This document shows, piece by piece, positions 1 through 64,000 of a DNA stretch of 64,000 nucleotides. The notes beneath the pieces were generated by a model. That model saw only the letters and a program-made list of their open reading frames with translations. It was not told where the DNA came from and made no database searches. The translations under genes were made by a program, and so were the position numbers. The stretch lies in NCBI RefSeq assembly GCF_009931435.1, contig NZ_CP043414.1; one strand, written 5' to 3'. The DNA is from Escherichia coli. Its GTDB lineage: Bacteria > Pseudomonadota > Gammaproteobacteria > Enterobacterales > Enterobacteriaceae. How positions within the stretch are numbered: position 1 is the first letter of the stretch; every line of letters begins with the position of its first letter.

Positions 1-314
1 AACGGATGGTGACTCTGGAACATCTGCGTGAACGGGTTGAGCAAGCCGAGCAGCAGGATATTCCGGCAGCGGAGTTACTTGATCCATTACTGATGCCAAT
101 GGACAGTCCAGCTTCGGACTATCCGGTGGTGAATCTTCCGTTAACGTCTTCTGTTTACTTCAAAAATGGTAACCCGGTTCGTACATCCGGTGCGCCGCTG
201 GAAGGACTGGTTCGCGTTACAGAAGGTGAGAATGGCAAGTTTATCGGTATGGGCGAAATTGACGATGAAGGCCGCGTTGCGCCTCGTCGCCTGGTGGTTG
301 AATACCCGGCGTAA
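1..314 (+). CDS. truB: tRNA pseudouridine(55) synthase, C-terminal fragment (5' end lies outside window)
   Basis: ORF 6..314 is open to the window edge; position immediately upstream of rpsO-pnp matches the conserved truB-rpsO-pnp order; protein ends ...RRLVVEYPA. Confidence 0.75.
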
Positions 315-366
315 TGTTAACCGTCTTGCGATAACAAGTCGCTACGAGTAGAATACTGCCGCTTAA

Positions 367-732
<366 letters not shown>

Positions 733-748
733 TTCTTGCGAGTTTCAG

Positions 749-776
749 AAAAGGGGCCTGAGTGGCCCCTTTTTTC
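749..776 (+). terminator. rpsO rho-independent terminator (GGGGCC-loop-GGCCCC + T-run)
   Basis: inverted repeat aaaaggggcctgagtggccccttttttc read directly after rpsO stop. Confidence 0.8.
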
Positions 777-977
777 AAACTGACGGCAGCAATTCACTGG
801 AAACTAATGTATTGTTGCTATGAATGATCTTCCGTTGCAGAGGTTCGCGCGGCTAATGAGAGGCTTTACCCACATTGGGCTGGGTTAGGGTTGTCATTAG
901 TCGCGAGGATGCGCAGAAGATCGGGTATTAACACCAGTGCCGTAAGGTGCTGTCTAAGAAAGAGAAAGGATATTACA
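777..977 (+). promoter_or_regulatory. pnp 5' leader (autoregulatory region; RNase III-processed stem-loop reported for this leader)
   Basis: ~200 nt untranslated gap between rpsO terminator and pnp TTG start; the in-frame upstream extension of the ORF track (891..) is probably leader, not coding. Confidence 0.55.
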
Positions 978-3113
978 TTGCTTAATCCGATCGTTCGTAA
1001 ATTCCAGTACGGCCAACACACCGTGACTCTGGAAACCGGCATGATGGCTCGTCAGGCTACTGCCGCTGTTATGGTTAGCATGGATGACACCGCGGTATTC
1101 GTTACCGTTGTTGGTCAGAAAAAAGCCAAACCAGGTCAGGACTTCTTCCCGCTGACCGTTAACTATCAGGAGCGTACCTACGCTGCTGGTCGTATCCCAG
1201 GTAGCTTCTTCCGTCGTGAAGGCCGCCCAAGCGAAGGCGAAACCTTGATTGCGCGTCTGATTGACCGCCCGATTCGCCCGCTGTTCCCGGAAGGCTTCGT
1301 CAACGAAGTTCAGGTTATCGCCACCGTGGTTTCTGTTAACCCGCAGGTTAACCCGGATATCGTTGCGATGATTGGTGCTTCCGCAGCACTTTCTCTGTCT
1401 GGTATTCCGTTCAATGGTCCGATTGGTGCTGCCCGCGTAGGTTACATCAATGACCAGTACGTACTGAACCCGACTCAGGACGAACTGAAAGAGAGCAAAC
1501 TGGATCTGGTTGTTGCCGGTACAGAAGCTGCCGTGCTGATGGTTGAATCTGAAGCTGAACTGCTGAGCGAAGACCAAATGCTGGGCGCAGTGGTGTTCGG
1601 TCATGAACAACAGCAGGTTGTTATTCAGAACATCAATGAACTGGTGAAAGAAGCCGGTAAACCGCGTTGGGATTGGCAGCCGGAGCCGGTAAACGAAGCG
1701 CTGAACGCGCGCGTTGCTGCGCTGGCTGAAGCTCGTCTGAGCGATGCTTATCGCATCACCGACAAACAAGAGCGTTATGCGCAGGTTGATGTCATCAAAT
1801 CTGAAACCATCGCGACGCTGCTTGCTGAAGATGAAACCCTGGACGAAAACGAACTGGGTGAAATTCTGCACGCTATCGAGAAAAATGTTGTTCGTAGCCG
1901 CGTACTGGCAGGCGAACCGCGTATCGACGGTCGTGAAAAAGATATGATCCGTGGTCTGGATGTGCGTACTGGCGTGCTGCCGCGTACTCACGGTTCTGCG
2001 TTGTTCACCCGTGGTGAAACGCAGGCACTGGTTACCGCAACGCTGGGTACTGCACGTGACGCACAGGTTCTTGATGAACTGATGGGCGAACGTACTGACA
2101 CCTTCCTGTTCCACTACAACTTCCCTCCGTATTCCGTAGGTGAAACTGGCATGGTCGGTTCTCCGAAGCGTCGTGAAATTGGTCACGGTCGTCTGGCGAA
2201 GCGCGGCGTGCTGGCAGTAATGCCGGATATGGACAAATTCCCGTACACCGTACGTGTAGTGTCTGAAATTACCGAATCCAACGGTTCTTCTTCTATGGCT
2301 TCCGTGTGCGGTGCGTCTCTGGCGCTGATGGACGCAGGTGTGCCAATCAAAGCTGCTGTTGCGGGTATCGCAATGGGGCTGGTGAAAGAAGGCGACAACT
2401 ACGTTGTACTGTCTGACATTTTGGGCGACGAAGATCACCTGGGCGATATGGACTTCAAAGTTGCGGGTTCCCGCGACGGTATCTCTGCACTGCAGATGGA
2501 TATCAAAATTGAAGGTATCACCAAAGAGATCATGCAGGTTGCGCTGAATCAAGCTAAAGGTGCGCGTCTGCATATCCTGGGCGTCATGGAGCAGGCGATC
2601 AACGCGCCGCGTGGTGATATCTCTGAGTTTGCACCGCGTATCCATACCATCAAGATCAATCCGGACAAGATCAAAGACGTTATCGGTAAAGGCGGTTCTG
2701 TTATCCGTGCCCTGACCGAAGAAACTGGCACCACCATCGAAATCGAAGATGACGGTACTGTGAAGATCGCAGCGACCGACGGCGAGAAAGCGAAAAACGC
2801 TATTCGTCGTATCGAAGAAATCACCGCAGAAATCGAAGTGGGCCGCGTCTACAATGGTAAAGTGACCCGTATCGTTGACTTTGGCGCGTTTGTTGCCATC
2901 GGCGGCGGTAAAGAAGGTCTGGTCCACATCTCTCAAATCGCCGACAAGCGTGTTGAGAAAGTGACCGACTACCTGCAGATGGGTCAGGAAGTTCCGGTGA
3001 AAGTTCTGGAAGTTGATCGCCAGGGCCGTATCCGTCTGAGCATTAAAGAAGCGACTGAGCAGTCTCAACCTGCTGCAGCACCGGAAGCTCCGGCTGCAGA
3101 ACAGGGCGAGTAA
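978..3113 (+). CDS. pnp: polynucleotide phosphorylase (PNPase), 711 aa, TTG start
   Basis: ORF 891..3113; N-terminus [21 protein letters not shown] begins at the in-frame TTG at 978; RNase PH-like repeats, KH and S1 regions at C-terminus (…[28 protein letters not shown]…). Confidence 0.95.
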
Positions 3114-3123
3114 GGTTGCCATT

Positions 3124-3150
3124 TGCCCTCCGCTGCGGCGGGGGGCTTTT
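3124..3150 (+). terminator. pnp rho-independent terminator
   Basis: gccctccgctgcggcggggggc hairpin followed by tttt just after pnp stop. Confidence 0.75.
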
Positions 3151-3221
3151 AACCGGGCAGGACGCCTTGTTAGCAACCGGGAACAGGACGTTCATTCAAC
3201 CGTGGTCTTCGGGAGTGGGAA

Positions 3222-4106
3222 ATGAAGCCTTTTTTGCGCTGGTGTTTCGTTGCGACAGCACTTACGCTTGCAGGATGCAGTAATACTTCCTGGCGTAAAA
3301 GTGAAGTCCTCGCGGTACCATTGCAACCGACTTTACAGCAGGAAGTGATTCTGGCACGTATGGAACAAATCCTTGCCAGTCGGGCTTTAACCGATGACGA
3401 ACGCGCACAGCTTTTATATGAGCGCGGAGTGTTGTATGATAGTCTCGGTCTGAGGGCATTAGCGCGTAACGATTTTTCGCAAGCGCTGGCAATCCGACCG
3501 GATATGCCGGAAGTATTCAATTACTTAGGCATATATTTAACGCAGGCAGGCAATTTTGATGCTGCCTATGAAGCGTTTGATTCTGTACTTGAGCTTGATC
3601 CAACTTACAACTACGCGCACTTGAATCGCGGGATCGCATTATATTACGGCGGTCGTGACAAGTTAGCGCAAGATGATCTGCTGGCGTTTTATCAAGACGA
3701 TCCCAATGATCCTTTCCGTAGTCTGTGGCTTTATCTCGCCGAGCAGAAGCTCGATGAGAAGCAGGCTAAAGAAGTGTTAAAACAGCACTTCGAAAAATCG
3801 GATAAGGAACAGTGGGGATGGAACATTGTCGAGTTCTACCTGGGCAACATTAGCGAACAAACGTTAATGGAAAGGCTCAAGGCGGACGCAACGGATAACA
3901 CCTCGCTCGCTGAGCATCTCAGTGAAACCAACTTCTATTTAGGTAAGTACTACCTAAGTCTGGGGGATTTGGACAGCGCCACGGCACTGTTCAAACTGGC
4001 GGTTGCCAACAACGTTCATAACTTTGTTGAGCACCGATACGCATTGTTGGAATTATCGCTCCTGGGCCAGGACCAAGATGACCTGGCAGAATCGGACCAG
4101 CAATAG
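3222..4106 (+). CDS. nlpI: TPR-repeat outer-membrane lipoprotein NlpI
   Basis: 294 aa; signal peptide with lipobox LTLAGC; TPR-like repeats; conserved pnp-nlpI-deaD order. Confidence 0.93.
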
Positions 4107-4285
4107 CTGACGTACACATCAGCCCGTAATCTTTTTTGATTGCCATCACCTTAACGGGTGAGGGCGTTGTTGTTCGTTAATACACCTACTTTGAGCCGGT
4201 TCACACTTTTCAATGAAAATTGCTGATCAATTTCATGATGAGTTATGTAGACTGGCCGCCATTAATTTTGAGGCACACGTACTAC

Positions 4286-6175
4286 ATGGCTGAATTCGAA
4301 ACCACTTTTGCAGATCTGGGCCTGAAGGCTCCTATCCTTGAAGCCCTTAACGATCTGGGTTACGAAAAACCATCTCCAATTCAGGCAGAGTGTATTCCAC
4401 ATCTGCTGAATGGCCGCGACGTTCTGGGTATGGCCCAGACGGGGAGCGGAAAAACGGCAGCATTCTCTTTACCTCTGCTGCAAAATCTTGATCCTGAGCT
4501 GAAAGCACCACAGATTCTGGTGCTGGCACCGACCCGCGAACTGGCGGTACAGGTTGCTGAGGCAATGACGGATTTCTCTAAACACATGCGCGGCGTAAAC
4601 GTGGTTGCCCTGTACGGCGGCCAGCGTTATGACGTGCAATTACGCGCCCTGCGTCAGGGGCCGCAGATCGTTGTCGGTACTCCAGGCCGTCTGCTGGACC
4701 ACCTGAAACGTGGCACTCTGGACCTCTCTAAACTGAGCGGTCTGGTTCTGGATGAAGCTGACGAAATGCTGCGCATGGGCTTCATCGAAGACGTTGAAAC
4801 CATTATGGCGCAGATCCCGGAAGGTCATCAGACCGCTCTGTTCTCTGCAACTATGCCGGAAGCGATTCGTCGCATTACCCGCCGCTTTATGAAAGAGCCG
4901 CAGGAAGTACGCATTCAGTCCAGCGTGACTACCCGTCCTGACATCAGCCAGAGCTACTGGACTGTGTGGGGGATGCGTAAAAACGAAGCGCTGGTACGTT
5001 TCCTGGAAGCGGAAGATTTTGATGCGGCGATTATCTTCGTTCGTACTAAAAACGCGACTTTGGAAGTGGCAGAAGCTCTTGAGCGTAACGGCTACAACAG
5101 CGCTGCACTGAACGGTGACATGAACCAGGCGCTGCGTGAGCAGACTCTGGAACGCCTGAAAGATGGTCGTCTGGATATCCTGATTGCGACCGACGTTGCG
5201 GCCCGTGGCCTGGACGTTGAGCGTATCAGCCTGGTAGTTAACTACGATATCCCGATGGATTCCGAGTCTTACGTTCACCGTATTGGTCGTACCGGCCGTG
5301 CGGGGCGTGCTGGTCGTGCGCTGCTGTTCGTTGAGAACCGCGAGCGTCGTCTGCTGCGCAACATTGAACGCACTATGAAGCTGACCATTCCGGAAGTAGA
5401 ACTGCCGAACGCAGAACTGCTGGGCAAACGCCGTCTGGAAAAATTCGCCGCTAAAGTACAGCAGCAGCTGGAAAGCAGCGATCTGGATCAATACCGTGCA
5501 CTGCTGAGCAAAATTCAGCCGACGGCGGAAGGTGAAGAGCTGGATCTCGAAACTCTGGCAGCCGCACTGCTGAAAATGGCACAGGGTGAACGTACTCTGA
5601 TTGTTCCGCCAGATGCGCCGATGCGCCCGAAACGTGAATTCCGCGACCGTGACGACCGTGGTCCGCGCGATCGTAACGACCGTGGCCCACGTGGCGACCG
5701 TGAAGATCGTCCGCGTCGTGAACGTCGTGATGTTGGCGATATGCAGCTGTACCGTATTGAAGTGGGCCGCGATGATGGTGTTGAAGTTCGTCATATCGTT
5801 GGCGCGATTGCTAACGAAGGTGACATCAGCAGCCGTTACATCGGTAACATCAAGCTGTTTGCTTCTCACTCCACCATCGAACTGCCGAAAGGTATGCCGG
5901 GTGAAGTGCTGCAACACTTTACGCGTACTCGCATTCTCAACAAGCCGATGAACATGCAGTTGCTGGGCGATGCACAGCCGCATACTGGTGGTGAGCGTCG
6001 TGGTGGTGGTCGTGGTTTCGGTGGCGAACGTCGTGAAGGCGGTCGTAACTTCAGCGGTGAGCGCCGTGAAGGTGGTCGTGGTGATGGTCGTCGTTTTAGC
6101 GGCGAACGTCGTGAAGGCCGCGCACCGCGTCGTGATGACTCTACTGGTCGTCGTCGTTTCGGTGGTGATGCGTAA
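4286..6175 (+). CDS. deaD: cold-shock DEAD-box ATP-dependent RNA helicase DeaD/CsdA (629 aa)
   Basis: ORF 4220..6175; start set at [13 protein letters not shown]; motifs [12 protein letters not shown] (LVLDEADEM), [13 protein letters not shown]; Arg/Gly-rich C-terminal tail. Confidence 0.95.
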
Positions 6176-6200
6176 TCAACGCTGAACAGCGAACACAATC

Positions 6201-6280
6201 TGTAAAATAATATATACAGCCCCGATTTTAACCATCGGGGCTTTTTTTCTGTCTTTTGTACTCGTGTACTGGTACAGTGC
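6201..6280 (+). promoter_or_regulatory. mtr control region: TyrR-box-like TGTAAA-N6-TATACA and TrpR operator-like palindrome tgtactcgtgtactggtaca
   Basis: motifs read directly upstream of mtr; mtr is known to be TrpR-repressed and TyrR-activated. Confidence 0.55.
6218..6250 (+). terminator. deaD rho-independent terminator
   Basis: agccccgattttaaccatcggggct hairpin + T7 run after deaD stop. Confidence 0.8.
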
Positions 6281-6328
6281 AATGCATAACAACGCAGTCG
6301 CACTATTTTTCACTGGAGAGAAGCCCTC

Positions 6329-7573
6329 ATGGCAACACTAACCACCACCCAAACGTCACCGTCGCTGCTTGGCGGCGTGGTGATTATCGGCGGCACCATT
6401 ATTGGCGCAGGGATGTTTTCTCTGCCAGTGGTCATGTCCGGTGCGTGGTTCTTCTGGTCAATGGCGGCGCTGATCTTTACCTGGTTTTGTATGCTGCATT
6501 CCGGCTTGATGATTCTGGAAGCTAACCTGAATTATCGAATTGGCTCGAGCTTTGACACCATCACCAAAGACTTGCTGGGCAAAGGCTGGAACGTGGTCAA
6601 CGGCATTTCCATTGCCTTTGTGCTCTATATCCTGACCTATGCCTATATTTCTGCCAGCGGTTCGATTCTGCATCACACCTTCGCGGAGATGTCGCTGAAT
6701 GTTCCGGCACGAGCTGCAGGTTTTGGTTTTGCGCTACTGGTGGCGTTTGTGGTGTGGTTGAGCACCAAAGCCGTCAGCCGGATGACGGCGATTGTGCTTG
6801 GGGCGAAAGTTATTACCTTCTTCCTCACTTTCGGCAGTTTGCTGGGGCATGTGCAGCCTGCGACATTGTTTAACGTCGCGGAAAGCAATGCGTCTTATGC
6901 ACCGTATCTGTTGATGACCCTACCGTTCTGTCTGGCCTCATTTGGTTATCACGGTAACGTGCCGAGCCTGATGAAGTATTACGGCAAAGATCCGAAAACT
7001 ATCGTGAAATGCCTGGTCTACGGTACGCTGATGGCGCTGGCGCTGTATACCATCTGGTTGCTGGCGACGATGGGCAACATCCCTCGTCCGGAGTTTATCG
7101 GAATCGCCGAGAAGGGCGGTAATATTGATGTGCTGGTACAGGCATTAAGCGGTGTATTGAACAGCCGTAGCCTGGACCTTCTGCTGGTCGTGTTCTCAAA
7201 CTTTGCAGTGGCGAGTTCGTTCCTCGGCGTAACGCTGGGTTTGTTTGACTATCTGGCAGATCTGTTTGGTTTTGACGACTCTGCCCTGGGCCGCTTGAAA
7301 ACGGCACTGTTGACCTTTGCACCGCCTGTCGTGGGTGGCCTGCTGTTCCCGAACGGATTCCTGTACGCCATTGGTTATGCTGGCTTAGCGGCTACCATCT
7401 GGGCTGCAATTGTTCCGGCGCTGTTGGCCCGCGCATCGCGTAAACGCTTTGGCAGCCCGAAATTCCGTGTCTGGGGCGGCAAGCCGATGATTGCACTGAT
7501 TCTGGTGTTTGGTGTTGGCAACGCACTGGTGCATATTTTATCGAGCTTTAATTTGCTGCCGGTGTATCAGTAA
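6329..7573 (+). CDS. mtr: tryptophan-specific permease Mtr (aromatic amino acid/H+ symporter family)
   Basis: 414 aa polytopic membrane protein [33 protein letters not shown]... Confidence 0.93.
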
Positions 7574-7579
7574 TCAGCG

Positions 7580-7685
7580 GTGCCTTATCCGACATTTCTG
7601 CTGCCTACACAATGCCTGATGTGCTTCGCTTATCAGGCCTACGTAGGACAGCGTTGCCAGCTCGGATAAGGCTTCCCACGTTAAA
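7580..7685. repeat. REP/BIME palindromic elements (2-3 units)
   Basis: gccttatccgacat..., gcttatcaggcctacgtagg..., ctcggataaggc units in the mtr-yhbW convergent gap. Confidence 0.8.
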
Positions 7686-7690
7686 ACACA

Positions 7691-8698
7691 CTATCCCAGT
7701 AACTCTTCCTTAACATCCATCGCCAGCTCAAACGAATGCAGGCGCGCCTGGTGATCGAAAATCTGCCCGTTAACCATAATCTCATCCGCGTCGGTTTCGC
7801 GCAGGATCGACTGCAAACCATGACGCACTTTCGCTTTATCACCCACCAGCGACATACTCAGCGCCTGCTGCACGCCATACTGCTCAGACGGTGACCAGAA
7901 CTGATCCATATTTTGAATCGGTGGCGGCAGTTGCCCGGTTTCACCGCGGCGCAGCTTCACAAAGGCTTGCTGCATTGAGGTAAACAGAAATTCAGCGTCG
8001 CGGTTGCTGTCGGCGGCGATAATATTGATGCACACCATCGCATACGGTTTTTCCAGTCGTGCCGACGGTTTGAAGTTGCTGCGATAAAGATGCAGCGCCT
8101 GGAATAGCATATCCGGTGCGAAGTGTGAGGCAAACGCGAACGGCAGACCAAGCTGCGCCGCCAGTTGTGCACTGTAAAGGCTGGAGCCTAATAACCACAC
8201 GGGGATTTTCTCGCCATAGCCTGGTACCGGGCGCACATGCGGATTGGGATCGCGGGCGTCAAACCAGTCCACCAGCTCCGCGACATCGCGGGGGAAATTA
8301 TCAATATCGCCGCTCATATGACGACGTAGAGCCATCATGGTTCGCTGGTCACTACCCGGAGCACGGCCCAGCCCCAAATCGATTCGCCCCGGATAGAGCG
8401 TATTGAGCGTGCCGAACTGTTCGGCGATCACCAACGGTGAGTGGTTTGGTAACATCACGCCGCCAGACCCCAGATGCAGCGTAGTGGTATTCGCCGCCAG
8501 ATAGCCAATCAAAACTGATGTTGCAGCACTGGCAATACCGGTCATATTGTGGTGTTCTGCCAGCCAGTAGCGATGATAGCCGCGCTTTTCAGCCAGACGG
8601 GCGAGGTCGAGAGAGTGGGAGAACGCTTCTCGCGCTGAAGAACCTTCTGGGATGGGGGCCAGATCGAGTAGCGAAAACGCAGTGGTTTTATCAGTCAT
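7691..8698 (-). CDS. yhbW: luciferase-like (LLM-class) flavin-dependent monooxygenase
   Basis: 335 aa ORF; [19 protein letters not shown]...; position after mtr. Confidence 0.85.
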
Positions 8699-8778
8699 AA
8701 CAGCTCACTTTGTTACCGATTAATCTTTAATACTGCATTAAAGGGTAGTTAAAGTTGTTAACAAAGTGAGCTATTTGC

Positions 8779-9657
8779 TTAGGCTTGCAGTTCCAGCCCA
8801 GCCAGCCGTCTCCAGTAGCCGTTACAGTCGCTGTTTGCCGTCAACGGGAGTGGTGCAGCGCCATTTTCATTAGCGCGGAAGGCGTCGAGCATCGCGAAAG
8901 TGTCAGTACCCTGCGGTGACAGGCGGACCACATCAACCAGCCCCTGCATGGATGCCAGCTCGTTACCGAGGTTGTACACGTAGCCGCTCATGGTCTGAAT
9001 GCCATTGAGCACAAACACTTGTTGGTTTTCCTGCGACAGCACGTTGCGCCCGTTCGGATACTTAATGCAGCAGGTTTCACACTCATCTTTTGGGCGGTCT
9101 TCCGAACGCGCGGTAAAGCAGCGGGCGGAGTAGGCCAGCGGCAGATGACCGTAGCTCAAGACTTCCACTTCAAACTGGTTGCGAATGCCCAGCTCATCGC
9201 ACTGATTAAGCAGATTCACCAGCCAGTCGCGGGAAAGTTCCACCGGCATACACCAGCGCATCATTCCCTGTTTGAGCAATATTTTCAGCGTCACCGCGTT
9301 GTAGCAGTTCAGAGCGTGTCCGGCGACGAACGGCAGTTTGCGCTCAGCGCACATATTCACCACGCCGAGATCGCTGGCTTCAATCAGAAACTCACCGTTC
9401 TCAACATAGCGTTTCAGTTCGCCCAGTTCGGAGGATGCCTGCACCAGCGCCAGCGTGGAGAGCACAATCTGCTTGCCACTTCCGGCGAGCGATTTTGCCA
9501 TCTCCAGCCAGTCGCCAACTTTGGTTGCCCGGCGTTTGCTACAGACCGCTTCACCGAGATAAATCACGTCTGCGCTGCTGGCGGCGGCCTGCTGATAAAA
9601 ATCTTCCAGCGTCTCTTTTGGCCAGTACCACAGCACCGGCCCTAAGGAATATTTCAT
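8779..9657 (-). CDS. ubiV: peptidase-U32 family protein, O2-independent ubiquinone biosynthesis hydroxylase subunit UbiV (YhbV)
   Basis: ORF 8779..9675; start set at MKYSLGPVLWYW (292 aa); U32 family; adjacent to ubiU. Confidence 0.85.
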   Translation of the reverse strand: MKYSLGPVLWYWPKETLEDFYQQAAASSADVIYLGEAVCSKRRATKVGDWLEMAKSLAGSGKQIVLSTLALVQASSELGELKRYVENGEFLIEASDLGVVNMCAERKLPFVAGHALNCYNAVTLKILLKQGMMRWCMPVELSRDWLVNLLNQCDELGIRNQFEVEVLSYGHLPLAYSARCFTARSEDRPKDECETCCIKYPNGRNVLSQENQQVFVLNGIQTMSGYVYNLGNELASMQGLVDVVRLSPQGTDTFAMLDAFRANENGAAPLPLTANSDCNGYWRRLAGLELQA

Positions 9658-9665
9658 TACTTTTC

Positions 9666-10661
9666 TCACTGCCATTTACGGTGATACGCGCCAAGAGTGG
9701 TTTGTGTGCCTTCGGACATCGACCCGAGCGTCTCCATCCACGCGCTTTGCGGCACGAAGTTTTGCGGATCGGCCTTACAACGGTCGATAGCCTGACGCCA
9801 GACTTTCGCTACCTGGCTGACATACGCAGGGCTACGCTGGCGGCCTTCAATTTTCACCGAAGCGATATTCGCCGCCATTAACTCCGGCAGTAGCTCAAGG
9901 GTATTGAGACTGGTTGGTTCTTCCAGCGCATGATAGCGCTCGCCGTCCACCAGATAACGCCCTTTACACAGCGTCGGATAACCTGCGTTTTCGCCGTCCT
10001 GATAACGGTCGATCAGCACTTCGTTCAGGCGGGATTCCAGCCCCTGCGGCGTTTGCTGCCAGCGCACGAAACGGGCCGGAGAACATGCCCCCACGGTGTT
10101 GGGCGACTCACCCGTCAGATACGACGACAGATAGCAACGACCTTCCGACATAATGCACAGACTGCCGAAAGCGAACACTTCCAGCGGTACAGGCGTGACC
10201 CGCGCCAGTTGTTTCACCTGATGAATCGATAACACGCGCGGCAGCACCACGCGGGCAACGTCAAAATGGCGATGATAAAAGTGAATCGCCTCTTCATTGG
10301 TCGCCGAAGCCTGCACTGACACATGACGCTCAATATGCGGGTAACGCTCGGCGGCGTACTCCAGCATGGCGAGGTCGGCGAGAATCAGCGCGTCGGCACC
10401 CAGCTGCGCCGCCATATCCACGGCGCGCTGCCAGCGGGCGTAACCGTCCGGATGCGCAAAAGTGTTAATCGCGATGTGAAGTTTGCGGCGATGTTGATGG
10501 ACAAAACTCACCGCTTCCTGCAATTTTTTCTCGGTAAAGTTAAGGCCGGCGAAGTGACGGGCATTGGTATCATCTTTTAGCCCGATATAAACAGCATCTG
10601 CGCCGTTTTCGATGGCCGCCTTAAGCGCCGGGAGATTTCCGGCAGGGCAGAGCAGCTCCAT
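9666..10661 (-). CDS. ubiU: peptidase-U32 family protein UbiU (YhbU), 331 aa
   Basis: ORF 9666..10688; start set at MELLCPAGNLPALKAA; U32 family with Cys cluster. Confidence 0.85.
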   Translation of the reverse strand: MELLCPAGNLPALKAAIENGADAVYIGLKDDTNARHFAGLNFTEKKLQEAVSFVHQHRRKLHIAINTFAHPDGYARWQRAVDMAAQLGADALILADLAMLEYAAERYPHIERHVSVQASATNEEAIHFYHRHFDVARVVLPRVLSIHQVKQLARVTPVPLEVFAFGSLCIMSEGRCYLSSYLTGESPNTVGACSPARFVRWQQTPQGLESRLNEVLIDRYQDGENAGYPTLCKGRYLVDGERYHALEEPTSLNTLELLPELMAANIASVKIEGRQRSPAYVSQVAKVWRQAIDRCKADPQNFVPQSAWMETLGSMSEGTQTTLGAYHRKWQ

Positions 10662-10869
10662 AATTTTTCCTGAAGGGTGCGCTATCAAAGCGCAAAAATG
10701 TTAACGAACTGGGATTTTAGTTAACCTTGCTGCGACAATTTTTGATTTAAGGCAGTTAAAGTTGTATTGGTGGTAGCAGCAATTTCATATGGAATTGTTG
10801 ATTTATACCGCTATGTTATTTTTCTGATATGGCAAAATAGGATGATTGTTGAAACAGGGAGTAAAACTC

Positions 10870-11394
10870 GTGTTGGATAAACTGCGTTCCCGTATTGTGC
10901 ATTTGGGGCCATCTCTGTTGAGTGTACCGGTAAAACTGACGCCATTTGCGCTAAAACGCCAGGTTCTTGAGCAGGTCTTAAGCTGGCAATTCCGTCAGGC
11001 GCTGGATGATGGCGAGCTGGAGTTTCTTGAAGGCCGCTGGTTAAGTATTCATGTGCGTGATATTGACCTGCAATGGTTTACCTCGGTGGTGAATGGCAAA
11101 CTGGTCGTTAGCCAGAACGCGCAAGCTGATGTGAGTTTTAGTGCCGACGCCAGCGATCTGCTGATGATTGCGGCGCGTAAACAGGATCCGGACACGCTCT
11201 TCTTCCAGCGTCGGCTGGTGATTGAAGGCGATACGGAGCTGGGATTATATGTGAAAAACCTGATGGACGCCATTGAACTGGAGCAAATGCCGAAAGCCTT
11301 ACGCATGATGCTGCTGCAACTGGCGGATTTTGTTGAGGCGGGAATGAAAACCACGCCTGAAACCAAACAGACATCGGTAGGTGAACCATGCTAA
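10870..11394 (+). CDS. ubiT: SCP2-domain lipid-binding protein UbiT (YhbT), GTG start
   Basis: ORF 10846..11394; 174-aa version begins VLDKLRSRIVHLGP; divergent from ubiUV. Confidence 0.8.
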   Translation: MLDKLRSRIVHLGPSLLSVPVKLTPFALKRQVLEQVLSWQFRQALDDGELEFLEGRWLSIHVRDIDLQWFTSVVNGKLVVSQNAQADVSFSADASDLLMIAARKQDPDTLFFQRRLVIEGDTELGLYVKNLMDAIELEQMPKALRMMLLQLADFVEAGMKTTPETKQTSVGEPC

Positions 11395-11891
11395 TTCGAG
11401 TAGAAATTCCAATTGATGCGCCGGGTATTGATGCCCTGCTGCGTCGTTCATTCGAAAGCGATGCGGAAGCGAAGCTGGTTCACGATCTGCGTGAAGATGG
11501 CTTTCTGACGCTGGGGCTGGTGGCGACAGATGACGAAGGTCAGGTCATTGGCTATGTGGCATTCAGTCCGGTTGATGTGCAGGGCGAAGACCTGCAATGG
11601 GTCGGCATGGCACCGCTGGCGGTAGATGAAAAATACCGTGGACAGGGACTGGCACGCCAACTGGTCTATGAAGGACTCGATTCGCTTAATGAGTTCGGCT
11701 ATGCCGCAGTGGTGACGCTGGGCGATCCGGCGCTGTACAGCCGTTTCGGCTTTGAACTGGCGGCACATCACGATCTGCGTTGCCGCTGGCCGGGCACTGA
11801 AAGCGCCTTCCAGGTACATCGTTTAGCGGATGATGCGCTGAATGGCGTAACCGGTTTGGTTGAGTATCACGAACACTTCAATCGCTTTTAA
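11388..11891 (+). CDS. yhbS: GNAT-family N-acetyltransferase YhbS
   Basis: 167 aa; acetyl-CoA-binding-like QGLARQLV motif; 7-nt overlap with ubiT stop. Confidence 0.85.
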
Positions 11892-12180
11892 TCTTTGGGG
11901 TTTGCAGGCTGCTCAACAGTTCTGCAAACCCTGCGCCTTCTGCTACCAGACGCTCTTTTTGCCGTTTGGTCAGTTGCTTGATGCGATATTCCATCCGTAA
12001 CGCCAGCGAGCGGTCGCCCACTGGCGCGGAAAACGCCAGCGTCAGTTCTCCTTTCCCGCGCAGTGCTTTCGCCCCTTTTCCGCTTTGGTGCTGCTGATAG
12101 CGGCGTTCAACATCCGTGGTGATCCCGGTATAAAGCTTATTGTCGGCGGTACGGATCAAGTAAAGAAACCAGGGTGTCAT
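11878..12180 (-). CDS. yhbQ: GIY-YIG domain protein YhbQ (UPF0213)
   Basis: ORF 11878..12192; start set at [27 protein letters not shown] (GIY-YIG signature). Confidence 0.85.
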
Positions 12181-12230
12181 CGTCTGCGTCACATGTTAAG
12201 GTCAGGCCCACAGTATAAAAGAGAACAGCT

Positions 12231-12653
12231 ATGGAAACACTCACCGCCATCAGCCGTTGGCTGGCAAAACAACATGTTGTCACCTGGTGTGTGCAGCAGG
12301 AAGGGGAATTGTGGTGCGCCAATGCCTTTTATCTTTTTGATGCACAGAAAGTTGCCTTCTACATTTTGACGGAGGAAAAAACGCGTCACGCGCAGATGAG
12401 TGGGCCGCAGGCGGCAGTTGCTGGAACGGTAAACGGTCAGCCGAAAACGGTAGCGTTAATTCGCGGCGTGCAGTTTAAAGGTGAGATCCGCAGACTGGAA
12501 GGTGAGGAAAGCGACTTTGCGCGCAAGGCGTATAATCGTCGCTTTCCGGTTGCCAGAATGCTGTCGGCGCCGGTGTGGGAAATCCGGCTTGATGAAATCA
12601 AATTCACTGACAACACGCTGGGCTTTGGTAAAAAAATGATTTGGCTACGTAGC

Positions 12654-12674
<21 letters not shown>
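12231..12674 (+). CDS. yhbP: UPF0306 protein YhbP (pyridoxamine-5'-phosphate-oxidase-like fold family)
   Basis: 147 aa ORF divergent from yhbQ. Confidence 0.8.
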
Positions 12675-13210
<536 letters not shown>

Positions 13211-13211
13211 T

Positions 13212-13262
<51 letters not shown>

Positions 13263-13289
13263 GGGAGCGCAAGGCAGACAATTCTGTAA

Positions 13290-13935
<646 letters not shown>

Positions 13936-14007
13936 TTATTCCCAAGAATTGATAGTGAGCGTAATATTCACGCGCTCAATTATCATAACTTATTCCTGGG
14001 GAATGCT

Positions 14008-15048
14008 ATGACTGGTCAGTCTTCATCTCAGGCGGCAACGCCCATTCAGTGGTGGAAACCCGCGCTTTTCTTTCTCGTTGTCATTGCTGGTCTCTGGTAT
14101 GTGAAATGGCAACCTTACTACGGCAAAGCGTTTACCGCCGCCGAAACTCACAACATCGGTAAATCAATACTCTCACAGGCGGATGCTAATCCGTGGCAGG
14201 CGGCGTTGGATTACGCGATGGTCTATTTCCTCGCGGTATGGAAAGCGGCGGTGCTGGGAGTGATCCTCGGGTCGTTGATTCAGGTGCTGATCCCTCGTGA
14301 CTGGCTGCTACGCACGCTTGGGCAATCGCGCTTTCGCGGCACGCTGCTGGGAACGCTGTTTTCGCTGCCGGGCATGATGTGTACTTGCTGTGCGGCACCG
14401 GTCGCGGCGGGGATGCGTCGCCAACAGGTGTCGATGGGCGGGGCGCTGGCATTCTGGATGGGCAATCCGTTGTTAAACCCGGCGACGCTGGTGTTTATGG
14501 GTTTTGTCCTCGGCTGGGGCTTTGCGGCGATTCGTCTGGTGGCGGGACTGGTGATGGTGTTGCTGATTGCGACCCTGGTGCAAAAATGGGTGCGTGAAAC
14601 ACCGCAAACACAGGCACCGGTCGAAATTGACATGCCGGAAGTGCAGGGCGGATTCTTTAGCCGCTGGGGTAGGGCGCTATGGACGCTTTTCTGGAGTACG
14701 ATCCCGGTATATATCCTTGCCGTACTGGCGTTGGGTGCTGCTCGCGTCTGGTTATTCCCCCATGCCGATGGTGCTGTCGATGACAGCCTGATGTGGGTGA
14801 TTGCGATGGCGGTAGCGGGATGCTTGTTTGTCATTCCCACGGCAGCAGAAATTCCGATTGTACAAACGATGATGCTGGCAGGTATGGGAACCGCTCCGGC
14901 GCTGGCATTGTTGATGACGCTTCCTGCTGTAAGTTTGCCGTCGCTGATAATGTTGCGTAAAGCGTTCCCGGCGAAAGCCTTATGGCTGACGGGTGCGATG
15001 GTGGCGGTGTCTGGTGTGATTGTCGGCGGGCTGGCGCTGTTGTTCTGA
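14008..15048 (+). CDS. yraQ: inner-membrane permease YraQ (UPF0718)
   Basis: 346 aa multi-TM ORF. Confidence 0.85.
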   Translation: MTGQSSSQAATPIQWWKPALFFLVVIAGLWYVKWQPYYGKAFTAAETHNIGKSILSQADANPWQAALDYAMVYFLAVWKAAVLGVILGSLIQVLIPRDWLLRTLGQSRFRGTLLGTLFSLPGMMCTCCAAPVAAGMRRQQVSMGGALAFWMGNPLLNPATLVFMGFVLGWGFAAIRLVAGLVMVLLIATLVQKWVRETPQTQAPVEIDMPEVQGGFFSRWGRALWTLFWSTIPVYILAVLALGAARVWLFPHADGAVDDSLMWVIAMAVAGCLFVIPTAAEIPIVQTMMLAGMGTAPALALLMTLPAVSLPSLIMLRKAFPAKALWLTGAMVAVSGVIVGGLALLF

Positions 15049-15054
15049 TTTGAG

Positions 15055-15245
15055 GGAAAACATGTCGGATGCGGCGTAAACGCCTTATCCGACCTACGGT
15101 TTGCATCGTTGCAGGCCTGATAAGACGCGGCAAGCGTCGCATCAGGCAACGGCAGTCGGATGCGGCGCAGGCGCCTTATTCGACCTACGGTTTGTGTCGT
15201 GTAGGCCTGATAAGACGCGGCAAGCGTCGCATCAGGCATTACAAG
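15055..15245. repeat. BIME: tandem array of about four REP units
   Basis: repeated gatgcggcgtaaacgccttatccgacctacgg / gcaggcctgataagacgcggcaagcgtcgcatcaggca units. Confidence 0.9.
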
Positions 15246-15251
15246 GTGCTG

Positions 15252-15827
15252 CTATTTAATAAACGTAAACGCTGTGGTTACACGTTTTACGCCGCTCACC
15301 CGACTGGCAATATCTGCCGCCGCTTTCGCTTCACGTTCAGTCACCAGCCCCATCAGGAACACTTCACCATTTTCAGTGGTCACTTTCACGTTGGAGGATT
15401 TCACCAGATCGCTGGTTAACAGCTGCGAACGCACTTTGGTGGTGATCCACGTATCGTTAGACGCTTCGCCCAGACCAATCGGCTGGCCCTGACGAATCTC
15501 GTTATACACTTCGTTGGCACCGTCTACGCCCATAGCAATCTGTTTGGCGCGAGCCGAAAGTTCAGCGTTTGGTGACTGCCCAACCAGCAGCACTTTGCCC
15601 TGATAGGCCGTTACATTAATGCGAGCTTCTTTCTTGATTTGTTCGTCTTTCGACAATGCGCTGTTCACGCGCACTTCCAGGGTTCCATCGTCCACCTGGG
15701 TGCCGACACTGCGTGGGTCAGTTGCGGCTTTTGTACCCACAGCCGCGGTGCCCACTACGGCGGCAGCAACGCAACCTTGCAACAGCAGTGCGGAAATAAG
15801 GACTGCGATTGGCGATAATGCCTTCAT
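15252..15827 (-). CDS. dolP: dual-BON-domain outer-membrane lipoprotein DolP (YraP)
   Basis: 191 aa; lipobox LLLQGC; two BON-like halves. Confidence 0.9.
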   Translation of the reverse strand: MKALSPIAVLISALLLQGCVAAAVVGTAAVGTKAATDPRSVGTQVDDGTLEVRVNSALSKDEQIKKEARINVTAYQGKVLLVGQSPNAELSARAKQIAMGVDGANEVYNEIRQGQPIGLGEASNDTWITTKVRSQLLTSDLVKSSNVKVTTENGEVFLMGLVTEREAKAAADIASRVSGVKRVTTAFTFIK

Positions 15828-15836
15828 GTATTCTCC

Positions 15837-16427
15837 TTAAACATCCTGGTGAGGGAAAAGCGTGTTATCGATCAGATCGCACAAGCAATTTACCGTCAGC
15901 ATATGCATTTCCTGAATGCGAGCACTACGATGCGAAGGAATGCGGATCTCCACATCCTGTGGCCCTAACAACCCTGCAAGTTCACCGCCGTCATAGCCAG
16001 TCAATGCCACAATGGTCATATCACGCGTAACAGCAGCTTCTACTGCTTTTACGATATCGCGGCTGTTGCCACGGGTGGAAATGGCTAACAACACATCTCC
16101 CGCATGCCCCAGCGCCCGCACTTGTTTTGCATACACTTCATCATGTAAGCGATCGTTGGCAATCGCCGTTAAGACAACATTATCAGTATTTAGTGCAATG
16201 GCAGGTAAGCTGGGCCGCTCCGTTTCGAATCGGTTGATCATGCTGGCAGCAAAATGCTGTGCGTTGGCAGCGGAAGTTCCATTACCACAACAGAGGATTT
16301 TGTTGCCATTGAGCAGAGACTGAACCAGCGTCATGGCTGCACGGGAGATGGCATCCGGAAGCGCCTCTGCTGCCGCAATTTGAGTTTGAATGCTTTCAGT
16401 GAAGCAAGCTTTAATTCGTTCTTGCAC
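15837..16427 (-). CDS. diaA: DnaA initiator-associating protein DiaA (SIS domain)
   Basis: 196 aa; SIS-domain phosphoheptose-isomerase-like sequence; position between yraN and dolP. Confidence 0.9.
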
Positions 16428-16446
16428 GCTAATCCTTAAACCTTAA

Positions 16447-16842
16447 TTATGAGTGGTCATTAAAGGCATCCTTAATCCACTCAACTTCATTCCCGGTGAA
16501 GGCTACCACATCGAACCGGCAATCCACAGTATCAAAACTCCCATTATGACGCGCGAGCCACAAGCGGGCAGTCTGTAATAATTTGTGTTGTTTGCTGCGG
16601 GTCACACTGGCTGCCGCACCACCGTAAAGGGCTGAGCGGCGGTAACGCACCTCGACAAAAACGGTGGTCCTGCCTTCACGCATTATCAGATCGATCTCGC
16701 CGCCACGCTCGTTCACGTTAGCGGCGACAAACCGCAGTCCTTTGCTCTCCAGCCAGCGACGCGCTTGTGCTTCCCACGCATCGCCGGTCTGTTTAGTGGT
16801 TAACTGGCGGGGACTACCTGACCTTGTTGGTACTGTAGCCAT
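16447..16842 (-). CDS. yraN: UPF0102 protein YraN (predicted Holliday-junction-resolvase-like nuclease fold)
   Basis: 131 aa ORF; overlaps lpoA 3' end. Confidence 0.85.
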
Positions 16843-18836
16843 GATAACTTCCTGTTAATTACGCAATCCGGGTTAGCCGTCAGACTTCCGGTATTACCGT
16901 TGATTTCGAAACCCTGAACCTGGCGCATTTGTGAGAAATGATTTGCCAACGACCAGGCATCAACGCCCATCGCATACATGCGAGCCAGCGAATAATCGTT
17001 ATTCACCGCACTGAGCGCCTGCTGCATTAATGGCAGATTACCGCCCGCCAGCATCGGGATTTCGCTATATTGCAAACCTTCCATTTCCAGACGGAAATCC
17101 GGACCCGCGGTGCCTTGTGCGCTTCGGGAGCTTGCGTACAGCGTTGCACCGCTCTGGCTACCGTTACGCATGGCGATCATCGGTTTGATAAAAGCGATTT
17201 CACCCGGCGTTGCCACAATGTACACCGCATCGACACGACCGCCATTATTGGTGAACTGGTCATAGGTTGGCGTGGTTTGCAGCATTGGATTGTTGGTCGT
17301 TATGCCTGAATCGGTTGTCGCTCTGGGAGTAATCGGGCTACCGGTTAAAGCGATACCAGAACCACCGTTAACTCCCGCGCGTAATTCGCTGGTGGAACCA
17401 AATTTTTGTTGCAAAACGGTACCGCCGCCCAGCTTCTGCCACTCTTGCGCAAACGCATTGGCTACGCGATCGCCCAGCGAACTGCGAGGGATCAGCACCA
17501 GTGGCGCTTGTTTACCCTGGTCACGAATATGACGCGCTGCATCGCGCGCTTCGTCTTCCGGTGAAAGCGCGAAGTAACAAATATTGACGCGGTTTTCGAT
17601 ATTTTCCGGCTGGTTCAGTGCCAGCACGTTCAGCGGGGTGTTGCTTTTCAGTAACTCTTCAACGTTATTTTTCAGCAACGGACCGACCACAATACTCGCG
17701 CCATCCTGCTGAACCTGGTTGAGGATCTGGCTAAGCGGTTGTGATGAGGTATCATAAATTTTCAGCTCTGCGGATGGATTCGCGGGGGCGCTTACCGCCG
17801 CAGTGTTTGCCGCCGGGGCGCTTACAGGCACTGGTTGAGCCGCGGTTTCTTCGCCTGTCAGATCGCTAACCGAGGCTTGTGCCGGGCTGGCAACGCCGTC
17901 AACAGTTTGCTGCTGGGGTTGTTCTGCAACGTCTGCGATTGGTGCGGCAGTTGCCTGTGCCGCCACTGGCTGAGTGCCGATATTTTTCGCCGCTTCAAAG
18001 CCTTGCTGAATAGTGCGGCCAAATACTGCGGCCTGACCATTCAACGGCAATAACAGGGCTATTTTGTTGGTTGACGCTGGTTTAAATGCTTTTACGTTTA
18101 CCAACTGCGTAGGCAGCATTTTCGCGCCCGGGTTGTTCGGATAACGTTTCTGCCAGTCGGCGATCCCAGCTTTCATCATGTCGGGATCGTTACGGTTATC
18201 AAACCAGACGCGCTGCAGATCAAGCCAGCCTTGCAGAATATTTTCGTCGGCGTTGATCACCAGCGTATTCGCCTGGTCCTGAGTCATGGAGGAGAGTGCC
18301 TGCCATGTAGCATCAATATTCTGTTGCTTTTCTTTCGCGCCGAGCAGGGGTTCCTGAGCAATTAAGGCGCGCAGTAAATCAATGGAAGGACGCCCCTGAC
18401 TGGCATCGATTTTTGCCTGCCAGTAACGCGCCTGCTGGTTTTGATCTAAATCGGCAGGTGTGATTTTCGCCAGCAGGGTTTGTGCGCCAGCAAAATCTTT
18501 CTGCGCCAGCTTAATTTCTACTGCCAGAAGAGTTTTCTCGCGACGCTGGTAATCGTTCAGTTCCTGCGGCAGCTGGTTAAACAGCTCCACCGCCTGCCCG
18601 GTTTTACCTTCTTTCACCAGTGCACGAATGGCGAGTAATTGCCAGTTGATCCTGGTATCATCAGCGCTTTGCTGCATCTGCTGAAGATAAAAGGCAGAAT
18701 CAGCCTGCGCCGTGCCCTGCATATAGGCAGTGGACTGATCGGGAGTATGGGTGCCACAACCGGCGAAAATCAGGGCTGCCAGAACAACAGGCAGACAACG
18801 CGCGGCTTTCAAACGAGAAAATGTTGAGGGTACCAT
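16800..18836 (-). CDS. lpoA: penicillin-binding protein 1A activator lipoprotein LpoA (678 aa)
   Basis: ORF 16800..18866; start set at [27 protein letters not shown] (lipobox); N-terminal TPR-like and C-terminal periplasmic-binding-like domains. Confidence 0.9.
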
Positions 18837-18900
18837 AATGTATCCAGTGATATTTTTTTTACGCAATGCTCAATATTAAATCGGCAATACGGACGACACA

Positions 18901-19764
18901 ATGAAACAACACCAATCGGCGGATAATTCTCAGGGCCAGCTTTACATTGTACCGACGCCAATCGGCAATCTGGCAGATATCACCCAGCGTGCGTTGGAGG
19001 TTTTACAGGCCGTTGATCTGATTGCCGCCGAGGATACGCGTCATACCGGTTTACTGCTGCAACATTTTGGAATTAACGCCAGGTTGTTCGCCTTGCACGA
19101 CCATAACGAACAACAGAAAGCCGAAACGTTACTGGCGAAGCTGCAGGAAGGGCAAAACATTGCGCTGGTGTCCGATGCCGGAACGCCACTAATTAACGAT
19201 CCCGGCTATCATCTGGTGCGTACCTGCCGAGAAGCGGGGATTCGCGTGGTGCCACTACCGGGGCCGTGTGCTGCTATCACTGCATTAAGTGCTGCGGGTT
19301 TACCATCCGATCGTTTTTGTTATGAAGGCTTTTTACCTGCCAAATCAAAAGGCCGCCGTGATGCGCTAAAAGCCATTGAAGCGGAGCCGCGCACGCTGAT
19401 TTTTTATGAATCGACCCACCGTCTGTTAGATAGCCTGGAAGATATCGTTGCGGTATTAGGCGAATCCCGCTACGTCGTTCTGGCGCGTGAGCTGACCAAA
19501 ACCTGGGAAACCATTCACGGCGCGCCCGTTGGCGAGCTGCTGGCGTGGGTCAAAGAAGATGAAAACCGTCGCAAAGGTGAAATGGTGCTGATTGTTGAAG
19601 GCCATAAAGCACAGGAAGAAGACTTACCTGCCGATGCCCTGCGCACGCTGGCGTTGTTACAGGCTGAGCTTCCGCTGAAGAAAGCGGCGGCGCTGGCGGC
19701 AGAGATTCACGGCGTGAAAAAAAACGCGCTGTATAAGTATGCGCTGGAACAGCAGGGGGAGTGA
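18901..19764 (+). CDS. rsmI: 16S rRNA (cytidine1402-2'-O)-methyltransferase RsmI
   Basis: 287 aa; tetrapyrrole-methylase-like fold; divergent from lpoA. Confidence 0.9.
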
Positions 19765-19768
19765 TTAC

Positions 19769-19803
19769 AGGCGTCGCAGCAAGAATAGAGCTGCAACGCC
19801 TAC
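19769..19803. terminator. hairpin shared by convergent rsmI and agaI (likely bidirectional terminator)
   Basis: aggcgtcgcag...ctgcaacgcct inverted repeat in the ~50-bp gap. Confidence 0.5.
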
Positions 19804-19813
19804 ACCGGGCGAT

Positions 19814-20581
19814 TTAACGACGACACATCTCATCAATCATGCATGTGAAATAGTTATGCAGCCATAAAAACGAAGCCGGGATAGCGGTAGAGACTTTAGC
19901 CGTGAGAAAACGTTCTGTCGCATCCTGCTTTCCTTCGCCAGTCACCAGTAGCAAAACTTCGCGGGTATTGAGAATATCCTTCAGGCCTAAGGTGATCCCA
20001 CGAGTCACGGGGCGACCCGCGGTTTTTAACATCTCATGTTGCTGTGTTCTGGCATCAAGTTGACTGATATGGCAGGCCGGTTGCAGGCTTTCTCCCGGTT
20101 CGTTCAGCCCAAGATGACCGTTTTTCCCCAATCCGAGAACGCATAAATCCAGACCGCCTTTGCGCGCAATCAGGTTCGTTACCCGTTCGCACTCTGTCTC
20201 ATTTATCTCTTCGGAGCGAAAGCTGATGAGCTGGTCTTCACGTAGCCCCAGCGGCTGCACGATATGCTGTTGAAGGAAAGTTTCGCAGGTGCCAGGCATC
20301 GTTAATGGCAGATCCACCCATTCGTCGAGCTTCACGAAGGTGAGCTGGCTGACATCAACCTGCTGCTGGTGGATTTTTTCTACCAGATAATGATACGTCA
20401 GTAATGGCGTGGCTCCGGTCGCCAGGCAAATCACGGCATCCGGTTTGCTACGGATCACGGCCAATAAATATTCGCTGGCACGTTCACTTAACGCCGTATA
20501 GTTTTCAACTTGTTGAAGGGTTTGCACAGGATGAAATTCCTTTAGTAAAGAGGCACCACCAGACGCAGTGCCTCGTTCCAT
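19814..20581 (-). CDS. agaI: galactosamine-6-phosphate deaminase/isomerase (NagB family)
   Basis: 255-aa ORF, last gene of agaS-kbaY-agaBCDI; NagB-like; true start may be a few codons downstream. Confidence 0.85.
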   Translation of the reverse strand: MERGTASGGASLLKEFHPVQTLQQVENYTALSERASEYLLAVIRSKPDAVICLATGATPLLTYHYLVEKIHQQQVDVSQLTFVKLDEWVDLPLTMPGTCETFLQQHIVQPLGLREDQLISFRSEEINETECERVTNLIARKGGLDLCVLGLGKNGHLGLNEPGESLQPACHISQLDARTQQHEMLKTAGRPVTRGITLGLKDILNTREVLLLVTGEGKQDATERFLTAKVSTAIPASFLWLHNYFTCMIDEMCRR

Positions 20582-21373
20582 TTACAAAATGCCGAATGCG
20601 GAACAAACAATAGAGAGCACAAAAGTCACGCCGATTAACAGCACCGGATGCGCTTTTTTCACCCGCAGGAAGTAATACATCAGCAGGGTATAGGCCATCG
20701 GTAAAATGTTCGGGAAGACTTTATCGAAGAAATCCTGCTGCAGGGCGACGCTGTGGGTACTGTCGATCGCAAACGATGTCACCACGTTAATATGCACATA
20801 CGAAGCGATCAGCCCGCCGATTACCGTGATCCCGAGGATGGTTGCCGAACGAGCAATCATCTGCGAGTTCTCTCGCACTTTATCGATCGCCTTCACGCCG
20901 ACTGAATAACCGACGTGGGTCCAGCCGACGCGCAGGAAGAAGATAAGCAGGTAAACGGCGAAAAATAGAATCGGCCCCAGCAAGTTTCCCTGGCTGGCAA
21001 ATGATGAGCAAATTCCCGCCATAATCGGCAATAAGGTAAACCAGAAAATCGCATCGCCAATCCCGGCGATTGGGCCAAACAGTGCCACTTTGAGGCCTTT
21101 AATGGTGTCGCGGTTTTCTCCTTTTTCTTCCATCGAAATTAATAACCCCATCAGGAATCCGACCAGATTCGGGTGGGTATTAATAAATTCGAGGTTATCT
21201 TTCATCGCCGCGCTTAGGCCCGGTTTGTCGTCCTTATAAATCTTTTTCAGGATCGGCAACATCGCCCAGGTAAAACCGCCCGCCTGCATCCTTTCGTAGT
21301 TAAAGCTTGCTTGTAGCAGTGACGAACGAAAGCCCAGACGGGTGATATCTTTTTTACTGATTTCAGATCCCAT
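20582..21373 (-). CDS. agaD: PTS mannose-family EIID component (galactosamine-specific), 263 aa
   Basis: ORF 20582..21520; start set at MGSEISKKDITRLGFRS, giving 11-nt overlap with agaC. Confidence 0.88.
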   Translation of the reverse strand: MGSEISKKDITRLGFRSSLLQASFNYERMQAGGFTWAMLPILKKIYKDDKPGLSAAMKDNLEFINTHPNLVGFLMGLLISMEEKGENRDTIKGLKVALFGPIAGIGDAIFWFTLLPIMAGICSSFASQGNLLGPILFFAVYLLIFFLRVGWTHVGYSVGVKAIDKVRENSQMIARSATILGITVIGGLIASYVHINVVTSFAIDSTHSVALQQDFFDKVFPNILPMAYTLLMYYFLRVKKAHPVLLIGVTFVLSIVCSAFGIL

Positions 21374-22166
21374 TGCTGTAGTCCTCTTCTTCATTTTTAC
21401 TGGCAACGGGCTGCGGTTGCGCTTGCTGCCGGGATTTCGCATTGAAAAACTCATACACCGCAAAGCCTGCGCCCAGTACGGCAACCGGCAACAGGTTGCT
21501 GACCTGGATGTAGCAAACAAACAGGAAACCGGCGATCAGGTAAGGGATATATTGCGCTTTGAACATTACGCGCAGCAGCAAGCCAAAACCAACGGCAGGC
21601 AGAATACCGCCAGCCACTTCAAAGCCGTGGGTCAGCCAGGCGGGCATCGCTTTCACCAGCGCCTGCATCGCCCCTTGCGCCAGGTAAGTACAGAGGAAAG
21701 CAATCACCGCATACGCTGAAGCGACGATGAGCATCGTTGTCCAGTTAAGTCGGGAAAACGCTGCTGTATCCGCCTCTTTCGCACAATTATCAGCTTTGGT
21801 CATGAATAATGAGAAAGCGGAATAGAAGAACAGAATGACGTACTGCATTAACAAACTAAACGGCAGACCAAGACCAATTGCCGTTTTGGCATCGACGCCC
21901 GTAGACCATGCAATGACGGTGGTCATCAGACCCGCCATAATTGGGTTGGGCGGCTGAACACCACCTGCGGGGGTTAATCCGGCGAAAGCCAGTTCTGTCA
22001 GGCCACCGGTAATTAAGCCAATCTGAATATCACCGAGAATAGCACCTGTAAGGGTACAAACGATTATCGGGCGGAATAAAAATAAGGCTTCCAGCCAAAA
22101 ATCAATCCCCAGAACGAAAACTAACGCCGCCAGGGATAATCCCTGAATTAGGGTTATTTCATGCAT
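21363..22166 (-). CDS. agaC: PTS mannose-family EIIC component (galactosamine-specific)
   Basis: 267-aa membrane ORF MHEITLIQGLSLAALVF... Confidence 0.88.
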   Translation of the reverse strand: MHEITLIQGLSLAALVFVLGIDFWLEALFLFRPIIVCTLTGAILGDIQIGLITGGLTELAFAGLTPAGGVQPPNPIMAGLMTTVIAWSTGVDAKTAIGLGLPFSLLMQYVILFFYSAFSLFMTKADNCAKEADTAAFSRLNWTTMLIVASAYAVIAFLCTYLAQGAMQALVKAMPAWLTHGFEVAGGILPAVGFGLLLRVMFKAQYIPYLIAGFLFVCYIQVSNLLPVAVLGAGFAVYEFFNAKSRQQAQPQPVASKNEEEDYSNGI

Positions 22167-22204
22167 TTTTATTACCTCAAACCAGTATTAAGGCGATTTT
22201 AAAT

Positions 22205-22681
22205 TTAGTCAGGGATTTGTTCTTTTTGATCGCCGGGGACGTCCTGAATAAAAATATTCACACCGCGTTGTTTAATAAAGCGTAAGTCCGCGAGATCTTG
22301 ATCGTCGATATAAACTTTACTGCTGATTTGCTTTTTACCTTCCGAGAAATGCATATTGCCGACGTTGACATCTTTCAGGTCAATGCCACCTTCTATCAAT
22401 TTACGTACCGTTTGCGGCGTACGGCAAATCAAGAAGATTTTCTGATGCGGTGCAGCTTTGCCGATGACGTTAATGGTTTTTTCGATAGTAAAGAAACGAA
22501 TGCCAAAGCCGTAGGTTTCCGCGGTAATACCCATTAATTTTTGTTGAATATCATCGTTAGCGACAACATCATCCACGACTACCAGCAGATTTGCACCGAT
22601 GGTAGATGTCCAGGTCACACCAACCTGACCGTGAACCAGACGGTTATCAATACGGGTTAAGAGAATATTTGGACTGCTCAT
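22205..22681 (-). CDS. agaB: PTS mannose-family EIIB component (galactosamine-specific)
   Basis: 158 aa; RIDNRLVHGQV phospho-His region. Confidence 0.88.
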   Translation of the reverse strand: MSSPNILLTRIDNRLVHGQVGVTWTSTIGANLLVVVDDVVANDDIQQKLMGITAETYGFGIRFFTIEKTINVIGKAAPHQKIFLICRTPQTVRKLIEGGIDLKDVNVGNMHFSEGKKQISSKVYIDDQDLADLRFIKQRGVNIFIQDVPGDQKEQIPD

Positions 22682-22847
22682 TGTGTAATCCTCACCATAA
22701 AGTTGAATAATATAATTTTTTTAAATATATTATTGTTGCGATATTTTACTGATGTATTTATTAAGGTTTAGTTATCTCCTTTACCATTAAGGCACTCCCC
22801 GATATTAATCGGGAAGTACATTGGGATAAATCATAAAAAACTAATGA

Positions 22848-23720
<873 letters not shown>

Positions 23721-24875
23721 TTATGCCTGCCACGGATGAATGATTACGCCTTGCACCACGCGGTTAACGGTGCCGCTGGCTGATGGGGTATCCGGCGTAT
23801 TGCCCATATGCAGCGACTGCATCAGTGCAAACGTCTGGGCGTACATCAGGAAGCAAAATGCCTGCTCAACGTCGATAAAGTGACGTGACGGCGGCAGGAT
23901 GATATGTGGACCGGCGGTAATAACGTCGTTGCCTTCCGCGGCGATGGCGATTACGCGCATTGCCTGGTTGTCACGGCGGAGTTCTGCCAGCAGATCAAGA
24001 TCATACTGACGCGTATAGGGGTGGCTGGAGACAAACACCACCACCAGCGTTTCGTTATCGACCAGCGATTTCGGGCCATGACGGAATCCGGTCGGGGAAT
24101 CATAAAAGGCCGCCAGTTTACCCGCCGTCAGTTCCAGTACTTTCAGCGCCGACTCGCGTGCTGCGCCCTGTAAGCCACCGCTGCCGAGATAAACGATCCG
24201 TTTCCACGGTGCGTAACCAAACACACCTTCGCTGAAATCGCCCAGTGAGGTCAGGATCGCCTGGCAACGATCCGCTACGTCGCGGAAGGTCTGGCTATTG
24301 ATTGTCTCAGGTGCGAAAACCGCGAGGCAGCTGGCCATCATAGTGGTAATGCTGCTTGTCATTGCAAAGCCGCGATCGTGCGTTTCTGCGGGCATCAGCA
24401 GGGCAAACGCGTTGTCGCTGTTGATCGCGTTTTGGTAAAGAGCGCCCGCTTCGTTGCAGGTGATCGGCAGGTGATAGCATTCCGGTACAAACTGATTCGC
24501 CAGTTCCACGGCGGCGACGCTTTCCGGGCTGTTGCCAGATCGACCGAAGGAGATCAACAGCAGTGGATGAGCTGGATTCAGGTAGTCCATCGGATTAGTG
24601 ACCAGATCGGTGGTCGGTACGGCGCTGAAGTTTTTACCGGTATGGCTGGCGAGCCACGGCGCGATGATATCACCGATAAATGCCGAGGTTCCGGCTCCGG
24701 TCAGGATGATCCGCAGATTCTCTTTGCGCAGTAACGGTTCAAGGAAGTTATTGAGCGCGGAACGTAGCGCGTCGATGTTGGTGAGTGAACGGATCCATGC
24801 GCGAGGCTGATGGCGGATCTCTTCTTCAGTCCATGTGCCGGTGGTGGCGGCCGCTGGGGTGTAATTTTCTGGCAT
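23721..24875 (-). CDS. agaS: SIS-domain sugar-phosphate isomerase/deaminase AgaS
   Basis: 384 aa, two SIS domains; first gene of the agaS operon. Confidence 0.88.
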   Translation of the reverse strand: MPENYTPAAATTGTWTEEEIRHQPRAWIRSLTNIDALRSALNNFLEPLLRKENLRIILTGAGTSAFIGDIIAPWLASHTGKNFSAVPTTDLVTNPMDYLNPAHPLLLISFGRSGNSPESVAAVELANQFVPECYHLPITCNEAGALYQNAINSDNAFALLMPAETHDRGFAMTSSITTMMASCLAVFAPETINSQTFRDVADRCQAILTSLGDFSEGVFGYAPWKRIVYLGSGGLQGAARESALKVLELTAGKLAAFYDSPTGFRHGPKSLVDNETLVVVFVSSHPYTRQYDLDLLAELRRDNQAMRVIAIAAEGNDVITAGPHIILPPSRHFIDVEQAFCFLMYAQTFALMQSLHMGNTPDTPSASGTVNRVVQGVIIHPWQA

Positions 24876-24924
24876 AACTCAATCCTTAGTCTGATGAACT
24901 TGACTTCCGGCATTGCAGGCTTCG

Positions 24925-25050
24925 CTTGCCTTTCGTTTCATTTCACTTGGTGATTCGTTTCGTTGATTAAAATCTATAGAAAAGAAATCGAAAGTTCAAT
25001 GGAGAAAAAAGAAATAAAACGAAATTTGTGATCGTTGAAAGAAAAGACAA
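24925..25050. promoter_or_regulatory. agaS promoter region with clustered AgaR-operator-like TTTC/GAAA-rich motifs
   Basis: ctttcgtttcatttc, attcgtttcgttg, gaaatcgaaag, gaaataaaacgaaat seen upstream of agaS. Confidence 0.55.
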
Positions 25051-25084
25051 GGGAAGATTAAAGGATTGCGTGATAACGTCGCTA

Positions 25085-25150
25085 TGTGTACCGATTGCTG
25101 GAAGCGGCGTACCGTAGAGCGGATAAGACGCGCCAGCGTCGCATTCGACA
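25085..25150. repeat. REP-like palindromic element
   Basis: gcggataagacgcgccagcgtcgcat unit between agaS promoter and agaA 3' end. Confidence 0.5.
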
Positions 25151-25225
25151 CCACTGCACAGATTAAAACGAAAGAAAAAGAAAGGCCTTACGGGGGAAGT
25201 GAAGGCCCAATAAAGGAGCAAACCA

Positions 25226-26359
25226 TCAAAACGAAGCTAATTGACCCTGAATCCAGATTTGTTGCACATGCAGTCCGCTATTCAGCGCAACGACGCTGGC
25301 GCGTTTGCCCGGTTTAAGTGATCCCAGAACACCATCAACACCCAGCATACGCGCCGGATGCAGCGATGCCATATGGATGGCTTCCGCAGGCGTTACGCCC
25401 GTCAACTCGACCATGTTGCGCACTGCCGCATCGACAGACAGCGTACTGCCCGCCAGCCCACCGGACGCGGTACGGACAACGCCACCGTGCATCTGCACTT
25501 CTTCACCACATAACGTATAGCGACCATCCGGCATCCCGGCTGCCTGCATCGCGTCGGTGATGAGCACGATTCTCTCTTTCGCACAGCAACAACACAGCGA
25601 CATCGCCGCCGGATGAACATGATGCCCATCGGCTATCAGTTCCAGCCAGGCGCGCTTGTCCGTTAAACCCGCGCCAACCATTCCCGGTTCGCGGTGATGT
25701 AATCCTGTCATCCCGTTATAGCAATGCACCAGGCCGTCTGCGCCAGCATCAAATGCGGCGCGGGTTTGTTGCCAGGTTGCTGCGCTATGTCCCAGCATTA
25801 CCCGCACGTTCTGCTGTTTAAGATGACGAATGGCTTGTAACGCGCCCGTTTTTTCCGGTGCCAGCGCCACCACGCGCAAGGTATGCCGTGAAACAGCAAT
25901 CAATTGATCCAGCTCGGCAATTTCCAGCTCGCGAAACAGCTCCGGCGGATGTGCGCCTTTATTCTGCGGCGTGAAGTACGGCCCTTCGAGATAACTCCCC
26001 AGCACTTGCGCACCAGGTCCACCGCGCTGGCAGCGTAGCGCAATACGTTCCAGCGCCGCATGAATGGTATTAAGCGGCGCGGTTACGGTAGTCGGCAACC
26101 AACTGCCGACACCTTCCCGTGCCTTGTGCATTGCCAGCTTGTCGAGCGCATCCGGCGCGTCATCCATAACATCAACGCCCGCACCACCGTGTACATGGGT
26201 ATCGATATAAGCGGGGCAGAGCAGTTCCGCATCGCGTTCAGTCACGCCCACTGGAATCGGTTCGATTGCTGCGATTACACCGTCAGCAATACACAACTGA
26301 TGGTCATCGAGCCATCCCTCTTCAGTCAGCAGCCTTCTGGCGCGCAGAACGTGTGTCAT
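25226..26359 (-). CDS. agaA: N-acetylgalactosamine-6-phosphate deacetylase (NagA family), apparently full length
   Basis: ORF 25226..26380; start set at MTHVLRARRLL so that ATG overlaps agaF stop (ATGA); metal-binding H-x-H near N-terminus. Confidence 0.85.
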   Translation of the reverse strand: MTHVLRARRLLTEEGWLDDHQLCIADGVIAAIEPIPVGVTERDAELLCPAYIDTHVHGGAGVDVMDDAPDALDKLAMHKAREGVGSWLPTTVTAPLNTIHAALERIALRCQRGGPGAQVLGSYLEGPYFTPQNKGAHPPELFRELEIAELDQLIAVSRHTLRVVALAPEKTGALQAIRHLKQQNVRVMLGHSAATWQQTRAAFDAGADGLVHCYNGMTGLHHREPGMVGAGLTDKRAWLELIADGHHVHPAAMSLCCCCAKERIVLITDAMQAAGMPDGRYTLCGEEVQMHGGVVRTASGGLAGSTLSVDAAVRNMVELTGVTPAEAIHMASLHPARMLGVDGVLGSLKPGKRASVVALNSGLHVQQIWIQGQLASF

Positions 26360-26790
26360 ATTCCTTCCTCGACCGGACATTCTTCATGGCAGCGGCCTAA
26401 CTCGTCTACCAGACTGGTCAGCCCACGGTGTCCACACTCCAGCGCCTGCACACGGAATTCTTCACCGCTTAACCCTTCGCGCTCCAGCACCATTTCCAGT
26501 AACAGTTGCAAATTGGTGCCGGTGATCACTTCATAGCCCGGTTTTTGCATCGCCAGCGTTGAAGCCACGCGAAACGGTGTGCCGCCCAGCAAATCTGTCA
26601 GAAAAACAATGCCGTCTTCACAATCCAGTTTGGCAATGGCTTCTTCAAGCTGCGATGTAAGCAGCGCAGTGCTTGAGGTTTCCGGAAAATCAATGGCGAT
26701 AAACTGCGACTGCTCGCCGAGGATTTGCTTCATTGCTTTTTCCATGCCGCTGGCAAATCCGCCATGCCCTGTCAAAATAATACTTAACAT
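26356..26790 (-). CDS. agaF: PTS mannose-family EIIA component
   Basis: 144 aa; MLSIILTGHGGFASG... Confidence 0.85.
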   Translation of the reverse strand: MLSIILTGHGGFASGMEKAMKQILGEQSQFIAIDFPETSSTALLTSQLEEAIAKLDCEDGIVFLTDLLGGTPFRVASTLAMQKPGYEVITGTNLQLLLEMVLEREGLSGEEFRVQALECGHRGLTSLVDELGRCHEECPVEEGI

Positions 26791-26807
26791 CTAATACCTC
26801 ATTGTAT

Positions 26808-27692
26808 TTAAAGGAAATGACAGAATTTACCGACGATGCCAAGAACCACGGTAACCGCAATCAGGCGCAGCGGACTCCAGCCGCGGCGTACCAGCCAGAA
26901 CATGGTCAGGGTGTAGACCAGCGGTAAGAAGGCAGGCATCAGTTTGTCGATAACGTCAGCCTGCAGCTTAACCACTGCATCGCCCGCCGTGATTTCCAGC
27001 GTGGTGCTTAAACGAACATAGGTTGCCACCAGCGCGCCGATCACCGTCATCCCAACGATAGACGCTGCATGGCCGACTTTTTTGGTATTCGCTTTAATGA
27101 GTGGGATCGCCGCCACGCCCATGCGGTAAGCATAATGCGCCAGACCAAAACGCAGCCCCAGGTGTACCACGTTAAACAGCACAATAAACACGACTGCGCC
27201 AAGAATAGAGCCTTGCAATGCCAGACTGGCACCAATCCCGCCACAAATCGGCAGTAACGTTAGCCAGAACATGGCATCGCCAATCCCACCGAGCGGCGCA
27301 CCGACGGCAATTTTGGTGCTCTGAATACTGTTAACGTCCTGCTTAGAACGCTCCATCGCGAGGATAATGCCAATAACAAACGTCACCAGAAACGGATGGG
27401 TATTGAAGAAACCCATATGCCCCTTCATGGCGCGCGCCAGGTCGCGTTTATTAGTGTGGATCTTTTTCAGAGCAGGCAGCAGACCGTACAACCAGCCGGA
27501 AGCCTGCATACGTTCGTAGTTAAAAGACGCTTGTAACAGCATGGAACGCCAGGCGACGCGGTTGATATCTTTTTTTGTTAGCTCCGCGCCAATGCTCTGA
27601 TCTTCATACACGTTTTCATTGACGCCTGTCAGTAGTGTTTCTTCGTTTTCACTGACGTTCGGCAGGGTAGTTTGATTAGATGCCATCTTCAA
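26808..27692 (-). CDS. agaE: PTS mannose-family EIID component (N-acetylgalactosamine-specific)
   Basis: 294-aa membrane ORF, paralogous to agaD. Confidence 0.85.
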   Translation of the reverse strand: MKMASNQTTLPNVSENEETLLTGVNENVYEDQSIGAELTKKDINRVAWRSMLLQASFNYERMQASGWLYGLLPALKKIHTNKRDLARAMKGHMGFFNTHPFLVTFVIGIILAMERSKQDVNSIQSTKIAVGAPLGGIGDAMFWLTLLPICGGIGASLALQGSILGAVVFIVLFNVVHLGLRFGLAHYAYRMGVAAIPLIKANTKKVGHAASIVGMTVIGALVATYVRLSTTLEITAGDAVVKLQADVIDKLMPAFLPLVYTLTMFWLVRRGWSPLRLIAVTVVLGIVGKFCHFL

Positions 27693-28455
27693 ATTCCTCT
27701 TTCTGTGCCGCAGGTTGAGTCGGTTCAGGAGATTTACGCAGCAGGTCGATCAGCGCCATCGCCAGCGCGGCGGCAGCAATAGCCAGCACCGGTAACTTGA
27801 GCCAGGCGGCGGCAACGAAGCCCAGGATGAAGTAGGGGATATAGACGTTTTTCATCATGATTTTCAGCAGCACGGCAAAACCGATTGCTGGCATGATGCC
27901 GCCCGCGACGCCAAGGCCGTCGATTAACCGTTGCGGCAGGACATCAATGATGGTTTTTGCATGCTCCGCGCCGAAGTAGATAGGCAGGAAAGCGCAGAGA
28001 AAATAGAACGTGCCGAGTGCCAGCAATGCCAGATAGTTCACGCGTTCAATGCCGCGAGTATCGGCGTTCTCCGCCATCCGGTCGCAGCGGGACATCACGC
28101 CAGACATCACCGAGAACAGGAAGGTAATCCCCATCTGTACTGCGACAGCGAAAGGTACGGCGACACCGACCGCGACATCCGGTTTCACGCCAGTAGTAAT
28201 GGCAAACGCCGTGCCGACGATAGTTCCGATAATCACGTTAGGCGGCTGTGCGCCCGCCAGCGGTGCCAGCCCCATCCACACCAGTTCCAGCGTACCGCCG
28301 GTTAAAATACCGGTATGCAGATCGCCAAGCACCAACCCAACTAACGGGCCGAGGACCACCGGGCGGTGCATATGGGTTAGGCCGTTAAACATATCCAGGC
28401 CAGCGATAAAGGCGATAATGCCCAACGCAAATGCCTGCAACAGACTGATTTCCAT
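27676..28455 (-). CDS. agaW: PTS mannose-family EIIC component (N-acetylgalactosamine-specific), full length
   Basis: 259-aa membrane ORF, paralogous to agaC. Confidence 0.85.
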   Translation of the reverse strand: MEISLLQAFALGIIAFIAGLDMFNGLTHMHRPVVLGPLVGLVLGDLHTGILTGGTLELVWMGLAPLAGAQPPNVIIGTIVGTAFAITTGVKPDVAVGVAVPFAVAVQMGITFLFSVMSGVMSRCDRMAENADTRGIERVNYLALLALGTFYFLCAFLPIYFGAEHAKTIIDVLPQRLIDGLGVAGGIMPAIGFAVLLKIMMKNVYIPYFILGFVAAAWLKLPVLAIAAAALAMALIDLLRKSPEPTQPAAQKEEFEDGI

Positions 28456-28465
28456 GATGAATCCC

Positions 28466-28939
28466 TCAAAGTAATTTAAAGAGGTCCACAGCAGGCTCTG
28501 TCGGGACGCCCTGAACGAAGCATTCCACCCCAGCGGCTTTCAGGTCGTTAAATGCTGCGATATCGCCCGCATCCACAGAAACCGTTTTGGCGATTTGTTG
28601 CTTGCCATTGGCGTAGTGCATATTGCCAACGTTAATGCGATTCACCGGAACGCCACCTTTCACCAGCGTCAGGAAATCGGCAGGTGTTTTACAAACCAGC
28701 AGGATTTTCTGTCGATCGGCGGCGCGATGAATGTTGTCGATCACTTTTTGCAGCGTCCAGAAACGTACGGCGATCCCTTCTGCCAGCACCATTTCCATCA
28801 GGTTTTGTTGTACCGGATCTTCGGCAACCTCATCATTGGCTACCAGCACCAGATTTGCCCCCGCAAATCCGACCCACTGAACGCCGACCTGACCGTGAAT
28901 CAAGCGTTCATCAATCCGGCTTAAAACAATATTTGGCAT
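28466..28939 (-). CDS. agaV: PTS mannose-family EIIB component (N-acetylgalactosamine-specific), 157 aa
   Basis: ORF 28466..28975; start set at MPNIVLSRIDERLIHGQ. Confidence 0.85.
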   Translation of the reverse strand: MPNIVLSRIDERLIHGQVGVQWVGFAGANLVLVANDEVAEDPVQQNLMEMVLAEGIAVRFWTLQKVIDNIHRAADRQKILLVCKTPADFLTLVKGGVPVNRINVGNMHYANGKQQIAKTVSVDAGDIAAFNDLKAAGVECFVQGVPTEPAVDLFKLL

Positions 28940-28961
28940 AGCGTGTTCCTCTTTGTTTTGC

Positions 28962-30242
28962 TTATTGGCCTTCACAGGCTGTGTGGTACTGCGCCAGGAT
29001 GTCCTGAATATGGTTGATAATGAGTTCCCGTGGCGTTGGCTGCAGCTCGCCGGAGCGAACTTTCACGTATTGCAGCGGCAGGTACTGACTGATGAGCGGC
29101 AGCGGAATTGGCGCATCCGCCAGGTTACGAACCAGATGAGCGAAAGCGTCATCAATCTGGCTGTCCGGCCAGTAATAGCGCACGCGATCCGAGTAGCTAT
29201 AACCACGCGCCAGACGACGCGCGTTGCCGTCACCGTGGTAGTGGCTTTGCCAGTATTCCGGGCGGTCGAGCATCACGTTTTCCAGCACCTGACGCAGACC
29301 GGAACAGGCTTTTGCTGGCACCAGTTCTTCTTCAATCGCCGCCAGAGAGAACAGAGCTTCACGCAGGGCGAAGGTCAGCGCTGGGCCAACTTTCAGAATG
29401 GCAAAGTGGTCAATCACCAGCTGGCGCAGCGATTGCGGCGTTTGGTAATCGGTAGAGTGCGCTTCGAAAATCAGCGTTTCGTAGTTTTCGACCATCTGGC
29501 TTAAGGCGGTCGCTTTAGCTGGCTGATAATCAATAACGTTGGTGTGATCGAATTCGACGCCGGGTTGTACCACCAGAGCAATGATGCGTGGCCAGATGGC
29601 ATTCAGACCTTGCTTTTCAAAGGCGTGACGATGGGCTTCCAGCGTGGCGCGGGCGGCATCCGGCGTAGTGACCGCCAGCTCGCTTAAGGTTTCATGCGCG
29701 CCGCCAGGTACCGGCACTTCGGTACCAATGACATACACCAGATCGGCTTCGCCAAAGTGTTCACGGCAGGTTTCTTCCGCGACTTTAGCCAGTCGGGCGG
29801 CGCGTTCAGCCACGATGTCATCGGTTAAGGGAACCGGATCGTCCTGACAGGACATGCTGCAATCAAGGTGAATTTTTTTGAATCCTGCCGCCACGTAGCT
29901 TTTAATCAAATCATCGGCATTGGCCATCGCCTGAGCTGCAGGCAGGTTTTGCCAGCGGTTTGGCCCCAGATGATCGCCACCCAGAATCAACGCGTCTTGT
30001 GGGAAATTCAATGAGTCGGCGAGCTGACAAACAAAGCCGCGAAAATCGGCGGGTGTCATTCCGGTATAACCACCGAACTGGTCCACCTGATTGGATGTCG
30101 CTTCAATCAGTAACGGTGTTTGGTTTACACTGGCGTAGCGGATTGCAGCTTCCAGCACCAGCGGGTGTGCGGAACAAACGGCATAAATCCCATTTGTTTT
30201 GCCCTCTTTGTGCTGCCTCACCATTTCTGTCAGATGTTTCAC
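28962..30242 (-). CDS. kbaZ: tagatose-bisphosphate aldolase non-catalytic subunit KbaZ (426 aa, GTG start)
   Basis: ORF 28962..30308; start set at in-frame GTG ([10 protein letters not shown]...); the longer ATG-initiated form would run into the operator region. Confidence 0.8.
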
Positions 30243-30314
30243 TTTCCTCTCCAGTTCAGATTGCTGCGATATTAATCTTTCGTTTTGTTTCAGTTGATAC
30301 TGCGTCATGGTGAG

Positions 30315-30478
30315 ATAAAAATAAAACGAAAGATAATAGTTTTCTGATCTGATTCACAAAAGAAACATAATGAAAGTCACTGAAACGAGAGTAGCTTGCG
30401 TCAATGGGCAAGGTGGGCTTGCATTTGCTCAATAGAAAGGCGTAAATAGGCAAAACGAAATGAAACGAAAGTTTTACG
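30315..30478. promoter_or_regulatory. divergent kbaZ / agaR promoter region with AgaR operator-like motifs
   Basis: aaataaaacgaaag and aacgaaatgaaacgaaag motifs in the intergenic gap. Confidence 0.6.
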
Positions 30479-30490
30479 AAAGGACTTACT

Positions 30491-31300
30491 ATGAGTAATA
30501 CCGACGCTTCAGGCGAGAAGCGAGTGACAGGCACCAGCGAGCGACGAGAACAAATCATTCAGCGCCTGCGACAGCAAGGGAGTGTGCAGGTTAACGATCT
30601 GTCGGCATTGTATGGCGTATCTACTGTGACGATCCGCAACGATCTGGCTTTTCTGGAAAAGCAGGGGATCGCTGTGCGGGCCTATGGCGGCGCGTTGATC
30701 TGCGATAGCACGACGCCGTCAGTCGAGCCATCAGTGGAAGATAAAAGCGCGCTGAACACTGCGATGAAACGCAGCGTTGCGAAAGCTGCCGTTGAGTTGA
30801 TTCAGCCAGGTCATCGGGTGATCCTCGATTCCGGGACCACCACGTTTGAGATTGCTCGTCTGATGCGCAAGCACACCGACGTAATTGCGATGACCAATGG
30901 TATGAACGTAGCCAATGCACTGCTGGAAGCAGAAGGCGTTGAACTTCTTATGACCGGCGGGCATCTGCGGCGTCAGTCGCAATCTTTTTACGGCGATCAG
31001 GCTGAACAATCGCTACAAAATTACCACTTTGATATGCTTTTTCTCGGCGTAGATGCGATCGATCTGGAGCGCGGCGTCAGCACGCATAATGAAGATGAAG
31101 CCCGTTTAAACCGTCGGATGTGCGAAGTTGCGGAACGGATCATTGTGGTCACCGATTCCAGTAAGTTCAACCGTTCCAGTTTACATAAGATCATTGATAC
31201 TCAACGTATCGACATGATCATTGTTGATGAAGGCATTCCTGCGGATAGTCTGGAAGGCCTGCGAAAGGCTGGGGTTGAAGTGATTCTGGTCGGGGAGTGA
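30491..31300 (+). CDS. agaR: DeoR-family transcriptional repressor of the aga operons
   Basis: 269 aa; N-terminal HTH (…[17 protein letters not shown]…) and DeoR sugar-phosphate-binding C-domain. Confidence 0.9.
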
Positions 31301-31589
31301 GAAATGGCGCCCGTAGCTCAACACGGATGTGTTCGGCGGGCATTGTTCACTGACCTTTTACAGCCTGTTTTCTGCTCAAATTAGAAACTTCAGCAAAGGT
31401 AATGCAAATGCATTATTAACAGCAGAAAGCGCCAGAACCAACGAAAAAAGAGAGCATGTTTCCCATTTTGCGAGGCGCTTTCCAAATCACCCGCTCAGTC
31501 CCCTCGCGTTGCAGTGCTAAAAGCACTATTTTGCAAATTTGTGACCTTCTTCACTCTCCCAAAAGGCGGTGATCTCACGGTGGGGATCC

Positions 31590-31815
31590 ACTTTCTGCTT
31601 TCGCTTTTCTGCCGTTAGCACTCGCTATTTCGGCATCTCTTCTTTTCACTTTTTCAGTTTGTCATTTTCATTTGCGGTCAACCGAAAGTTCTGGAGTCGA
31701 TTTTTCCAGGTTTCAACGCCGTTGTCGCGTTCACAAATTCACTTCTTTTCTTCTGATGTAATGCATTCAAAAGAAAATGAAAGCTGCAAAATGCAAGAAT
31801 GCAACGAAATACTTT
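31590..31815. promoter_or_regulatory. long leader of the second DeoR gene, rich in TTTC/GAAA repeats (candidate operator array)
   Basis: ctttctgctttcgcttttctgcc, tcttttcactttttcagtttgtcattttcatttgcgg, gaaaatgaaagctg; motif class resembles the aga operators. Confidence 0.4.
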
Positions 31816-31832
31816 TTCAGGGAGCGATAAAC

Positions 31833-32603
31833 ATGCTAGATAGCCTAAGACGCCGCGAACAAATCATTGATTTGTTATGTGCCCAGGGAAGCGTACGCGT
31901 TGAGCCGCTCAGCATCCATTTTGGTGTCTCATCGGTCACGATCCGCAATGACTTACGGTATCTGGAGCAAAAAGGTTGCGTCATGCGTTCCTATGGCGGT
32001 GCCGTGTTGAATCAACACTTTGCGCTCGACAGACCCTTGCAGGATAAAGATCGCCTTAATCGTGATGTTAAAGTGCGAATTGCCGAAAAAGCGGCCAGTT
32101 TTGTCAAAGATGGCGATACATTAATTATCGATTCTGGTTCAACGACCACGCTAATTCCCGCTTCGCTCAAAGGGCGTCGGGATTTAGTCGTCATGACGAA
32201 TGCCTTGAATATCGCCTGGGAAATGGCCAGTTTTGAACGGGTGGATGTTATGATCCTTGGTGGAAATGTTCGCCAGAGCGTCTACTCCCTGTATGGGCCT
32301 TCGGCAGAACAACAACTCCGGCAGTATCGCTTTGATAAGCTGTTTTTGGGCGTGGACGGCTTTTGCCTTGAAGCAGGGATTACCACACCACATCCGGGTG
32401 AGGCACATCTGAACCAGGTGATGTGCCAGGTTGCGCAGGAAATTACTGTTGTCGCGGACTCCAGTAAATTTGGCCGCAAAAGCTTCTGTATGATCGGTGA
32501 AGTGAGCGAGATAGATCGACTGATTACCGATAGCGGTATTCCGGAGAATTACAAAGCAGCATTAACGCAAATGGGTGTGGAAGTTGTGATTGCTGATGAG
32601 TGA
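31833..32603 (+). CDS. DeoR-family transcriptional regulator, AgaR paralogue (256 aa)
   Basis: ORF 31569..32603; start set at MLDSLRRREQIIDLL preceded by GGAG; alignable by eye with AgaR along its length (…VTIRNDL..LE.KG…YGGA…DSG.TT…FLGVD…). Confidence 0.8.
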   Translation: MLDSLRRREQIIDLLCAQGSVRVEPLSIHFGVSSVTIRNDLRYLEQKGCVMRSYGGAVLNQHFALDRPLQDKDRLNRDVKVRIAEKAASFVKDGDTLIIDSGSTTTLIPASLKGRRDLVVMTNALNIAWEMASFERVDVMILGGNVRQSVYSLYGPSAEQQLRQYRFDKLFLGVDGFCLEAGITTPHPGEAHLNQVMCQVAQEITVVADSSKFGRKSFCMIGEVSEIDRLITDSGIPENYKAALTQMGVEVVIADE

Positions 32604-32604
32604 G

Positions 32605-32642
32605 AAAATGTGGCTGGAGATAAACGTCGCCAGCCACATTAC
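32605..32642. terminator. bidirectional hairpin terminator between convergent DeoR gene and ROK kinase gene
   Basis: aatgtggctgg...ccagccacatt inverted repeat. Confidence 0.6.
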
Positions 32643-32647
32643 GTTAT

Positions 32648-33559
32648 TCAGGTTGCAAGTTCGATTTGCAGCAACGCCGCGCCTCGTACACCGCTCGTTG
32701 CTCCGTGAATCGCAGAAAATACGCGCGCAGGTTCCAGTCCAGGAAGAAGATAACGCGTCATAGCTTTCGGCAATAACGTGTAAATTTCTTTGAAGTTAGA
32801 CACACCGCCGCCAAGAACAAATGCATCTACGTCGAGAATATGCTGCAACTGTGCCAGCGTACAACCAACCATATCTATCCAGGCGCTAATGGTGGTGATG
32901 GCACTGGGAACGCCACGTTGATGATTTTCTAACAATGTCTCCATAGTGATTTGCTCACCGCTGAAATGCTTATGTAACCAGAGCAAGCCAGGACCGGACT
33001 GGTAGCGTTCCAGGCACCCTTGCAAACCGCAGCCGCATTGTAATTCAGGCAGGTTATAGCGCCGCGTAAATGTCGCCGGGAGCGGTAAATGGCCAAACTC
33101 GCAGGCCATACGGTTACGGCCACGGTACAACTGGCCATCAATAACTAATCCCCCGCCCATACCCGTGCCGATAATCGCGCCAAAGATCCGACTATATTGA
33201 CGAGCTTGATCGGTATGCGCTTCTGATAGGGCGAAGCAGCAGCAGTCATTATCCATTATTACCGGGCGGTTAAGGCGATTTGCCAGATCGGTTAACACCT
33301 GGCGTCCGGTCAGGCAGGGAACGTTAGAAGACAACAGTTTACCGGTGTGCCGATCCATAACGCCGGGCATCCCGATACCTATTTTGCCTTGCGTACCCGT
33401 GGCCCAGTCAGCGGTATCAATCAGAGACACAAATGTGGATAGAAAAAGCGCGTAATCCTGAACAGGCGTAGCTACCCGCTTGCGCCAGCAAATTTGTAAA
33501 TCCTGATCAAAGGCGACTATCTCTGTTTTGGTTCCACCAATATCAACACCGTAAAACAT
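32648..33559 (-). CDS. ROK-family sugar kinase (NagK-like N-acetylhexosamine kinase candidate), 303 aa
   Basis: N-terminal GVDIGGTK ATP motif; ROK zinc motif CGCGLQGCLERY; same length as the NagK family. Confidence 0.8.
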   Translation of the reverse strand: MFYGVDIGGTKTEIVAFDQDLQICWRKRVATPVQDYALFLSTFVSLIDTADWATGTQGKIGIGMPGVMDRHTGKLLSSNVPCLTGRQVLTDLANRLNRPVIMDNDCCCFALSEAHTDQARQYSRIFGAIIGTGMGGGLVIDGQLYRGRNRMACEFGHLPLPATFTRRYNLPELQCGCGLQGCLERYQSGPGLLWLHKHFSGEQITMETLLENHQRGVPSAITTISAWIDMVGCTLAQLQHILDVDAFVLGGGVSNFKEIYTLLPKAMTRYLLPGLEPARVFSAIHGATSGVRGAALLQIELAT

Positions 33560-33577
33560 CGCTCATCTCCTTTGGTT

Positions 33578-34834
33578 TCACAGCACAACCAGGGTATTTT
33601 CCTTGCGAGCGCGTTCGGCGGCAAAGACCATTAAATGACTTTCGAGCGATTCATCTGGTCCTGAAAGGATCATCGCTCGATCGTCAGCCATCACGGCATG
33701 GATAAAGCTGTCCATCAGATAGTAATCACCACCACCGTGCCCTCCCATTTGGGTGTGAGTGCCTGCGTTTTTCTCTTCAACGGTGTAAATAGTTTCCTGG
33801 TCGGTGAGAAAATCAAAACACCGAATGGTGTTGCCATCGCCTTCCAGATAACCTTTCGAACCGAAAACTCGGGTTTTGCGATCCTCCATTTTCGTAAAGG
33901 CTGTCATTGTAAAAGTGACGCTCTGCTGATGCGCAAACTGCATGTTTACCACTTGATGATCAACAACATCGTTATCGCAGCAATAAACACAGCGACCATA
34001 GGGGCCGTCACGCAGGGCCTGACGAATATTCTCTTCAGTAGGATTTGGTGTTAACACGTGGCGAAAGTGAAACGTACATTTATGGGCTTCGCCAGCATAA
34101 ATTTTGCATGCGGACCACGGGCAGGTCGCTTCTGCCTGGCAATCGAGACAGCGTTCGGCTGCGCCTTCAGGTTGGTTTTGTTTTACAAAATGGTTGAGCC
34201 CGCCAAATGAGCTAACGGTTTTACAGTTGTCTCCCATGATGTAGCGGATCCAGTCCAGATCGTGGCAGGACTTTTGTAACAACATAAATGATGATTCAGC
34301 CTCGTTGCGCCAGTTACCACGCACAAAAGAGTGTGCCTGGTGCCAGTAACCGACGGGTTCGAGATGCTGCATACTGATAATGTCGCCAATGATGCCGCTG
34401 TCGAGTAAGGATTTGAGTTTTTGTGTATATCGGGTGTAACGAAGAACGTGTGCGACGGCTAATAAGACATTATTGCGTTTGACGGCATCAATGATAATGC
34501 GGCAATCGTGCTCTGTTGGCGCGAGCGGTTTTTCCAACAGAATGTGATAACCGAGATCGGCAAAAGCGACGGCCGGATCTCTATGCATATTGTCTTGCGT
34601 ACAAATAAGTACAGCATCAGCCATTTTTGGCCGAGCAGCAGCCTCTTTCCAGTTGCTAAAAATATTATCTGTCGGGATCGTATGCCGGGACACAACTTGC
34701 TCGCGGTAAGCCTCTCTAGGTTCAGCAACACCTACCACTTGCATTCTGTCCGGATGCTCAAGGGCATAGCGGGAATATATTTCTCCACGTGCGCCTGCAC
34801 CTATTACTAAAACAGTGACTTTATTTTTACTCAT
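33578..34834 (-). CDS. Gfo/Idh/MocA-family NAD(P)-dependent oxidoreductase with Cys-rich insert
   Basis: N-terminal Rossmann VLVIGAGARG and EKP motif (LLEKPLA); internal Cys cluster CLDCQAEATCPWSACK ... CVYCCD. Confidence 0.75.
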   Translation of the reverse strand: MSKNKVTVLVIGAGARGEIYSRYALEHPDRMQVVGVAEPREAYREQVVSRHTIPTDNIFSNWKEAAARPKMADAVLICTQDNMHRDPAVAFADLGYHILLEKPLAPTEHDCRIIIDAVKRNNVLLAVAHVLRYTRYTQKLKSLLDSGIIGDIISMQHLEPVGYWHQAHSFVRGNWRNEAESSFMLLQKSCHDLDWIRYIMGDNCKTVSSFGGLNHFVKQNQPEGAAERCLDCQAEATCPWSACKIYAGEAHKCTFHFRHVLTPNPTEENIRQALRDGPYGRCVYCCDNDVVDHQVVNMQFAHQQSVTFTMTAFTKMEDRKTRVFGSKGYLEGDGNTIRCFDFLTDQETIYTVEEKNAGTHTQMGGHGGGDYYLMDSFIHAVMADDRAMILSGPDESLESHLMVFAAERARKENTLVVL

Positions 34835-34876
34835 ATAAAGAAATACCTTTCTGATAAATTCATCTTAATTGCTACG

Positions 34877-35635
34877 TTATAAATTACGAAAACTAACAAG
34901 ATGAAATCCGTGTTTTTCAATCGCATATTTGAGTGACGGTGTAGTCAGAACCGTAAGTTCTTCCAGCCGTTGATAGCAGTAACTGCTCGACATTAAGTGG
35001 TTATCTACAAATCCAGGGTGACACATAATTTCCAGCGATTTTTCATCACGTTTTATGGCGCTATCGAGGAGTGATAAAAAAAAGTCTTCTGAAATATTAT
35101 TATCGTAGAAATTACTGCTGAATCCCTCACTACTTTTGGCATCCAGCGAATCGATTTTTTTCTCTCGCAGGACAGAATGGTCTATACGTAATGGTAAATT
35201 TTTCTCACGCGCGAACCGCGCGACAACGGGATAAACCTGCGGGAGCATATGAACGCTGTGATGGCTGTCTAAATGGGTGGGCTCCCGTTTAAATACATCA
35301 ATAAAACGTTGATATTGAGAATTCAGTTCCTGTTCAATTTCACCCGTGTTTAATTGCCCTTGCTCCGCGACATCCCAGATCCATTTACCTAATTGGCCTG
35401 CGCGTACCAGCGAAGGCATATCCGTTAAGGCAGCGCCATAGCTCAAAACAAAATGTAACCCGACGCCGAGCTGTGGGGTTTCGGCACTTAAAGAGGCAGC
35501 ATGATCAATTGCCGGAGCATTCATCATCGCAGTTGTTGAGCGAACGACACCATTTCGTACTGCCTCGATAATTCCATAATTAATACCTTTACTTAGTCCA
35601 AAGTCATCCGCATTCACAATTAATAAGCGTTGCAT
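34877..35635 (-). CDS. YdjC/ChbG-family carbohydrate deacetylase
   Basis: MQRLLIVNADDFGLSKGINYGIIEA... and HLDSHH metal-site motif typical of the ChbG/YdjC family. Confidence 0.85.
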   Translation of the reverse strand: MQRLLIVNADDFGLSKGINYGIIEAVRNGVVRSTTAMMNAPAIDHAASLSAETPQLGVGLHFVLSYGAALTDMPSLVRAGQLGKWIWDVAEQGQLNTGEIEQELNSQYQRFIDVFKREPTHLDSHHSVHMLPQVYPVVARFAREKNLPLRIDHSVLREKKIDSLDAKSSEGFSSNFYDNNISEDFFLSLLDSAIKRDEKSLEIMCHPGFVDNHLMSSSYCYQRLEELTVLTTPSLKYAIEKHGFHLVSFRNL

Positions 35636-35647
35636 AAGGCGTCCTTG

Positions 35648-37000
35648 TTATTGATGAGATTGGGTAAGTTCAGCAATGGTGCTGGAAAATTGAGGCAGAT
35701 GTTTTTTATGGGCAATGATCAGTTCACGTACTAATTTTTCAGCGTCGTTATCCGAGGTCATTAGCGGGTTAAGGCACAGAGCCAGCAGCGTATCGTTATA
35801 GTTACCACTTATTGCCGCCCGGGCTGCCGCGATCTCAAAACATTTGATTGAATGAATGAGCCCCAGTACATTTTCGTCAAAATGAGTGAGACGCGGGTGG
35901 GGGGTAACACCGTTATTCCCCAGAATGCAGGTCATTTCAACGGTCCAGTCTTCAGGGATATTTTTTACACTGCCCTTGTGTGGAATATTAACGTAGTGTT
36001 CTGTTTGCGTGTCATTATAAATTGCATTAATAACGGCACAGGCTGCATCTGAATAATACGCACCACCACGCAGCTCCAGTTCTTCAGGTTTTGTATTTAG
36101 TTCTGGGTCCTTATACAGCTCAAATAATTTTTTCTCTAATGCCTGCACGACTTGTGCACGAACGCCATTTTTATAAAATTCCCCCATCTCAATAGCGAGC
36201 ATTTCTTTATGTTTAAAATAGTAACGTAAGTAAGCACAGGGCAGGAGATTAAGTGCCCGAATTAAATTAGGATTGAAGGTTAAACTGTCAATATTTTTGA
36301 CGGTACTTCCTTCAAGCAAACCTTCAACGACGCCATCGAGCAATTCAGCAAAACGTGATTGTCCATTGACCCATACGTCTTTAAGAAAGACCATATGATT
36401 TAAGCCAAATATGTCTATTGAAAGATCATCGTCCGCGCCAAGTTTTAGGGCATTGCAAACGAAGCTCTTCATCCCAATAGGGACATTACAGACACCGATA
36501 AAACGTTTAAATTGGGTATGGCGGTACACGGCTTCAGTAACCATCCCGGCAGGATTGGTAAAATTAATAATCCAGGCATCAGGGCAAAGTTCCTCAACAT
36601 CTTTGATAATATCAAAAACTACTGGAATGGTTCGTAACCCGTTGAATAAACCGCCCGCGCCATTGGTTTCTTGCCCGAGATATCCCTGACTTAGTGGAAT
36701 CAACTCATCCATTTCCCGAGCTTTTAATTGCCCGACCCGAAATTGTGTGGTGACAAAGTGCGCGCCCTGTAATGCAGCGCGACGGTCAAGTGTTTTCACT
36801 ATTTTTAACGGAATGCCAGCTTTTATCACCATCCGCTGACAAAGGTCGAAAATAATGTCCAGCTTTTCTTTGCCTTCTTCAATATCAACTAACCATAATT
36901 CACTGACCGGTAATTCATCGTAGCGTTTTATGAATCCTTCAAGGAGTTCTGGTGTATAGCTACTGCCACCGCCAATAGTAACGATTTTTAAGTTTTTCAT
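35648..37000 (-). CDS. glycoside hydrolase family 4 NAD+/Mn2+-dependent 6-phospho-glycosidase (ChbF-like), 450 aa
   Basis: N-terminal KIVTIGGGSSYTPEL dinucleotide-binding signature and GH4-type core (…FINFTNPAG…CNVPIGM…). Confidence 0.85.
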   Translation of the reverse strand: MKNLKIVTIGGGSSYTPELLEGFIKRYDELPVSELWLVDIEEGKEKLDIIFDLCQRMVIKAGIPLKIVKTLDRRAALQGAHFVTTQFRVGQLKAREMDELIPLSQGYLGQETNGAGGLFNGLRTIPVVFDIIKDVEELCPDAWIINFTNPAGMVTEAVYRHTQFKRFIGVCNVPIGMKSFVCNALKLGADDDLSIDIFGLNHMVFLKDVWVNGQSRFAELLDGVVEGLLEGSTVKNIDSLTFNPNLIRALNLLPCAYLRYYFKHKEMLAIEMGEFYKNGVRAQVVQALEKKLFELYKDPELNTKPEELELRGGAYYSDAACAVINAIYNDTQTEHYVNIPHKGSVKNIPEDWTVEMTCILGNNGVTPHPRLTHFDENVLGLIHSIKCFEIAAARAAISGNYNDTLLALCLNPLMTSDNDAEKLVRELIIAHKKHLPQFSSTIAELTQSHQ

Positions 37001-37077
37001 GTTACTTCCATACTCAATATTAAATTGACTTGTGATGCCATGGTTTTATCTAAACGCTGGCATGATGAAGTGTGCTA

Positions 37078-38439
37078 TTAAAACTTTAATGCATTGGCAA
37101 TGTCTTCTTCGCTTTCTTGTTTAATTATTTCAACTTGTGCTTTGTTTGAGATAATGACAAAGGGAAGATAAACCATTGTGGCAACACCTAAGTTAAAGAG
37201 CGCCAGGAGTAATCCAGCAATGCTACCATTCGAGCTAAAGAACGCATTGAGTCCAGGAGGCATGGTCCAGGGGGCAATATTTGTTGATGGCGGAATAATA
37301 CCCATGTTATAGGCGATTAAGGTAATCCCGGCGAGAATAGGTTGAATCATCACAAACGGGATTAACATAATGGGGTTCATAATGATCGGCAAACCAAATA
37401 AAATAGGTTCGTTGATATTAAAGATACCAGAAGGTAACGCTAATTTAGCAACCTGACGATAATCTTCCCGGCGTGACGCAATGAAAATGGCGAAAATGAG
37501 TCCCAGCGTTGCCCCTGTTCCACCGAGGAACACGTAAGCGTCAAGCATTGGCCCGGTCCAGAAATGGAAGGTTTTTCCTGCTTCCAGTGCCGCTTGTACT
37601 GAACCATATTGTGTATAGGTGGCGATATTCTCCAGTCCCCACGGACCCAACGTGCTGCTTTGCAACGCGGTTAATACTAAGCCGCCGTGGATACCAAAGA
37701 ACCATAACAGGGAATTAAAGACAACGAATGTCCAGCCAACAATACCGCTCATTGACGTTAATGGCGTAGCCAGTGAGGTGATAATGACCTGATGGAAATT
37801 GGTGCCATATATCGACAATATCCCAGACAAACTACCCATAATTAACAGGATGATAAACCCGGGCACCATTGCTGAGAATGAGCGTGATACTGCGGTCGGA
37901 ACACTCGCGGGCAACCGAATCACCCAATTGCGGCGGATAATAAAAGCGAAAATTTCCGCTACAACTAATCCAATGATCATACCAGACAGAATATTGGCGC
38001 CGCCTAACCAGTTTGCACCAATGACATTAGCGGTTTCTCCTGCCTTGAAGGGGGTGACAGTCATAAACGCTGCGACAGAGAGTAAGCCAACGGATAACGA
38101 ATCAACTTTCCGTTCTTCGGCCAACCCCATCCCAATAAAAAAGGGGGTCATGAGTGACATAATGCCCAGCGTGCCATGATAAGCACTGTCACCGACGACG
38201 GTGAAGGCGCTTAAGGTTTTTATGGTCGATGGTTCCAGTCGGACGCCTAATGAATAAAAAAAGGAGCCTTCGCCAAAATCTAAAAAAACGCTATTAATGA
38301 GGACAAATAACGTACCGGCTAACGTTAATGGCATCATACGGATAAAACCGTTTTTTATTGCATTGACGTGAGGTTGTTTCCCTAATTTAACTGCAAAAGG
38401 AAGAATGAGTTTTTCAAGTAACGCCATCACTCCGGGCAT
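37078..38439 (-). CDS. PTS lactose/cellobiose-family EIIC component (ChbC-like)
   Basis: 453-aa polytopic membrane ORF with the lactose/cellobiose-family EIIC motif …[14 protein letters not shown]…. Confidence 0.85.
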
Positions 38440-38508
38440 AAAAATATCCTTATATACCGATTAATGTATCACTGCGACTTTGGTTTTATTAATATCCTGT
38501 TGCTATGG

Positions 38509-38826
38509 TTACTTTTGCTCTTTTTTTATTATGGCGATAGCTGATTTTAGAACACCTAAGCCATCAATTTTTCCATATAACATTGAATCAATAACTTCCA
38601 CTGGCTTTCCTGGTAATAAGCTTTGGATCTCTGATTGCATGTAAGCAATTTGAGGTCCCAATAATATAACATCGGCTTCCGGCCCTTTCTCTGCGGCAAC
38701 AGATTCGGAGAATGCTTCGATAATTACTGGCACATCATATTTTATCGCCTGCACTTTCATTTTTGACACCAGCAGTGATGTTGACATTCCCGCTGAACAA
38801 AATAAGTATATTTTTTTCTTTTCCAT
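38509..38826 (-). CDS. PTS lactose/cellobiose-family EIIB component (ChbB-like), 105 aa
   Basis: ORF 38509..39042; start set at [23 protein letters not shown] (phospho-Cys motif), preceded by GGAG. Confidence 0.8.
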
Positions 38827-39059
38827 AGGGACTCCAGATATATTACGTAATAATATATTTGTCATGCCATGAATGGCATATGAGGCGACTTTAATTAAAA
38901 AGGCACGGATGTTTATATTGATTTCCTGAATGTCGTCTTTTGGTATTAATCTCAAAAATTTCAGGAGCCATTGAATAATCTGGTTTATAGGATTGAATGT
39001 CAAGAGAGTGAAATTGTGGGCGTGTTGTAATAAAAATAGCACGGCTTTCGGTAGGTTTC

Positions 39060-39165
39060 TTTTTTAGCGGAATGAAAAGTACAGGCAAAATGGTAATTGA
39101 ATAAATTAACGTTTTTTCAATAGATTACGTTTTTTTCTGCCTACAGGAATGAAAAAAACAACAAT
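39060..39165 (-). promoter_or_regulatory. putative promoter/operator region of the EIIB-led operon with two GGAATGAAAA repeats
   Basis: gcggaatgaaaagtacagg and acaggaatgaaaaaaacaac about 75 bp apart in AT-rich DNA upstream of the EIIB start. Confidence 0.35.
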
Positions 39166-39211
39166 CTAAAAATACTTTAGATATGTGAGAGTTATCACTT
39201 ACTTTTCGTGG

Positions 39212-39245
39212 GGAAAACGGGGAAACACAGTCTCCCCGTTTTCCG
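39212..39245 (-). terminator. garD rho-independent terminator
   Basis: aaacgggga...tccccgttt hairpin immediately downstream of garD stop. Confidence 0.65.
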
Positions 39246-39259
39246 TTCATGCAAGGCCG

Positions 39260-40831
39260 TCAAGTCACCGGTGCCGGGTTAAACACCGCCAGCTGGTTAT
39301 GCAGTCCCCATTGATCTGAGAAGGTTTTCTTCTTCCCGCTGGCGACGTCGAGAATAAAATGGAACAATTTCCAGCCCACCTCTTCAATAGTTTCTTCGCC
39401 GGTAGCGATGGTGCCCGCATTAATATCCATTAAATCAAACCAGCGGTTCGCCAGCTCGGTGCGGGTCGCCATTTTAATGACGGGTACCGCCATCAGGCCG
39501 TACGGCGTGCCGCGACCGGTCGTAAACACTTGCACGGTAATCCCTGATGCCACCTGTTGCGTGCCACAGACAAAATCGCTGGCTGGCGTCGCGGCGTAAA
39601 TTAATCCGCGTTTAGTCGGGCGTTGACCGGGCGATAGCACTTCAACAATTGCGCTTTTACCCGATTTAGCAATGGAGCCGAGAGCCTTCTCCACTACGTT
39701 TGCCAGACCGCCTTTCTTGTTGCCCGGAGAAGGGTTGGCGCTGCGGTCGGTTTTTCCCATATTGAGATAGTTATCGTACCACTCCATCTCCTCCAGCAGC
39801 CGTTTGCCGACCTCTTCGTTCACTGCGCGTGGTGTCAGCAGATGGATCGCGTCACGCACTTCTGTGACTTCTGAAAACATCACCGTTGCGCCGCAGCGCA
39901 CCAGTAGATCAGACGCATACCCAACCGCCGGGTTTGCCGTTACGCCAGAAAACGCATCGCTGCCACCGCACTGCATGCCGACAACCAGTTCTGAAGCCGG
40001 ACAGGTTTCTCGCTGACGTTGATTCAGTTTTTGTAGATGGCGTTCGGCGACCTGCAAAATATCCTCGACCATGGACTGAAAACCGACATGCTTTTCATCC
40101 TGCAAACTGACAATGCTGGCGCTTTCTACTGGAATAGCTTGCACATCATCCGTTCCAGTCAGCAGGCGCTCAGGCTGCAACTTTTCACAACCCAGACCAA
40201 TCACCATTACTTCGCCGCCAAAGTTAGGGTTCAGCGAAATATTGTGAATGGTACGAATAGGCACAACTGCCGCCGGTGCGTTAATCGCCACGCCACAACC
40301 GTACAAATGATTCAGCCCCACCACGCCATCGACGTTCGGGTATTTCGGTAGCAGATCGCGTTCAATGATTTTTACTACATAGTCCACCACGCCTGCCACA
40401 CAGTGGACGCTGGTGGTGATGCCGAGCAGGTTTTTGGTGCCCACGCTGCCATCGGCATTGCGATAGCCCTCAAAGGTGTATCCTTCCAGTGGCGGTAAGG
40501 GGGCCGGGACTTTAGTTGCCAGTGGCAGCGTGTGTAACGGTGGCGCTTCCGGTAGTACAACCATTGATTCGTCGATCCAGCTTCCGCGTGGGATTGCGCG
40601 CACGGCGTAACCAATCACTTCACCATAACGAATAATTTCACCATTAGCCGGAATGTCCAGCAATGCGACTTTATGCCCCTGGGGAATATGTTCAATTAAT
40701 TCCAGCCCATCCGGAAAACGCGTTCCTGCTTTCAGGCCATTATCATTAACAATAATTGCCACATTATCTGTGTCGTGAACTTTTATATAAAACGCAGTTG
40801 GCGTTTCTTGTCTGATTTCGATGTTGGCCAT
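39260..40831 (-). CDS. garD: galactarate dehydratase (L-threo-3-deoxy-hexulosonate-forming)
   Basis: 523 aa; [28 protein letters not shown]...; divergent from garPLRK. Confidence 0.9.
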
Positions 40832-41205
40832 TGTGCAATATTCTCCAGCCAGGGGTTATTAAAATGAGGACCTGGTCTCATTTAAAAATAAATGACTTCA
40901 TTGGGTGAAATAAGAATGTCAGGAGTTTAAACGCAGAAATGTGATCAATGTCAATCATTTCAGGGATTGCAGTGCCGCCCGGCAGGGTAAAGCGCAAATC
41001 TGTGCTTTAGCGCGCAACCTTATGTGCATATGCTCAAAATAATATTTAAATAGTAATAATTAAATTAGCATTTGCACAATGATTATTATTCTCTCGCTGC
41101 TTATACTAATTCCTGAGTTCATTGTCGTAACGGCATAAATTAAACTCATAAATAACACCTTCCCCATAATAATAAAAATCAGCATAAGTACCCGAGGTAA
41201 ATAAA

Positions 41206-42540
41206 ATGATTCTGGACACCGTTGACGTAAAAAAGAAAGGCGTGCATACCCGCTATTTAATATTACTGATTATTTTTATTGTTACCGCCGTTAACTACGC
41301 CGATCGTGCAACGCTGTCTATTGCTGGTACCGAAGTGGCAAAAGAGTTGCAGTTAAGTGCGGTTTCGATGGGTTACATCTTTTCTGCTTTTGGCTGGGCC
41401 TACTTGCTGATGCAAATCCCCGGCGGCTGGCTGCTTGATAAGTTTGGCTCGAAAAAAGTTTACACCTACAGCCTCTTTTTCTGGTCGCTATTCACCTTCC
41501 TGCAAGGCTTTGTTGATATGTTCCCGCTGGCCTGGGCAGGGATCTCCATGTTCTTTATGCGCTTTATGCTCGGCTTCTCGGAAGCGCCATCATTCCCGGC
41601 GAACGCCCGTATTGTCGCCGCCTGGTTCCCGACGAAAGAACGTGGTACTGCCTCCGCCATCTTTAACTCGGCGCAATATTTCTCGCTGGCGCTCTTTTCG
41701 CCTCTGCTTGGCTGGCTGACTTTCGCCTGGGGATGGGAGCACGTCTTTACCGTTATGGGGGTGATTGGTTTTGTGCTGACGGCGCTGTGGATCAAGTTGA
41801 TTCATAACCCGACAGATCACCCACGTATGTCTGCGGAAGAGCTGAAGTTTATATCTGAAAATGGCGCGGTGGTCGATATGGACCACAAAAAGCCGGGCAG
41901 CGCGGCAGCAAGCGGTCCCAAACTGCATTACATCAAGCAATTGCTCTCTAACCGCATGATGTTGGGCGTATTTTTCGGACAATATTTTATCAACACCATC
42001 ACCTGGTTCTTCCTCACCTGGTTCCCGATTTATCTGGTGCAGGAAAAAGGCATGTCGATTCTGAAAGTGGGTCTGGTCGCCTCGATTCCGGCACTGTGTG
42101 GTTTTGCGGGCGGCGTGCTGGGAGGTGTCTTCTCGGATTATCTGATCAAACGCGGTTTGTCCCTGACCCTGGCACGTAAGCTACCGATTGTGCTGGGAAT
42201 GTTGCTGGCTTCCACCATCATATTATGTAACTACACCAACAACACCACGCTGGTGGTCATGCTGATGGCGCTGGCTTTTTTTGGCAAAGGATTTGGTGCT
42301 CTGGGCTGGCCGGTGATTTCTGACACCGCGCCGAAAGAGATTGTTGGCCTCTGCGGCGGCGTCTTTAACGTCTTTGGAAATGTTGCCTCCATTGTCACTC
42401 CACTGGTGATTGGCTACCTGGTAAGTGAACTGCACTCCTTCAATGCAGCACTGGTTTTCGTGGGATGTTCAGCGCTGATGGCGATGGTCTGCTACCTCTT
42501 CGTAGTTGGCGACATTAAACGTATGGAATTGCAGAAATAA
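41206..42540 (+). CDS. garP: MFS galactarate/glucarate/glycerate transporter
   Basis: 444 aa MFS permease, first gene of garPLRK. Confidence 0.9.
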   Translation: MILDTVDVKKKGVHTRYLILLIIFIVTAVNYADRATLSIAGTEVAKELQLSAVSMGYIFSAFGWAYLLMQIPGGWLLDKFGSKKVYTYSLFFWSLFTFLQGFVDMFPLAWAGISMFFMRFMLGFSEAPSFPANARIVAAWFPTKERGTASAIFNSAQYFSLALFSPLLGWLTFAWGWEHVFTVMGVIGFVLTALWIKLIHNPTDHPRMSAEELKFISENGAVVDMDHKKPGSAAASGPKLHYIKQLLSNRMMLGVFFGQYFINTITWFFLTWFPIYLVQEKGMSILKVGLVASIPALCGFAGGVLGGVFSDYLIKRGLSLTLARKLPIVLGMLLASTIILCNYTNNTTLVVMLMALAFFGKGFGALGWPVISDTAPKEIVGLCGGVFNVFGNVASIVTPLVIGYLVSELHSFNAALVFVGCSALMAMVCYLFVVGDIKRMELQK

Positions 42541-42555
42541 GCAAAGGTATAAGCG

Positions 42556-43326
42556 ATGAATAACGATGTTTTCCCGAATAAATTCAAAGCCGCACTGGCT
42601 GCGAAACAGGTACAAATTGGTTGCTGGTCAGCACTTTCTAATCCGATCAGTACAGAAGTTCTTGGTTTAGCTGGCTTTGACTGGCTGGTGCTGGATGGCG
42701 AACATGCGCCGAACGATATCTCCACGTTCATTCCGCAGTTAATGGCCCTGAAAGGCAGCGCCAGCGCGCCAGTAGTGCGAGTGCCGACCAACGAGCCGGT
42801 AATTATAAAGCGTCTTCTGGATATCGGTTTCTATAACTTCCTGATTCCTTTTGTAGAAACAAAAGAGGAAGCAGAGCAGGCGGTGGCATCAACCCGTTAC
42901 CCACCGGAAGGCATTCGCGGCGTCTCCGTTTCTCACCGCGCCAATATGTTTGGCACCGTGGCGGATTATTTCGCTCAGTCGAACAAGAACATCACCATTC
43001 TGGTCCAGATAGAAAGTCAGCAGGGCGTAGATAACGTCGATGCCATTGCCGCTACCGAAGGTGTAGACGGTATCTTCGTCGGCCCCAGCGATCTGGCTGC
43101 GGCATTAGGCCATCTCGGCAATGCCTCGCACCCGGATGTACAAAAAGCAATCCAGCATATTTTTAACCGTGCCAGTGCGCACGGCAAACCCAGCGGTATC
43201 CTCGCGCCGGTCGAAGCCGATGCGCGTCGTTATCTGGAATGGGGCGCGACGTTTGTGGCTGTCGGCAGCGATCTCGGCGTCTTCCGCTCTGCCACTCAGA
43301 AACTGGCTGATACCTTTAAAAAATAA
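42556..43326 (+). CDS. garL: 5-keto-4-deoxy-D-glucarate (2-dehydro-3-deoxyglucarate) aldolase
   Basis: 256 aa HpcH/HpaI aldolase family. Confidence 0.9.
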
Positions 43327-43361
43327 CCACCACCGCAACAAGAGAGATGATTGATATGACT

Positions 43362-44246
43362 ATGAAAGTTGGTTTTATTGGCCTGGGGATTATGGGTAAA
43401 CCAATGAGTAAAAACCTTCTGAAAGCAGGTTACTCGCTGGTGGTTGCTGACCGTAACCCAGAAGCTATTGCTGACGTGATTGCTGCAGGTGCAGAAACAG
43501 CTTCTACGGCTAAAGCGATCGCTGAACAGTGCGACGTCATCATAACCATGCTGCCAAACTCCCCTCATGTGAAAGAGGTGGCGCTGGGTGAGAATGGCAT
43601 TATTGAAGGCGCGAAGCCAGGTACGGTATTGATCGATATGAGTTCTATTGCACCGCTGGCAAGCCGTGAAATAAGCGAAGCGCTGAAAGCGAAAGGCATT
43701 GATATGCTGGACGCCCCGGTGAGCGGCGGTGAACCGAAAGCCATCGACGGTACGCTGTCAGTGATGGTGGGCGGCGACAAGGCTATTTTCGACAAATACT
43801 ATGATTTGATGAAAGCGATGGCGGGTTCCGTGGTGCATACCGGGGAAATCGGTGCAGGTAACGTCACCAAACTGGCAAATCAGGTCATTGTGGCGCTGAA
43901 TATTGCCGCGATGTCAGAAGCGTTAACGCTGGCAACCAAAGCGGGCGTTAACCCGGATCTGGTGTATCAGGCAATTCGCGGTGGACTGGCGGGCAGTACC
44001 GTGCTGGATGCCAAAGCGCCGATGGTGATGGACCGCAACTTCAAGCCGGGCTTCCGTATTGATCTGCATATTAAGGATCTGGCAAATGCGCTGGATACTT
44101 CCCACGGCGTCGGCGCGCAACTGCCGCTCACAGCTGCGGTTATGGAGATGATGCAGGCACTGCGTGCCGATGGTTTAGGAACGGCGGATCATAGCGCCCT
44201 GGCGTGCTACTACGAAAAACTGGCGAAAGTCGAAGTTACTCGCTAA
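43362..44246 (+). CDS. garR: 2-hydroxy-3-oxopropionate (tartronate semialdehyde) reductase
   Basis: ORF 43347..44246; start set at MKVGFIGLGIMGKPM (Rossmann GxGxxG). Confidence 0.9.
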   Translation: MKVGFIGLGIMGKPMSKNLLKAGYSLVVADRNPEAIADVIAAGAETASTAKAIAEQCDVIITMLPNSPHVKEVALGENGIIEGAKPGTVLIDMSSIAPLASREISEALKAKGIDMLDAPVSGGEPKAIDGTLSVMVGGDKAIFDKYYDLMKAMAGSVVHTGEIGAGNVTKLANQVIVALNIAAMSEALTLATKAGVNPDLVYQAIRGGLAGSTVLDAKAPMVMDRNFKPGFRIDLHIKDLANALDTSHGVGAQLPLTAAVMEMMQALRADGLGTADHSALACYYEKLAKVEVTR

Positions 44247-44342
44247 TGACGTCGTGCCCGGATGGCGTATTGCAATCCGGGCCTGGAATCCAGGCCGAAT
44301 AAGAGAAACGCCCTCCGGCGTCATGTGGTAACAGGCATAGGT

Positions 44343-45488
44343 ATGAAAATCGTAATCGCCCCAGACTCTTATAAAGAAAGTTTATCTGCCAGCGAGGTTG
44401 CGCAGGCGATAGAAAAAGGATTTCGGGAAATTTTTCCTGATGCACAGTATGTTTCCGTTCCGGTTGCCGACGGTGGTGAAGGAACGGTGGAAGCCATGAT
44501 TGCAGCCACCCAGGGGGCTGAACGTCACGCCTGGGTTACAGGGCCGCTGGGCGAGAAAGTGAATGCCAGTTGGGGGATCTCCGGCGATGGCAAAACCGCG
44601 TTTATCGAAATGGCGGCGGCCAGTGGGCTGGAACTGGTACCTGCGGAAAAACGCGATCCACTTGTGACCACTTCACGCGGTACTGGCGAATTAATCCTGC
44701 AGGCGCTGGAGAGCGGCGCGACAAACATTATTATCGGCATTGGCGGCAGCGCCACCAACGACGGCGGCGCAGGCATGGTGCAGGCGCTGGGGGCGAAATT
44801 ATGCGATGCCAACGGCAATGAAATTGGTTTTGGCGGCGGTAGCCTTAATACTCTGAATGATATTGATATTTCCGGCCTCGATCCGCGCTTAAAAGATTGT
44901 GCTATTCGCGTCGCTTGTGATGTCACCAATCCGCTGGTGGGCGATAACGGCGCATCGCGCATCTTTGGCCCACAAAAGGGAGCCAGTGAAGCGATGATTG
45001 TCGAGCTGGACAATAACCTCTCTCACTATGCCGATGTCATTAAAAAAGCGCTGCATGTTGATGTGAAAGATGTCCCCGGCGCAGGAGCTGCGGGCGGTAT
45101 GGGCGCGGCGCTGATGGCGTTTCTTGGTGCGGAACTGAAAAGTGGTATTGAAATCGTCACGACGGCGCTGAATCTGGAGGAACATATTCACGATTGTACG
45201 CTGGTGATCACCGGTGAAGGGCGTATTGACAGCCAGAGTATACACGGCAAGGTTCCGATTGGCGTCGCAAACGTGGCGAAAAAGTACCATAAACCGGTGA
45301 TTGGCATTGCGGGTAGCCTGACCAATGATGTTGGCGTTGTACATCAGCATGGCATTGATGCGGTCTTCAGCGTATTGACCAGTATTGGTACGTTGGATGA
45401 AGCATTCCGCGGGGCTTATGACAATATTTACCGTGCTTCACGTAATATCGCCGCGACACTGGCGATTGGAATGCGCAACGCGGGGTGA
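44343..45488 (+). CDS. garK: glycerate 2-kinase (381 aa)
   Basis: ORF 44262..45488; start set at MKIVIAPDSYKESL (glycerate kinase family N-terminus). Confidence 0.9.
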   Translation: MKIVIAPDSYKESLSASEVAQAIEKGFREIFPDAQYVSVPVADGGEGTVEAMIAATQGAERHAWVTGPLGEKVNASWGISGDGKTAFIEMAAASGLELVPAEKRDPLVTTSRGTGELILQALESGATNIIIGIGGSATNDGGAGMVQALGAKLCDANGNEIGFGGGSLNTLNDIDISGLDPRLKDCAIRVACDVTNPLVGDNGASRIFGPQKGASEAMIVELDNNLSHYADVIKKALHVDVKDVPGAGAAGGMGAALMAFLGAELKSGIEIVTTALNLEEHIHDCTLVITGEGRIDSQSIHGKVPIGVANVAKKYHKPVIGIAGSLTNDVGVVHQHGIDAVFSVLTSIGTLDEAFRGAYDNIYRASRNIAATLAIGMRNAG

Positions 45489-45513
45489 CAAGGGCGCGCA
45501 AACCCTCTATACT
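45484..45513 (+). promoter_or_regulatory. rnpB promoter: -35-like GTGACA overlapping garK stop, -10 TATACT
   Basis: hexamers about 17 bp apart, -10 lies a few nt upstream of the M1 RNA 5' end GAAGCUGACC. Confidence 0.6.
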
Positions 45514-45520
45514 GCGCGCC

Positions 45521-45897
<377 letters not shown>

Positions 45898-45904
45898 ATT
45901 TTAA

Positions 45905-45940
45905 CGAAAACCCGCCAGCGTAAACTGGCGGGTTTTTGCT
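45905..45940 (+). terminator. rnpB rho-independent terminator
   Basis: aacccgccagcgtaaactggcgggtttttgctttt. Confidence 0.8.
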
Positions 45941-45959
45941 TTTGAGGAGGGTGGTCGGA

Positions 45960-46060
45960 AAGATGAACGTCTTATCTGGCCTACAAAACAACGAAAATTC
46001 AATATATTGCACAGAGGCAATGTAGGCCTGATAAGCGTAGCGCCTCAGGCAATTTTGTGT
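45960..46060. repeat. REP palindromic elements
   Basis: ggcctacaaaac... and gtaggcctgataagcgtagcgcctcaggc units. Confidence 0.75.
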
Positions 46061-46169
46061 TTATCATCAGTCTCGAACCTGCTTCGGCAAGCTTTTACTT
46101 TTGGTGCAGACGGAAAGATGAACGAATATCTAAGCTATTAATAATAGACTTTGCAAGAAATCATTACAT

Positions 46170-47339
46170 TTATATTTCATTTAAAAGATCGTAATCATAC
46201 GTATATTCTTTGCTAATAAAACGACACTCGTTGAAGCTAAATTTATCGTCTGAAAAGGAATTGTCAACAGAATCTCTCTCTTCCTCCAGGCTATTATCTG
46301 AAAGCAAGTCGTTTGAGTTAGTATAATCTAGGTTGTAATCGACAGTATAATTAATTTCTGGATCGGTTTGGTAATCATTTTTTTTGACGCAATCATATTC
46401 TTCAATAATTTTGTCGATATAATCATATGCTTTTTCTAATGAGAAGTTTTTCATCTCTGGTAATTTAACTTTGCTCAAATAATTATTAATTTTTGAGGAG
46501 TTTTTATATATGCTTTTTGTTAATTCTTTTTCTAATTTGTCTGTTATATTTGCTGTTGGTATGGATTTTATAATCGCATATCTCATGATTTTTAATTGAT
46601 CTTCGGTTAAATCTCCAAGCTCATTTAAACAACTTTCGACAAAGTTGATTTTTTCTCTGGAATAATCATCGCTGATACTTGTTAACGCTGGGGTGATTTT
46701 TAATAAAGAATTCCATGAGATAGTACCATTGTGTGTCGAACGCATAAAATTTATATTGTACATATTGGTTTTAGTAAACTTTGTTGCAAACAATGTAAAG
46801 GGATCTAAAGTCGCGTAAGCCATATGTTTATTTGAAAAATCATAACCAGTTAAATCGACGTTATGCAAGTCCAGATAGGATAAATCTATTACGTCGCCTG
46901 CTCCAGAGCTAAAGATTACATTTAATCTTCTGATTTCATTGTAAATTTTATTTAATGAACAATTTGTGTTCATGATGTCTGCTGAAATTTTTATGTTATT
47001 TAACGGTTCACAAATTATAAGCTCGCAGGTATTGTCTGATCGTTGCGTTATTTGGGCATTATAACCTAAAAAGTCTATGCGAAGAGACGAGTCATTATAA
47101 ATTATTACATTTTTTAAGTATGCTAATTCTTGTTGAAAATCACCATCGATAATACATGTCCCACCAGGTTGCAACGCGCTGATTAACGTGAGCATTTGAT
47201 TAGAAGTCTGTTTTAGTTTTACTACACCTGGTGCTAGTGCTTTGAGGTCATTTATTATGGGGGTTTCAGGAATGTCATTCATTTTTATACATACTAAATT
47301 ATTACCTAAGTCATTACCTATTGATGAAACCGGGAACAT
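46170..47339 (-). CDS. yhaC: AT-rich uncharacterised protein with pentapeptide-repeat segment (YhaC-like)
   Basis: 389 aa; DLSYL/DLHNV/DLTGY/DFSNK five-residue periodicity; acidic Asp/Asn/Tyr-rich C-terminus; low GC by eye. Confidence 0.7.
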   Translation of the reverse strand: MFPVSSIGNDLGNNLVCIKMNDIPETPIINDLKALAPGVVKLKQTSNQMLTLISALQPGGTCIIDGDFQQELAYLKNVIIYNDSSLRIDFLGYNAQITQRSDNTCELIICEPLNNIKISADIMNTNCSLNKIYNEIRRLNVIFSSGAGDVIDLSYLDLHNVDLTGYDFSNKHMAYATLDPFTLFATKFTKTNMYNINFMRSTHNGTISWNSLLKITPALTSISDDYSREKINFVESCLNELGDLTEDQLKIMRYAIIKSIPTANITDKLEKELTKSIYKNSSKINNYLSKVKLPEMKNFSLEKAYDYIDKIIEEYDCVKKNDYQTDPEINYTVDYNLDYTNSNDLLSDNSLEEERDSVDNSFSDDKFSFNECRFISKEYTYDYDLLNEI

Positions 47340-47360
47340 TATTTTATCCTTTTTAAATAA

Positions 47361-47900
47361 TCAATGAGAATCATGATTAAAATGATCTGGTGAAAAAAAG
47401 AGAATTTGCCAACAATCTGAAACATTGTCAGTTTTATTAAAATGATTAAATTCCGTTAAGATAACTTCTTTTTGCGTGAACTTTGCGCAAAACTTAAAAA
47501 TTGTCTCCTTGATACACTCCAGATCTTTTCTATTGATGGCTGAACAAGTACATTTTTCGCCAAAAGGTGAAAATGTGCCTACATCTAAAGTTTGTATTAT
47601 ATAATCATCATTTACTCCTGTAGAAATATCAATGATGAATGGACTTCTATTTTCCGGTTGGATTCGGATCATTACAGAAGAAACATCACCTTTATAGACA
47701 TTCAATGCAGTAATCGCAGATAATATTCTCCGCAATTCATTGCTTATGCTGTAAATTTCATTAACGTCATTTGTCGATATAATCTCGGCAAATTTTATTT
47801 TTACCTTCCAATAATCAATGTTTCTATTATAAGTGTTAACAGTCTCGTACATTGGTGGTATCGAAGGGGGTAAAAAATGTGAAACCGAATAACCTTTCAT
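47361..47900 (-). CDS. yhaB: AT-rich uncharacterised protein (YhaB-like), 179 aa
   Basis: ORF 47361..47930; start tentatively set at MKGYSVSHFLPP; 21 nt upstream of yhaC on the same strand. Confidence 0.65.
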   Translation of the reverse strand: MKGYSVSHFLPPSIPPMYETVNTYNRNIDYWKVKIKFAEIISTNDVNEIYSISNELRRILSAITALNVYKGDVSSVMIRIQPENRSPFIIDISTGVNDDYIIQTLDVGTFSPFGEKCTCSAINRKDLECIKETIFKFCAKFTQKEVILTEFNHFNKTDNVSDCWQILFFSPDHFNHDSH

Positions 47901-48138
47901 TGATGCCTGCCTTGTCATCATGACAAACAATAATCAATGCTTATTCTCCTTGCACGGTTCGCTCACAACTATCAAAAAACGCTCAATTACCCGGCATTAC
48001 AGTCAACGAAGCAAAATTCTGTGGTCTACAACGATGTAAAGCACAACGAAAATCCTCCTTGTTCTCTTCTTCTGATCGTATAGCGATGAACATCAATTAT
48101 TCGTTTTGTGATCCTCAACACAAAATGCTATTTAGTAA

Positions 48139-48513
48139 CTATGGTGACAGTAGAAACGAGGGGAAACGATTGCATTCACAAAATGACGTCCTGTAAGAAG
48201 GGTGAAAGTTGATGTTAATCAATTGTTCGAGATGATCAATATCTGTATTCAAAATTTTAAAACATTGATAAAATAAATGTTTGTCCTCCAACAAATAGCG
48301 AGAAAAAATGTGACGTGCCGCATTATTTATCGCTGAAAATGATTTATTTATAATAAAATTTGATAACTTGCTCATAAAATTTAACTCAAAATTTGCCTGG
48401 TAATTATCCGCTAATTGCTTGAAATATGGTCGCAGCTGCTTTTTTTTATTAACCACATAACGAATGATGTTATCGCCATAAAATATGGTTATCCCTGTCA
48501 TTTTTTTTGACAA
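48139..48513 (-). CDS. tdcR: AT-rich small ORF at the tdcR position, divergent from tdcA; true start uncertain (internal Met at MSKLSNFII)
   Basis: 124-codon ORF, location upstream of and divergent from tdcABC. Confidence 0.55.
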   Translation of the reverse strand: MSKKMTGITIFYGDNIIRYVVNKKKQLRPYFKQLADNYQANFELNFMSKLSNFIINKSFSAINNAARHIFSRYLLEDKHLFYQCFKILNTDIDHLEQLININFHPSYRTSFCECNRFPSFLLSP

Positions 48514-48689
48514 AAATCAGGGTTTATGCTGATTTATATACTTTAACTTATTGATATATAAAAATATTTAATTGATACAGTGATGTCCAAAAAAGTATTG
48601 AAAGTTAATTTGTGAGTGGTCGCACATATCCTGTTCATTTCATTTTGATACACTTCATGCCGTCAATGAGGTTATTAACGTAGGTAGTT

Positions 48690-49628
48690 ATGAGCACTAT
48701 TCTTCTTCCGAAAACGCAGCATCTGGTAGTCTTTCAGGAAGTCATTAGAAGTGGCTCTATCGGCTCGGCTGCAAAAGAATTAGGGTTAACTCAACCCGCC
48801 GTCAGTAAAATCATTAACGATATTGAAGACTATTTTGGCGTGGAATTAGTGGTGCGGAAAAATACCGGTGTAACATTAACACCTGCCGGTCAATTGTTAC
48901 TCTCCCGTTCCGAATCCATTACCCGTGAAATGAAAAATATGGTTAATGAGATAAGCGGTATGTCTTCTGAGGCGGTGGTGGAAGTCTCATTTGGTTTTCC
49001 TTCATTGATTGGTTTTACTTTTATGTCCGGGATGATCAACAAGTTCAAAGAGGTGTTTCCGAAAGCGCAGGTTTCTATGTATGAAGCGCAACTGTCTTCG
49101 TTCCTACCGGCAATCCGCGACGGTCGCCTGGATTTTGCGATTGGTACGTTAAGCGCAGAAATGAAGCTTCAGGATTTACATGTTGAGCCGCTGTTCGAGT
49201 CCGAGTTTGTGCTGGTAGCCAGTAAGTCCCGAACATGCACCGGCACCACCACGCTGGAGTCGTTGAAGAACGAACAGTGGGTGTTGCCACAAACCAATAT
49301 GGGGTACTACAGCGAGCTGCTTACCACGTTACAAAGAAATGGCATCAGTATTGAAAACATCGTTAAAACTGACTCAGTCGTGACAATTTATAATCTTGTC
49401 CTCAATGCTGATTTCTTAACTGTAATTCCTTGTGATATGACGTCACCTTTTGGTTCTAATCAATTTATTACTATCCCGGTTGAAGAAACATTACCTGTGG
49501 CACAATATGCCGCGGTATGGTCGAAAAATTATCGTATTAAAAAAGCAGCATCGGTTTTGGTGGAATTAGCCAAAGAGTATTCATCTTATAATGGGTGTAG
49601 ACGAAGGCAATTAATAGAAGTTGGTTAG
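48690..49628 (+). CDS. tdcA: LysR-family transcriptional activator of the tdc operon
   Basis: 312 aa, N-terminal LysR HTH (…GSIGSAAKELGLTQPAVSKII…). Confidence 0.9.
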   Translation: MSTILLPKTQHLVVFQEVIRSGSIGSAAKELGLTQPAVSKIINDIEDYFGVELVVRKNTGVTLTPAGQLLLSRSESITREMKNMVNEISGMSSEAVVEVSFGFPSLIGFTFMSGMINKFKEVFPKAQVSMYEAQLSSFLPAIRDGRLDFAIGTLSAEMKLQDLHVEPLFESEFVLVASKSRTCTGTTTLESLKNEQWVLPQTNMGYYSELLTTLQRNGISIENIVKTDSVVTIYNLVLNADFLTVIPCDMTSPFGSNQFITIPVEETLPVAQYAAVWSKNYRIKKAASVLVELAKEYSSYNGCRRRQLIEVG

Positions 49629-49726
49629 TTATTTGTTTTTATTTAAACATAAATAATCCACCTGTCTGTTTTGCAGGTGTCGGTTACGGTTACCTACATA
49701 TTTAATTCAGGCTAAGAGGTTTTATA

Positions 49727-50716
49727 ATGCATATTACATACGATCTCCCGGTTGCTATTGATGACATCATTGAAGCAAAACAACGACTGGCTGGGCGAAT
49801 TTATAAAACAGGCATGCCTCGCTCCAACTATTTTAGTGAACGTTGCAAAGGTGAAATATTCCTCAAATTCGAAAACATGCAGCGTACCGGTTCATTTAAA
49901 ATTCGTGGCGCATTTAATAAATTAAGTTCACTGACCGATGCGGAAAAACGTAAAGGTGTAGTGGCCTGCTCTGCGGGCAACCATGCGCAAGGGGTTTCGC
50001 TCTCCTGCGCGATGCTGGGTATCGACGGTAAAGTGGTGATGCCAAAAGGCGCGCCGAAATCCAAAGTAGCGGCAACGTGCGACTACTCCGCTGAAGTTGT
50101 TTTGCATGGTGATAACTTCAACGACACTATCGCTAAAGTGAGCGAAATTGTCGAAATGGAAGGCCGTATTTTTATCCCACCTTATGATGATCCGAAAGTG
50201 ATTGCCGGTCAGGGAACGATTGGTCTGGAAATTATGGAAGATCTCTATGATGTCGATAACGTGATTGTGCCAATTGGCGGTGGCGGTTTAATTGCTGGTA
50301 TTGCGGTAGCGATTAAATCAATTAACCCGACTATTCGTGTTATTGGTGTACAGTCAGAAAACGTTCACGGCATGGCGGCTTCTTTCCACTCCGGAGAAAT
50401 AACCACGCACCGAACTACCGGCACCCTGGCGGATGGTTGTGATGTCGCCCGCCCGGGTAATTTAACTTACGAAATCGTTCGTGAATTAGTCGATGACATC
50501 GTGCTGGTCAGCGAAGACGAAATCAGAAACAGTATGATTGCCTTAATTCAGCGCAATAAAGTCGTCACCGAAGGTGCAGGCGCTCTGGCATGTGCTGCAT
50601 TATTAAGCGGTAAATTAGACCAATATATTCAAAACAGAAAAACCGTCAGTATTATTTCCGGCGGCAATATCGATCTTTCTCGCGTCTCTCAAATCACCGG
50701 TTTCGTTGACGCTTAA
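49727..50716 (+). CDS. tdcB: catabolic (biodegradative) L-threonine dehydratase, PLP-dependent
   Basis: 329 aa; PLP-Lys motif region …[15 protein letters not shown]…. Confidence 0.92.
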
Positions 50717-50734
50717 TTAATTCGTTGAGGATAG

Positions 50735-52069
<1,335 letters not shown>

Positions 52070-52094
52070 TCCGTAACTCAGGATGAGAAAAGAG

Positions 52095-53303
52095 ATGAAT
52101 GAATTTCCGGTTGTTTTGGTTATTAACTGTGGTTCGTCTTCGATTAAGTTTTCCGTGCTCGATGCCAGCGACTGTGAAGTATTAATGTCAGGTATTGCCG
52201 ACGGTATTAACTCGGAAAATGCATTCTTATCCGTAAATGGGGGAGAGCCAGCACCGCTGGCTCACCACAGCTACGAAGGTGCATTGAAGGCAATTGCATT
52301 TGAACTGGAAAAACGGAATTTAAATGACAGCGTGGCCTTAATTGGCCACCGCATCGCTCACGGCGGCAGTATTTTTACCGAGTCCGCCATTATTACCGAT
52401 GAAGTCATTGATAATATCCGTCGCGTTTCTCCACTGGCACCCCTGCATAATTACGCCAATTTAAGTGGTATTGAATCGGCGCAGCAATTATTCCCGGGCG
52501 TAACTCAGGTGGCGGTATTTGATACCAGTTTCCACCAGACGATGGCGCCGGAAGCTTATTTATACGGCCTGCCGTGGAAATATTATGAAGAGTTAGGTGT
52601 ACGCCGTTATGGTTTCCACGGCACGTCGCACCGCTACGTTTCCCAGCGCGCGCATTCTTTGCTGAATCTGGCGGAAGATGACTCCGGCCTGGTCGTGGCG
52701 CATCTTGGCAATGGCGCGTCAATCTGCGCAGTTCGCAACGGTCAGAGTGTTGACACCTCAATGGGAATGACGCCGCTGGAAGGTTTGATGATGGGTACCC
52801 GCAGTGGCGATGTCGACTTCGGGGCGATGTCCTGGGTCGCCAGTCAAACCAACCAGAGCCTGAGTGACCTGGAACGCGTAGTGAATAAAGAGTCGGGATT
52901 ATTAGGCATTTCCGGTCTTTCTTCGGATTTACGTGTTCTGGAAAAAGCGTGGCATGAAGGACACGAACGCGCGCAACTGGCAATTAAAACCTTTGTTCAC
53001 CGAATTGCCCGTCATATTGCCGGACACGCAGCTTCATTACGTCGCCTGGATGGAATTATATTCACCGGCGGAATAGGAGAGAACTCAAGTTTAATTCGTC
53101 GTTTGGTCATGGAGCATTTGGCTGTATTAGGCGTAGAGATTGATACAGAAATGAATAATCGCTCTAACTCCTGTGGAGAGCGAATTGTTTCCAGTGAAAA
53201 TGCGCGTGTCATTTGCGCCGTTATCCCAACCAACGAAGAAAAAATGATTGCTTTGGATGCCATTCATTTAGGCAAAGTGAACGCGCCCGCAGAATTTGCA
53301 TAA
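52095..53303 (+). CDS. tdcD: propionate kinase / acetate kinase family (402 aa)
   Basis: ORF 52083..53303; start set at [23 protein letters not shown] (acetokinase signature). Confidence 0.9.
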
Positions 53304-53336
53304 TTTAGTTGAAGTATTGTAGAGAGATTATTTTTC

Positions 53337-55631
53337 ATGAAGGTAGATATTGATACCAGCGATAAGCTGTACGCCGACGCATGGCTTGGCTTTAAAGGTA
53401 CGGACTGGAAAAACGAAATTAATGTCCGCGATTTTATTCAACATAACTATACACCGTATGAAGGTGATGAATCTTTTCTCGCCGAAGCAACGCCAGCCAC
53501 CACGGAATTGTGGGAAAAAGTAATGGAAGGCATCCGTATCGAAAACGCGACTCACGCGCCATTGGATTTCGATACTAATATTGCCACCACCATTACCGCT
53601 CATGATGCGGGATATATTAACCAGCCGCTGGAAAAAATTGTTGGCCTGCAAACAGATGCACCATTAAAGCGCGCGCTGCATCCGTTCGGCGGTATTAATA
53701 TGATTAAAAGTTCATTCCACGCATATGGCCGTGAAATGGACAGTGAATTTGAGTACATCTTTACCGATCTGCGTAAAACCCATAATCAGGGCGTATTTGA
53801 TGCGTACTCACCGGATATGCTGCGCTGCCGTAAATCGGGTGTACTGACTGGTTTGCCAGACGGTTATGGTCGTGGGCGTATTATCGGTGACTACCGCCGC
53901 GTAGCGCTTTACGGCATCAGTTATCTGGTACGTGAACGCGAACTGCAATTTGCCGATCTCCAGTCTCGTCTGGAAAAAGGCGAAGATCTCGAAGCCACTA
54001 TCCGTCTGCGTGAGGAGCTGGCGGAACATCGTCGTGCGCTGTTGCAGATTCAGGAAATGGCGGCGAAATACGGTTTTGATATCTCCCGTCCGGCGCGGAA
54101 TGCGCAGGAAGCGGTGCAGTGGCTCTACTTCGCTTACCTGGCGGCAGTGAAATCACAGAACGGCGGCGCAATGTCTCTTGGCCGTACGGCATCGTTCCTC
54201 GATATCTACATTGAGCGCGACTTTAAAGCTGGCGTGCTCAATGAGCAGCAGGCACAAGAACTGATCGACCACTTCATTATGAAGATCCGTATGGTGCGCT
54301 TCCTGCGTACGCCGGAATTTGATTCGCTGTTCTCTGGCGACCCGATCTGGGCGACGGAAGTGATCGGTGGGATGGGGCTGGACGGTCGTACGCTGGTGAC
54401 CAAAAACTCTTTCCGTTATCTGCACACCCTGCACACTATGGGGCCAGCACCGGAACCAAACCTGACCATTCTGTGGTCGGAAGAATTACCGATCGCCTTC
54501 AAAAAATATGCCGCGCAGGTGTCTATCGTCACCTCTTCCTTGCAGTATGAAAACGACGATCTGATGCGTACTGACTTCAACAGCGACGATTACGCGATTG
54601 CCTGCTGCGTTAGCCCGATGGTGATTGGTAAGCAAATGCAGTTCTTTGGTGCACGCGCTAACCTGGCGAAAACGCTGCTCTACGCAATTAACGGCGGGGT
54701 GGACGAGAAGCTGAAGATTCAGGTCGGCCCAAAAACAGCACCGCTGATGGACGACGTGTTGGACTACGACAAAGTGATGGACAGCCTCGACCACTTTATG
54801 GACTGGCTGGCGGTGCAGTACATCAGCGCGCTGAACATCATCCACTACATGCACGACAAGTACAGCTACGAAGCCTCGCTGATGGCGCTGCATGATCGTG
54901 ATGTCTATCGCACTATGGCGTGTGGCATCGCGGGCCTGTCAGTGGCGACGGACTCCCTGTCTGCCATCAAATATGCCCGCGTGAAACCAATCCGTGACGA
55001 AAACGGCCTGGCGGTGGACTTTGAAATCGATGGCGAATATCCGCAGTACGGCAACAATGATGAGCGTGTAGACAGTATTGCCTGCGACCTCGTTGAACGT
55101 TTTATGAAGAAAATTAAAGCGCTGCCGACCTATCGCAACGCCGTCCCTACCCAGTCGATTCTGACTATCACTTCTAACGTGGTGTACGGGCAGAAAACCG
55201 GTAACACGCCGGACGGTCGTCGCGCCGGAACACCGTTCGCACCGGGCGCTAACCCGATGCACGGTCGTGACCGTAAAGGTGCCGTGGCCTCGCTGACGTC
55301 GGTGGCGAAACTGCCGTTCACTTACGCCAAAGACGGTATCTCGTACACCTTCTCAATTGTCCCGGCGGCGTTGGGCAAAGAAGATCCAGTACGTAAAACC
55401 AACCTTGTCGGCCTGCTGGATGGGTATTTCCACCACGAAGCGGATGTCGAAGGCGGTCAACACCTCAACGTCAACGTAATGAATCGGGAAATGCTGCTGG
55501 ATGCCATCGAGCACCCGGAAAAATATCCTAACCTGACAATCCGTGTCTCTGGCTACGCCGTGCGTTTCAACGCACTGACCCGTGAACAGCAACAAGATGT
55601 TATTTCACGTACTTTTACCCAGGCGCTCTGA
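53337..55631 (+). CDS. tdcE: 2-ketobutyrate formate-lyase / pyruvate formate-lyase (glycyl radical enzyme)
   Basis: 764 aa; C-terminal glycyl-radical motif …RVSGYAVRF…. Confidence 0.92.
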
Positions 55632-55644
55632 CGCCGGAGGATGT

Positions 55645-56034
55645 ATGAAAAAGATTATCGAAACGCAACGTGCCCCAGGCGCAATCGGCCCTTATGTTCA
55701 GGGTGTTGATTTAGGCAGCATGGTCTTCACCTCCGGGCAAATTCCGGTTTGCCCGCAGACAGGTGAGATCCCGGCTGATGTGCAAGATCAGGCGCGTTTA
55801 AGCCTCGAAAACGTCAAAGCGATCGTGGTTGCTGCCGGGCTGAGCGTGGGTGATATCATCAAGATGACCGTGTTCATCACCGATCTGAATGATTTTGCCA
55901 CCATCAATGAAGTCTATAAGCAGTTCTTCGATGAGCATCAGGCGACCTACCCGACCCGGAGCTGTGTGCAGGTCGCGCGTTTGCCGAAAGATGTGAAGCT
56001 GGAAATTGAAGCCATCGCAGTACGTAGTGCGTAA
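55645..56034 (+). CDS. tdcF: RidA/YjgF-family enamine/imine deaminase (129 aa)
   Basis: ORF 55582..56034; start set at MKKIIETQRAPGAIGPYVQ preceded by GGAGG. Confidence 0.9.
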   Translation: MKKIIETQRAPGAIGPYVQGVDLGSMVFTSGQIPVCPQTGEIPADVQDQARLSLENVKAIVVAAGLSVGDIIKMTVFITDLNDFATINEVYKQFFDEHQATYPTRSCVQVARLPKDVKLEIEAIAVRSA

Positions 56035-56105
56035 AGCCTCGTGAGCGGGACGGTCGCAAGGTCGTTCCGCTCCACTTCACTGAACGGCAATCCGAGGGTG
56101 TGGAT

Positions 56106-57470
56106 ATGATTAGTGCATTCGATATTTTCAAAATTGGGATTGGACCCTCCAGTTCGCATACCGTGGGGCCGATGAATGCCGGAAAAAGTTTTATTGATCG
56201 GCTGGAAAATAGCGGCTTATTAACCGCGACGAGCCATATTATGGTCGATCTGTACGGGTCGTTGTCACTGACGGGCAAAGGCCATGCCACGGATGTCGCC
56301 ATCATCATGGGACTAGCAGGAAACAGTCCGCAGGATGTTGTTATTGATGAGATCCCTGCATTTATTGAGTTAGTGACGCGCAGCGGGCGGTTGCCGGTGG
56401 CTTCTGGGGCGCATGTTGTTGATTTTCCTGTAGCAAAGAACATTGTTTTCCATCCTGAAATGTTGCCTCGTCATGAGAACGGGATGCGGATTACTGCCTG
56501 GAATGGGCAGAAAGAGCTATTAAGCAAAACTTACTACTCAGTCGGTGGCGGATTTATCGTTGAAGAAGAACACTTCGGTCTGTCGCACGATGTCGAAACC
56601 CTCGTACCTTATGATTTTCACTCAGCAGGTGAACTGCTGAAAATGTGTGATTACAACGGCCTGTCTATTTCTGGCCTAATGATGCACAACGAGCTGGCGC
56701 TGCGCAGCAAAGCGGAAATTGATGCCGGGTTTGCCCGTATCTGGCAAGTGATGCACGACGGCATTGAACGCGGGATGAATACCGAAGGCGTGCTGCCAGG
56801 ACCGCTTAATGTGCCTCGTCGTGCCGTTGCGTTGCGTCGCCAGCTGGTTTCCAGCGATAACATCTCTAACGATCCGATGAACGTCATCGACTGGATCAAC
56901 ATGTACGCGCTGGCAGTGAGTGAAGAAAACGCAGCCGGTGGGCGCGTAGTAACAGCGCCGACCAATGGGGCGTGCGGCATTATTCCGGCTGTGCTGGCTT
57001 ATTATGATAAGTTCCGTCGCCCAGTAAATGAGCGGTCGATTGCCCGCTATCTACTGGCAGCGGGGGCTATTGGCGCGCTGTATAAAATGAACGCTTCCAT
57101 CTCTGGCGCGGAAGTCGGCTGTCAGGGGGAAATTGGCGTGGCCTGTTCAATGGCGGCGGCAGGGTTAACTGAACTACTGGGCGGCAGTCCTGCGCAGGTA
57201 TGCAATGCGGCGGAAATTGCTATGGAGCATAACCTTGGGCTGACCTGCGATCCGGTTGCCGGACAGGTACAAATCCCGTGCATTGAACGTAATGCCATTA
57301 ATGCCGTGAAAGCAGTAAACGCTGCGCGGATGGCGATGCGCCGCACTTCGGCACCGCGTGTTTCACTCGATAAAGTGATCGAGACGATGTATGAAACCGG
57401 CAAAGATATGAACGATAAATACCGCGAAACATCACGCGGAGGATTGGCCATTAAAGTGGTCTGCGGTTGA
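56106..57470 (+). CDS. tdcG: L-serine dehydratase (Fe-S dependent), 454 aa
   Basis: ORF 56100..57470; start set at MISAFDIFKIGIGPSSSHTVGPM. Confidence 0.9.
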   Translation: MISAFDIFKIGIGPSSSHTVGPMNAGKSFIDRLENSGLLTATSHIMVDLYGSLSLTGKGHATDVAIIMGLAGNSPQDVVIDEIPAFIELVTRSGRLPVASGAHVVDFPVAKNIVFHPEMLPRHENGMRITAWNGQKELLSKTYYSVGGGFIVEEEHFGLSHDVETLVPYDFHSAGELLKMCDYNGLSISGLMMHNELALRSKAEIDAGFARIWQVMHDGIERGMNTEGVLPGPLNVPRRAVALRRQLVSSDNISNDPMNVIDWINMYALAVSEENAAGGRVVTAPTNGACGIIPAVLAYYDKFRRPVNERSIARYLLAAGAIGALYKMNASISGAEVGCQGEIGVACSMAAAGLTELLGGSPAQVCNAAEIAMEHNLGLTCDPVAGQVQIPCIERNAINAVKAVNAARMAMRRTSAPRVSLDKVIETMYETGKDMNDKYRETSRGGLAIKVVCG

Positions 57471-57744
57471 CATTGCTGTCAGCTTTCATCCTTGGGTGCA
57501 CAAATGTGCACCTTTTTTTTGTGATCTGACGCAAATAGAGAATGAATATTCTCTTGCGGTTAATTTAGTAGAAAATTCTTATCCATCTCCGTTATTTCAA
57601 AGTCTTGATTGTGAAGATTTTCTCTGACCTCGCGCGTATCATTTCCTTATTCTAATAACTCGCCTGCAAAAATGTAGACCGCATATCGCCTTGATGCGGC
57701 TCGGAAAAAAATAATAAGCCCTACAAAATATTGAGCGAGAAATT

Positions 57745-59076
57745 ATGGAAATTGCATCGAATAAAGGCGTCATTGCAGACGCATCGACCCCGGCAGGTCG
57801 TGCTGGAATGAGTGAGAGCGAGTGGCGAGAAGCGATCAAATTCGACAGTACTGACACCGGCTGGGTGATTATGAGTATCGGGATGGCGATTGGCGCAGGG
57901 ATTGTTTTTCTCCCGGTGCAGGTCGGTTTGATGGGATTGTGGGTATTTTTGCTCTCATCGGTGATTGGTTACCCGGCAATGTATCTGTTTCAGCGGTTGT
58001 TTATTAATACGCTGGCAGAATCACCAGAATGTAAAGATTACCCGAGCGTCATTAGCGGTTATTTAGGTAAAAACTGGGGCATCCTGTTAGGTGCACTCTA
58101 TTTCGTAATGCTGGTGATCTGGATGTTCGTCTATTCCACCGCCATCACCAACGATAGTGCTTCCTACCTGCATACCTTCGGCGTGACGGAAGGGTTGCTG
58201 TCAGACAGTCCCTTTTATGGTCTGGTACTGATTTGCATTCTGGTGGCGATCTCCTCACGCGGCGAGAAATTGTTATTCAAAATTTCGACGGGGATGGTGC
58301 TGACCAAGCTGCTGGTGGTCGCGGCGCTGGGCGTGTCGATGGTGGGAATGTGGCATCTGTATAACGTCGGTTCGCTACCGCCTCTGGGGCTACTGGTGAA
58401 AAACGCCATTATTACTCTGCCGTTTACCCTGACGTCGATTCTGTTTATCCAGACGTTAAGCCCGATGGTGATCTCTTATCGCTCGCGGGAAAAATCCATT
58501 GAAGTGGCGCGGCATAAAGCATTGCGGGCAATGAATATCGCGTTTGGCATTTTGTTTGTCACCGTCTTTTTCTACGCCGTGTCGTTCACGCTGGCGATGG
58601 GACATGACGAAGCGGTAAAAGCCTACGAGCAGAATATTTCCGCGCTGGCAATTGCGGCGCAGTTTATTAGCGGTGACGGCGCAGCGTGGGTGAAAGTGGT
58701 CAGCGTCATTCTTAATATTTTTGCCGTAATGACTGCATTCTTTGGTGTCTATTTAGGTTTTCGCGAAGCAACGCAAGGGATCGTAATGAACATCCTGCGT
58801 CGTAAGATGCCCGCCGAGAAGATTAACGAAAATCTCGTTCAGCGCGGCATCATGATTTTCGCCATTTTACTGGCCTGGAGCGCCATCGTACTGAACGCAC
58901 CGGTGTTGAGCTTCACCTCTATCTGTAGCCCGATTTTCGGCATGGTAGGGTGCTTGATCCCGGCGTGGCTGGTTTACAAAGTACCGGCATTGCACAAATA
59001 CAAAGGGATGTCTCTGTACCTGATTATCGTCACTGGTTTGTTGCTTTGTGTATCTCCGTTCCTGGCATTTTCTTGA
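57745..59076 (+). CDS. cyuP: HAAAP-family amino-acid transporter (cysteine/D-serine importer YhaO/CyuP)
   Basis: 443-aa membrane ORF immediately upstream of cyuA. Confidence 0.85.
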   Translation: MEIASNKGVIADASTPAGRAGMSESEWREAIKFDSTDTGWVIMSIGMAIGAGIVFLPVQVGLMGLWVFLLSSVIGYPAMYLFQRLFINTLAESPECKDYPSVISGYLGKNWGILLGALYFVMLVIWMFVYSTAITNDSASYLHTFGVTEGLLSDSPFYGLVLICILVAISSRGEKLLFKISTGMVLTKLLVVAALGVSMVGMWHLYNVGSLPPLGLLVKNAIITLPFTLTSILFIQTLSPMVISYRSREKSIEVARHKALRAMNIAFGILFVTVFFYAVSFTLAMGHDEAVKAYEQNISALAIAAQFISGDGAAWVKVVSVILNIFAVMTAFFGVYLGFREATQGIVMNILRRKMPAEKINENLVQRGIMIFAILLAWSAIVLNAPVLSFTSICSPIFGMVGCLIPAWLVYKVPALHKYKGMSLYLIIVTGLLLCVSPFLAFS

Positions 59077-59103
59077 TTTACCTGAAATTTTAAGGTTTTT
59101 ATT

Positions 59104-60414
59104 ATGTTTGATTCGACTTTAAATCCGTTATGGCAGCGTTACATCCTCGCCGTTCAGGAGGAAGTAAAACCGGCGCTGGGATGTACTGAACCAATTTCAC
59201 TGGCGCTGGCGGCGGCGGTAGCTGCGGCAGAACTGGAAGGTCCGGTTGAACGAGTAGAAGCCTGGGTTTCGCCAAATCTGATGAAGAACGGTCTGGGCGT
59301 CACCGTTCCTGGCACGGGAATGGTGGGGCTGCCGATTGCGGCGGCGCTGGGAGCGTTAGGTGGAAATGCCAACGCCGGGCTGGAAGTGCTGAAAGACGCA
59401 ACTGCGCAGGCAATTGCCGATGCCAAAGCACTGCTGGCGGCGGGGAAAGTCTCAGTTAAGATCCAGGAACCTTGCGATGAAATCCTCTTCTCACGCGCCA
59501 AAGTCTGGAACGGTGAGAAGTGGGCGTGTGTCACCATCGTCGGTGGGCATACCAACATTGTGCATATTGAGACGCACAATGGCGTGGTGTTTACCCAGCA
59601 GGCCAGTGTAGCAGAGGGCGAGCAAGAGTCGCCACTGACGGTGCTCTCCAGAACGACGCTGGCTGAGATCCTGAAGTTCGTCAATGAAGTGCCGTTTGCG
59701 GCGATCCGCTTTATTCTCGATTCTGCGAAGTTAAATTGTGCGTTATCGCAGGAAGGCTTGAGCGGTAACTGGGGGCTACATATTGGCGCGACGCTGGAAA
59801 AACAGTGTGAACGCGGTTTGCTGGCGAAAGATCTCTCTTCATCCATTGTGATTCGTACCAGCGCGGCATCCGATGCGCGTATGGGCGGCGCTACGCTTCC
59901 GGCAATGAGTAACTCCGGCTCGGGTAACCAGGGGATCACTGCAACAATGCCTGTGGTGGTGGTCGCAGAACACTTCGGGGCCGATGATGAACGGCTGGCG
60001 CGTGCGCTGATGCTTTCGCATTTGAGCGCGATTTACATCCATAACCAGTTACCGCGTTTGTCTGCGTTGTGTGCCGCAACGACAGCAGCAATGGGGGCTG
60101 CTGCTGGGATGGCATGGCTGGTGGATGGGCGTTATGAAACCATCTCGATGGCGATCAGCAGTATGATCGGCGATGTCAGCGGCATGATTTGCGATGGTGC
60201 GTCCAACAGCTGCGCGATGAAGGTTTCGACCAGTGCTTCGGCTGCGTGGAAAGCAGTGTTAATGGCGCTGGATGATACCGCTGTGACCGGTAATGAAGGT
60301 ATTGTGGCGCATGATGTTGAGCAGTCGATTGCCAACCTGTGTGCGCTGGCAAGCCATTCGATGCAGCAAACGGATCGGCAGATTATCGAGATTATGGCGA
60401 GCAAGGCCAGATAA
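59104..60414 (+). CDS. cyuA: L-cysteine desulfidase (UPF0597 / YhaM)
   Basis: 436 aa; Cys-containing motif …[13 protein letters not shown]…. Confidence 0.85.
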
Positions 60415-60429
60415 ACGCCTGGTTATGGG

Positions 60430-60545
<116 letters not shown>

Positions 60546-60546
60546 T

Positions 60547-60711
60547 TTACGCGGTAGCTTCATCCTCGGCTAAACGCGTTTCAGCATCCGCGACAATGGC
60601 TTCCAGTTCGCTCAACATCTCTTCATAGCCAAAATTATTGGCGGTGCGAGCCGGTTCCTTCGCCACCACGGGCTTCACTGGCTGACGCTTTTTGGCCGAT
60701 TTTTTACTCAT
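60547..60711 (-). CDS. yhaL: small basic protein YhaL (~54 aa), not in the supplied ORF track
   Basis: minus-strand ORF reading M(M)SKKSAKKRQPVKPVVAKEPARTANNFGYEEMLSELEAIVADAETRLAEDEATA*; fits the yhaM-yhaL-yhaK order. Confidence 0.6.
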   Translation of the reverse strand: MSKKSAKKRQPVKPVVAKEPARTANNFGYEEMLSELEAIVADAETRLAEDEATA

Positions 60712-60733
60712 CATCATCTCCCTGTAAAAACAA

Positions 60734-61435
60734 CTAGACAGGCAAATCTATCAGCAAAGCGCGCAGTGGGGAATCGGCAACCAGCGTAATGTTAGCCTCG
60801 TCACGAATAAACGCCCCATCACCGCAGGTCAGCACCGCTTTCTCTTCATGATGCGTAAGCGCATGAAATTGCCCGTGAATCGATTGCAAATACGCGCGTG
60901 GCCCATGCAACTGGAAATTCGCACTTTCGCCTTTGTCTAGCACGATATGATGCAGCCACACTTGCTGGCGCAACTGCAGGCTTCCCATCGCCCCCTCTGG
61001 CGAGGCGATTAATTGCTGCTTGCCCATATCAAGCGCCAGTTTTTGAATCAGCGGATTCTCTCGCTGCGGGCAGGCATCCAGCCAAAGCTGCATCCGTGTT
61101 AACGGTTTGTCTTTGCTGAGATTGTGTTCGCTATAGCTGATACCCGGCTGGGTAGAGAGCAGCAACGCTTCACCTGCGTAGGCCTGAATATGATTGCCTT
61201 CGCTGTCACGATACTCAGCTTCTCCATCCAGAATCACATTTAAAATATCGACTTTGGGATAGGTTCGTGGCTGGAAGGCGGCACCTGGGGCCAGAACTTC
61301 CTGGTTAAGCACACGCAGGGAGGCATAACCTAACAATTTCGGGTCGAAGTAGTGTCCAAAGGAAAAAGTATACCGGGCCTGCAACCATCCGTAGTCTGCT
61401 TGTCCACACTGCCTGGCAGTTCGGGTAGTAATCAT
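60734..61435 (-). CDS. yhaK: pirin-like cupin protein YhaK
   Basis: 233 aa bicupin-type ORF. Confidence 0.85.
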   Translation of the reverse strand: MITTRTARQCGQADYGWLQARYTFSFGHYFDPKLLGYASLRVLNQEVLAPGAAFQPRTYPKVDILNVILDGEAEYRDSEGNHIQAYAGEALLLSTQPGISYSEHNLSKDKPLTRMQLWLDACPQRENPLIQKLALDMGKQQLIASPEGAMGSLQLRQQVWLHHIVLDKGESANFQLHGPRAYLQSIHGQFHALTHHEEKAVLTCGDGAFIRDEANITLVADSPLRALLIDLPV

Positions 61436-61539
61436 AATTCTTGACCTCTCTTTACTTCCTTTTATGGTAAGGGGCTGGACGCTACATTGTTAGCCAGATA
61501 TTCTGCCCGGTATGTTCAAATTTCCTGAATGAGAACGAA

Positions 61540-62436
61540 ATGGCCAAAGAAAGGGCATTAACGCTGGAAGCACTACGGGTTATGGATGCGATCGATCGCC
61601 GGGGCAGTTTTGCGGCGGCGGCGGATGAGCTGGGACGCGTGCCTTCCGCACTTAGCTACACCATGCAAAAACTAGAAGAAGAGCTGGATGTGGTGTTGTT
61701 TGACCGCTCGGGCCATCGCACCAAATTCACCAATGTCGGGCGAATGTTGCTGGAGCGAGGGCGCGTTTTGCTGGAAGCCGCAGATAAACTGACTACCGAT
61801 GCGGAAGCCCTCGCGCGCGGTTGGGAAACGCATCTCACCATTGTGACTGAGGCGCTGGTACCGACACCCGCCTTTTTCCCGTTAATCGACAAACTGGCGG
61901 CAAAAGCCAATACCCAACTGGCAATCATCACCGAAGTGCTGGCGGGGGCGTGGGAACGGCTGGAGCAGGGGCGCGCGGATATTGTTATCGCGCCGGATAT
62001 GCATTTTCGCTCCTCGTCGGAGATCAACTCGCGCAAACTCTATACCTTAATGAACGTCTATGTTGCCGCGCCTGATCACCCGATTCATCAGGAGCCGGAA
62101 CCGTTATCTGAAGTGACGCGCGTGAAATATCGTGGAATTGCGGTGGCGGATACCGCTCGTGAGCGCCCGGTGTTGACCGTACAGCTGCTGGACAAACAGC
62201 CGCGCTTAACGGTGAGCACGATTGAAGATAAACGTCAGGCATTACTGGCGGGGCTTGGCGTGGCGACGATGCCGTATCCGATGGTTGAAAAAGATATTGC
62301 GGAAGGACGGTTGCGTGTCGTCAGCCCGGAATCGACCAGCGAGATCGATATTATTATGGCCTGGCGTCGTGACAGTATGGGGGAAGCGAAATCCTGGTGT
62401 CTGCGGGAAATTCCCAAACTTTTTAGCGGAAAATAA
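61540..62436 (+). CDS. yhaJ: LysR-family transcriptional regulator YhaJ
   Basis: 298 aa; N-terminal HTH …FAAAADELGRVPSALSYTMQKLE…. Confidence 0.88.
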   Translation: MAKERALTLEALRVMDAIDRRGSFAAAADELGRVPSALSYTMQKLEEELDVVLFDRSGHRTKFTNVGRMLLERGRVLLEAADKLTTDAEALARGWETHLTIVTEALVPTPAFFPLIDKLAAKANTQLAIITEVLAGAWERLEQGRADIVIAPDMHFRSSSEINSRKLYTLMNVYVAAPDHPIHQEPEPLSEVTRVKYRGIAVADTARERPVLTVQLLDKQPRLTVSTIEDKRQALLAGLGVATMPYPMVEKDIAEGRLRVVSPESTSEIDIIMAWRRDSMGEAKSWCLREIPKLFSGK

Positions 62437-62449
62437 TATTTGTTATTTT

Positions 62450-62480
62450 TAATAAAAAGGGGCGAAATATCGCCCCAATT
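62450..62480. terminator. bidirectional rho-independent terminator between convergent yhaJ and yhaI
   Basis: aaaaaggggcgaaatatcgccccaattc with flanking A/T runs. Confidence 0.75.
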
Positions 62481-62486
62481 CTAAGA

Positions 62487-62843
62487 TTAATTTGAACCAA
62501 ACTTCGGATCGTTTCCGTAACGATTGCTGCCAGAATTGCCTTCTAAACAGGCAAATACAAACAGAACTAACCAGCCAATGACCGGTACCAGATAGAGAAG
62601 CGCCCACGCACCTGAACGGTCAGTATCGTGCAGACGACGAACGCACAGAGCAATGACCGGAATGATTGTTGCTGCCAGGTAAATGAGAGAAAGGAATGGA
62701 AACTCTAAACCTAAAATCAATTGAATGACATTGATAATAGTGCCGACGATGGCGTTAATCAGAGTAAACATCCAGTACTCTTTACGACGTGCACGACCAG
62801 AGAAACCAACATAATTTTTTAATACGGCTAAATACCACTGCAT
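62487..62843 (-). CDS. yhaI: DUF805 inner-membrane protein YhaI
   Basis: 118 aa; MQWYLAVLKNYVGFSGRARRKEYWMF... Confidence 0.85.
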   Translation of the reverse strand: MQWYLAVLKNYVGFSGRARRKEYWMFTLINAIVGTIINVIQLILGLEFPFLSLIYLAATIIPVIALCVRRLHDTDRSGAWALLYLVPVIGWLVLFVFACLEGNSGSNRYGNDPKFGSN

Positions 62844-63045
62844 AAAAACATCCCTTTAATTAAAAGTTGCGAAAGTCTATTCCGGGGATGGAGTAAATGC
62901 TATTCGTATCTTTCTTTTTCGGATGTTATAAAGGTTTTGATATTTAAGATAAATACATGGTCGTGTTTTATATGTAATTTATATAACGACATTGAAATAA
63001 TTTCAATAAACATTAGGAGATTATTTATTCATCAACATGATGATA

Positions 63046-63075
63046 AAAGCCGGATGAGTCAGACATCCGGCGAGG
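63046..63075 (-). terminator. hairpin terminator downstream of yhaH
   Basis: ccggatgagtcagacatccgg inverted repeat; T-rich tract on the minus strand. Confidence 0.55.
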
Positions 63076-63084
63076 AGATTTGTT

Positions 63085-63450
63085 TTAAGGTTCCAGTTTC
63101 GGATCTGGTCCAAAGCGGTTTTCGCCTGGCGTACCTGCCTGGCAGTTAAAGACGATGATAATCAGCCAGCCGATAAACGGAATTAAGAACAGCAGTGCCC
63201 ACCACGCCGAGCGGTCGGTGTCGTGCAGGCGGCGGAACTGAACTGCCCACCATGGTAAAAACACCAGAATACCGTAGATTGTCGTCAGGATGCCTTCGCC
63301 ACCGGCGCGTTGCCAGCCTAACATTTTATCCAGCAGCCCCAGCACGAACGTAAAGATGATGTTGACCAGAATAAACATCCAGTACTCTTTGCGCCGCGCA
63401 CGGCCCCGGAAACCGACATAATTTTTTAGTACTTTCAGATACCAGTCCAT
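63085..63450 (-). CDS. yhaH: DUF805 inner-membrane protein YhaH (121 aa), paralogue of YhaI
   Basis: ORF 63085..63471; start set at MDWYLKVLKNYVGFRGRARRKEYWMF. Confidence 0.85.
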   Translation of the reverse strand: MDWYLKVLKNYVGFRGRARRKEYWMFILVNIIFTFVLGLLDKMLGWQRAGGEGILTTIYGILVFLPWWAVQFRRLHDTDRSAWWALLFLIPFIGWLIIIVFNCQAGTPGENRFGPDPKLEP

Positions 63451-63544
63451 TTTTGCCTCAATTTTGCTCAATCACTTGTTTTTAAAGCAGCAAATTAAGA
63501 ATAGACGTGAATGAAATGGCAGTAAATATTATCTCGATGAATTA

Positions 63545-63700
63545 ATAAGGCGCTGTGAAGGATAAGGGCAAGCGCAAAATTGCCAGATGCGCTACGCTTA
63601 TCTGGCCTGCGCGGTCATTGCAACATATTGAATATAAATGTTTTGTAGGTTTGATAAGGCGTTTACGCCACATCCGACATGAACAACACGCACTTAGCTA
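63545..63700. repeat. REP palindromic elements
   Basis: gcgctacgcttatctggcctgcgcgg... and gtaggtttgataaggcgtttacgccacatccgacat. Confidence 0.8.
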
Positions 63701-63732
63701 ATTATCAGAGGCACCTCGTAAGGCGCCTTTTT

Positions 63733-64000
63733 TTAACCGAAGCGAACATCTCGTCCGTGCGGTTCATCGAGATCCTGCCACGGACCAATTGAAATAATCC
63801 CCGTAGGGTTGATGGTCTTATGGCTGCGGAAGTAGTGATTACGGATGTGAGCGAAATTGACGGTTTCGGCAATTCCCGGCATCTGGTAGATATCGCGCAG
63901 GAAGCCATACAGATTCAGGTAATCGCTGATGCGGTGCTTATCGCACTTGAAGTGGGTGACATACACCGGATCAAAACGGACCAGTGTGGTCCACAGGCGA
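63733..64000 (-). CDS. yqjG: glutathionyl-hydroquinone reductase (Xi-class GST), C-terminal fragment; 5' end outside window
   Basis: minus-strand frame open to the window edge; translation …ISDYLNLYGFLRDIYQMPGIAETVNF…; position after yhaH. Confidence 0.65.
   Translation of the reverse strand, partial: RLWTTLVRFDPVYVTHFKCDKHRISDYLNLYGFLRDIYQMPGIAETVNFAHIRNHYFRSHKTINPTGIISIGPWQDLDEPHGRDVRFG

Follow-up and report, generated by a model that had tools for sequence, protein, structure and literature searches.

A chb-derived PTS cassette without an EIIA gene behind an aga-type promoter in Escherichia coli, possibly served by resident ChbA

Where does a lactose/cellobiose (Lac/Cel)-family PTS permease obtain its phosphoryl groups when no gene for a cognate EIIA accompanies those for EIIB and EIIC? 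The question is raised by an 8-kb insert flanked by agaR (30491-31300, + strand) and garD (39260-40831, - strand) in Escherichia coli. The 64-kb window (the whole stretch of DNA analysed, to which coordinates refer unless another source is named) consists of ordinary E. coli chromosome, running from pnp through the aga cluster and the gar genes to tdc. The explanation that we favour, with reasonable though far from complete confidence, is that the insert carries an EIIA-less cassette derived from chb behind an aga-type promoter/operator, and that resident ChbA would supply the EIIA in trans. The features of the island are listed in Table 1; the arrangement of chbB'-chbC'-chbF'-chbG'-gfo-rok is best explained as an operon in which chbB' is the first gene.

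Table 1. Genes and leader elements of the agaR-garD island, in window coordinates
Feature	Position	Strand	Basis or remark
AgaR-like DeoR-family repressor, 256 aa	31833..32603	+	NF040755, 365.3 bits (cutoff 260)
ROK sugar kinase, NagK-like, 303 aa	32648..33559	-	NF009835, 306 bits (below cutoff 380)
Gfo/Idh/MocA oxidoreductase, 418 aa	33578..34834	-	Family match; first gene of the back-end module
chbG', YdjC-family deacetylase, 252 aa	34877..35635	-	NF002559, 351 bits (above ChbG equivalog cutoff)
chbF', GH4 6-phospho-beta-glycosidase, 450 aa	35648..37000	-	Pfam Glyco_hydro_4
chbC'-chbF' spacer, 77 nt	37001..37077	-	Place of chbA-chbR in canonical operons
chbC', EIIC permease, 453 aa	37078..38439	-	ChbC equivalog NF007634
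chbB', Lac/Cel-family PTS EIIB, 105 aa	38509..38826	-	ChbB equivalog NF007796
Non-coding upstream extension, 72 codons (promoter and ~140-nt 5'UTR)	38827..39042	-	Codon-position comparison
Sigma70-like promoter, TTGACA-17 nt-GATTAT	38972..39003	-	10/12 consensus positions
Operator-like block TTTTCATTCCGCTAAAAAAGAAACCTACCGAAAG, TTTC repeats	39045..39078	-	Most conserved block of the E. coli/Escherichia sp./Citrobacter alignment
Second box TTTTCATTCC	39146-39155	-	Accompanies the operator-like block
CRP-like palindrome AAGTGATAACTCTCACATAT	39181..39200	-	Kept in all five leaders; putative function

The island is rare. Among 5426 complete E. coli genomes, three carry it at high coverage. Two of them, R32_14_1F and RMDEC465, have the window type (99.6% identity), while the third carrier, GF4-3, has a more distant allele (92.4%). 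The insertion site also differs in its surroundings. In GF4-3 agaR is separated from the island by a prlF-yhaV toxin-antitoxin pair (locus 3201-4000), with yhaV already a pseudogene. In the window this pair has been deleted (junction 31336-31346; ~800 bp missing, ~11-nt overlap), leaving only the 5' end of prlF and the sequence upstream of it. At the other end a GC-rich hairpin (GGAAAACGGGGAGACTGTGTTTCCCCGTTTTCC, 39212-39244) follows directly after the garD stop codon, between garD and the island promoter region, and is probably the garD terminator, although a simple terminator scan made no call. Literature searches on this island and on GH123/ABC/ROK clusters returned nothing specific.

Both PTS genes have clear relatives in chb. 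chbB' scored 189.8 bits against the ChbB equivalog (cutoff 157; profile positions 1-104 of 106), a product identical to it matches Pfam PTS_IIB (PF02302 family), and its identity to ChbB of K-12 is 81%. Residues 1-23 of ChbB' are those of ChbB except at position 5, and Cys10, within FCSAGMSTS, is invariant in an alignment with three ChbB proteins. Cys10 of the N-terminal loop is the phosphorylatable active-site residue of ChbB-type EIIB proteins. chbC' scored 800.6 bits against its equivalog (PF02378; cutoff 760) and is 73% identical to K-12 ChbC. The histidine of GIHG and the glutamate of NINE, which in the paper on structure 3QNQ reportedly have roles in the EIIC sugar site, are retained in ChbC' and align with H250 and E334 of Bacillus cereus ChbC (3QNQ). 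ChbF' and ChbG' are 75% and 57% identical to their K-12 counterparts. The labels 'chbC' and 'agaR' on the island do not in themselves prove chitobiose specificity or AgaR function; the AgaR-like regulator shares only 44% identity with the true AgaR encoded next to it, even though it lies above the NF040755 cutoff. The ROK kinase matched NagK structures (254 bits). For the Gfo enzyme all NCBIfam matches were far under cutoff; those in the PDB were confined to the Rossmann part, over which YjhC and NanOx are the nearest solved proteins.

As described earlier, an ORF of 177 aa with a GTG start occupies 38509..39042 (- strand). The original prediction held that its upstream part is non-coding leader and that EIIB starts internally with its own RBS, and both points stand. 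Homology and the profile match run from Met73, the ATG at 38826, with GGAG as its Shine-Dalgarno sequence 5 nt upstream. Between the window and GF4-3 alleles, the 318-nt EIIB coding sequence has 2, 1 and 29 substitutions at codon positions 1, 2 and 3; the 216-nt extension has 9, 7 and 11, showing no codon-position bias, and also a frameshifting 1-nt indel. The best promoter match (39003-38975, - strand) lies inside the extension, downstream of its GTG, and a profile search gave no family match for the 71-aa extension peptide. A product of 105 aa is predicted by PGAP in two genomes and, independently, by gene calling on a Logan assembly. On this sequence evidence the 177-aa ORF is an artefact and the predicted gene is the 105-aa chbB', so that the annotation should be corrected from 177 to 105 aa. 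The 5'UTR contains a perfect inverted repeat, ATGCCAT-TC-ATGGCAT (38864-38879, - strand), ~40 nt upstream of the EIIB start, whose arms are kept in the GF4-3 allele with only the centre differing. Folding of the 5'UTR gave a z-score of -1.17, no better than shuffled sequence, and thus no evidence of a structured leader or riboswitch there.

The absence of a cognate EIIA between 31301 and 39259 was confirmed by tblastn and HMM searches and extends to the rest of the 64-kb window. The queries for tblastn were E. coli ChbA and three solved Lac-family EIIA proteins, with sequences taken from the PDB. At E ≤ 100 these four gave only noise in the window, the best match (E = 0.022) spanning 30 aa at 23.7 kb and thus falling outside the locus; K-12 ChbA and ChbR had no match in the window at E ≤ 1. 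A custom HMM, built from seven EIIA sequences, was run with filters off on six-frame stop-to-stop segments of at least 15 aa, and the search was therefore independent of start codons and covered small ORFs. Its best score on the whole window was 5.7 bits (E = 2.1), compared with 171.7 bits for the K-12 chb locus as control. A small EIIA ORF, or one with a non-ATG start, had been named as the finding that could overturn the claim; none was found down to 15 aa in six frames and, with the HMM at 5.7 against 171.7 bits and tblastn giving noise even at E ≤ 100, the idea that such a gene was overlooked in the locus can practically be set aside. A fused EIIA domain is excluded because none of the island proteins has room for one when set against its chb counterpart (ChbC' 453, ChbF' 450 and ChbG' 252 aa; ChbC 452, ChbF 450 and ChbG 249 aa). 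There is no PF02255/ChbA-type EIIA coding segment in the locus or window, and AgaF, a mannose-family protein, is the sole EIIA encoded there.

The closest EIIC relatives outside the island cluster (76-77% identity) are those of Superficieibacter and of a second Salmonella copy. Every close relative examined (the Salmonella copy, Superficieibacter and E. coli chb) has the gene order EIIB-EIIC-EIIA-AraC regulator-GH4-YdjC, while of this complete B, C, A, R, F, G set the island has only B, C, F and G. The spacer between chbC' and chbF' resembles neither chbA nor chbR, nor the intergenic regions next to them, and a search of the leader for remnants of chbA or chbR found none. As the relatives are all B-C-A-R-F-G and only 77 nt, free of any remnant, separate chbC' from chbF', the most economical interpretation is a loss of chbA (EIIA) and chbR (the AraC-type regulator) from a putative chbBCARFG-type ancestor; the suggestion that an EIIA gene had been lost here is in keeping with this. 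EIIA is absent from both island alleles, so its loss predates their divergence.

Other parts of the canonical operon are missing as well. The 5'UTR of the PTS version (38827-38965) showed no similarity to the chbB leaders of K-12, the second Salmonella copy or Superficieibacter. The chbB-chbC spacers of the same three operons contain CCCGTCAAAGAG, which we take to be the trap (decoy) site for the sRNA ChiX. This motif is missing from the chbB'-chbC' spacer (38440-38508) and the paralogue would therefore not titrate ChiX. The second Salmonella copy is a complete chbBCARFG-type operon, found beside frdABCD in some S. enterica genomes (retrieved loci 7600-12770).

A permease that has lost its EIIA could be a non-functional relic, decaying since chbA disappeared. 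The island is rare and has neither EIIA nor ChbR, and the neighbouring prlF-yhaV pair is deleted or pseudogenised, all of which would fit such decay. The two alleles tell against it. Their DNA identity is 86-97% per gene, with dS of 0.11-0.62 per gene, and all seven ORFs are intact in both. For EIIB and EIIC, dN/dS is 0.020 and 0.019 (at dS of 0.2-0.6), compared with 0.029 for garD and 0.008 for agaR as core genes. Purifying selection on EIIB and EIIC is strong, with constraint like that of core genes, and a dN/dS of ~0.02 despite the absence of EIIA means that the transporter has been kept functional without one of its own. Together with the retained Cys10, GIHG His and NINE Glu, this selection implies a working phosphoryl donor and disfavours a decaying relic; the promoter is conserved too. 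We regard decay as improbable. As only 3 of 5426 genomes have the island, it may have come under selection within E. coli itself only recently or weakly.

Divergence between the alleles is uneven along the island. For GH4, EIIC, ROK and DeoR, dS is 0.11-0.23; it is higher for ChbG' and Gfo (0.36 and 0.60; 88-89% amino-acid identity; 6242-8295 of the GF4-3 locus) and also for EIIB (0.62). This pattern suggests that recombination may have occurred within the island.

If the transporter works, an EIIA is likely to come from elsewhere in the genome. A composite query (an island-specific segment plus K-12 chbA) was searched against the 5426 complete E. coli genomes, and had two matches in every one of the three genomes with the island and a single match, chbA, in others. 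chbA is present in 5394 of the 5426, including all three with the island, and in R32_14_1F an intact osmE-chbBCARFG-katE region lies at 2,229,722-2,234,962, ~1.55 Mb from the island. That the EIIA is borrowed, for example from chbA, had been proposed at the outset; with chbA elsewhere in every island-bearing complete genome this appears to be the best explanation, and we infer that phosphotransfer would run from ChbA to ChbB'.

The true partner could instead be another Lac/Cel-family EIIA, encoded elsewhere among the accessory genes of the host. Additional PTS loci can occur in accessory genomes of E. coli, Salmonella has its second complete chb copy, and the part of the genome inspected was the 64 kb plus the chb region. 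No such EIIA was seen in that part, however, and the nearest relatives of ChbB' are ChbB-type EIIBs (81%), with chbA in all three island genomes. A partner of this kind is unlikely, though it deserves some weight.

It is also conceivable that no EIIA of this family is needed. ChbC' might act as a facilitator with the ROK kinase phosphorylating the sugar inside the cell, or ChbB' might receive its phosphoryl group from HPr or from an EIIA of another kind, such as AgaF. A ROK kinase is encoded within the same operon, and mannose-family AgaF ~5 kb away. Strong purifying selection on an EIIB with Cys10 would make little sense, however, if the protein were never phosphorylated. The ROK kinase is part of the back-end module that is found with an ABC version of the locus too (see below), and its similarity is to NagK, a kinase of monosaccharides, rather than to BglK. 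We know of no precedent for transfer from an EIIA to an EIIB of a different family. We give this possibility very little credence.

With resident ChbA as donor, the route would be as follows. Phosphoryl groups would pass from PEP through EI, HPr and ChbA to Cys10 of ChbB' and then to the sugar bound in ChbC', the ChbA coming from the chbBCARFG operon ~1.55 Mb away. After import, ChbG' would deacetylate the phospho-disaccharide and the GH4 enzyme would then split it, and the ROK kinase would phosphorylate the free sugar released. The operon that contains chbA is repressed unless chitobiose is present. Since it is normally repressed, the supply of ChbA might limit or gate the island transporter; this limitation might be avoided if the island substrate also induces chb, or if basal levels of ChbA suffice.

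Control of the island itself is presumably exerted by the AgaR-like repressor acting on the operon promoter. The promoter is invariant in all five aligned leaders and is common to the PTS and ABC versions of the operon. The block at 39045-39078 is a candidate, predicted site for the AgaR-like repressor. Between the region upstream of the regulator gene and the PTS leader, shared k-mers were not above those in shuffled sequence, with only short CTTTCGGT and TTTTCATT matches.

The ABC version reveals the mosaic nature of the island. A search for Gfo relatives found Gfo, ROK and the DeoR regulator together in Citrobacter, Escherichia sp. MOD1-EC7003, Cedecea and Vibrio as well. The ABC-Gfo-ROK-AgaR-like cluster shares its Gfo (57-84% identity), ROK and DeoR genes with the island; in Citrobacter and Escherichia sp. 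it also lies between garD and agaR, as the island does, and has a homologous promoter/operator. In contrast to the island, uptake in the ABC cluster is by a solute-binding protein (SBP), two permeases and an ATPase, and there are no PTS, GH4 or YdjC genes. Aligned with Citrobacter and Escherichia sp., window positions 38972-39200 are homologous to the leader of the ABC version and share its CRP-like palindrome, TTTC-repeat block and -35 and -10 hexamers. Homology stops just past the -10, after which the PTS version has its own UTR of ~140 nt. GC content steps at the ChbG'/Gfo boundary, from ~0.47-0.52 across Gfo-ROK-DeoR to ~0.39-0.47 across ChbG'-GH4-EIIC-EIIB. The leader homology, the GC step and the distribution of the genes therefore indicate a putative cassette swap, in which chbB'C'F'G' would have taken the place of the ABC transporter genes behind the pre-existing, conserved promoter/operator.

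The neighbours of the ABC version give some guide to what the island may be for. In Cedecea a gene of GH123, the beta-N-acetylgalactosaminidase family, lies near the ABC cluster (358 bits), and homologues of KbaZ, AgaS and KbaY adjoin the cluster in Cedecea and Vibrio. With these neighbours the back-end module belongs to amino-sugar catabolism of the aga type (GalNAc/GalN). The loci with this GH123 or KbaZ-AgaS-KbaY neighbourhood are those of Cedecea colo (locus 3383-5131) and Vibrio profundi (locus 464-4895). The island may thus be an accessory aga (GalNAc/GalN) operon, in which a chb-derived PTS, a GH4 enzyme and a deacetylase replaced the ABC transporter and would import a beta-linked HexNAc disaccharide (GalNAc/GlcNAc) of the host-glycan type, but this is a tentative suggestion, and we consider it rather doubtful in its full form. 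If true, the dependence of an aga-accessory island on ChbA would link the chb and aga regulons, which are otherwise separate. The locus also points to a PTS permease module that can move as a cassette, leaving its EIIA and regulator behind, and be plugged into another regulon; such a transfer works only if the recipient already has a compatible EIIA. Given the rarity of the island and its probably conventional biochemistry, the practical impact is small.

In E. coli, EIIA sharing is familiar from the Glc family, where Crr (EIIA-Glc) serves TreB, MalX and MurP, and to our knowledge this is the only family for which textbooks describe it in this species. The island offers a testable case of EIIA sharing inside the Lac/Cel family. 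Compared with chbBCARFG, the N,N'-diacetylchitobiose PTS of E. coli, it has homologues of ChbB, ChbC, ChbF and ChbG in the same order and on the same strand, but it is without chbA and chbR, has Gfo and ROK downstream and lies between agaR and garD rather than between osmE and katE.

A further incomplete chb paralogue, chbC-chbR-chbF-chbG, is present on a metagenomic enterobacterial contig (6120-10513), where it sits between a gpmA-like gene and galM, with a CCGTCAAAGAG motif upstream of chbC. Like the island it has no EIIA gene; unlike the island it has no EIIB gene either, and it keeps ChbR and the ChiX-trap-like motif. Partial chb modules that need resident components are therefore not unique to the island.

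The nearest functional parallel is in Lactococcus lactis, in which a Lac-family PTS is encoded at two loci, ptcBA and celB (PMC4286628). As proposed for the island, a Lac/Cel-family permease there takes its EIIA from a different locus (PMC4286628). The two systems differ in that both EIIA and EIIB are remote in L. lactis, where the arrangement has been established experimentally, whereas in the island, whose function is deduced from comparison, only EIIA would be remote.

Follow-up and report, generated by a model that had tools for sequence, protein, structure and literature searches.

Two exact copies of a 10-mer, GGAATGAAAA, lie upstream of a IIB-led operon in a rare sugar island of Escherichia, and on balance we favour reading them as weak auxiliary, partly degenerate boxes of a putative AgaR-type multi-box operator array. 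An earlier note on this DNA had proposed the pair as operator half-sites of the DeoR-family regulator encoded at the locus, an idea that holds in outline but not in its particulars: the copies have invariant cores and a DeoR-family regulator to go with them, as expected of such sites, and “half-sites” is the wrong description of elements 77 bp apart. Each copy looks instead like the upstream arm of its own inverted pair, TTTTC ... GAAA. The repeat is real and statistically unremarkable, and the strongest candidate for an operator is a neighbouring block, GAAACCTACCGAAAG, that the earlier note did not flag.

The island, its operon and its regulator

The window, by which we mean the whole stretch of 64,000 nucleotides analysed, is an Escherichia chromosome segment from the aga-gar-tdc region. 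Between agaR (30491-31300, plus strand) and garD (39260-40831, minus strand) it holds an accessory island that is carried by 3 of 5426 complete E. coli genomes. The minus strand of the island encodes a ROK kinase, a Gfo/Idh/MocA oxidoreductase, a ChbG-like deacetylase, a GH4 phospho-glycosidase, a ChbC-like IIC and a IIB, which the operon arranges in the order IIB-IIC-GH4-ChbG-Gfo-ROK. The island PTS (32648-38826) has IIB and IIC but lacks IIA and ChbR; its closest relatives are canonical chbBCARFG operons, and it must borrow IIA from elsewhere, the source presumably being chromosomal ChbA. In the Gfo-ROK part of the island (32648-34834), the 418-aa Gfo/Idh/MocA protein has relatives, at 40-57%, in Lentisphaerota, Paenibacillus and other Bacillota, and the ROK kinase is NagK-like yet stays under the model cut-off (306 vs 380 bits). 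Because the regulator is of the AgaR type and the aga cluster adjoins, an amino-sugar glycoside may, speculatively, enter the GalNAc pathway via the island.

The assignment of the locus regulator to the DeoR family in the earlier note holds up. The protein carries HTH_DeoR and DeoRC domains (Pfam) and passes the equivalog model NCBIfam NF040755, “transcriptional repressor AgaR”, scoring 365 bits where 260 are required. With the AgaR encoded next door it shares 44% identity and an almost identical recognition helix.

With the Gfo/Idh/MocA protein as query, species-representative genomes yielded relatives of the island. Three Citrobacter genomes and another Escherichia species have the same regulator (88-93% identical), ROK kinase and Gfo gene, and a more distant ABC-type clade, whose regulator is 64% identical, comprises Cedecea and two Enterobacterales. 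PTS-type operons are those of the window, L001 and L002; the ABC-type ones are L003-L006 and L040-L043. A metagenome scan with a pattern that leaves out the 10-mer boxes picked up only four loci, all of them Citrobacter-like and ABC-type; further PTS-type loci were absent. Within the PTS type, strain GF4-3 (L002) and the window have IIC, GH4 and regulator proteins that are 98-99% identical, while Gfo and ChbG are only 88-89% and the promoter 86% identical, a mosaic divergence that suggests recombination inside the island. GF4-3 also carries a prlF-yhaV toxin-antitoxin pair between agaR and the island (L002 4150-4949), in which yhaV is a pseudogene; the pair is absent from the window (31301-31560) and from strain R32_14_1F.

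Start codon, promoter and leader

The interval flagged around the repeat, 39043-39259, had been bounded by a IIB start at 39042, which is the GTG of the longest open reading frame. The real start codon is the ATG at 38826, with GGAG just before it, and the resulting product of 105 aa agrees with the RefSeq annotation in relatives and with ChbB homologues of 105-106 aa. As IIB starts there, the true intergenic region is 38827-39259, and the copies lie 243-329 bp upstream of the start codon. The predicted sigma-70 promoter falls outside the flagged interval (Table 1). Alone among promoter-like sites it keeps its aligned position in the window, L003 and L006, and its -10 is invariant at 6 of 6 positions and its -35 at 5 of 6; the -35 is consensus and the -10 (GATTAT) weak. 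With a transcription start predicted near 38968, the copies are not in the promoter, where they had been placed, and lie about 100 and 180 bp upstream of that start.

Downstream of the start, the part of the 5' leader that is specific to the PTS version matches only the three island carriers among E. coli genomes, and it has no counterpart elsewhere in E. coli, the native chb promoter included. A perfect palindrome, ATGCCATTCATGGCAT (38864-38879, minus strand), lies in this leader and is nearly conserved in GF4-3. It shares bases with another promoter-like sequence, ATGCCA-16-TATATT (38879-38852), and may be the target of a different regulator or mark an additional promoter. At the other end of the intergenic region a stable hairpin is probably the garD terminator, parting garD from the operon control region. 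It has only a short T run, and Citrobacter has a canonical bidirectional terminator in its place. Searched against Rfam, 38400-39700 showed nothing but a chance match below threshold, on this hairpin.

Table 1. Elements of the operon control region and the regulator leader, with coordinates in the window; distances such as -110 are counted from the predicted transcription start.
Feature	Coordinates	Strand	Remarks
Regulator leader, TTTTCATT-N8-ACCGAAAG	31665..31688	+	counterpart of the proximal copy plus ACCGAAAG; ACCGAAAG part at 31681-31688
Regulator leader, AAAAGAAAATGAAAG, likely autoregulatory box	31769..31783	+	just downstream of the -10-like TGATGTAAT; includes a CTTTCATTT match
AgaR-like DeoR-family regulator, 256 aa	31833..32603	+	convergent with the operon; HTH_DeoR and DeoRC domains
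IIB gene	38509..38826	-	Pfam PTS_IIB; RefSeq annotation of relatives; about 80% identity to ChbB proteins
5' leader part unique to the PTS version	38827..38955	-	homology to ABC-type promoters stops near 38955, about +13
Predicted sigma-70 promoter, TTGACA (39003-38998)-17-GATTAT (38980-38975)	38975..39003	-	10/12 match; outside the flagged interval
Invariant island CAGATTATTC	38982-38973	-	alignment of five lineages
Invariant island TTGAC	39003-38999	-	alignment of five lineages
GAAACCTACCGAAAG block	39045..39059	-	best conserved in the region, 14/15 columns invariant; about -91 to -77
Invariant islands GAAACC and ACCGAAAG	39059-39045	-	alignment of five lineages
Invariant island TAAAA	39066-39062	-	alignment of five lineages
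Proximal GGAATGAAAA copy	39069..39078	-	exact match; about -110 to -101; invariant core TTTTC (39078-39074)
Invariant TGAAA, possible inverted partner of the distal box	39119-39115	-	5/5 columns invariant though flanks diverged
Distal GGAATGAAAA copy	39146..39155	-	exact match; about -187 to -178; invariant core TTTTTC (39156-39151)
CRP-like palindrome GTGATAACTCTCAC	39185..39198	-	most upstream conserved element; centred at about -223
Invariant island AGTGAT	39199-39194	-	alignment of five lineages
Hairpin just after the garD stop codon	39212..39244	-	fold -25.1 kcal/mol, z = -3.6; no shuffle folds as well

An unremarkable repeat with conserved cores

GGAATGAAAA does occur exactly twice on the plus strand of the flagged interval, in exact copies 77 bp apart from start to start (the earlier note gave about 75 bp); on the minus strand, which is that of the operon, it reads TTTTCATTCC. 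A third copy, at 11341, lies within the ubiT coding sequence. With its flanks the repeat extends to 15 nt, of which 13 are identical. An exact direct repeat of at least 10 bp arises in 114 of 2000 dinucleotide shuffles of the flagged interval (5.7%) and in 350 of 2000 shuffles of the true intergenic region (17.5%), where G+C is 35-36%. The exact 10-bp repeat is within chance expectation and alone carries little weight. The acagg noted beside each copy does adjoin both, on opposite sides: it is 3' of the proximal copy and 5' of the distal one, which it overlaps. As part of a motif it fails, being invariant at none of its five columns in either copy across lineages. The distal copy is also the right arm of a perfect 9-nt inverted repeat, GTTTTTTTC-N13-GAAAAAAAC (39129-39159, partner arm 39129-39137), and the left arm of this is unconserved outside the PTS-type lineage, including in Citrobacter.

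Conservation across the island relatives singles out a smaller unit. The control region is homologous between PTS-type and ABC-type operons, with a pairwise identity of 56-61%, and 41% of the 241 shared columns are invariant across five lineages. The stretch from the distal to the proximal box shows no indels in any sequence, and the 77-bp spacing is kept. Invariant columns make up 7 of 10 in the proximal 10-mer and 6 of 10 in the distal one, against the background of 41%, and all of them are in the TTTTC cores; in the ABC-type promoters of Citrobacter and the other Escherichia, TTTTC(A/G) is the sole invariant part of both copies. The 10-mer itself is not a conserved unit, since the exact repeat is specific to this lineage. 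At the proximal position the sequence is AAAACGAAAA in Citrobacter and L006, AGAACGAAAA in GF4-3 and GGAATGAAAA in the window, the flank running from AAAAC (Citrobacter) through AGAAC (GF4-3) to GGAAT (window), and the variation in the box is A to G at the R position of AgaR-type boxes (TTTTCATT to TTTTCGTT). Each of the three substitutions that turn AAAAC into GGAAT in the proximal box raised its identity to the distal copy, which could reflect coincidence, selection or micro-conversion. A further box, overlapping the -35, reads CATTC in the window vs CTTTC in the ABC-type promoters.

Two neighbouring elements are conserved along with the cores. The GAAACCTACCGAAAG block, which on its sequence is the strongest operator candidate, reads CTTTCGGTAGGTTTC on the plus strand, that is, two (C/G)TTTC boxes 10 bp apart. 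The CRP-like palindrome, which resembles TGTGA-N6-TCACA, is one of three of the form GTGA-N6-TCAC in the 64-kb window, and it is kept as AGTGAT..TC(A/G)CA in all relatives, including L005 with its different upstream context. Its centre is 223.5-226.5 bp upstream of the only promoter conserved among relatives, which is not an activating distance (-41.5, -61.5, -72.5 and so on), and in six relatives there is no conserved -10 at class I/II distance that would mark a CRP-dependent promoter near it. Two of the three palindromes lie in the two regulatory regions of the island (39185-39198 and 31541-31554), each about 222 bp upstream of a predicted start; such a distance, which shifts by 3 bp among relatives, exceeds that of ordinary CRP activation.

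Recurrence at the regulator gene and in other lineages

A likeness to elements in the leader of the regulator gene had also been proposed, and it is confirmed. The 8-mer AATGAAAA/TTTTCATT is present there at 31665-31672 and is again followed by ACCGAAAG, in the arrangement TTTTCATT-N8-ACCGAAAG where the operon promoter has TTTTCATT-N18-ACCGAAAG; the two spacings are 10 bp, one helical turn, apart. The leader holds two more conserved elements. One is AAAAGAAAATGAAAG, kept as AAAA(G/C)AAAA(T/C)GAAAG in all relatives, with AAATGAAAG at 31775-31783 after the -10-like element, and the other is TCTTTTCA(C/T)TTTTTC(A/G)G. Searching for the composite TTTC(A/G)TT-N(4-30)-CGAAAG retrieves five instances in the window vs 0.31 expected, a count that none of 100 shuffles reaches; the operon promoter, the regulator leader and the agaS promoter account for three of them. 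The composite is also present in the operon promoter and the regulator leader of the Cedecea clade, and ACCGAAAG recurs in the leaders of that clade. Its operon promoter has an inverted repeat, CCTTTCG-N12-CGAAAGG, and an upstream box, GCTTTTC(A/G)TCTTT, that varies at the same A/G position.

A motif model (expectation-maximisation, EM, with a fixed site fraction) was trained independently of the operon promoter, on the regulator leaders and the Cedecea regions. Unrelated seeds, too, led it to AAAnyGAAAg. The window copies score 0.45-3.5 bits on it, within the top 0.7-1.2% of all window 10-mers. At the proximal position AAAACGAAAA (Citrobacter and L006) scores 11.5 bits, in the top 0.01%, and is the top model match in the Citrobacter promoter; AGAACGAAAA (GF4-3) scores 8.9 and the window 3.5. 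The distal position runs from 11.0 bits in L006 and 9.3 in L005 to 3.9 in L003 and 2.1 in the window. The DNA-binding domain of the regulator (residues 1-60) is identical in the window, GF4-3 and L006. Given the 11.5 bits in Citrobacter with an unchanged DNA-binding domain, the window copies are therefore, to judge by sequence, degenerate versions of better boxes and do not represent a retuned specificity. Matches to the model are not enriched in the window promoter (2 vs 1.8 expected, P = 0.5), and the enrichment in single relatives is weak (P = 0.02-0.25) because A/T-rich DNA matches the motif easily. Simple box patterns in the regulatory region are at best weakly enriched, with 5 vs 2.4 expected for TTTC[AG] (P = 0.08) and 4 vs 1.4 expected for [CT]TTTC[AG] (P = 0.04).

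E. coli AgaR reportedly recognises a 24-mer consensus of three tandem pentamers, WRMMTTTCRTTTYRTTTYNYTTKK. Applied to the window, this consensus finds five sites with at most 3 mismatches where 0.27 are expected (24927, 25005, 30274, 30356 and 30451), all in the agaS and agaZ/agaR control regions, and because all five fall in aga promoters the consensus can be considered validated. No site in the island comes within 3 mismatches of the 24-mer. Within the island the ACCGAAAG block (39042-39065) comes closest, at 5 mismatches.

A putative operator array and its alternatives

From gene content and from the conservation and recurrence of the elements, all of them observed, we infer the following arrangement. 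The putative array would span about 110 bp upstream of the promoter of the IIB-led operon. Each copy would supply a TTTTC(A/G) box on the operon strand that faces an inverted GAAA box downstream, the partners being GAAAC and CCGAAAG of the GAAACCTACCGAAAG block for the proximal copy and the invariant TGAAA for the distal one (Table 1). An oligomer of the AgaR-like repressor would bind the boxes cooperatively and hold the promoter down until an amino-sugar phosphate made by the pathway releases it, and the same repressor probably represses its own gene through the equivalent boxes in its leader. The invariant ACCGAAAG block would be the primary site. In this lineage the 10-mer copies would have moved away from the family motif, and their contribution to affinity is probably small.

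Could the repeat be a chance product of A/T-rich intergenic DNA, with only the ACCGAAAG block and the core promoter mattering? The shuffles, of which 6-18% hold a repeat at least as long, allow it, as do the poor scores on the independent model and the lack of enrichment of model matches; the repeat is exact only by virtue of its GGAAT flank, which is lineage-specific, and the acagg is nowhere invariant. However, the TTTTC cores are invariant at both positions in five lineages whose flanks have diverged, with a spacing of 77 bp free of indels, and the same 8-mer is paired with ACCGAAAG once more in the regulator leader, so that we regard this explanation as rather unlikely. Less likely again is a structural role for the conserved T/A runs, either as phased A-tracts that bend the DNA or as contacts for H-NS, Fis or the RNA polymerase alpha C-terminal domain. 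The region is certainly A/T-rich, at 35-36% G+C, and its runs of at least five A or T (near 39155, 39134, 39114, 39063 and 39034) follow one another at about 21, 20, 51 and 30 bp, near whole helical turns, a spacing kept without indels. What is invariant, however, is the C that ends the T runs and the G that starts the A runs rather than run length, several runs are broken in relatives, and the invariant ACCGAAAG block is not an A-tract; we consider this reading very improbable.

Every conserved box is found beyond -75, counted upstream from the predicted start, an unusual place for repression by simple occlusion, and this speaks against the array. The boxes might also be bound in some other way. 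The DeoR family includes an activator, FucR. An upstream activator role for the paralogue would suit boxes that are all upstream of the -35 and a -10 as weak as GATTAT, although the consensus -35 does not obviously need an activator and the regulator passes the model for the AgaR repressor. Alternatively the neighbouring AgaR could cross-regulate the island, its recognition helix being almost identical to that of the paralogue and agaR adjoining the island in every Escherichia and Citrobacter locus. Against such cross-control, none of the island sites is within 3 mismatches of the AgaR 24-mer, as all five aga sites are, and the boxes also occur in the Cedecea clade, where no agaR adjoins. Taken together, binding of either of these kinds seems unlikely, and the AgaR-type array bound by the repressor of the island is the reading that we retain.

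Comparison with characterised systems

DeoR and GlpR exert multi-operator repression by looping. The proposed array is like theirs in having several operators spread over more than 100 bp and a regulator from a family that forms oligomers, and unlike theirs in that no operator was found overlapping the core promoter in the window. The canonical chbBCARFG operon is controlled by NagC, ChbR and CRP. The IIB, IIC, GH4 and ChbG genes of the island are chb-like, IIB being about 80% identical to ChbB, and their nearest non-Escherichia context is the canonical chb operon. Unlike that operon, the island lacks chbA (IIA) and chbR, and its promoter is of the AgaR type, common to the ABC-type islands.

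The closest parallel is with AgaR itself. Both systems pair a DeoR-family repressor that has nearly the same recognition helix with several short TTTC(A/G)/CTTTC boxes, which lie upstream of the start and vary in orientation, and in both autoregulation is likely and a CRP-like site is nearby. They differ in that the canonical AgaR site consists of three tandem pentamers whereas the island boxes are dispersed, 10-33 bp apart, and in that the window copies read TTTTC where AgaR boxes read CTTTC. AgaR binds several tandem repeats (PMC5018945) and still represses when placed at -61 (PMC8667592). TagR, a DeoR-family regulator of E. coli Nissle, has two operators, tagO1 and tagO2, which are predicted only and are CTTTCAAAATGAAAG-like (PMC12226905). 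In tagO1, CTTTCAAAATGAAAGTAAA, the contained AAAATGAAAG is nearly the leader box GAAAATGAAAG of the island regulator and resembles GGAATGAAAAG; the TagR operators are accompanied by a CRP site, as here, but overlap the start site in a tight palindrome, whereas the island boxes are far upstream and widely spaced (PMC12226905). These published statements on AgaR and TagR (PMC5018945; PMC8667592; PMC12226905) fit the AgaR-type array reading.

One control region, two cassettes

The comparison of relatives also reveals a cassette swap. Window positions 34835-38955 correspond to 5690-9991 of L003, within a common setting of promoter (to about +13), regulator, Gfo and ROK. The swapped part is the chb-like PTS in the window and an ABC transporter in Citrobacter and Escherichia sp. 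MOD1-EC7003, whose cassette of a binding protein, two permeases and an ATPase stands in place of IIB-IIC-GH4-ChbG. Homology runs from the CRP-like site to about 38955, beyond which the leaders are unrelated, and resumes at the Gfo start codon; because of these bounds, one control region can be said to drive two alternative cassettes.

As a tentative history, possible though doubtful, a chb-derived PTS cassette without IIA and ChbR might have been swapped in behind a portable AgaR-type promoter-operator module, after which the proximal box drifted through AAAAC-AGAAC-GGAAT to an exact copy of the distal one. On this history regulation of the PTS version may be looser, or homogenisation may have made its boxes alike. 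One prediction of the analysis is that the PTS-type promoter should be less tightly repressed than the ABC-type promoter of Citrobacter.

Implications

The operator arrangement is most likely of an ordinary bacterial kind and the cassette swap the more interesting by-product, and what is known of DeoR-family regulation is unchanged by the finding. Its practical value lies in better annotation of the IIB start codon, the promoter and the likely primary operator, ACCGAAAG. If confirmed, the array would give the operator grammar of an uncharacterised AgaR-like repressor of a rare sugar island, and the cassette swap offers a clean natural example of one promoter-operator-regulator module serving two uptake systems.

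Follow-up and report, generated by a model that had tools for sequence, protein, structure and literature searches.

The rnpB promoter at the 3' end of garK in Escherichia coli: a conserved and very probably autonomous sigma-70 unit with changing upstream neighbors in Enterobacterales

Analysis of the junction between garK and rnpB in the window (the whole stretch of 64,000 nucleotides of Escherichia coli DNA considered here) points to the interval 45485-45521 as the autonomous sigma-70 core promoter of rnpB (P-1 / rnpBp), a reading to which we assign a probability of about 0.9. The feature is an already known promoter, and its layout, in which the -35 hexamer contains the garK stop codon, is real, conserved and ordinary. 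Transcription would initiate at the G with which mature M1 RNA begins, and P-1 transcripts would thus need no 5' processing; the functional unit would begin at approximately -38, with all DNA farther upstream being replaceable, and rnpB expression would rest on its own promoter. The functional boundary could possibly lie nearer -43; a few bases upstream of -38 (e.g., GAAGGG) recur in some non-garK species.

The covariance model RNaseP_bact_a (RF00010) matched rnpB with 319.3 bits (gathering score 100, E = 1.6e-104) over model positions 1-367 of 367, i.e., above the gathering threshold across the full model and without truncation, which places this RNA in class A of RNase P RNAs; the matched interval, 45521-45897, is also the one annotated as rnpB by RefSeq in the closest genome. 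On the other side of the junction, the garK product matched the NCBIfam equivalog PRK10342 with 843 bits over positions 1-381 of 381 and is annotated as garK in the same closest RefSeq genome. The junction reads ...AAC GCG GGG TGA CAAGGGCGCGCAAACCCTCTATACTGCGCGCC|GAAGCTGACC, the RNA 5' end being the G of GAAGCTGACC. The earlier note had placed the M1 RNA 5' end about 33 nt past the garK stop, with a TATACT in the gap and a -35-like GTGACA overlapping the stop codon. The gap from the stop to +1 measures 32 nt, the covariance model puts the RNA start exactly where it had been assumed and not elsewhere, and both hexamers lie as described, all elements being correct to within 1 nt (Table 1).

Table 1. 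Features of the garK-rnpB junction and related elements (window coordinates)
Feature	Position	Strand	Basis or remark
rsmI, probable ancestral upstream neighbor of rnpB	18901..19764	+	tblastn, NCBIfam PRK14994, RefSeq
garK (glycerate 2-kinase), last gene of garPLRK	44343..45488	+	NCBIfam PRK10342; RefSeq
-35 hexamer GTGACA	45485..45490	+	5/6 match to TTGACA; promoter scan
garK stop TGA = promoter positions -35 to -33	45486..45488	+	read from sequence
Spacer, 17 bp	45491..45507	+	between -35 and -10 hexamers
Distal spacer half	45491-45499 (-30 to -22)	+	differs freely among species
Proximal spacer block AAACCCTC	45500-45507 (-21 to -14)	+	invariant or nearly so, 55 Enterobacteriaceae
Perfect 8-nt inverted repeat GGCGCGCA / TGCGCGCC, 12-nt loop, ends at -1	45493..45520	+	
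-10 hexamer TATACT	45508..45513	+	5/6 match; promoter scan
G+C-rich discriminator GCGCGCC	45514..45520	+	between -10 and +1
rnpB (M1 RNA, RNase P RNA type A)	45521..45897	+	Rfam RF00010; RefSeq annotation
rnpB intrinsic terminator: 12-bp perfect hairpin, then T run	45907..45941	+	inverted repeat and sequence

In the promoter scan, GTGACA, 17 nt and TATACT together gave 10 of 12 matches, and the -10 hexamer is separated by 7 nt from a +1 (G at 45521) that is position 1 of the RF00010 match. The sequence properties of a housekeeping sigma-70 promoter are present, namely: (i) hexamers near TTGACA and TATAAT, (ii) a spacer within 17 +/- 1 bp, and (iii) a purine start 6-8 nt past the -10 hexamer, coinciding with the predicted RNA 5' end. 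The literature gives this G as the experimentally determined start. Counting both strands, the 64-kb window contains only six sites of equal quality, which corresponds to a chance of approximately 2e-4 that such a site falls at the proper distance from any one base; in addition, hexamers, spacing and discriminator have been kept in 55 Enterobacteriaceae species and, judging from these sequences, chance cannot be the explanation.

This promoter shares with rrn P1 and tRNA promoters a non-consensus -35 hexamer, a G+C-rich discriminator by the start site (typical of stringently controlled stable-RNA promoters) and a stable RNA product, whereas its spacer is 17 bp vs. 16 bp in rrn P1. Unlike stringent stable-RNA promoters, it lacks a visible A+T-rich UP element: none was seen at -40 to -60, where the window has G+C-rich garK coding DNA, a region that varies with codon periodicity, is not conserved between species and is replaced by unrelated DNA in some of them. 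Neither an ordinary sigma-70 spacer nor a simple core promoter would lead one to expect the near-invariance of the proximal spacer block AAACCCTC, which may point to an additional factor or a kinetic requirement.

The sequence in the window is identical to the proximal promoter of E. coli rnpB (P-1 / rnpBp in RegulonDB/EcoCyc), with the same boxes, discriminator and start at the mature 5' end, the promoter itself showing no differences. Indeed, the 100-bp junction (45441-45540) was found in 5425 of 5426 complete E. coli genomes, with an identity of at least 99% in 5233 of them and of 100% in K-12 strain TG1, so the promoter considered here is the one studied in K-12. With respect to the closest RefSeq genome, one spacer base differs (C versus T at -24). 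The order of the locus on the E. coli chromosome is garD / garPLRK / rnpB / yhaC-like / yhaB-like / tdcR / tdcABC. Tandem rnpB promoters were reportedly described by Motamedi et al. in 1984, and stringent control of rnpB, altered by mutations in the -35 region, is said to have been observed by Jung and Lee (1997) and by Park et al. (2002); FIS and RNase E were reportedly considered in relation to rnpB by Choi et al. (2005) and Ko et al. (2008), respectively. Transcription of rnpB in vitro from "its natural promoter" by the sigma-70 holoenzyme has been performed on a template that included 40 bp of DNA ahead of the rnpB -35 box (PMC5766169).

The same publication mentions a Rho-independent terminator of rnpB and two identical consecutive terminators after rnpB in K-12 derivatives (PMC5766169). 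Our promoter/terminator scan missed the true rnpB terminator of the window, and its negative results need care; the sequence was therefore read directly instead. Downstream of rnpB the window differs from most E. coli: the region past the terminator (45898-46170), which includes a REP-like inverted repeat (45971-45985 / 46021-46035), is covered to at least 80% in only 28 of 5425 E. coli genomes.

For a broader comparison, one genome per species was scanned with a pattern located inside rnpB, which made the sample independent of both the promoter and garK and yielded 120 Enterobacterales loci with 112 distinct promoter sequences. Among the latter, the -35 hexamer retains a 5/6 match to the consensus, being GTGACA in 83, ATGACA in 19 and TTGACC in 7, and the consensus TTGACA itself occurs in none of the 112. 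The spacer is 17 bp in 111 of 112 promoters, a -10 hexamer is present in all of them 7-8 nt before the 5' end given by the covariance model, and the discriminators are nearly all G+C-rich with a CGCC end, CGCGCC being near-invariant. In the 55 Enterobacteriaceae sequences five positions of the -10 hexamer are invariant, and its C is at least 90% conserved.

The DNA preceding this core is far more varied [see below]. The same-strand upstream gene is garK in 45 species (all Enterobacteriaceae), rsmI in 64 (Erwiniaceae, Pectobacteriaceae, Yersiniaceae, Edwardsiella and one Sodalis-like symbiont) and another gene in 12, the last group comprising a DeoR-like regulator, a KbaY/GatY-like aldolase or a PfkB-like kinase that ends 42-78 nt before +1. 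At least five different genes thereby precede the same core promoter across the 120 Enterobacterales species. Since similarity among the upstream-gene classes starts only at about -38 to -43, the promoter appears as a short self-contained unit with interchangeable upstream DNA. In Cedecea sulfonylureivorans garK stops 10 nt ahead of the -35 hexamer, 45 nt upstream of rnpB +1, and the junction CGGGCTGAC|CGGGCGTGACA resembles a 10-nt tandem duplication, possibly the footprint of an IS element.

The garK stop codon falls on the TGA of the -35 hexamer in 42 of the 45 species with garK upstream, and within xTGACA a single triplet doubles as stop codon and promoter bases. The effect of this overlap on garK was assessed by entropy per site over the last 188 codons of 37 distinct garK-type sequences. 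All of these sequences have TGACA, preceded at position -36 by G in 35 cases and by A in the other 2, but never by T. This position (45485) is also the wobble base of the last Gly codon, with an entropy of 0.30 bits vs. a minimum of 0.70 and a mean of 1.47 bits for the 74 other four-fold sites. Third positions of codons -2 to -10 show 1.18 vs. 1.28 bits for the rest, so that no extra constraint is seen on these codons in the 37 sequences; variability among the last 188 residues peaks at -2 to -4, and upstream of -38 the garK-type alignment displays ordinary codon periodicity without sequence constraint from the promoter. Thus, the suggestion of the earlier note that the C-terminal codons of garK are constrained by promoter function holds for the TGA stop and the wobble base of the last Gly codon, the only places where, at the level of the alignment, a promoter constraint is detectable, and fails for codons -2 to -10 and for the C-terminal residues. 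Because the last GarK residues are unconstrained, the overlap is nearly cost-free for garK. A GGT-TGA end would keep both Gly and stop while yielding TTGACA, and it is never observed; the sub-consensus -35 hexamer is therefore a selected property of the promoter rather than one forced by garK, which suggests that selection favors a sub-maximal -35.

The rsmI gene of the window, 25.7 kb from rnpB on the same strand, matched (tblastn, 85% identity) the Pantoea ORF that abuts rnpB. In 31 of the 64 rsmI-type species the rsmI TGA stop is the TGA of the rnpB -35 hexamer, and the end of E. coli RsmI (...YALEQQGE-TGA) matches that of Erwinia persicina, where the stop is shared in this way. Adjacency of rsmI and rnpB is probably the older arrangement, the aga and gar clusters having come between them later in Enterobacteriaceae, an order of events that we infer. 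Placement of garK directly against the promoter in the Enterobacteriaceae ancestor would then have brought its stop codon inside the -35 hexamer. The DNA between rsmI and rnpB amounts to 18.8 kb in the closest RefSeq genome vs. 25.7 kb here, the larger interval being due to an extra chitobiose-like PTS / glycoside-hydrolase cluster at ~31.5-39.0 kb. This cluster (~31569-39042, between agaR and garD) contains a second AgaR/DeoR-like regulator, a ROK kinase, an oxidoreductase, a chitin-disaccharide-deacetylase homologue, a family-4-like glycosidase and PTS IIC/IIB genes; its place is taken by prlF-yhaV in the closest RefSeq genome.

A natural rearrangement at the same point is found in the complete genome of E. 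coli VG48B2, where IS421 (IS4-like) is inserted exactly at the -35 hexamer with a 10-bp target duplication GGTGACAAGG (locus positions 1653-1662 and 3001-3011). Both the garK stop and the rnpB GTGACA are kept, and the DNA upstream of -37 is the end of IS421. The viability of this strain is not proof of normal promoter strength, as outward transcription from the IS element could contribute.

From these comparisons we tentatively propose, as a possibility held at clearly less than even odds, that the rnpB core promoter has been a fixed genomic anchor in Enterobacterales, whose -35 TGA at least twice became the stop of an unrelated gene (rsmI ancestrally, garK in Enterobacteriaceae), and that the few bases upstream of -38 have been a recurrent breakpoint for islands of ~19-26 kb (aga, gar, the chitobiose-like PTS cluster) and IS elements between rsmI and rnpB. 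A "stop-donating" promoter or an insertion hot spot is unproven. A stronger version, in which the overlap of stop and -35 is itself selected or mechanistically favored, the invariant TGA becoming the stop of incoming genes and the bases upstream of -38 serving as a preferred breakpoint for sugar-catabolic islands and IS elements, is in our view unlikely, although it survives better than the other alternatives. It draws on the use of the promoter TGA as a stop by the unrelated garK and rsmI (42/45 and 31/64 species, respectively), the variety of upstream genes (at least five), the IS421 target duplication covering the -35 hexamer, the apparent 10-nt tandem duplication at the Cedecea junction and the Erwinia persicina-like ...EQQGE-TGA end that E. 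coli RsmI still retains. Nevertheless, these cases reduce to about two independent events, for which frame agreement by chance is ~(1/3)^2, and a clustering of breakpoints at the edge of an essential element is expected from purifying selection alone. In addition, GarK and RsmI are of normal family length (381/381 for GarK), and the length of GarK is unchanged in Siccibacter and Cedecea, where its stop lies upstream of and outside the -35 hexamer; the stops thus look native rather than donated by the promoter, and donation of a stop to garK by the -35 TGA is the less likely course.

Returning to the autonomous promoter, its position raises the question of transcription arriving from garPLRK, which the earlier note expected to enter rnpB and took as linking the essential gene of a ribozyme with a catabolic operon. 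No terminator was found in the 32-nt garK-rnpB gap by plus-strand scan, search for inverted repeats or reading of the sequence: the only hairpin there (45493-45520) precedes GAAGCTG and has no T run. The two genes lie on the same strand, as in an operon, and without an intervening intrinsic terminator RNA polymerase from garPLRK can enter rnpB. As with internal promoters in compact operons, promoter bases double as the upstream stop and last codon, and read-through combined with an internal promoter gives nested transcripts. Unlike the usual case, the downstream gene here specifies a ribozyme and its transcription starts at the mature 5' end of that RNA, so read-through products of rnpB are not equivalent to the promoter-derived ones. 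RNase E reportedly degrades upstream rnpB transcripts (Ko et al. 2008). A garP-garL-garR-garK-rnpB transcription unit with an intra-operonic rnpB promoter has been described, and in CRISPRi experiments targeting of rnpBp or rnpB caused a fitness defect, while knock-down of garP, garL, garR or garK left fitness unaffected (10.1101/2020.03.04.975888).

It could be argued that the promoter is embedded in garK in order to couple rnpB functionally to the galactarate/glucarate operon, with read-through supplying a meaningful share of M1 RNA and the promoter shaping the GarK C-terminus. The terminator-free interval, the retention of the stop/-35 arrangement in 42 of 45 garK-type species and the constrained wobble base of the last codon would fit such a role, which we nonetheless judge very improbable: rsmI precedes the promoter in 64 species and yet other genes do so in 12, repression of the gar genes carries no fitness cost (10.1101/2020.03.04.975888), IS421 separates garK from the promoter in one complete E. 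coli genome, garK codons -2 to -10 are under no extra constraint, and a read-through transcript would need 5' processing that the P-1 transcript does not. Neither the CRISPRi literature, nor the interchangeable upstream genes, nor the natural IS421 insertion indicates a dependence of rnpB on upstream transcription. Given a variable upstream gene, harmless gar repression, the IS421 strain and the 5' extension of read-through RNA, read-through appears incidental; it is plausible but not needed, its insignificance being what we infer, and a specific coupling to galactarate catabolism is accordingly not supported. Of the expectations in the earlier note, the possibility of read-through stands and the proposed coupling lacks support.

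Also very improbable is a function of the inverted repeat GGCGCGCA-N12-TGCGCGCC, which covers the spacer, -10 hexamer and discriminator, either as a hairpin that would insulate read-through RNA or signal its processing, or as a palindromic protein-binding site: although the repeat is perfect over 8 bp in E. coli, hairpins of -12 to -14.5 kcal/mol are predicted in many species and the mean minimum free energy of garK-type promoters is -8.6 vs. -4.7 for shuffles, no covariation was found between the arms in 55 Enterobacteriaceae (78.0% of cells paired vs. 78.7% in shuffles), 22% of cells are unpaired with a single compensatory double change (E. albertii), folding of the 81-nt context does not surpass that of shuffles (z = -0.95), the hairpin is absent from several species of Citrobacter and Lelliottia, and rsmI-type species show other hairpins or none. 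Both arms consist of alternating GC and are self-complementary by composition, and the repeat is probably a by-product of this composition; a selected hairpin structure was rejected on the basis of folding, per-species folding and pair counting in the 55 species, the last of which showed no covariation.

Overall, the promoter, its start site, the stringent-type discriminator and the garPLRK-rnpB unit belong to established E. coli knowledge, and the present analysis has little import for them beyond annotation. Its useful outcome is a negative one, in that the overlap with garK does not indicate a regulatory coupling of RNase P with galactarate catabolism, and the coding cost of this overlap comes to one wobble base and TGA as the choice of stop. 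The comparative analysis adds that rsmI is likely the ancestral neighbor of rnpB, and that the promoter is a unit of ~38 bp surviving any upstream replacement; such a self-contained promoter is relevant to engineering of the locus and to the use of rnpB as an expression reference.

What the first reader, a model, noticed from the sequence alone, without database searches (positions are those of the whole stretch)
46170..47930. AT-rich yhaB-yhaC cassette with pentapeptide-repeat protein beside rnpB
Two co-directional genes 21 nt apart are far more AT-rich than their neighbours. The larger protein has a run with strict five-residue periodicity (DLSYL DLHNV DLTGY DFSNK ...), characteristic of pentapeptide-repeat beta-helix proteins, and an acidic D/N/Y-rich tail (YTYDYDLLNEI). 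The smaller one has no recognisable motif. Composition suggests horizontally acquired, probably H-NS-silenced DNA. Function is unknown to me; a two-gene module of this kind could be an effector/partner, immunity or defence-like pair.
Basis: partly seen in the sequence, partly recalled or inferred. Interest (0 to 1): 0.5.

Follow-up and report, generated by a model that had tools for sequence, protein, structure and literature searches.

The report
Rare divergent yhaB-yhaC orphan operon
This is the E. coli-only, AT-rich, normally silenced two-gene operon yhaB-yhaC of unknown function, present here as a rare and unusually divergent version; its larger protein does contain a short pentapeptide-repeat segment, but nothing links the pair to any known defence, toxin or secretion system.

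Summary
Two co-directional minus-strand genes lie 21 nt apart, yhaC at 46170-47339 and yhaB at 47361-47900. They converge on rnpB and form the lowest-GC stretch of the window (31% against about 51%, z = -5.5). YhaC has ten consecutive pentads with a central L/F/M. A profile comparison links residues 145-225 to genuine pentapeptide-repeat proteins, but Pfam's own models do not reach significance and AlphaFold2 failed.

The new point is that this is not the K-12 allele. YhaC is 65% and YhaB 78% identical to the common type, inside a sharply bounded 2.3-kb block (dS about 0.5-0.6 against 0.07-0.13 in the flanks). Only 18 of 5,426 complete E. coli genomes carry this haplotype. About 4,300 carry the common type and about 1,085 a deletion remnant. 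Both genes are under purifying selection (dN/dS 0.2-0.4), so they are functional.

No homologue was found outside E. coli/Shigella, in phages or on true plasmids. There were no PADLOC hits, and no homology to the effectors PipB2 or EspX1. Published K-12 data show H-NS occupancy and CRP and FNR sites upstream of yhaB; both sites are present here.

The function is still unknown. My best inference, at low confidence, is a conditionally expressed, non-enzymatic binding pair.

The parts
45521..45897 (+). rnpB (RNase P RNA). It converges on yhaC and marks the left edge of the divergent block.
   Evidence: Rfam RF00010, 319 bits, full length. It is 98-100% identical to other E. coli, while identity collapses immediately 3' of it.
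45905..45938 (.). Bidirectional intrinsic terminator hairpin shared by rnpB (plus strand) and the yhaBC transcript (minus strand).
   Evidence: Folds at -24.3 and -24.2 kcal/mol on the two strands, z about -6 to -6.6, with a T-run after the stem on each strand. Its terminator role is inferred from the structure.
45939..46169 (.). REP-type palindromic spacer between rnpB and yhaC. An inverted REP pair lies at about 45970-46045.
   Evidence: Sequence GCTTATCAGGCCTACA / TGTAGGCCAGATAAGAC and the fold. The spacer length is 107, 273, 613 or 727 nt in different strains, and one strain has an IS621 insertion here. Calling it REP rests on my knowledge of the REP consensus.
46170..47339 (-). yhaC, divergent allele, 389 aa. 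It is acidic (pI 4.6) with no signal peptide or membrane segment evident by eye.
   Evidence: ORF. Full-length match to NCBIfam NF007262 'YhaC family' at 567 bits, E = 1.5e-170, below the 765-bit curated cutoff. 65% identical to K-12-type YhaC. dN/dS is 0.32-0.39 against common alleles. The exact protein is in public collections as 'hypothetical protein'.
46665..46907 (-). Pentapeptide-repeat-like segment of YhaC (residues about 145-225). The strict ten-pentad run is residues 151-200 (46740-46889). A capping helix may precede it (about 129-138).
   Evidence: Period-5 run. hhalign gives 96.6% probability to P0155 over 145-201 and 91.7% to P0140 over 151-233. P0155 is a Pfam pentapeptide-repeat protein at 5.5e-10. 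The profile search hit more than 25 long repeat proteins at positions 140-215. PDB hits to NP275-NP276 and designed repeat proteins are only marginal. Pfam is not significant.
46206..46364 (-). Acidic D/E/N/S/Y-rich tail of YhaC (residues 326-378). Probably disordered and fast-evolving.
   Evidence: 18 acidic against 4 basic residues over 326-389. dN/dS is 0.74-1.34 in sliding windows over codons 301-380. There is a 6-residue length difference between alleles.
46173..46205 (-). Invariant C-terminal peptide YTYxYDLLNxI (residues 379-389).
   Evidence: Y379, T380, Y381, Y383, D384, L385, L386, N387 and I389 are invariant across all allele classes in alignment A1, even though the preceding tail diverges. 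A docking role is inferred.
47340..47360 (-). 21-nt yhaB-yhaC spacer with an AAGGA ribosome-binding site.
   Evidence: Sequence.
47361..47900 (-). yhaB, divergent allele, 179 aa (pI 5.7). The open frame continues upstream to a TTG at 47930. A T7 tract lies at 47393-47399.
   Evidence: ORF. 78% identical to K-12-type YhaB, with the alignment starting at M11 of the long ORF. Relatives carry Pfam PF27690 (UCP004546). dN/dS is 0.22-0.28. No other family hit.
48107..48122 (-). CRP-type site TGTGTTGAGGATCACA, about 210 nt upstream of the yhaB start.
   Evidence: Identical to the K-12 site footprinted by CRP in vitro and assigned to yhaB (PMC12871828). It is the only match in the window, and it sits in a stretch that is otherwise 79-84% identical between alleles.
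48209..48222 (.). Perfect FNR consensus TTGAT-N4-ATCAA inside the 3' part of tdcR, about 310 nt upstream of yhaB.
   Evidence: Only such site in the 64 kb. It corresponds to the K-12 FNR ChIP-chip target listed as 'yhaB' (PMC1802558).
48139..48375 (-). tdcR, the upstream co-directional neighbour. Here it is 78 aa against 72 aa in the common type. Its 3' end lies inside the divergent block.
   Evidence: NCBIfam NF008507, 141.5 bits, residues 47-118 of the long ORF. RefSeq annotation in relatives. Identity profile.
45900..48225 (.). Divergent haplotype block: 71-89% nucleotide identity to the common E. coli allele, against 94-100% outside it. A further dip lies at 48526-48625.
   Evidence: Sliding identity against the K-12-type locus. 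dS is 0.48-0.65 inside, against 0.07-0.13 in garK and tdcA.

Best explanation
**Identity (shown, confidence above 0.95).**
- This is the chromosomal yhaB-yhaC operon of E. coli, sitting between tdcR and rnpB.
- It is a lineage-restricted, AT-rich gene pair that looks foreign in composition and has no relatives outside E. coli/Shigella.
- The window carries a rare haplotype, found in about 0.3% of complete genomes, that is far more diverged from the common allele than the surrounding chromosome.

**Mechanism (inferred, low confidence).**
- The operon is normally kept off by H-NS. I infer that it is turned on through the conserved CRP and FNR sites upstream of yhaB, that is, in anaerobic, sugar-poor, gut-like conditions, like the adjacent tdc operon.
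- It encodes a pair that works by binding rather than by catalysis.
- YhaC is a modular cytoplasmic scaffold with five parts:
  - a unique N-terminal alpha/beta domain;
  - a short beta-helix-like pentapeptide-repeat segment of about three coils, acting as a rigid interaction surface;
  - a helical domain;
  - a floppy acidic tail;
  - an invariant Tyr/Leu-rich C-terminal peptide that docks on a partner.
- YhaB, made from the same transcript 21 nt upstream, is its dedicated partner, either stabilising or regulating it.
- Four features suggest that what YhaC binds itself varies between lineages, or evolves against YhaC, as a mobile-element or phage factor would:
  - strong conservation of the cores;
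  - near-neutral or faster change in the tail and the extreme N-terminus;
  - deep, sharply bounded allele classes with mosaics between them;
  - complete loss in one major lineage.
For: **Identity**
- Synteny garK-rnpB-yhaC-yhaB-tdcR-tdcA.
- Full-length YhaC-family match.
- 65% and 78% identity to the K-12-type proteins.
- Only E. coli/Shigella homologues among 5.8 billion proteins, 1.84 billion cluster representatives, and one genome per species in GTDB.
- None in phages or true plasmids.

**Rarity and divergence**
- 18 of 5,426 genomes carry it at 98.6-99.0% identity, about 4,300 at 79-82%, and none in between.
- The block has sharp edges.
- dS is 0.48-0.65, against 0.07-0.13 in the flanks.

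**Real, functional genes**
- dN/dS is 0.2-0.4 for both genes at every depth of comparison, including among strains of the common type.
- Within the rare class, pN/pS is about 0.35.

**Binding scaffold**
- Repeat segment.
- No enzymatic or other domain detected.
- Acidic tail and invariant terminal peptide.
- Tail dN/dS is 0.7-1.3, against 0.1-0.25 in the cores.

**Regulation**
- H-NS occupancy of the K-12 allele (PMC3661553).
- H-NS-motif density is 3.3 times that of the rest of the window.
- CRP footprint and FNR ChIP target in K-12 (PMC12871828, PMC1802558), with both sites present here.

**Variable partner**
- Three protein classes at 61-67% and 85-89% identity, plus intermediates and a mosaic.
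- An earlier study ranked yhaC among the 14 most strongly 'positively selected' E. coli genes (PMC9110714).
Against: - No structure could be obtained. AlphaFold2 gave a mean pLDDT of 33 for YhaC and 36 for YhaB. The domain plan therefore rests on sequence patterns and low-confidence secondary structure.
- No interaction between YhaB and YhaC, and no target, is shown.
- An unrecognised enzyme cannot be excluded for an orphan protein.
- H-NS, CRP and FNR data exist only for the K-12 allele. The CRP and FNR sites might instead serve tdcR.
- The deep divergence includes synonymous and non-coding sites. It is therefore old or imported variation, not proof of an arms race.
- The published positive-selection signal could be an artefact of recombination between allele classes.
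- The slot never carries alternative cargo. That is unlike typical defence hotspots.
Confidence: 0.35

Rival explanations
1. A type III secretion effector (YhaC) with its chaperone (YhaB). YhaC would be injected into host cells, where the repeat segment and the acidic C-terminal peptide (DxxLL / YxxL-like) engage host trafficking machinery, as with the pentapeptide-repeat effectors PipB2 and EspX.
For: - An AT-rich, Escherichia-only gene with a degenerate mid-protein repeat segment resembles EspX1. EspX1 is likewise an Escherichia-only orphan with no Pfam hit and variable alleles.
- A small gene lies directly upstream.
- The N-terminus evolves fast (dN/dS 0.94 over codons 1-40).
- The C-terminal DYDLL peptide is invariant.
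- The cassette is lost in strains such as CFT073, SE15 and JCM 5491. From my own knowledge these belong to phylogroup B2, which also lacks the ETT2 secretion system.
Against: - hhalign probability is 0.55% to PipB2 and 1% to an EspX1 family profile. BLASTP gives E = 0.4.
- YhaB matches no chaperone family.
- Both genes stay under purifying selection among the common-type strains compared. Several of these, such as the K-12-like strain, lack a working T3SS as far as I know, which is hard to reconcile with a function that needs injection.
- The resemblance to eukaryotic motifs is a short-motif match recalled from memory and was not tested.
Confidence: 0.12
2. An unrecognised anti-phage defence, abortive-infection or toxin-antitoxin pair. 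One protein would be a toxin or effector enzyme of an unknown fold and the other its sensor or inhibitor.
For: - Two-gene, AT-rich, H-NS-silenced layout.
- Repeated loss and deep allelic diversity.
- Pentapeptide-repeat segments occur next to what looks by eye like a TIR-type domain in one hit, P0140.
- In one strain an integrase sits beside rnpB.
Against: - No PADLOC, PHROGs, Pfam or NCBIfam match to any defence, toxin or antitoxin family.
- No DNA-binding antitoxin-like domain.
- The cassette is at a fixed chromosomal site, is absent from phages and plasmids, and no alternative cargo was seen in the slot.
- It is silent in laboratory K-12, and knockouts and a nonsense mutant are tolerated.
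Confidence: 0.2
3. A Qnr/MfpA/McbG-type DNA-mimic repeat protein that protects gyrase or another DNA enzyme. This would fit the Gene Ontology label 'cellular response to DNA damage'.
For: - A repeat segment together with strong overall acidity (pI 4.6).
- The GO label quoted in PMC9110714.
Against: - Only about 10-12 pentads (roughly three coils) are present. From my own knowledge, the gyrase-protecting proteins are repeats almost throughout, about 8-10 coils.
- No Qnr, MfpA or McbG-like structure appears among PDB hits up to E = 10, although PipB2 finds them readily.
- About 75% of YhaC is unrelated sequence.
Confidence: 0.06
4. A functionless, decaying remnant of old foreign DNA that is silenced and simply drifts. 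The divergent haplotype would be neutral old or imported variation.
For: - H-NS silencing.
- Loss in about 20% of genomes.
- Dispensable in K-12 and removed from genome-reduced strains.
- Frameshifted YhaB variants occur in databases.
- Divergence extends to non-coding DNA.
Against: - Both reading frames are intact in about 4,300 of 5,426 genomes, and in both deep haplotypes.
- dN/dS is 0.2-0.4 at all depths.
- The pentad core residues and the C-terminal peptide are invariant across 35% protein divergence.
- The CRP site is conserved 16 of 16 in a diverged spacer.
Confidence: 0.15

Closest known systems
YhaC (UniProt YHAC_ECOLI; NCBIfam NF007262 'YhaC family protein') and YhaB (Pfam PF27690, UCP004546) of E. 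coli K-12
   Same: Same chromosomal slot, order and orientation. Colinear full-length alignment, the same pentad register and the same C-terminal YTYxYDLLNxI peptide. Same AT-richness.
   Different: - Only 65% (YhaC) and 78% (YhaB) identical, with dS about 0.5-0.6.
- Scores 567 bits against the family's 765-bit cutoff, so RefSeq calls both genes 'hypothetical protein'.
- The tail is six residues shorter.
- The REP spacer to rnpB is 273 nt, against 107-727 nt in other strains.
- The function of the reference proteins is itself unknown.
Pentapeptide-repeat proteins (Pfam PF00805/PF13599; solved examples Np275/Np276, PDB 2J8K)
   Same: Tandem x(D/N)(L/F)xx pentads with an invariant hydrophobic centre. 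hhalign gives 96.6% probability to a bona fide member. There is a preceding helix and a trailing cap-like stretch.
   Different: - The repeats are very short and degenerate (about 10-12 pentads).
- Bulky residues sit at the i-2 position.
- Pfam HMMs are not significant.
- The segment is embedded in a 389-aa protein whose other 75% is unique.
- The fold is not confirmed.
Pentapeptide-repeat T3SS effectors PipB2 (Salmonella) and EspX1 (E. coli O157)
   Same: AT-rich enterobacterial orphans with a unique N-terminal region, a mid-protein repeat segment and a functionally important C-terminal end. EspX1 is likewise Escherichia-restricted with no Pfam hits.
   Different: No detectable homology. yhaBC is kept under purifying selection in strains which, as far as I know, lack a working T3SS. 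No evidence of secretion.
H-NS-silenced 'promoter islands' and horizontally acquired AT-rich genes of E. coli K-12 (PMC3661553)
   Same: The K-12 yhaC interior is one of the 78 listed islands, and the tdcA/tdcR spacer is another. The window region is equally AT-rich and rich in H-NS-motif matches.
   Different: H-NS binding has not been measured on this haplotype. Unlike most such islands, the cassette has no identifiable donor or mobile-element relatives.

Membership tests
YhaC family (NCBIfam NF007262, equivalog) | Whole-protein score at or above the curated cutoff of 765 bits | tested here: not met
   567.3 bits, E = 1.5e-170, covering 1-389 of the protein and 1-395 of the model. It is clearly homologous but below the equivalog threshold, and RefSeq labels it 'hypothetical protein'.
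YhaC family (NCBIfam NF007262, equivalog) | Orthologous position: downstream of yhaB and converging on rnpB, between the gar and tdc operons | tested here: met
YhaB (Pfam PF27690, UCP004546) | Match to the family model | tested here: met
   - The precomputed PF27690 hit is recorded on the cluster representative, which is 99% identical to the window protein.
- It is also recorded on the 179-aa product in loci L017 and L018.
- The Pfam-A copy used by profile_search returned no hit to this family.
Pentapeptide-repeat proteins (Pfam PF00805/PF13599/PF13576) | At least about eight tandem five-residue repeats with a central L/F and the (S,T,A,V)(D,N)(L,F)(S,T,R)(G) tendency | tested here: met
   Ten consecutive pentads with L/F/M at the centre, residues 151-200, and D/N at i-1 in six of the ten. 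No equal run in 20,000 shuffles. The centres are conserved across all alleles.
Pentapeptide-repeat proteins (Pfam PF00805/PF13599/PF13576) | Significant match to a family HMM | tested here: not met
   PF00805 gives E = 7.4. PF13599 gives at best 0.057, in 3 of 11 alleles.
Pentapeptide-repeat proteins (Pfam PF00805/PF13599/PF13576) | Profile-level similarity to accepted members | tested here: met
   hhalign gives 96.6% to P0155 (Pfam PF13599 at 5.5e-10) and 91.7% to P0140. More than 25 repeat proteins were hit at E from 5.6e-9 to 1e-3 among 1.84 billion proteins. PDB matches to 2J8K and designed repeat proteins are marginal, at E = 0.05-2.7.
Pentapeptide-repeat proteins (Pfam PF00805/PF13599/PF13576) | Right-handed quadrilateral beta-helix fold | tested here: inconclusive
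   The AlphaFold2 model has a mean pLDDT of 33 and residues 140-205 are modelled as coil.
Pentapeptide-repeat T3SS effectors (PipB2 / EspX) | Sequence homology to a family member | tested here: not met
   hhalign gives 0.55% to PipB2 (its residues 17-161 were checked against PDB 2LEZ; the rest was recalled from memory) and 1% to a six-sequence EspX1 profile.
Pentapeptide-repeat T3SS effectors (PipB2 / EspX) | T3SS-dependent translocation into host cells | not testable with these tools
   Needs reporter-fusion translocation assays.
Qnr/MfpA/McbG-type DNA-mimic repeat proteins | Protein consists almost wholly of repeats (about 8-10 coils) and is similar to family members | tested here: not met
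   The repeat segment is about 60-80 of 389 residues. No Qnr, MfpA or McbG chain appears among PDB hits up to E = 10. The coil count of the reference proteins is from my own knowledge.
Known anti-phage defence systems (PADLOC-DB v2) | Match of either protein to a defence-system model | tested here: not met
   No families at E up to 1 for either protein.
Type II toxin-antitoxin pairs | Recognisable toxin fold together with an antitoxin that has a DNA-binding domain | tested here: not met
   No Pfam, NCBIfam or PHROGs match of that kind for either protein. Toxicity was not testable.
H-NS-silenced horizontally acquired DNA | AT-richness well above the host average, plus H-NS occupancy | tested here: inconclusive
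   Composition is met (GC 0.313, z = -5.5; H-NS-motif density 5.45 per kb against 1.63 per kb). Occupancy is shown only for the K-12 allele in the literature and has not been measured on this haplotype.

The most novel reading that the evidence does not exclude
yhaBC could be an uncharacterised conflict module held in E. coli as a long-lived polymorphism. There are at least three haplotype classes, and the class in this window differs from the others by dS of about 0.5-0.65, against 0.07-0.13 in the two flanking genes compared. Under this reading, YhaC's repeat surface and its invariant acidic DxxLL/YxxL-like C-terminal peptide would recognise a fast-evolving foreign partner. That partner could be a phage or plasmid protein inside the cell, or a host trafficking adaptor if YhaC is exported. 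The different haplotypes would then have different specificities.
Probability: 0.15. Interest if true: 0.65.

Novelty: new member of a known kind. Interest (0 to 1): 0.33.

Why it matters
- **Status of the genes.** yhaB and yhaC are among the long-standing genes of unknown function in the best-studied bacterium.
- **What this work adds.**
  - The locus is real, selectively maintained and strictly E. coli-specific.
  - It exists as sharply bounded, deeply diverged haplotypes alongside a frequent deletion.
- **Why that is useful.**
  - It gives a natural allelic series for experiments: common type, rare type and null.
  - It gives concrete handles: the hydrophobic pentad cores, the invariant 11-residue C-terminal peptide, and the CRP and FNR sites.
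- **Practical points.**
  - Curated family cutoffs leave the rare allele labelled 'hypothetical'.
  - Tests for positive selection at this gene are probably confounded by recombination between allele classes.
- **If the function is mundane.** The finding is then simply a well-documented example of silenced foreign DNA.

Tried and rejected
- **AlphaFold2 on both proteins, using allele alignments.** Mean pLDDT was 33 and 36. The models are unusable, so no fold search was run.
- **Pfam hits other than pentapeptide.** Pox_VLTF3 (E = 0.0023), DUF7480, DUF5876, HSDR_N and F_bP_aldolase. All are weak, inconsistent between alleles, and treated as chance.
- **PDB hit to a methylene-THF dehydrogenase (5ZF1, E = 0.008).** hhalign against E. 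coli FolD, whose sequence I recalled from memory, gave 0.6% probability. Rejected.
- **PipB2 lead** (similar domain order and C-terminal end). hhalign 0.55%. Rejected as homology.
- **EspX1 lead.** hhalign 1%. Rejected.
- **PADLOC and PHROGs.** PADLOC gave nothing. The PHROGs hits were not significant; the best, phrog_923 at E = 0.0074, has unknown function and covers the repeat region.
- **NCBIfam 'T6SS immunity lipoprotein' hit.** E = 0.21. Treated as chance.
- **Search for a donor or relatives in other species.**
  - The scan of one genome per species returned only two MAG contigs, labelled Collinsella and Bacteroides. Both are 95-97% identical to E. coli DNA, so they are contamination.
  - 'Escherichia sp. 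HH091_1A' carries the rare allele but has ordinary E. coli flanks, 99% identical to the window.
- **Short hits in the representative search** (P0104, P0107, P0137, P0099). These look like chimeric or error-ridden assemblies, not new architectures.
- **Phage and plasmid collections.** One non-significant haloarchaeal virus repeat protein was found. The four 'plasmid' hits are three mislabelled chromosomes of about 4.8-4.9 Mb and one 354-kb record that I did not examine.
- **Promoter and terminator consensus scan.** No more sites than in shuffled sequence, and it missed the rnpB hairpin, which I then confirmed by folding.
- **Repeat scan of the locus.** Only short chance-level repeats.
- **Literature.** Searching by gene name and b-number found no functional study. 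Several hits were unrelated acronyms.


Full report
**1. What is at the coordinates.**
- The minus strand carries a 389-aa ORF at 46170-47339 and a 189-aa ORF at 47361-47930, with 21 nt between them.
- The spacer holds an AAGGA ribosome-binding site in front of the larger gene.
- The smaller ORF most likely starts at the ATG at 47900, giving 179 aa.
  - RefSeq annotates all close relatives at 540 nt.
  - The alignment to K-12-type YhaB begins at that methionine.
  - The upstream TTG has no ribosome-binding site.
- The local gene order is garK (+), rnpB (+, 45521-45897, Rfam 319 bits), yhaC (-), yhaB (-), tdcR (-), tdcA (+). Transcription therefore runs tdcR, then yhaB, then yhaC, and converges on rnpB.
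- A strong hairpin at 45905-45938 (-24 kcal/mol on either strand, z about -6, a T-run on both sides) is positioned to terminate both rnpB and yhaBC.
- Between that hairpin and yhaC lies a REP-type palindromic spacer. Its length differs between strains, at 107, 273, 613 or 727 nt.

**2. The compositional claim.**
- GC is 0.313 over 46170-47930. Tiles of the same size elsewhere in the window average 0.509 (sd 0.036), giving z = -5.5. This is the lowest tile in the 64 kb (profile).
- Third-position GC is 0.27-0.30, against 0.54 in garK.
- The low-GC zone runs from the end of rnpB to the tdcR-tdcA spacer, about 45900-49000.
- Matches to the H-NS high-affinity motif are 3.3 times denser there than in the rest of the window.

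**3. The pentapeptide claim.**
- Residues 151-200 form ten consecutive pentads with L, L, L, F, M, L, L, F, M, F at the central position.
- No run of ten occurred in 20,000 shuffles, and other periods give runs of at most four. The residue set was chosen after seeing the sequence.
- These central residues are invariant across all allele classes, while the outward-facing positions vary.
- Pfam's models do not reach significance. PF00805 gives E = 7.4, and PF13599 gives at best 0.057 in three of eleven alleles.
- Three further lines support the assignment:
  - A profile of eleven alleles, searched against 1.84 billion cluster representatives, found only E. coli-type sequences plus more than 25 long proteins. 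Those proteins match positions 140-215 repeatedly, at E from 5.6e-9 to 1e-3. By eye they are classic pentapeptide-repeat proteins.
  - hhalign gives 96.6% probability to one of these, P0155, over residues 145-201, and 91.7% to P0140 over 151-233. P0155 is a Pfam pentapeptide protein at 5.5e-10.
  - Against the PDB, eight of the ten hits up to E = 10 are pentapeptide-repeat structures aligned to the same region. None is individually significant; the best is 2J8K at E = 0.048.
- AlphaFold2 gave an unusable model with mean pLDDT 33.
- Verdict: a short, degenerate pentapeptide-repeat segment of about three coils is likely. The fold is unconfirmed, and it makes up only about a fifth of the protein.

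**4. The rest of the proteins.**
- YhaC is acidic, with pI 4.6.
- Residues 326-389 hold 18 acidic and 4 basic residues and end in YTYDYDLLNEI.
- The last eleven residues follow the pattern YTYxYDLLNxI in every allele, although the tail before them is the fastest-evolving part of the protein.
- YhaB is mildly acidic (pI 5.7). Its only family assignment is Pfam PF27690, named UCP004546, an uncharacterised family.
- Neither protein matched anything informative in Pfam, NCBIfam, PHROGs or PADLOC. A YhaB profile matched nothing in the PDB. AlphaFold2 on YhaB gave pLDDT 36.

**5. This is not the usual allele.**
- The proteins are only 65% (YhaC) and 78% (YhaB) identical to the common, K-12-type versions.
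- YhaC scores 567 bits against the 765-bit cutoff of the NCBIfam YhaC model. That is why RefSeq labels both genes 'hypothetical protein' in strains that carry this version.
- Nucleotide identity to a common-type locus is 94-100% through garK and rnpB. It drops to 71-89% from 45900 to about 48225, dips again at 48526-48625, and returns to 94-100% in tdcA.
- Divergence, this allele against common alleles, with two flanking genes for comparison:

| Gene | dS | dN/dS |
|---|---|---|
| yhaC | 0.55-0.65 | 0.32-0.39 |
| yhaB | 0.47-0.56 | 0.22-0.26 |
| garK (flank) | 0.13 | 0.05 |
| tdcA (flank) | 0.07 | 0 |

- The non-coding DNA upstream of yhaB is as diverged as the genes. This is therefore old or imported variation, not only fast protein evolution.
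- State of the locus in 5,426 complete E. coli genomes:

| State | Genomes |
|---|---|
| This haplotype (98.6-99.0% identity) | 18 |
| Common type, near full length (79-82% identity) | about 4,300 |
| Deletion remnant only | about 1,085 |
| No match | 22 |

- No genome falls between 90% and 95% identity, and none is identical to the window.
- The deletion carriers include CFT073, SE15 and JCM 5491. To my knowledge these are phylogroup B2.
- The common type itself splits into two protein classes that are 85-89% identical, with intermediates. One database sequence is a mosaic of common and rare types.
- Carriers of the rare haplotype have closely related flanks, 0.15-0.9% apart. Their yhaB is nearly identical (0-0.56%), while yhaC varies more (0.85-2.4%). 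Part of that variation comes in patches that look like conversion from other alleles.

**6. Are these functional genes?** Yes, on the evolutionary evidence.
- dN/dS is 0.14-0.39 in every comparison between allele classes and among the common-type alleles. Only the closest pair, the window against L001, is uninformative (yhaC 12 non-synonymous against 3 synonymous changes).
- Within the rare class there are 27 non-synonymous and 19 synonymous segregating codons, where neutrality predicts a ratio of 4.1 to 1.
- Along YhaC, dN/dS is 0.10-0.25 over the N-terminal domain, the first half of the repeats and the helical domain.
- It rises to 0.6 in the second half of the repeats, and to 0.7-1.3 in the extreme N-terminus and the acidic tail.
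- A published genome scan placed yhaC among the 14 most strongly 'positively selected' genes in wastewater E. coli (PMC9110714). With recombining allele classes that signal may be inflated, although the tail does evolve at or above the neutral rate.

**7. Taxonomic range and mobility.**
- All homologues found among 5.8 billion proteins are from E. coli or Shigella.
- The exhaustive profile search found one full-length cluster only.
- A scan of one genome per bacterial species returned only two MAG contigs, and both are E. coli contamination.
- There are no relatives in 50,697 phage records. The four plasmid-collection hits are three mislabelled chromosomes and one 354-kb record that I did not examine.
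- A phylostratigraphy study lists yhaB-yhaC as a young, homogeneous operon of unknown function (PMC12218254).
- The slot was not seen to hold alternative cargo. I saw only the two allele types, the deletion, and in one strain an integrase with IS26 that replaces the region.

**8. Regulation, from the literature on K-12 mapped onto the window.**
- The inside of K-12 yhaC is one of 78 'promoter islands'. It is bound by H-NS in all ChIP data sets compared and predicted foreign by three methods. The tdcA/tdcR spacer is another such island (PMC3661553).
- An in-vitro CRP footprint upstream of yhaB (PMC12871828) is present unchanged at 48107-48122, inside a stretch that is otherwise 79-84% identical between alleles.
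- The FNR ChIP-chip target listed as 'yhaB' (PMC1802558) corresponds to 48209-48222. In this haplotype it is a perfect TTGAT-N4-ATCAA, the only one in the 64 kb.
- Genomic SELEX also reported RpoS and RpoH holoenzyme peaks within yhaB (PMC5493296).
- I infer that the operon is silent in the laboratory and inducible in anaerobic, catabolite-poor conditions, like the neighbouring tdc operon. This has not been shown for yhaBC itself.

**9. Tests of specific functional ideas.**
- **T3SS effector plus chaperone.**
  - PipB2 gave hhalign 0.55%. Its residues 17-161 were checked against PDB 2LEZ; the rest was recalled from memory.
  - A six-sequence EspX1 profile gave 1%.
  - YhaB matches no chaperone family.
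  - Purifying selection persists among strains which, as far as I know, lack a working T3SS.
  - I rate this idea as unlikely but not excluded.
- **Defence or toxin-antitoxin.** There were no PADLOC, Pfam or NCBIfam hits, the cassette has a fixed locus, and it has no mobile-element relatives. It remains possible only as an undescribed system.
- **Qnr-like DNA mimic.** The repeat segment is too short, and no such PDB hits were found.
- **Decaying junk.** This is contradicted by the selection data in section 6.

**10. Best reading.**
- Identity is secure: a rare, deeply divergent haplotype of the E. coli-specific, H-NS-silenced yhaBC operon.
- The mechanism is an inference at about 0.35 confidence. 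I read it as a conditionally expressed, non-enzymatic binding pair.
  - YhaC offers a short repeat surface and an invariant C-terminal docking peptide on an acidic tether.
  - YhaB is its co-expressed partner.
  - The target either varies between lineages or evolves against YhaC.
- What is shown: gene structure, composition, periodicity, profile similarity, population distribution, selection regime, and the presence of the binding sites.
- What is inferred: the fold, the interaction, the docking role of the C-terminal peptide, the induction conditions, and the nature of the target.

**11. Novelty and score.**
- The genes, their AT-richness and their H-NS silencing are already known. As I recall, older K-12 annotation already called YhaC 'pentapeptide repeats-related'.
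- New here are the recognition of a rare haplotype that falls below the family's curated cutoff, the sharp boundaries and depth of the divergence, and the evidence of selection.
- I classify it as a new member of a known kind, of moderate-to-low interest (0.33), with a modest chance (about 0.15) that it hides an undescribed conflict or host-interaction module.

Noticed in passing
L004:6776-9806 (NZ_CP148498.1), the position equivalent to window ~46170 onward: In one strain a tyrosine integrase gene starts 278 nt after rnpB and is followed by IS26 and then cyuP. The whole yhaC-to-tdc region is missing. The 3' side of rnpB may serve as an integration site.
   Followed up: no
window 45939-46169; L002, L008-L011: The REP-type spacer between rnpB and yhaC varies in length (107, 273, 613 or 727 nt). 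One strain (L009) has an IS621 transposase gene next to yhaC where rnpB is expected.
   Followed up: partly
window 47393-47399 (T7 tract near the yhaB 3' end): - A large database cluster of YhaB (P0074, 3,287 members) has an alternative C-terminus, ...FFHPIILIMIFIDYL, which fits a frameshift at this T-run.
- Other variants shift frame after CTCSA.
- One 547-aa entry (P0015) looks like a YhaB-YhaC fusion.
- I did not determine whether this is real polymorphism or assembly error.
   Followed up: partly
window 48139-48375 (tdcR): TdcR is 78 aa in the rare haplotype, against 72 aa in the common type. Its 3' end lies inside the divergent block. In one carrier (strain N96) it is annotated as frameshifted.
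   Followed up: no
L014 (strain RMDEC465), yhaC codons 23-50: Five clustered amino-acid changes (I23L, T26N, K43I, N47K, L50V) occur inside an otherwise rare-type allele. Two of them (I23L, L50V) match the common type, which suggests a short gene-conversion patch. P0008 is a larger mosaic, with a common-type N-terminus and a rare-type C-terminus.
   Followed up: partly
L006, L007 (MAG contigs labelled Collinsella sp. and uncultured Bacteroides sp.): Both contigs are 95-97% identical to the E. coli yhaC/tdc locus. These species-representative MAGs therefore contain E. coli contamination.
   Followed up: yes
window 22401-22900, 38401-39300, 40701-41300, 49301-49900, 62601-63200: Other short patches with GC below 0.38 in 500-nt tiles. 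None is as long or as deep as the yhaBC block.
   Followed up: no
window 405-519, 748-919, 15114-15185: Rfam also finds the S15 leader, the SraG sRNA and naRNA4 (CssrE). The last sits in a REP-rich spot.
   Followed up: no
window 44262-45488 (garK): The longest garK ORF is 408 aa. RefSeq relatives annotate 381 aa, which corresponds to an ATG at 44343. The first 27 codons are probably not translated.
   Followed up: no

Follow-up and report, generated by a model that had tools for sequence, protein, structure and literature searches.

Two linked questions are raised by the locus of tdcR, a small regulator-like gene that is divergent from tdcA in Escherichia coli: at which codon its product begins, and whether this DNA is conserved as a protein gene or as control DNA of the tdc operon. 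Both were addressed in a stretch of E. coli DNA of 64,000 nucleotides (contig NZ_CP043414.1; the window), in which the tdcR position is occupied by a 124-codon ORF (48139-48513, minus strand) that opens with TTG at 48513. A preliminary description of the window had proposed that the AT-rich N-terminal part of this frame may be non-coding and that the real product might begin at an internal MSKLSNFII, and had considered the start undeterminable from sequence alone.

The tdcR frame and its annotated forms

The 124-codon open frame and the AT-rich character of the region are both borne out, by the ORF list of the window and by a GC content of 27.5-33% over 48100-48700 vs 42-60% in the flanks. The TTG at 48513 lies 176 bp from the ATG of tdcA at 48690. 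Further in-frame starts are ATG 48501, giving 120 aa, GTG 48456, giving 105 aa, and the internal ATG 48375 (48375-48373), which together with the stop codon TAG (48141-48139) delimits the short form of tdcR (48139-48375, minus strand), with the N-terminus MSKLSNFII and 78 aa here or 72 aa in K-12. The TTG, the upstream ATG and the GTG are held by an in-frame extension of 46 codons (48376-48513, minus strand). On the other side of the interval, tdcA (48690-49628, plus strand) encodes a LysR-type activator, is the first gene of the tdc operon and has the same product as near-identical strains (WP_000104211.1). The gene yhaB (47361-47900, minus strand) shares the strand of tdcR, lies downstream of it and is followed by yhaC (46170-47339), both within the same AT-rich hypervariable island. 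The left edge given for the interval, 47931, corresponds to a yhaB ORF extended to the TTG at 47930 and needs correction, the RefSeq start of yhaB being ATG 47900.

The 759-bp interval was matched in 5392 of 5426 complete E. coli genomes, with at least 99% identity to only 3 of them and 80-90% (about 88%) to 5373. Since the flanking rnpB, tdcA and tdcB are 95-100% identical to K-12, while 45963-48600 (yhaC, yhaB, tdcR) reaches 70-92%, the window comes from an E. coli that carries the hypervariable island in a rare, divergent allele. In E. ruysiae and Escherichia sp. E4930, tdcR is the neighbour of tdcA with no yhaBC beside it, and the tdcA-garK interval of E. albertii and of Salmonella likewise has no yhaBC. 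By this synteny, the tdcR region belongs with the tdc control region, and yhaBC looks like a later insertion.

Current annotation favours the short form. In a 99%-identical strain, RefSeq places tdcR at 48139-48375 of the window (78 aa), and the homologous 72-aa form is annotated in K-12 (NP_417589.4), O157, UPEC, IAI39, O139 and river isolates. The equivalog family NCBIfam NF008507 (72 positions; curated cut-off 100 bits) is matched with 141.5 bits (E = 9e-42), its profile positions 1-72 aligning with residues 47-118 of the 124-aa ORF. Between ATG 48375 and the tdcA ATG at 48690 there are 314 bp, equal to the spacing in K-12 (3267065 to 3267380), and the start motif MSK(L/F)SNFIINK is kept in every lineage with an intact gene, the length being 72 or 78 aa. 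Curated databases thus far already list this locus together with its regulators and the short start. Gene callers nevertheless often emit 114- or 120-aa forms, and a 124-aa "TdcR" is also among the long calls. No mention of tdcR was found in the supplements of a tetracycline start-site profiling paper.

Conservation of the candidate starts

The tdcA-tdcR interval was aligned for the window, K-12, five further RefSeq E. coli, two metagenome contigs, Escherichia sp. MOD1-EC7003, the E. whittamii group (L006, L007, L011), the E. ruysiae group (L008-L010) and two E. albertii; independent lineages in the comparison are few (five to six within Escherichia, plus four outgroups, with E. fergusonii and E. 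marmotae left out), and the alignments are uncertain in spacers of AT-rich DNA. Each of the 17 Escherichia sequences in which tdcR is intact has ATG 48375 and the open frame of 72 or 78 codons, whereas TTG 48513, ATG 48501 and GTG 48456 were confined to E. coli proper and its closest relative (L004, ATG only). In the E. whittamii group ATG 48501 is lost, a 1-nt deletion in an A-run shifts the frame, and no ATG, GTG or TTG occurs among the 31 codons that are open ahead of the core ATG. The sole upstream start remaining in the E. ruysiae group is a TTG at -26 codons. The E. albertii group has lost both the upstream starts and the reading frame of the extension, and its two strains have ATA where the core ATG of tdcR stands.

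Ribosome-binding signals follow a similar division. No Shine-Dalgarno match was found before TTG 48513, ATG 48501 or GTG 48456, and the computed anti-Shine-Dalgarno pairing is +0.3 to +0.6 kcal/mol for these three starts vs -2.2 kcal/mol for ATG 48375; tdcA, tdcB, yhaB and yhaC, taken for comparison, range from -3.9 to -7.6 kcal/mol. The core ATG also falls within the least structured 60 nt (-3.6 vs -8.2 to -12.4 kcal/mol at the upstream candidates), and its own Shine-Dalgarno sequence consists of a 3-nt GAG only, which is lost in non-coli species. Curated annotation and the cross-species comparison support the suggestion that the N-terminal part is non-coding and that the product starts at MSKLSNFII. 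As to the start being undeterminable, the judgement holds for a single sequence but not for a comparative alignment, which largely fixes it. Such an alignment had itself been recommended, and it finds the core ATG conserved across Escherichia and the upstream starts specific to E. coli; conservation and ribosome-binding evidence for the full 124 codons, which would have spoken for the long frame, were sought and gave no Shine-Dalgarno sequence and no conservation of the starts outside E. coli proper.

It is nonetheless conceivable, although in our view unlikely, that E. coli proper makes a long form (120, 124 or 105/99 aa) as the real or an additional product, in which case ATG 48375 would encode Met-43/47 and the other Escherichia would carry a secondarily truncated gene. 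The main support for a long form is that, in E. coli proper without indels, 47 upstream codons are open and all three starts intact in 10/10 sequences; however, neither starts nor frame are conserved in the E. whittamii, E. ruysiae and E. albertii groups, in which the core is, and the upstream starts have no Shine-Dalgarno sequence. By chance alone the 46 codons of the extension would be open in 1.3% of base shuffles (the other two frames have 4-5 stops across the 42 codons counted from ATG 48501), a figure that favours coding; the variable sites within E. coli, with 2 synonymous and 11 non-synonymous changes spread evenly over the codon positions, do not. The N-terminal peptide MTGITIFYGDNII of the extension is identical across alleles, but it is encoded by a 27-nt conserved block that is also kept in genera without the ORF, and residues 1-35 of the long form have an AlphaFold2 pLDDT below 50. 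The common 114/120-aa calls likewise have to be set against the 72 aa on which curated annotation has settled, and the version suffix.4 of NP_417589 would fit a revised protein record. The original report of 1989 reportedly described a product of 99 aa and ~12 kDa seen in minicells, a size that corresponds to the GTG start (48456), and the 114 aa of the first genome annotation fit ATG 48501.

A promoter upstream of the long-form starts has been predicted for tdcR in K-12, TTTAAA-16-TATAAA (PMC3946193), and is one more point in favour of a long product; it maps to window 48562-48535, and a genuine promoter at this place would make the extension a tdcR 5' leader of about 150 nt. Our sigma-70 scan for a tdcR promoter returned 2 sites vs 3.6 expected, so that the promoter is not placeable from sequence. 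A terminator-like match at 48102-48127, considered as the tdcR terminator, was rejected: it is on the wrong strand and coincides with a CRP-like palindrome described below. Points that do not sit easily with the short form are the 3-nt GAG, the ATA of E. albertii, the 1.3% chance openness, the position of the K-12 promoter upstream of the extension and, in the core, the lack of purifying selection at the protein level other than stop avoidance.

The reading that we prefer is that tdcR probably comprises just the last 78 codons of the frame (ATG 48375 to TAG 48139), the 46 upstream codons being untranslated leader or promoter and distal tdcA DNA. The 124-codon frame would then be a composite, made up of a small Escherichia-specific gene, reported to be a positive regulator of the divergent tdcABCDEFG, and of 46 first codons that would act as tdcR leader and promoter and simultaneously as the distal part of a long conserved tdcA control region; in E. 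coli proper the frame would have stayed open through constraint on the DNA and little change, not through protein coding. In practical terms, the 72/78-aa form of tdcR should be kept in annotation, and the comparative evidence settles a recurring gene-caller error.

Conserved DNA upstream of tdcA

The preliminary description had named the ~175 bp upstream of tdcA as the target of CRP/IHF/FNR-dependent control. The CRP and IHF parts of this statement agree with the motifs found. A CRP box (TGTGAGTGGTCGCACA, 48611-48626, plus strand) with one mismatch to the consensus TGTGA-N6-TCACA lies within a stretch of 29 nt that does not vary in Escherichia, and the box retains 15 of its 16 bases in Salmonella, Citrobacter and Klebsiella aerogenes. 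It lies 22 bp upstream of a conserved extended -10 element, TGaTACACT (48646-48654, plus strand), read from sequence and kept as TGnTACACT in four genera. From these elements the tdcA start is predicted near 48661, with the CRP centre near -42, close to class II geometry (-41.5). A 13-nt element (TATCAATAAGTTA, 48544-48556, minus strand) is an exact match to the IHF consensus WATCAANNNNTTR and forms a predicted site about 110 bp upstream of the predicted tdcA start; its TCAA core is kept across genera. IHF was reportedly found to be required for tdc by Wu & Datta in 1992, and the position of the match agrees with this. More generally, the predicted start and the CRP and IHF positions at tdcA agree with those reportedly described in the Datta and Sawers papers.

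The FNR part fared differently, there being no FNR-like site better than chance in the 176 bp. No FNR site (TTGAT-N4-ATCAA with at most one mismatch) was found in 48514-48689, where only 2-mismatch matches occur; in the 64-kb window such matches number 44 vs 37.6 expected. A perfect FNR-type consensus, TTGATGTTAATCAA, is located inside tdcR (48209-48222), about 445 bp from the tdcA start, and is the only zero-mismatch match in the window. The other intact Escherichia alleles aligned have GTCAA there (9/10 bases), and the site is unconserved in E. albertii and outside Escherichia. Effects of Fnr and ArcA on tdc were reported as indirect.

To these near sites a longer stretch of conserved DNA has to be added. 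The DNA upstream of tdcA was compared from Salmonella enterica, Citrobacter freundii, K. aerogenes and Pseudescherichia vulneris, all of which are without tdcR. With blastn, window 48090-48720 was aligned over about 630 nt with Salmonella, Citrobacter and K. aerogenes, the identity being 61-67% and the E-values referring to a tiny database; for P. vulneris the alignment is limited to the ~360 nt next to tdcA (61%). Blocks kept across genera include the CRP box, TGnTACACT, the IHF core, CTGATTTTnnTCAAA(A/G), ATATTTCAAGCAATTA and a second CRP-like palindrome, and further common blocks are GTCACATTTTT and TCACAAAAT (48176-48184). Invariant columns of the cross-genus alignment make up 32% of the tdcR core and 29-35% of the control DNA vs 3-6% of unconstrained spacers, and one spacer, 48557-48599, is hypervariable with 67% identity to K-12. 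The second CRP-like palindrome (TGTGATCCTCAACACA, 48107-48122) has one mismatch to the CRP consensus and lies 17 bp 3' of the tdcR stop; it is 96.8-100% conserved in Escherichia (93.5% in one species), is recognisable in all genera and, on the tdcR strand, would form a 7-8-bp AU-rich hairpin without a U tail.

By these alignments, ~600 bp upstream of tdcA, tdcR included, are homologous across Escherichia, Salmonella, Citrobacter and Klebsiella, and conservation reaches back about 550 bp from the predicted tdcA start. The ~175 bp named earlier cannot be taken as the limit of the control region, as conserved DNA continues for about 600 bp, through the extension and tdcR, to 48107-48122. The control region that we propose would combine a CRP-dependent promoter of class II with an extended -10, an IHF site near -110 and further conserved blocks from about -140 to -250, both the tdcA transcription start and the proteins binding the conserved blocks being predicted here. 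The control region of this anaerobic threonine/serine operon would be about three times longer than the usual 176 bp, and would contain a second CRP-like site and several further conserved blocks. A targeted full-text literature search found no description of this cross-genus conservation of ~600 bp, and the conservation, with the tdcR DNA included, may be new.

The extension is part of this conserved DNA. It is 94.5% identical to K-12, which makes it the best-conserved part of the island, and its variable sites are spread over the three codon positions as 14, 14 and 13 across species and as 4, 5 and 4 within E. coli; dN/dS, at 7-10 substitutions per pair, is too noisy alone. The block that encodes the invariant peptide is the 27-nt element GGGATAACCATATTTTATGGCGATAAC (48469-48495), composed of the direct repeat GGGATAAC / GGCGATAAC with an inner palindrome CCATA-N3-TATGG and situated about 166-192 bp upstream of the predicted tdcA transcription start. 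It is invariant in 11/11 Escherichia sequences despite their differing reading frames, and GGGATAAC-N11-GGCGATAAC is recognisable upstream of tdcA in Salmonella, Citrobacter, K. aerogenes and P. vulneris. TdcA is a candidate binder of this element. Two other conserved blocks lie in the extension: ATATTTCAAGCAATTA (48412-48427), kept across four genera, and CTGATTTTTGTCAAAA (48505-48520), which spans the TTG "start" and is kept across genera as CTGATTTTnnTCAAA(A/G). Because its best-conserved block recurs in genera without a tdcR ORF, the extension is constrained as DNA, independently of any ORF.

Other searches of the region were negative. No Rfam family was found in 47800-48800, and a search for repeats returned nothing beyond short chance-level pairs and shared TTTTGTGA motifs. 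A conserved structured RNA or leader was considered and dropped, the RNAalifold covariation being -2.4 in the tdcR sense (Escherichia) and +1.3 in the tdcA sense (four genera).

Coding status of tdcR and comparison with known systems

If the short form is taken as the gene, the question remains whether its 216-nt core behaves as protein-coding DNA. Among the selection tests it is stop-codon avoidance (P≈0.01-0.05) that argues for coding. None of 78 distinct substitution events in the core makes a stop, with 2.7-4.2 expected (P = 0.009 for random placement, 4.2 expected; P = 0.022 and 0.048 for two conservative versions that keep the variable positions), and the core frame is without a stop in 19/19 Escherichia sequences, with 4-7 stops in the other two frames. 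The core keeps its length in Escherichia without indels, except for one compensated pair in a metagenome contig (L013). Beyond stop avoidance, no protein-level purifying selection on the core was detected by codon periodicity or dN/dS: the variable columns number 20, 20 and 19 by codon position, omega by NG86, a crude method for biased composition, is mostly 0.5-1.0 between lineages, and the 7 synonymous and 36 non-synonymous variable sites within E. coli give an about neutral ratio. Conservation of the core is uneven: runs of 17 and 25 nt show no variation at all.

Searches for features of the protein were also negative. Homologues of TdcR are confined to Escherichia and Shigella, with no Pfam family at gathering score, no PDB-sequence relative (best E = 1.2) and nothing in PHROGs and PADLOC; for YhaB and YhaC, too, Pfam, PHROGs and PADLOC gave nothing usable. 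The AlphaFold2 models of the 78-aa and 120-aa forms had pLDDT values of 37.8 and 42.3, respectively, with no confident fold, and no DNA-binding domain or resembling fold was recognisable in TdcR by Pfam, PDB or AlphaFold2. TdcR has been listed as the sole member of its own transcription-factor family (Ishihama et al., PMC4797297).

These results bear on a second alternative, to which we assign a rather low but not negligible probability: the tdcR ORF would be non-functional or marginal, a recent by-product found only in Escherichia, and the active element would be the ~600-bp tdcA control DNA, so that the trans effect of plasmid-borne "tdcR" would reflect titration of a silencer or regulator such as H-NS. 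Homology of 48100-48690 in Salmonella, Citrobacter and K. aerogenes (61-67% over about 630 nt), where the frame aligned with the core is broken by 2-3 stops and a 1-nt indel, agrees with this proposal. The ATG is lost in two of these three genera, its position reading AAG in Salmonella and AGG in K. aerogenes, and Citrobacter keeps the ATG and stops at codon 13. The core is as conserved as the control DNA, its substitutions are evenly distributed over codon positions with omega near neutral, no domain, relative or fold is recognised, and E. albertii has ATA in place of the ATG. In K-12 the region is, moreover, an H-NS-bound "promoter island" (PMC3946193, PMC3661553). The proposal has more difficulty with the lack of core stops in Escherichia, with the frame that stays open in E. 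albertii through a strongly diverged middle part, and with an ATG kept in five lineages. Published genetics would also have to be explained otherwise, a trans-acting role having reportedly been assigned to tdcR by Schweizer & Datta in 1989 and by Hagewood et al. in 1994.

From the preservation of the ORF and these reported genetics, we infer that TdcR is translated and acts as a protein. That the extension is non-coding is highly probable, because the short-form reading and the DNA-only proposal both imply it. It is possible, though this is a tentative suggestion, that tdcR is a young ORF confined to Escherichia, either born inside an ancient ~600-bp cis-regulatory region of tdcA or left there as its last open remnant. 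Were this so, most of the "TdcR conservation" would be that of DNA blocks (the second CRP-like site, TGTGA/TCACA motifs, the GGGATAAC repeat), the peptide TdcR would be marginal or dispensable, and part of its trans effect could come from the DNA. In the comparisons above, the embedded "activator gene" behaves like regulatory DNA rather than a selected protein. The question of protein or DNA becomes testable for TdcR; understanding beyond this operon would not be changed.

Among known systems, the closest is tdcR of K-12 (b3119, NP_417589.4, 72 aa), which occupies the equivalent place between yhaB and the divergent tdcA. It shares its ATG with the allele of the window, and the first 72 codons of the two are in register. 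The two proteins are about 83-86% identical, and the stop of the window allele comes 6 codons later, giving 78 aa and the C-terminus SFLLSP. Earlier long annotations of tdcR (114 aa, 99 aa) correspond to the same frame, in which they would be 120 aa and 105 aa here; they have been dropped by current RefSeq, PGAP and NCBIfam and are unsupported by the present comparison. The known promoter of the E. coli tdcABCDEFG operon, which depends on CRP, IHF, TdcA and TdcR, is matched as well, the CRP box, the extended -10 and the IHF site standing at the expected places in the window and 48600-48689 being 97.8% identical to K-12.

The K-12 tdcA/tdcR interval has been described as a 477-bp promoter island (PMC3661553, Panyukov & Ozoline 2013) and as an H-NS-marked binding site of the RpoD holoenzyme (PMC3946193, Shimada et al. 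2014). The AT-rich composition of E. coli promoter islands is shared by the region of the window; however, such islands are usually tied to horizontally acquired DNA, whereas the tdcA-proximal ~600 bp here are old and syntenic across genera. Candidates for young de novo genes offer a further parallel, since tdcR, like them, is an ORF of one genus with homologous non-coding DNA in sister genera, has no domain or confident fold and shows a dN/dS near 1. Unlike most de novo gene candidates, tdcR has a published regulatory phenotype.

Variability of the island between rnpB and tdcA

The genes yhaC, yhaB and tdcR form a hypervariable, AT-rich island (window 45963-48600) that is 70-92% identical to K-12 and is flanked by rnpB and tdcA, for which identity to K-12 reaches 95-100%. 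The lowest values within the island, mostly 70-84%, are those of yhaC; for the YhaC protein encoded in the window, the NCBIfam score is 567 bits, below the cut-off of 765. In the interval between rnpB and yhaC (45800-45963), an indel considerably longer than 100 bp separates the window from K-12, the alignment there consisting entirely of gaps. The stretch from tdcR, or what remains of it, to rnpB lacks both yhaB and yhaC in E. ruysiae, Escherichia sp. E4930, E. albertii and Salmonella. A search of the island for matches to defence-system or phage families yielded none.

Length variation and disruption of tdcR

The position of the tdcR stop codon (window 48139-48159) is polymorphic among the aligned sequences. 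In most E. coli, CCA-TAA ends the reading frame at 72 aa, whereas CCC-TCG...TAG results in a 78-aa product in the window, L012, the closest relative of E. coli proper (L004) and L006 from the E. whittamii group. The length differs even between sister species, since L007 from the latter group encodes 72 aa vs 78 aa in L006.

In L013, an ENA metagenome contig with a K-12-like allele, a pair of +1 and -1 indels inside the tdcR core (aligned to window ~48290-48345) causes a local frameshift that is compensated, so that the ORF is still 72 aa long; in the same contig, changes aligned to window ~48400, including a 3-nt deletion, introduce a stop codon that precedes the ATG of the core by 8 codons. 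A similar compensated frameshift was found in P0026, a TdcR protein from a complete genome. Errors made in sequencing homopolymer runs may account for the indels of both sequences. In two E. coli genomes, H9 (NZ_CM168014.1) and L025 (NZ_CP041448.1), an IS1 element is inserted in tdcR, leaving the gene split into two annotated pieces in one of them and only its C-terminal part in the other; thus, loss of tdcR is tolerated by natural strains.

In both E. albertii strains (L018 and L019), no gene is called at the tdcR position and the ATG (aligned to window 48375) is replaced by ATA. The 72-codon frame is nevertheless open, and its middle part (aligned to window ~48205-48262) is exchanged for strongly diverged sequence.

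CRP-like and FNR-type sites in and near tdcR

A second CRP-like palindrome, TGTGATCCTCAACACA (48107-48122), lies 17 bp past the stop codon of tdcR, at a distance of 504 bp from the CRP box of tdcA, and is retained from Escherichia to Klebsiella, including species without a gene downstream on that strand. It may belong to a distal tdc promoter or to the yhaB promoter, or act in DNA looping. Other conserved TGTGA/TCACA motifs are located at 48176-48180 and 48309-48313. The only perfect FNR-type consensus within the 64-kb window, TTGATGTTAATCAA (48209-48222), is found within the tdcR coding sequence. It is perfect in this allele only, the second half-site being GTCAA in all other aligned intact Escherichia alleles, and conservation of the site extends neither to E. 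albertii nor beyond Escherichia.

Mutations of the tdcA/tdcR intergenic region in gut evolution

In a mouse-gut evolution study (PMC7518454), the region between tdcA and tdcR was reported to have acquired IS5 insertions repeatedly, as well as a single A-to-C substitution. Both were placed on the window by coordinate conversion between genome versions. If the study coordinates are those of NC_000913.2, the IS5 site would fall at the distal edge of the tdcA CRP box (window ~48610-48615) and the A-to-C mutation within a few bases of the extended -10 TG (window 48646).

Follow-up and report, generated by a model that had tools for sequence, protein, structure and literature searches.

The minus-strand open reading frame (ORF) directly downstream of yhaK in the window, a stretch of 64,000 nt from Escherichia coli (contig NZ_CP043414.1), is almost certainly a real coding gene, and that gene is yhaL. 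It belongs to the known and annotated core genes of E. coli and is not a new discovery, since the interval is annotated in RefSeq and is present in 5405 of 5426 complete E. coli genomes. Taken as a whole, the results are very probably best explained by this core gene; its most likely role is that of the second cistron after yhaK, encoding a small protein that would bind a partner via a helix. What the present analysis adds is the family-wide linkage of yhaL to yhaK, the presence of a single invariant helix, and a borderline similarity of this helix to one of XseB, the small subunit of exonuclease VII (ExoVII).

Identity and occurrence of yhaL in E. coli

The ORF listing contained a minus-strand frame at 60547..60717, 56 aa in length when counted from its first ATG, which ends with a TAA stop codon at 60547. 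The frame has three in-frame ATG codons (60717–60715, 60714–60712 and 60711–60709), and from the third of these it constitutes a 165 nt coding sequence of 54 aa plus stop (Table 1). It is located between the stop codon of the upstream 233-codon ORF yhaK (TAG, 60736–60734) and REP-type inverted repeats at ~60404–60538, and direct reading of the minus strand gave ...CTGTCTAG TTGTTTTTACAGGGAGATGATGATGAGTAAAAAATCG... within the region 60200–61100 and ...ACAGGGAGATGATGATGAGTAAAAAATCG... near the yhaL start. No ORF of ≥30 aa was listed on the opposite strand across yhaL. An earlier sequence-only reading of the window had reported a yhaL-like minus-strand ORF of ~54 aa at 60547–60711, placed between REP elements and yhaK, with three consecutive in-frame ATGs preceded by a GGAG-like sequence. 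These claims were borne out in full: interval, neighbours and ATG codons are as described, the GGAG-like sequence is the GGGAG at 60722–60718, and the peptide quoted was identical to the translation from the ORF listing (MMMSKKSAKKRQPVKPVVAKEPARTANNFGYEEMLSELEAIVADAETRLAEDEATA). As that reading had also remarked, the ORF was missing from its ORF track because the track was cut off at 60 aa.

Table 1. Coordinates of yhaL and neighbouring features in the window
Feature	Positions	Strand	Basis
yhaL coding sequence, 54 codons and TAA	60547..60711	-	ORF listing, RefSeq yhaL annotation, dN/dS
Two extra in-frame ATGs before the conserved start, Escherichia-specific	60712..60717	-	Start-region alignment
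Shine-Dalgarno sequence GGGAG, 6 nt before the third ATG	60718..60722	-	Direct reading; conserved in 10 species
YhaL residues 1–25, basic tail, predicted disordered, variable in sequence and length	60637..60711	-	Alignment, AlphaFold, charge count
YhaL residues 27–53, conserved acidic helix FGYEEMLSELEAIVADAETRLAEDEAT, constrained core	60553..60633	-	Invariant residues, entropy, AlphaFold
yhaK-yhaL spacer, 22 nt, without terminator	60712..60733	-	Terminator scan, gap survey
yhaK, pirin-like bicupin, upstream gene of the presumed operon	60734..61435	-	Pfam Pirin and Pirin_C_2; RefSeq
yhaJ, LysR-type activator, divergent from yhaK	61540..62436	+	Pfam HTH_1 and LysR_substrate
REP-type palindromic elements between convergent yhaL and cyuA, predicted 3′ end of the yhaL transcript	60415..60546	.	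Inverted repeats, sub-threshold Rfam matches

In E. coli K-12 MG1655 the same 165 nt interval is annotated in RefSeq as yhaL (b3107, NP_417578.2, 'uncharacterized protein YhaL'), within the gene order yhaH-yhaI-yhaJ-yhaK-yhaL-cyuA-cyuP, and a megablast search of the 5,426 complete E. coli genomes returned the region under the names 'yhaL: protein YhaL', 'yhaK: pirin family protein' and 'cyuA'. The window and K-12 genes have the same length and the same place between yhaK and cyuA, with 52 of the 54 residues being identical; the two differences (S5 in the window versus L5 in K-12, and N25 versus K25) are both in the variable tail. The window protein also has the features of the YhaL orthologous group, namely this identity, a position behind yhaK with yhaJ divergent, and the motif EML.ELEAI. 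The coding sequence plus spacer was single-copy in the 5405 genomes, and full-length yhaK was likewise found in 5405 genomes, the two numbers being compared as totals. None of the 5,426 genomes contained an identical copy of the 187 nt segment 60547–60733, with the best match at 98.9%. One E. coli database entry of 136 aa (P0078) has the C-terminal part of YhaK fused to YhaL in one predicted protein; this fusion is probably not natural but the result of an error in sequencing or gene calling, since its upstream part is a corrupted YhaK sequence.

Little has been published on the gene itself. A 2024 survey of the y-ome lists yhaL as Uncharacterized and 'followed by repeat sites' (PMC11551758), a literature search with yhaL, b3107 and yhaKL did not find a functional study, and neither the 'yhaOMKJ' papers nor the YhaJ/DNT paper, which deal with this locus, ever mention yhaL.

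Selection on the reading frame and translation start

The dN/dS check which the sequence-only reading had put forward for this frame was performed using codon alignments of ten orthologues, and showed strong purifying selection on yhaL, with values of 0.06–0.16 within Escherichia, versus 0.03–0.10 for yhaK in the same genomes. Comparison of the window with K-12 showed 2 non-synonymous and 7 synonymous differences in yhaL. Synonymous divergence from K-12 was higher in yhaL (dS 0.23) than in yhaK (0.13), the yhaL value being derived from just these 7 differences.

Variation at the three codon positions was then compared in 81 sequences (80 species loci and the window) over the 22 codons around the core motif. 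The summed column entropy was 8.5, 6.7 and 28.8 bits for codon positions 1, 2 and 3, respectively, with third positions being approximately four times more variable than first or second positions, and eight residues (M, L, E, L, E, A, I and A, with up to six codons each) were invariant in all 81 sequences. As third-position variation is high while the core residues are invariant, this pattern fits selection on the YhaL peptide, and not on an RNA or DNA element. The ORF is more than a chance frame, because it is conserved as coding in ~80 species.

The start-region alignment contained a GGGAG or AGGAG sequence 5–9 nt before the codon preceding Ser-Lys-Lys in 10/10 species. Salmonella yhaL has just one ATG, which is closely preceded by an in-frame TAA, while other Escherichia have AAG-ATG-ATG or AAG-ATG-GTG at this position, the Escherichia start region reading ATGATGATG (or AAGATGATG / AAGATGGTG). 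The start codon is GTG in Klebsiella and Raoultella and TTG in the Citrobacter freundii group, with the following Ser-Lys-Lys being retained (read at window positions 60709–60717 and at loci L003, L005, L009 and L031–L035). The Shine-Dalgarno spacing and the start regions of Salmonella and other Escherichia thus point to the third ATG (60711) as the conserved start, as annotated, and the triple ATG is a peculiarity of Escherichia. At least 17 genera share the frame, its start and the Shine-Dalgarno sequence, and we infer that translation from the third ATG yields a YhaL protein of 54 residues. The literature searched, which included ribosome-profiling studies, gave no record of YhaL from ribosome profiling or proteomics, and the supplements of the YhaJ studies did not contain a yhaL entry. 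A promoter-like match at 60728–60699 was rejected as internal promoter, as it overlaps the start codon and such matches occur at background level (2 found versus 1.3 expected).

Distribution and architecture of the YhaL family

A word-indexed search detected YhaL only in Escherichia, Salmonella, Citrobacter, Klebsiella indica and relatives of Dryocola. An exhaustive HMM search of 1.84 billion cluster representatives (E ≤ 0.001) gave 78 matches, almost all of which were small YhaL-like proteins, mostly of 35–90 aa, and the 38 matches retrieved all had the same layout. The three long matches were all set aside on their Pfam content, with P0129 and P0143 recognised by inspection as unrelated tandem repeats of the LQELRAIV- and LTELLAIV-type, and P0106 having just unrelated weak Pfam matches. 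Scanning one genome per species (100,044 species) identified 83 yhaL loci, and every named one belongs to the Enterobacteriaceae (Escherichia, Salmonella, Citrobacter, Klebsiella, Raoultella, Kluyvera, Kosakonia, Phytobacter, Trabulsiella, Atlantibacter, Pluralibacter, Buttiauxella, Cedecea, Dryocola and others). The YhaL family is confined to this bacterial family.

Members have a basic N-terminus, typically MSKKxxKK, which is followed by a variable linker rich in Pro, Ala, Val and Gln and by the C-terminal helix motif [FL]G[YF][ED][ED]ML.ELEAIV.[DE]A..RL.EEE, of which EML.ELEAI is present in the window protein and is invariant in the family alignment and the 81 sequences. Kosakonia and some 'Enterobacter sp.' lineages (L047, L051, L052, L054, L059, L072 and L077–L079) have a non-basic N-terminus (e.g. 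MSSTMNFMTDPTQQ...) in place of the basic MSKK tail, with an unchanged C-terminal helix. Superficieibacter YhaL (L022, L024) has an extension of ~12–14 residues after the end of the acidic helix (...EEDVIPDGAALSRTV), which was the sole length variation seen at the C-terminus. The Pfam scan of the window protein and 34 family members did not assign a family to YhaL, and scans against PHROGs and PADLOC (E ≤ 1) gave no phage or defence-system family. Profile searches of PDB sequences returned either nothing or just a gyrase fusion, which was dismissed as a chance match (E 4.7).

An AlphaFold2 model based on a 34-sequence alignment predicts no regular structure for residues 1–28 (pLDDT 62–76) and a single helix for residues 29–53 (pLDDT 91–95), the latter containing the invariant acidic sequence FGYEEMLSELEAIV.DAE.RL. 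Charge is unevenly distributed, with 8 K/R and 1 D/E in residues 1–25 (net +7) and a net charge of -8 in residues 26–54. In its best heptad register the helix has hydrophobic residues at 6/7 a/d positions (Y29, L33, L36, V40, A43 and L47). The hydrophobic moment of the whole helix was no higher than that of shuffled sequences (0.17 versus 0.16), so that an interaction face is backed by the heptad register only. There is no hydrophobic segment in YhaL able to span the membrane, and the protein is predicted to be a soluble, cytosolic mini-protein. The helix is likely to represent the functional core of YhaL, since it is unchanged in those Kosakonia and Enterobacter lineages in which the basic N-terminus has been lost.

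Genomic context and regulation

In 79/80 species loci a full-length yhaK ends just upstream of yhaL on the same strand, with yhaJ divergent, and the exception is located at a contig end. In contrast to this strict linkage, cyuA is downstream of yhaL in just about half of the 80 loci, with other genes at this position including murA in Dryocola and an unrelated gene in K. indica. The gap between the yhaK stop and the yhaL start is 18–35 nt (mode 24; 56 loci with an automatically assigned start and Shine-Dalgarno sequence), and no terminator-like site was detected on the coding strand of the spacer in the window. Downstream of yhaL there is a clean hairpin terminator in Dryocola, K. indica and Salmonella, and in Escherichia there are REP elements. 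In the window, REP-type units occupy the whole interval between yhaL and cyuA (60404–60545), and their inverted repeats (e.g. GCCGGATAAGGCGT/ACGCCGCATCCGGC) gave sub-threshold matches to the REP-derived Rfam family naRNA4 (42 and 30 bits versus a gathering score of 59.5).

The LysR-type regulator YhaJ acts on the yhaK promoter by binding and activating it, hydroquinone is a strong inducer of this promoter, and deletion of yhaK strongly enhances induction of yqjF, to a 66-fold higher level (PMC5031710; PMC7315121). YhaK has been proposed either to assist YhaJ as a co-factor or to act enzymatically on compounds resembling quinols (PMC5031710). Based on the synteny, the short gap, the lack of a terminator in the spacer and this regulation of yhaK, yhaL is predicted to be the distal cistron of a YhaJ-controlled operon, and we consider its co-transcription with yhaK likely, with none of the papers found naming a yhaKL operon. 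Transcription of yhaL is supported by two reports. In a 2025 RNA-seq survey, yhaL and cyuA are among the convergent gene pairs with overlapping transcripts ('excludons') that occur in at least half of 58 MG1655 transcriptomes (PMC12288877), and this overlap may lead to interference between the yhaK-yhaL and cyuPA transcripts. The other report describes upregulation of yhaL in long-term stationary phase (PMC7406224). A list of 50 genes from a fluoroquinolone evolution study includes a structural variant in yhaL, to which that list attaches no specific phenotype, and which we regard as anecdotal.

Proposed role of YhaL

We propose that YhaJ would activate the hydroquinone-inducible yhaK promoter and give rise to a transcript with yhaL as second cistron, which would end at the REP elements in the window, or at intrinsic terminators in other genera. 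The third ATG with its Shine-Dalgarno sequence would then direct synthesis of the 54-residue YhaL. Less certain are the subsequent steps, in which the acidic, heptad-patterned helix may dock on a partner protein, with the dispensable basic tail being a flexible appendage; the likeliest partner would be the obligate neighbour YhaK, or else YhaJ, in the response to quinones and oxidants. Synteny is the sole pointer to YhaK or YhaJ as a partner, be it physical or functional, and we put this partnership forward tentatively.

Small accessory proteins encoded by the last cistron of a bacterial operon can bind a larger protein, and YhaL resembles this general class in its size, in having a single conserved helix as its sole structured element, and in the gene having its own ribosome binding site shortly after the upstream stop codon. 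In contrast to that class, the partner of YhaL is putative. Many of the characterised small proteins of E. coli are embedded in the membrane, which YhaL is not, and at 54 aa it is just above the 50 aa usually taken to define small proteins.

Resemblance to XseB and alternative explanations

The only NCBIfam matches recurring in the YhaL family were to two models of the exonuclease VII small subunit XseB (13 and 11 of 34 members, best E 2.5e-4), and the scores of YhaL (13.4–13.8 bits) did not reach the cut-offs of 71 and 92 bits. Alignment of YhaL with enterobacterial XseB using hhalign paired NFGYEEMLSELEAIVADA with PASFEKALSELEQIVTRL at the start of XseB helix 1 over 18 columns (probability 59%, P 9e-5), and although its score of 25.4 exceeded that of all 600 column-shuffled controls (mean 9, maximum 21.9), the P-value is no longer significant once corrected for the ~19,000 families among which XseB was selected. 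Both proteins start with M-x-K-K and have an acidic helix with [FY]E..L.ELE.IV (XseB: PF02609; PDB 8TXR, 1VP7). However, YhaL has one helix (29–53), with which the protein ends, whereas XseB forms a helical hairpin; YhaL carries a variable linker of 15–25 residues before the helix, and the xseB locus is unrelated to that of yhaL. The distribution also differs, as ExoVII is a nuclease described as widespread among bacteria (PMC10835039), while YhaL is restricted to the Enterobacteriaceae. Helix 1 of XseB appears to be the closest known sequence motif to the YhaL helix, and may possibly be its evolutionary source. We did not accept YhaL as a member of the XseB family, given that it scores below every curated threshold, has no hairpin and is encoded at an unrelated locus.

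This resemblance raises the possibility that YhaL is a truncated relative or mimic of XseB, which binds the long XseA helix or XseB itself and modulates assembly or activity of ExoVII upon induction of the YhaJ regulon, a scenario which we consider improbable. It would account for the XseB models being the only NCBIfam matches, for the hhalign score and for the shared M-x-K-K start, and one JGI record designates the E. marmotae orthologue as 'exonuclease VII small subunit'. Furthermore, the XseB hairpin grips the XseA helix through a hydrophobic face flanked by complementary charge, an arrangement that tolerates varied target sequences (PMC10835039). Next to the low bit scores, the 18-column extent and uncorrected significance of the similarity and the single predicted helix, this scenario is opposed by the lack of a PF02609 match among the 34 members at thresholds up to E 10, by BLASTP of YhaL versus XseB giving no alignment, and by neither the profile search of PDB sequences nor the exhaustive HMM search recovering XseB. 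None of the 78 matches in the exhaustive HMM search was long enough for an XseB of ~80 aa, barring fragments that are YhaL variants, and yhaL has no genomic link to xseA or xseB. An elaborated version, in which YhaL is an Enterobacteriaceae-specific mini-protein derived from XseB helix 1 within the YhaJ regulon, and acts as obligate small subunit of YhaK (as a metal-free pirin) or as stress-induced modulator of ExoVII to couple quinone stress to the repair of DNA-protein crosslinks, is very unlikely; if true, loss of yhaL might account for part of the phenotypes published for yhaK deletions.

Alternatively, YhaL could be functional and unrelated to YhaK or YhaJ, for instance by associating with nucleic acids, ribosomes or the membrane via its basic tail, and use the yhaK transcript just for its expression. 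The opposite charges of the two halves of the protein and the upregulation in long-term stationary phase are compatible with such a role, a Salmonella transposon study lists yhaL among genes under selection (PMC3487940), and a YhaL–YhaK interaction is deduced solely from gene order. We nevertheless find this rather unlikely, since yhaK is the constant neighbour of yhaL while the gene on its other side varies, and the basic tail is the least conserved part and is lost in Kosakonia lineages, in contrast to the invariant helix; the Salmonella result is weak, as a 165 nt gene offers few transposon sites. A non-functional ORF, either a chance frame beside a REP or one whose translation matters just for stability of the yhaK mRNA and not for its peptide, is extremely unlikely. 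The short length, the lack of a Pfam family, the adjacent repetitive REP DNA and the absence of a protein-level record in the literature searched would suit such an ORF, but this reading is already contradicted by the selection pattern, in which the amino acids of the helix are invariant in 81 sequences despite saturated synonymous change. It also conflicts with the conservation of frame, start and Shine-Dalgarno sequence across genera and with the absence of a competing ORF on the opposite strand, and the variability of third positions runs counter to the core being an RNA or DNA element.

Implications

The preferred reading is that of an annotated gene following yhaK, which is listed as b3107 in the K-12 reference annotation and was missed by the ORF track through its 60 aa cut-off. 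The yhaL gene is constrained as strongly as yhaK and is inseparable from it across the family, and yet is uncharacterised. Since the interpretation of yhaK deletion phenotypes (e.g. the 66-fold higher yqjF induction) did not take into account the gene located 22 nt downstream of yhaK, polar effects on yhaL are possible in these mutants. Studies of YhaK and YhaJ should therefore include yhaL and check for such polar effects, and yhaL is a cheap and reasonable target for work on the YhaJ regulon.
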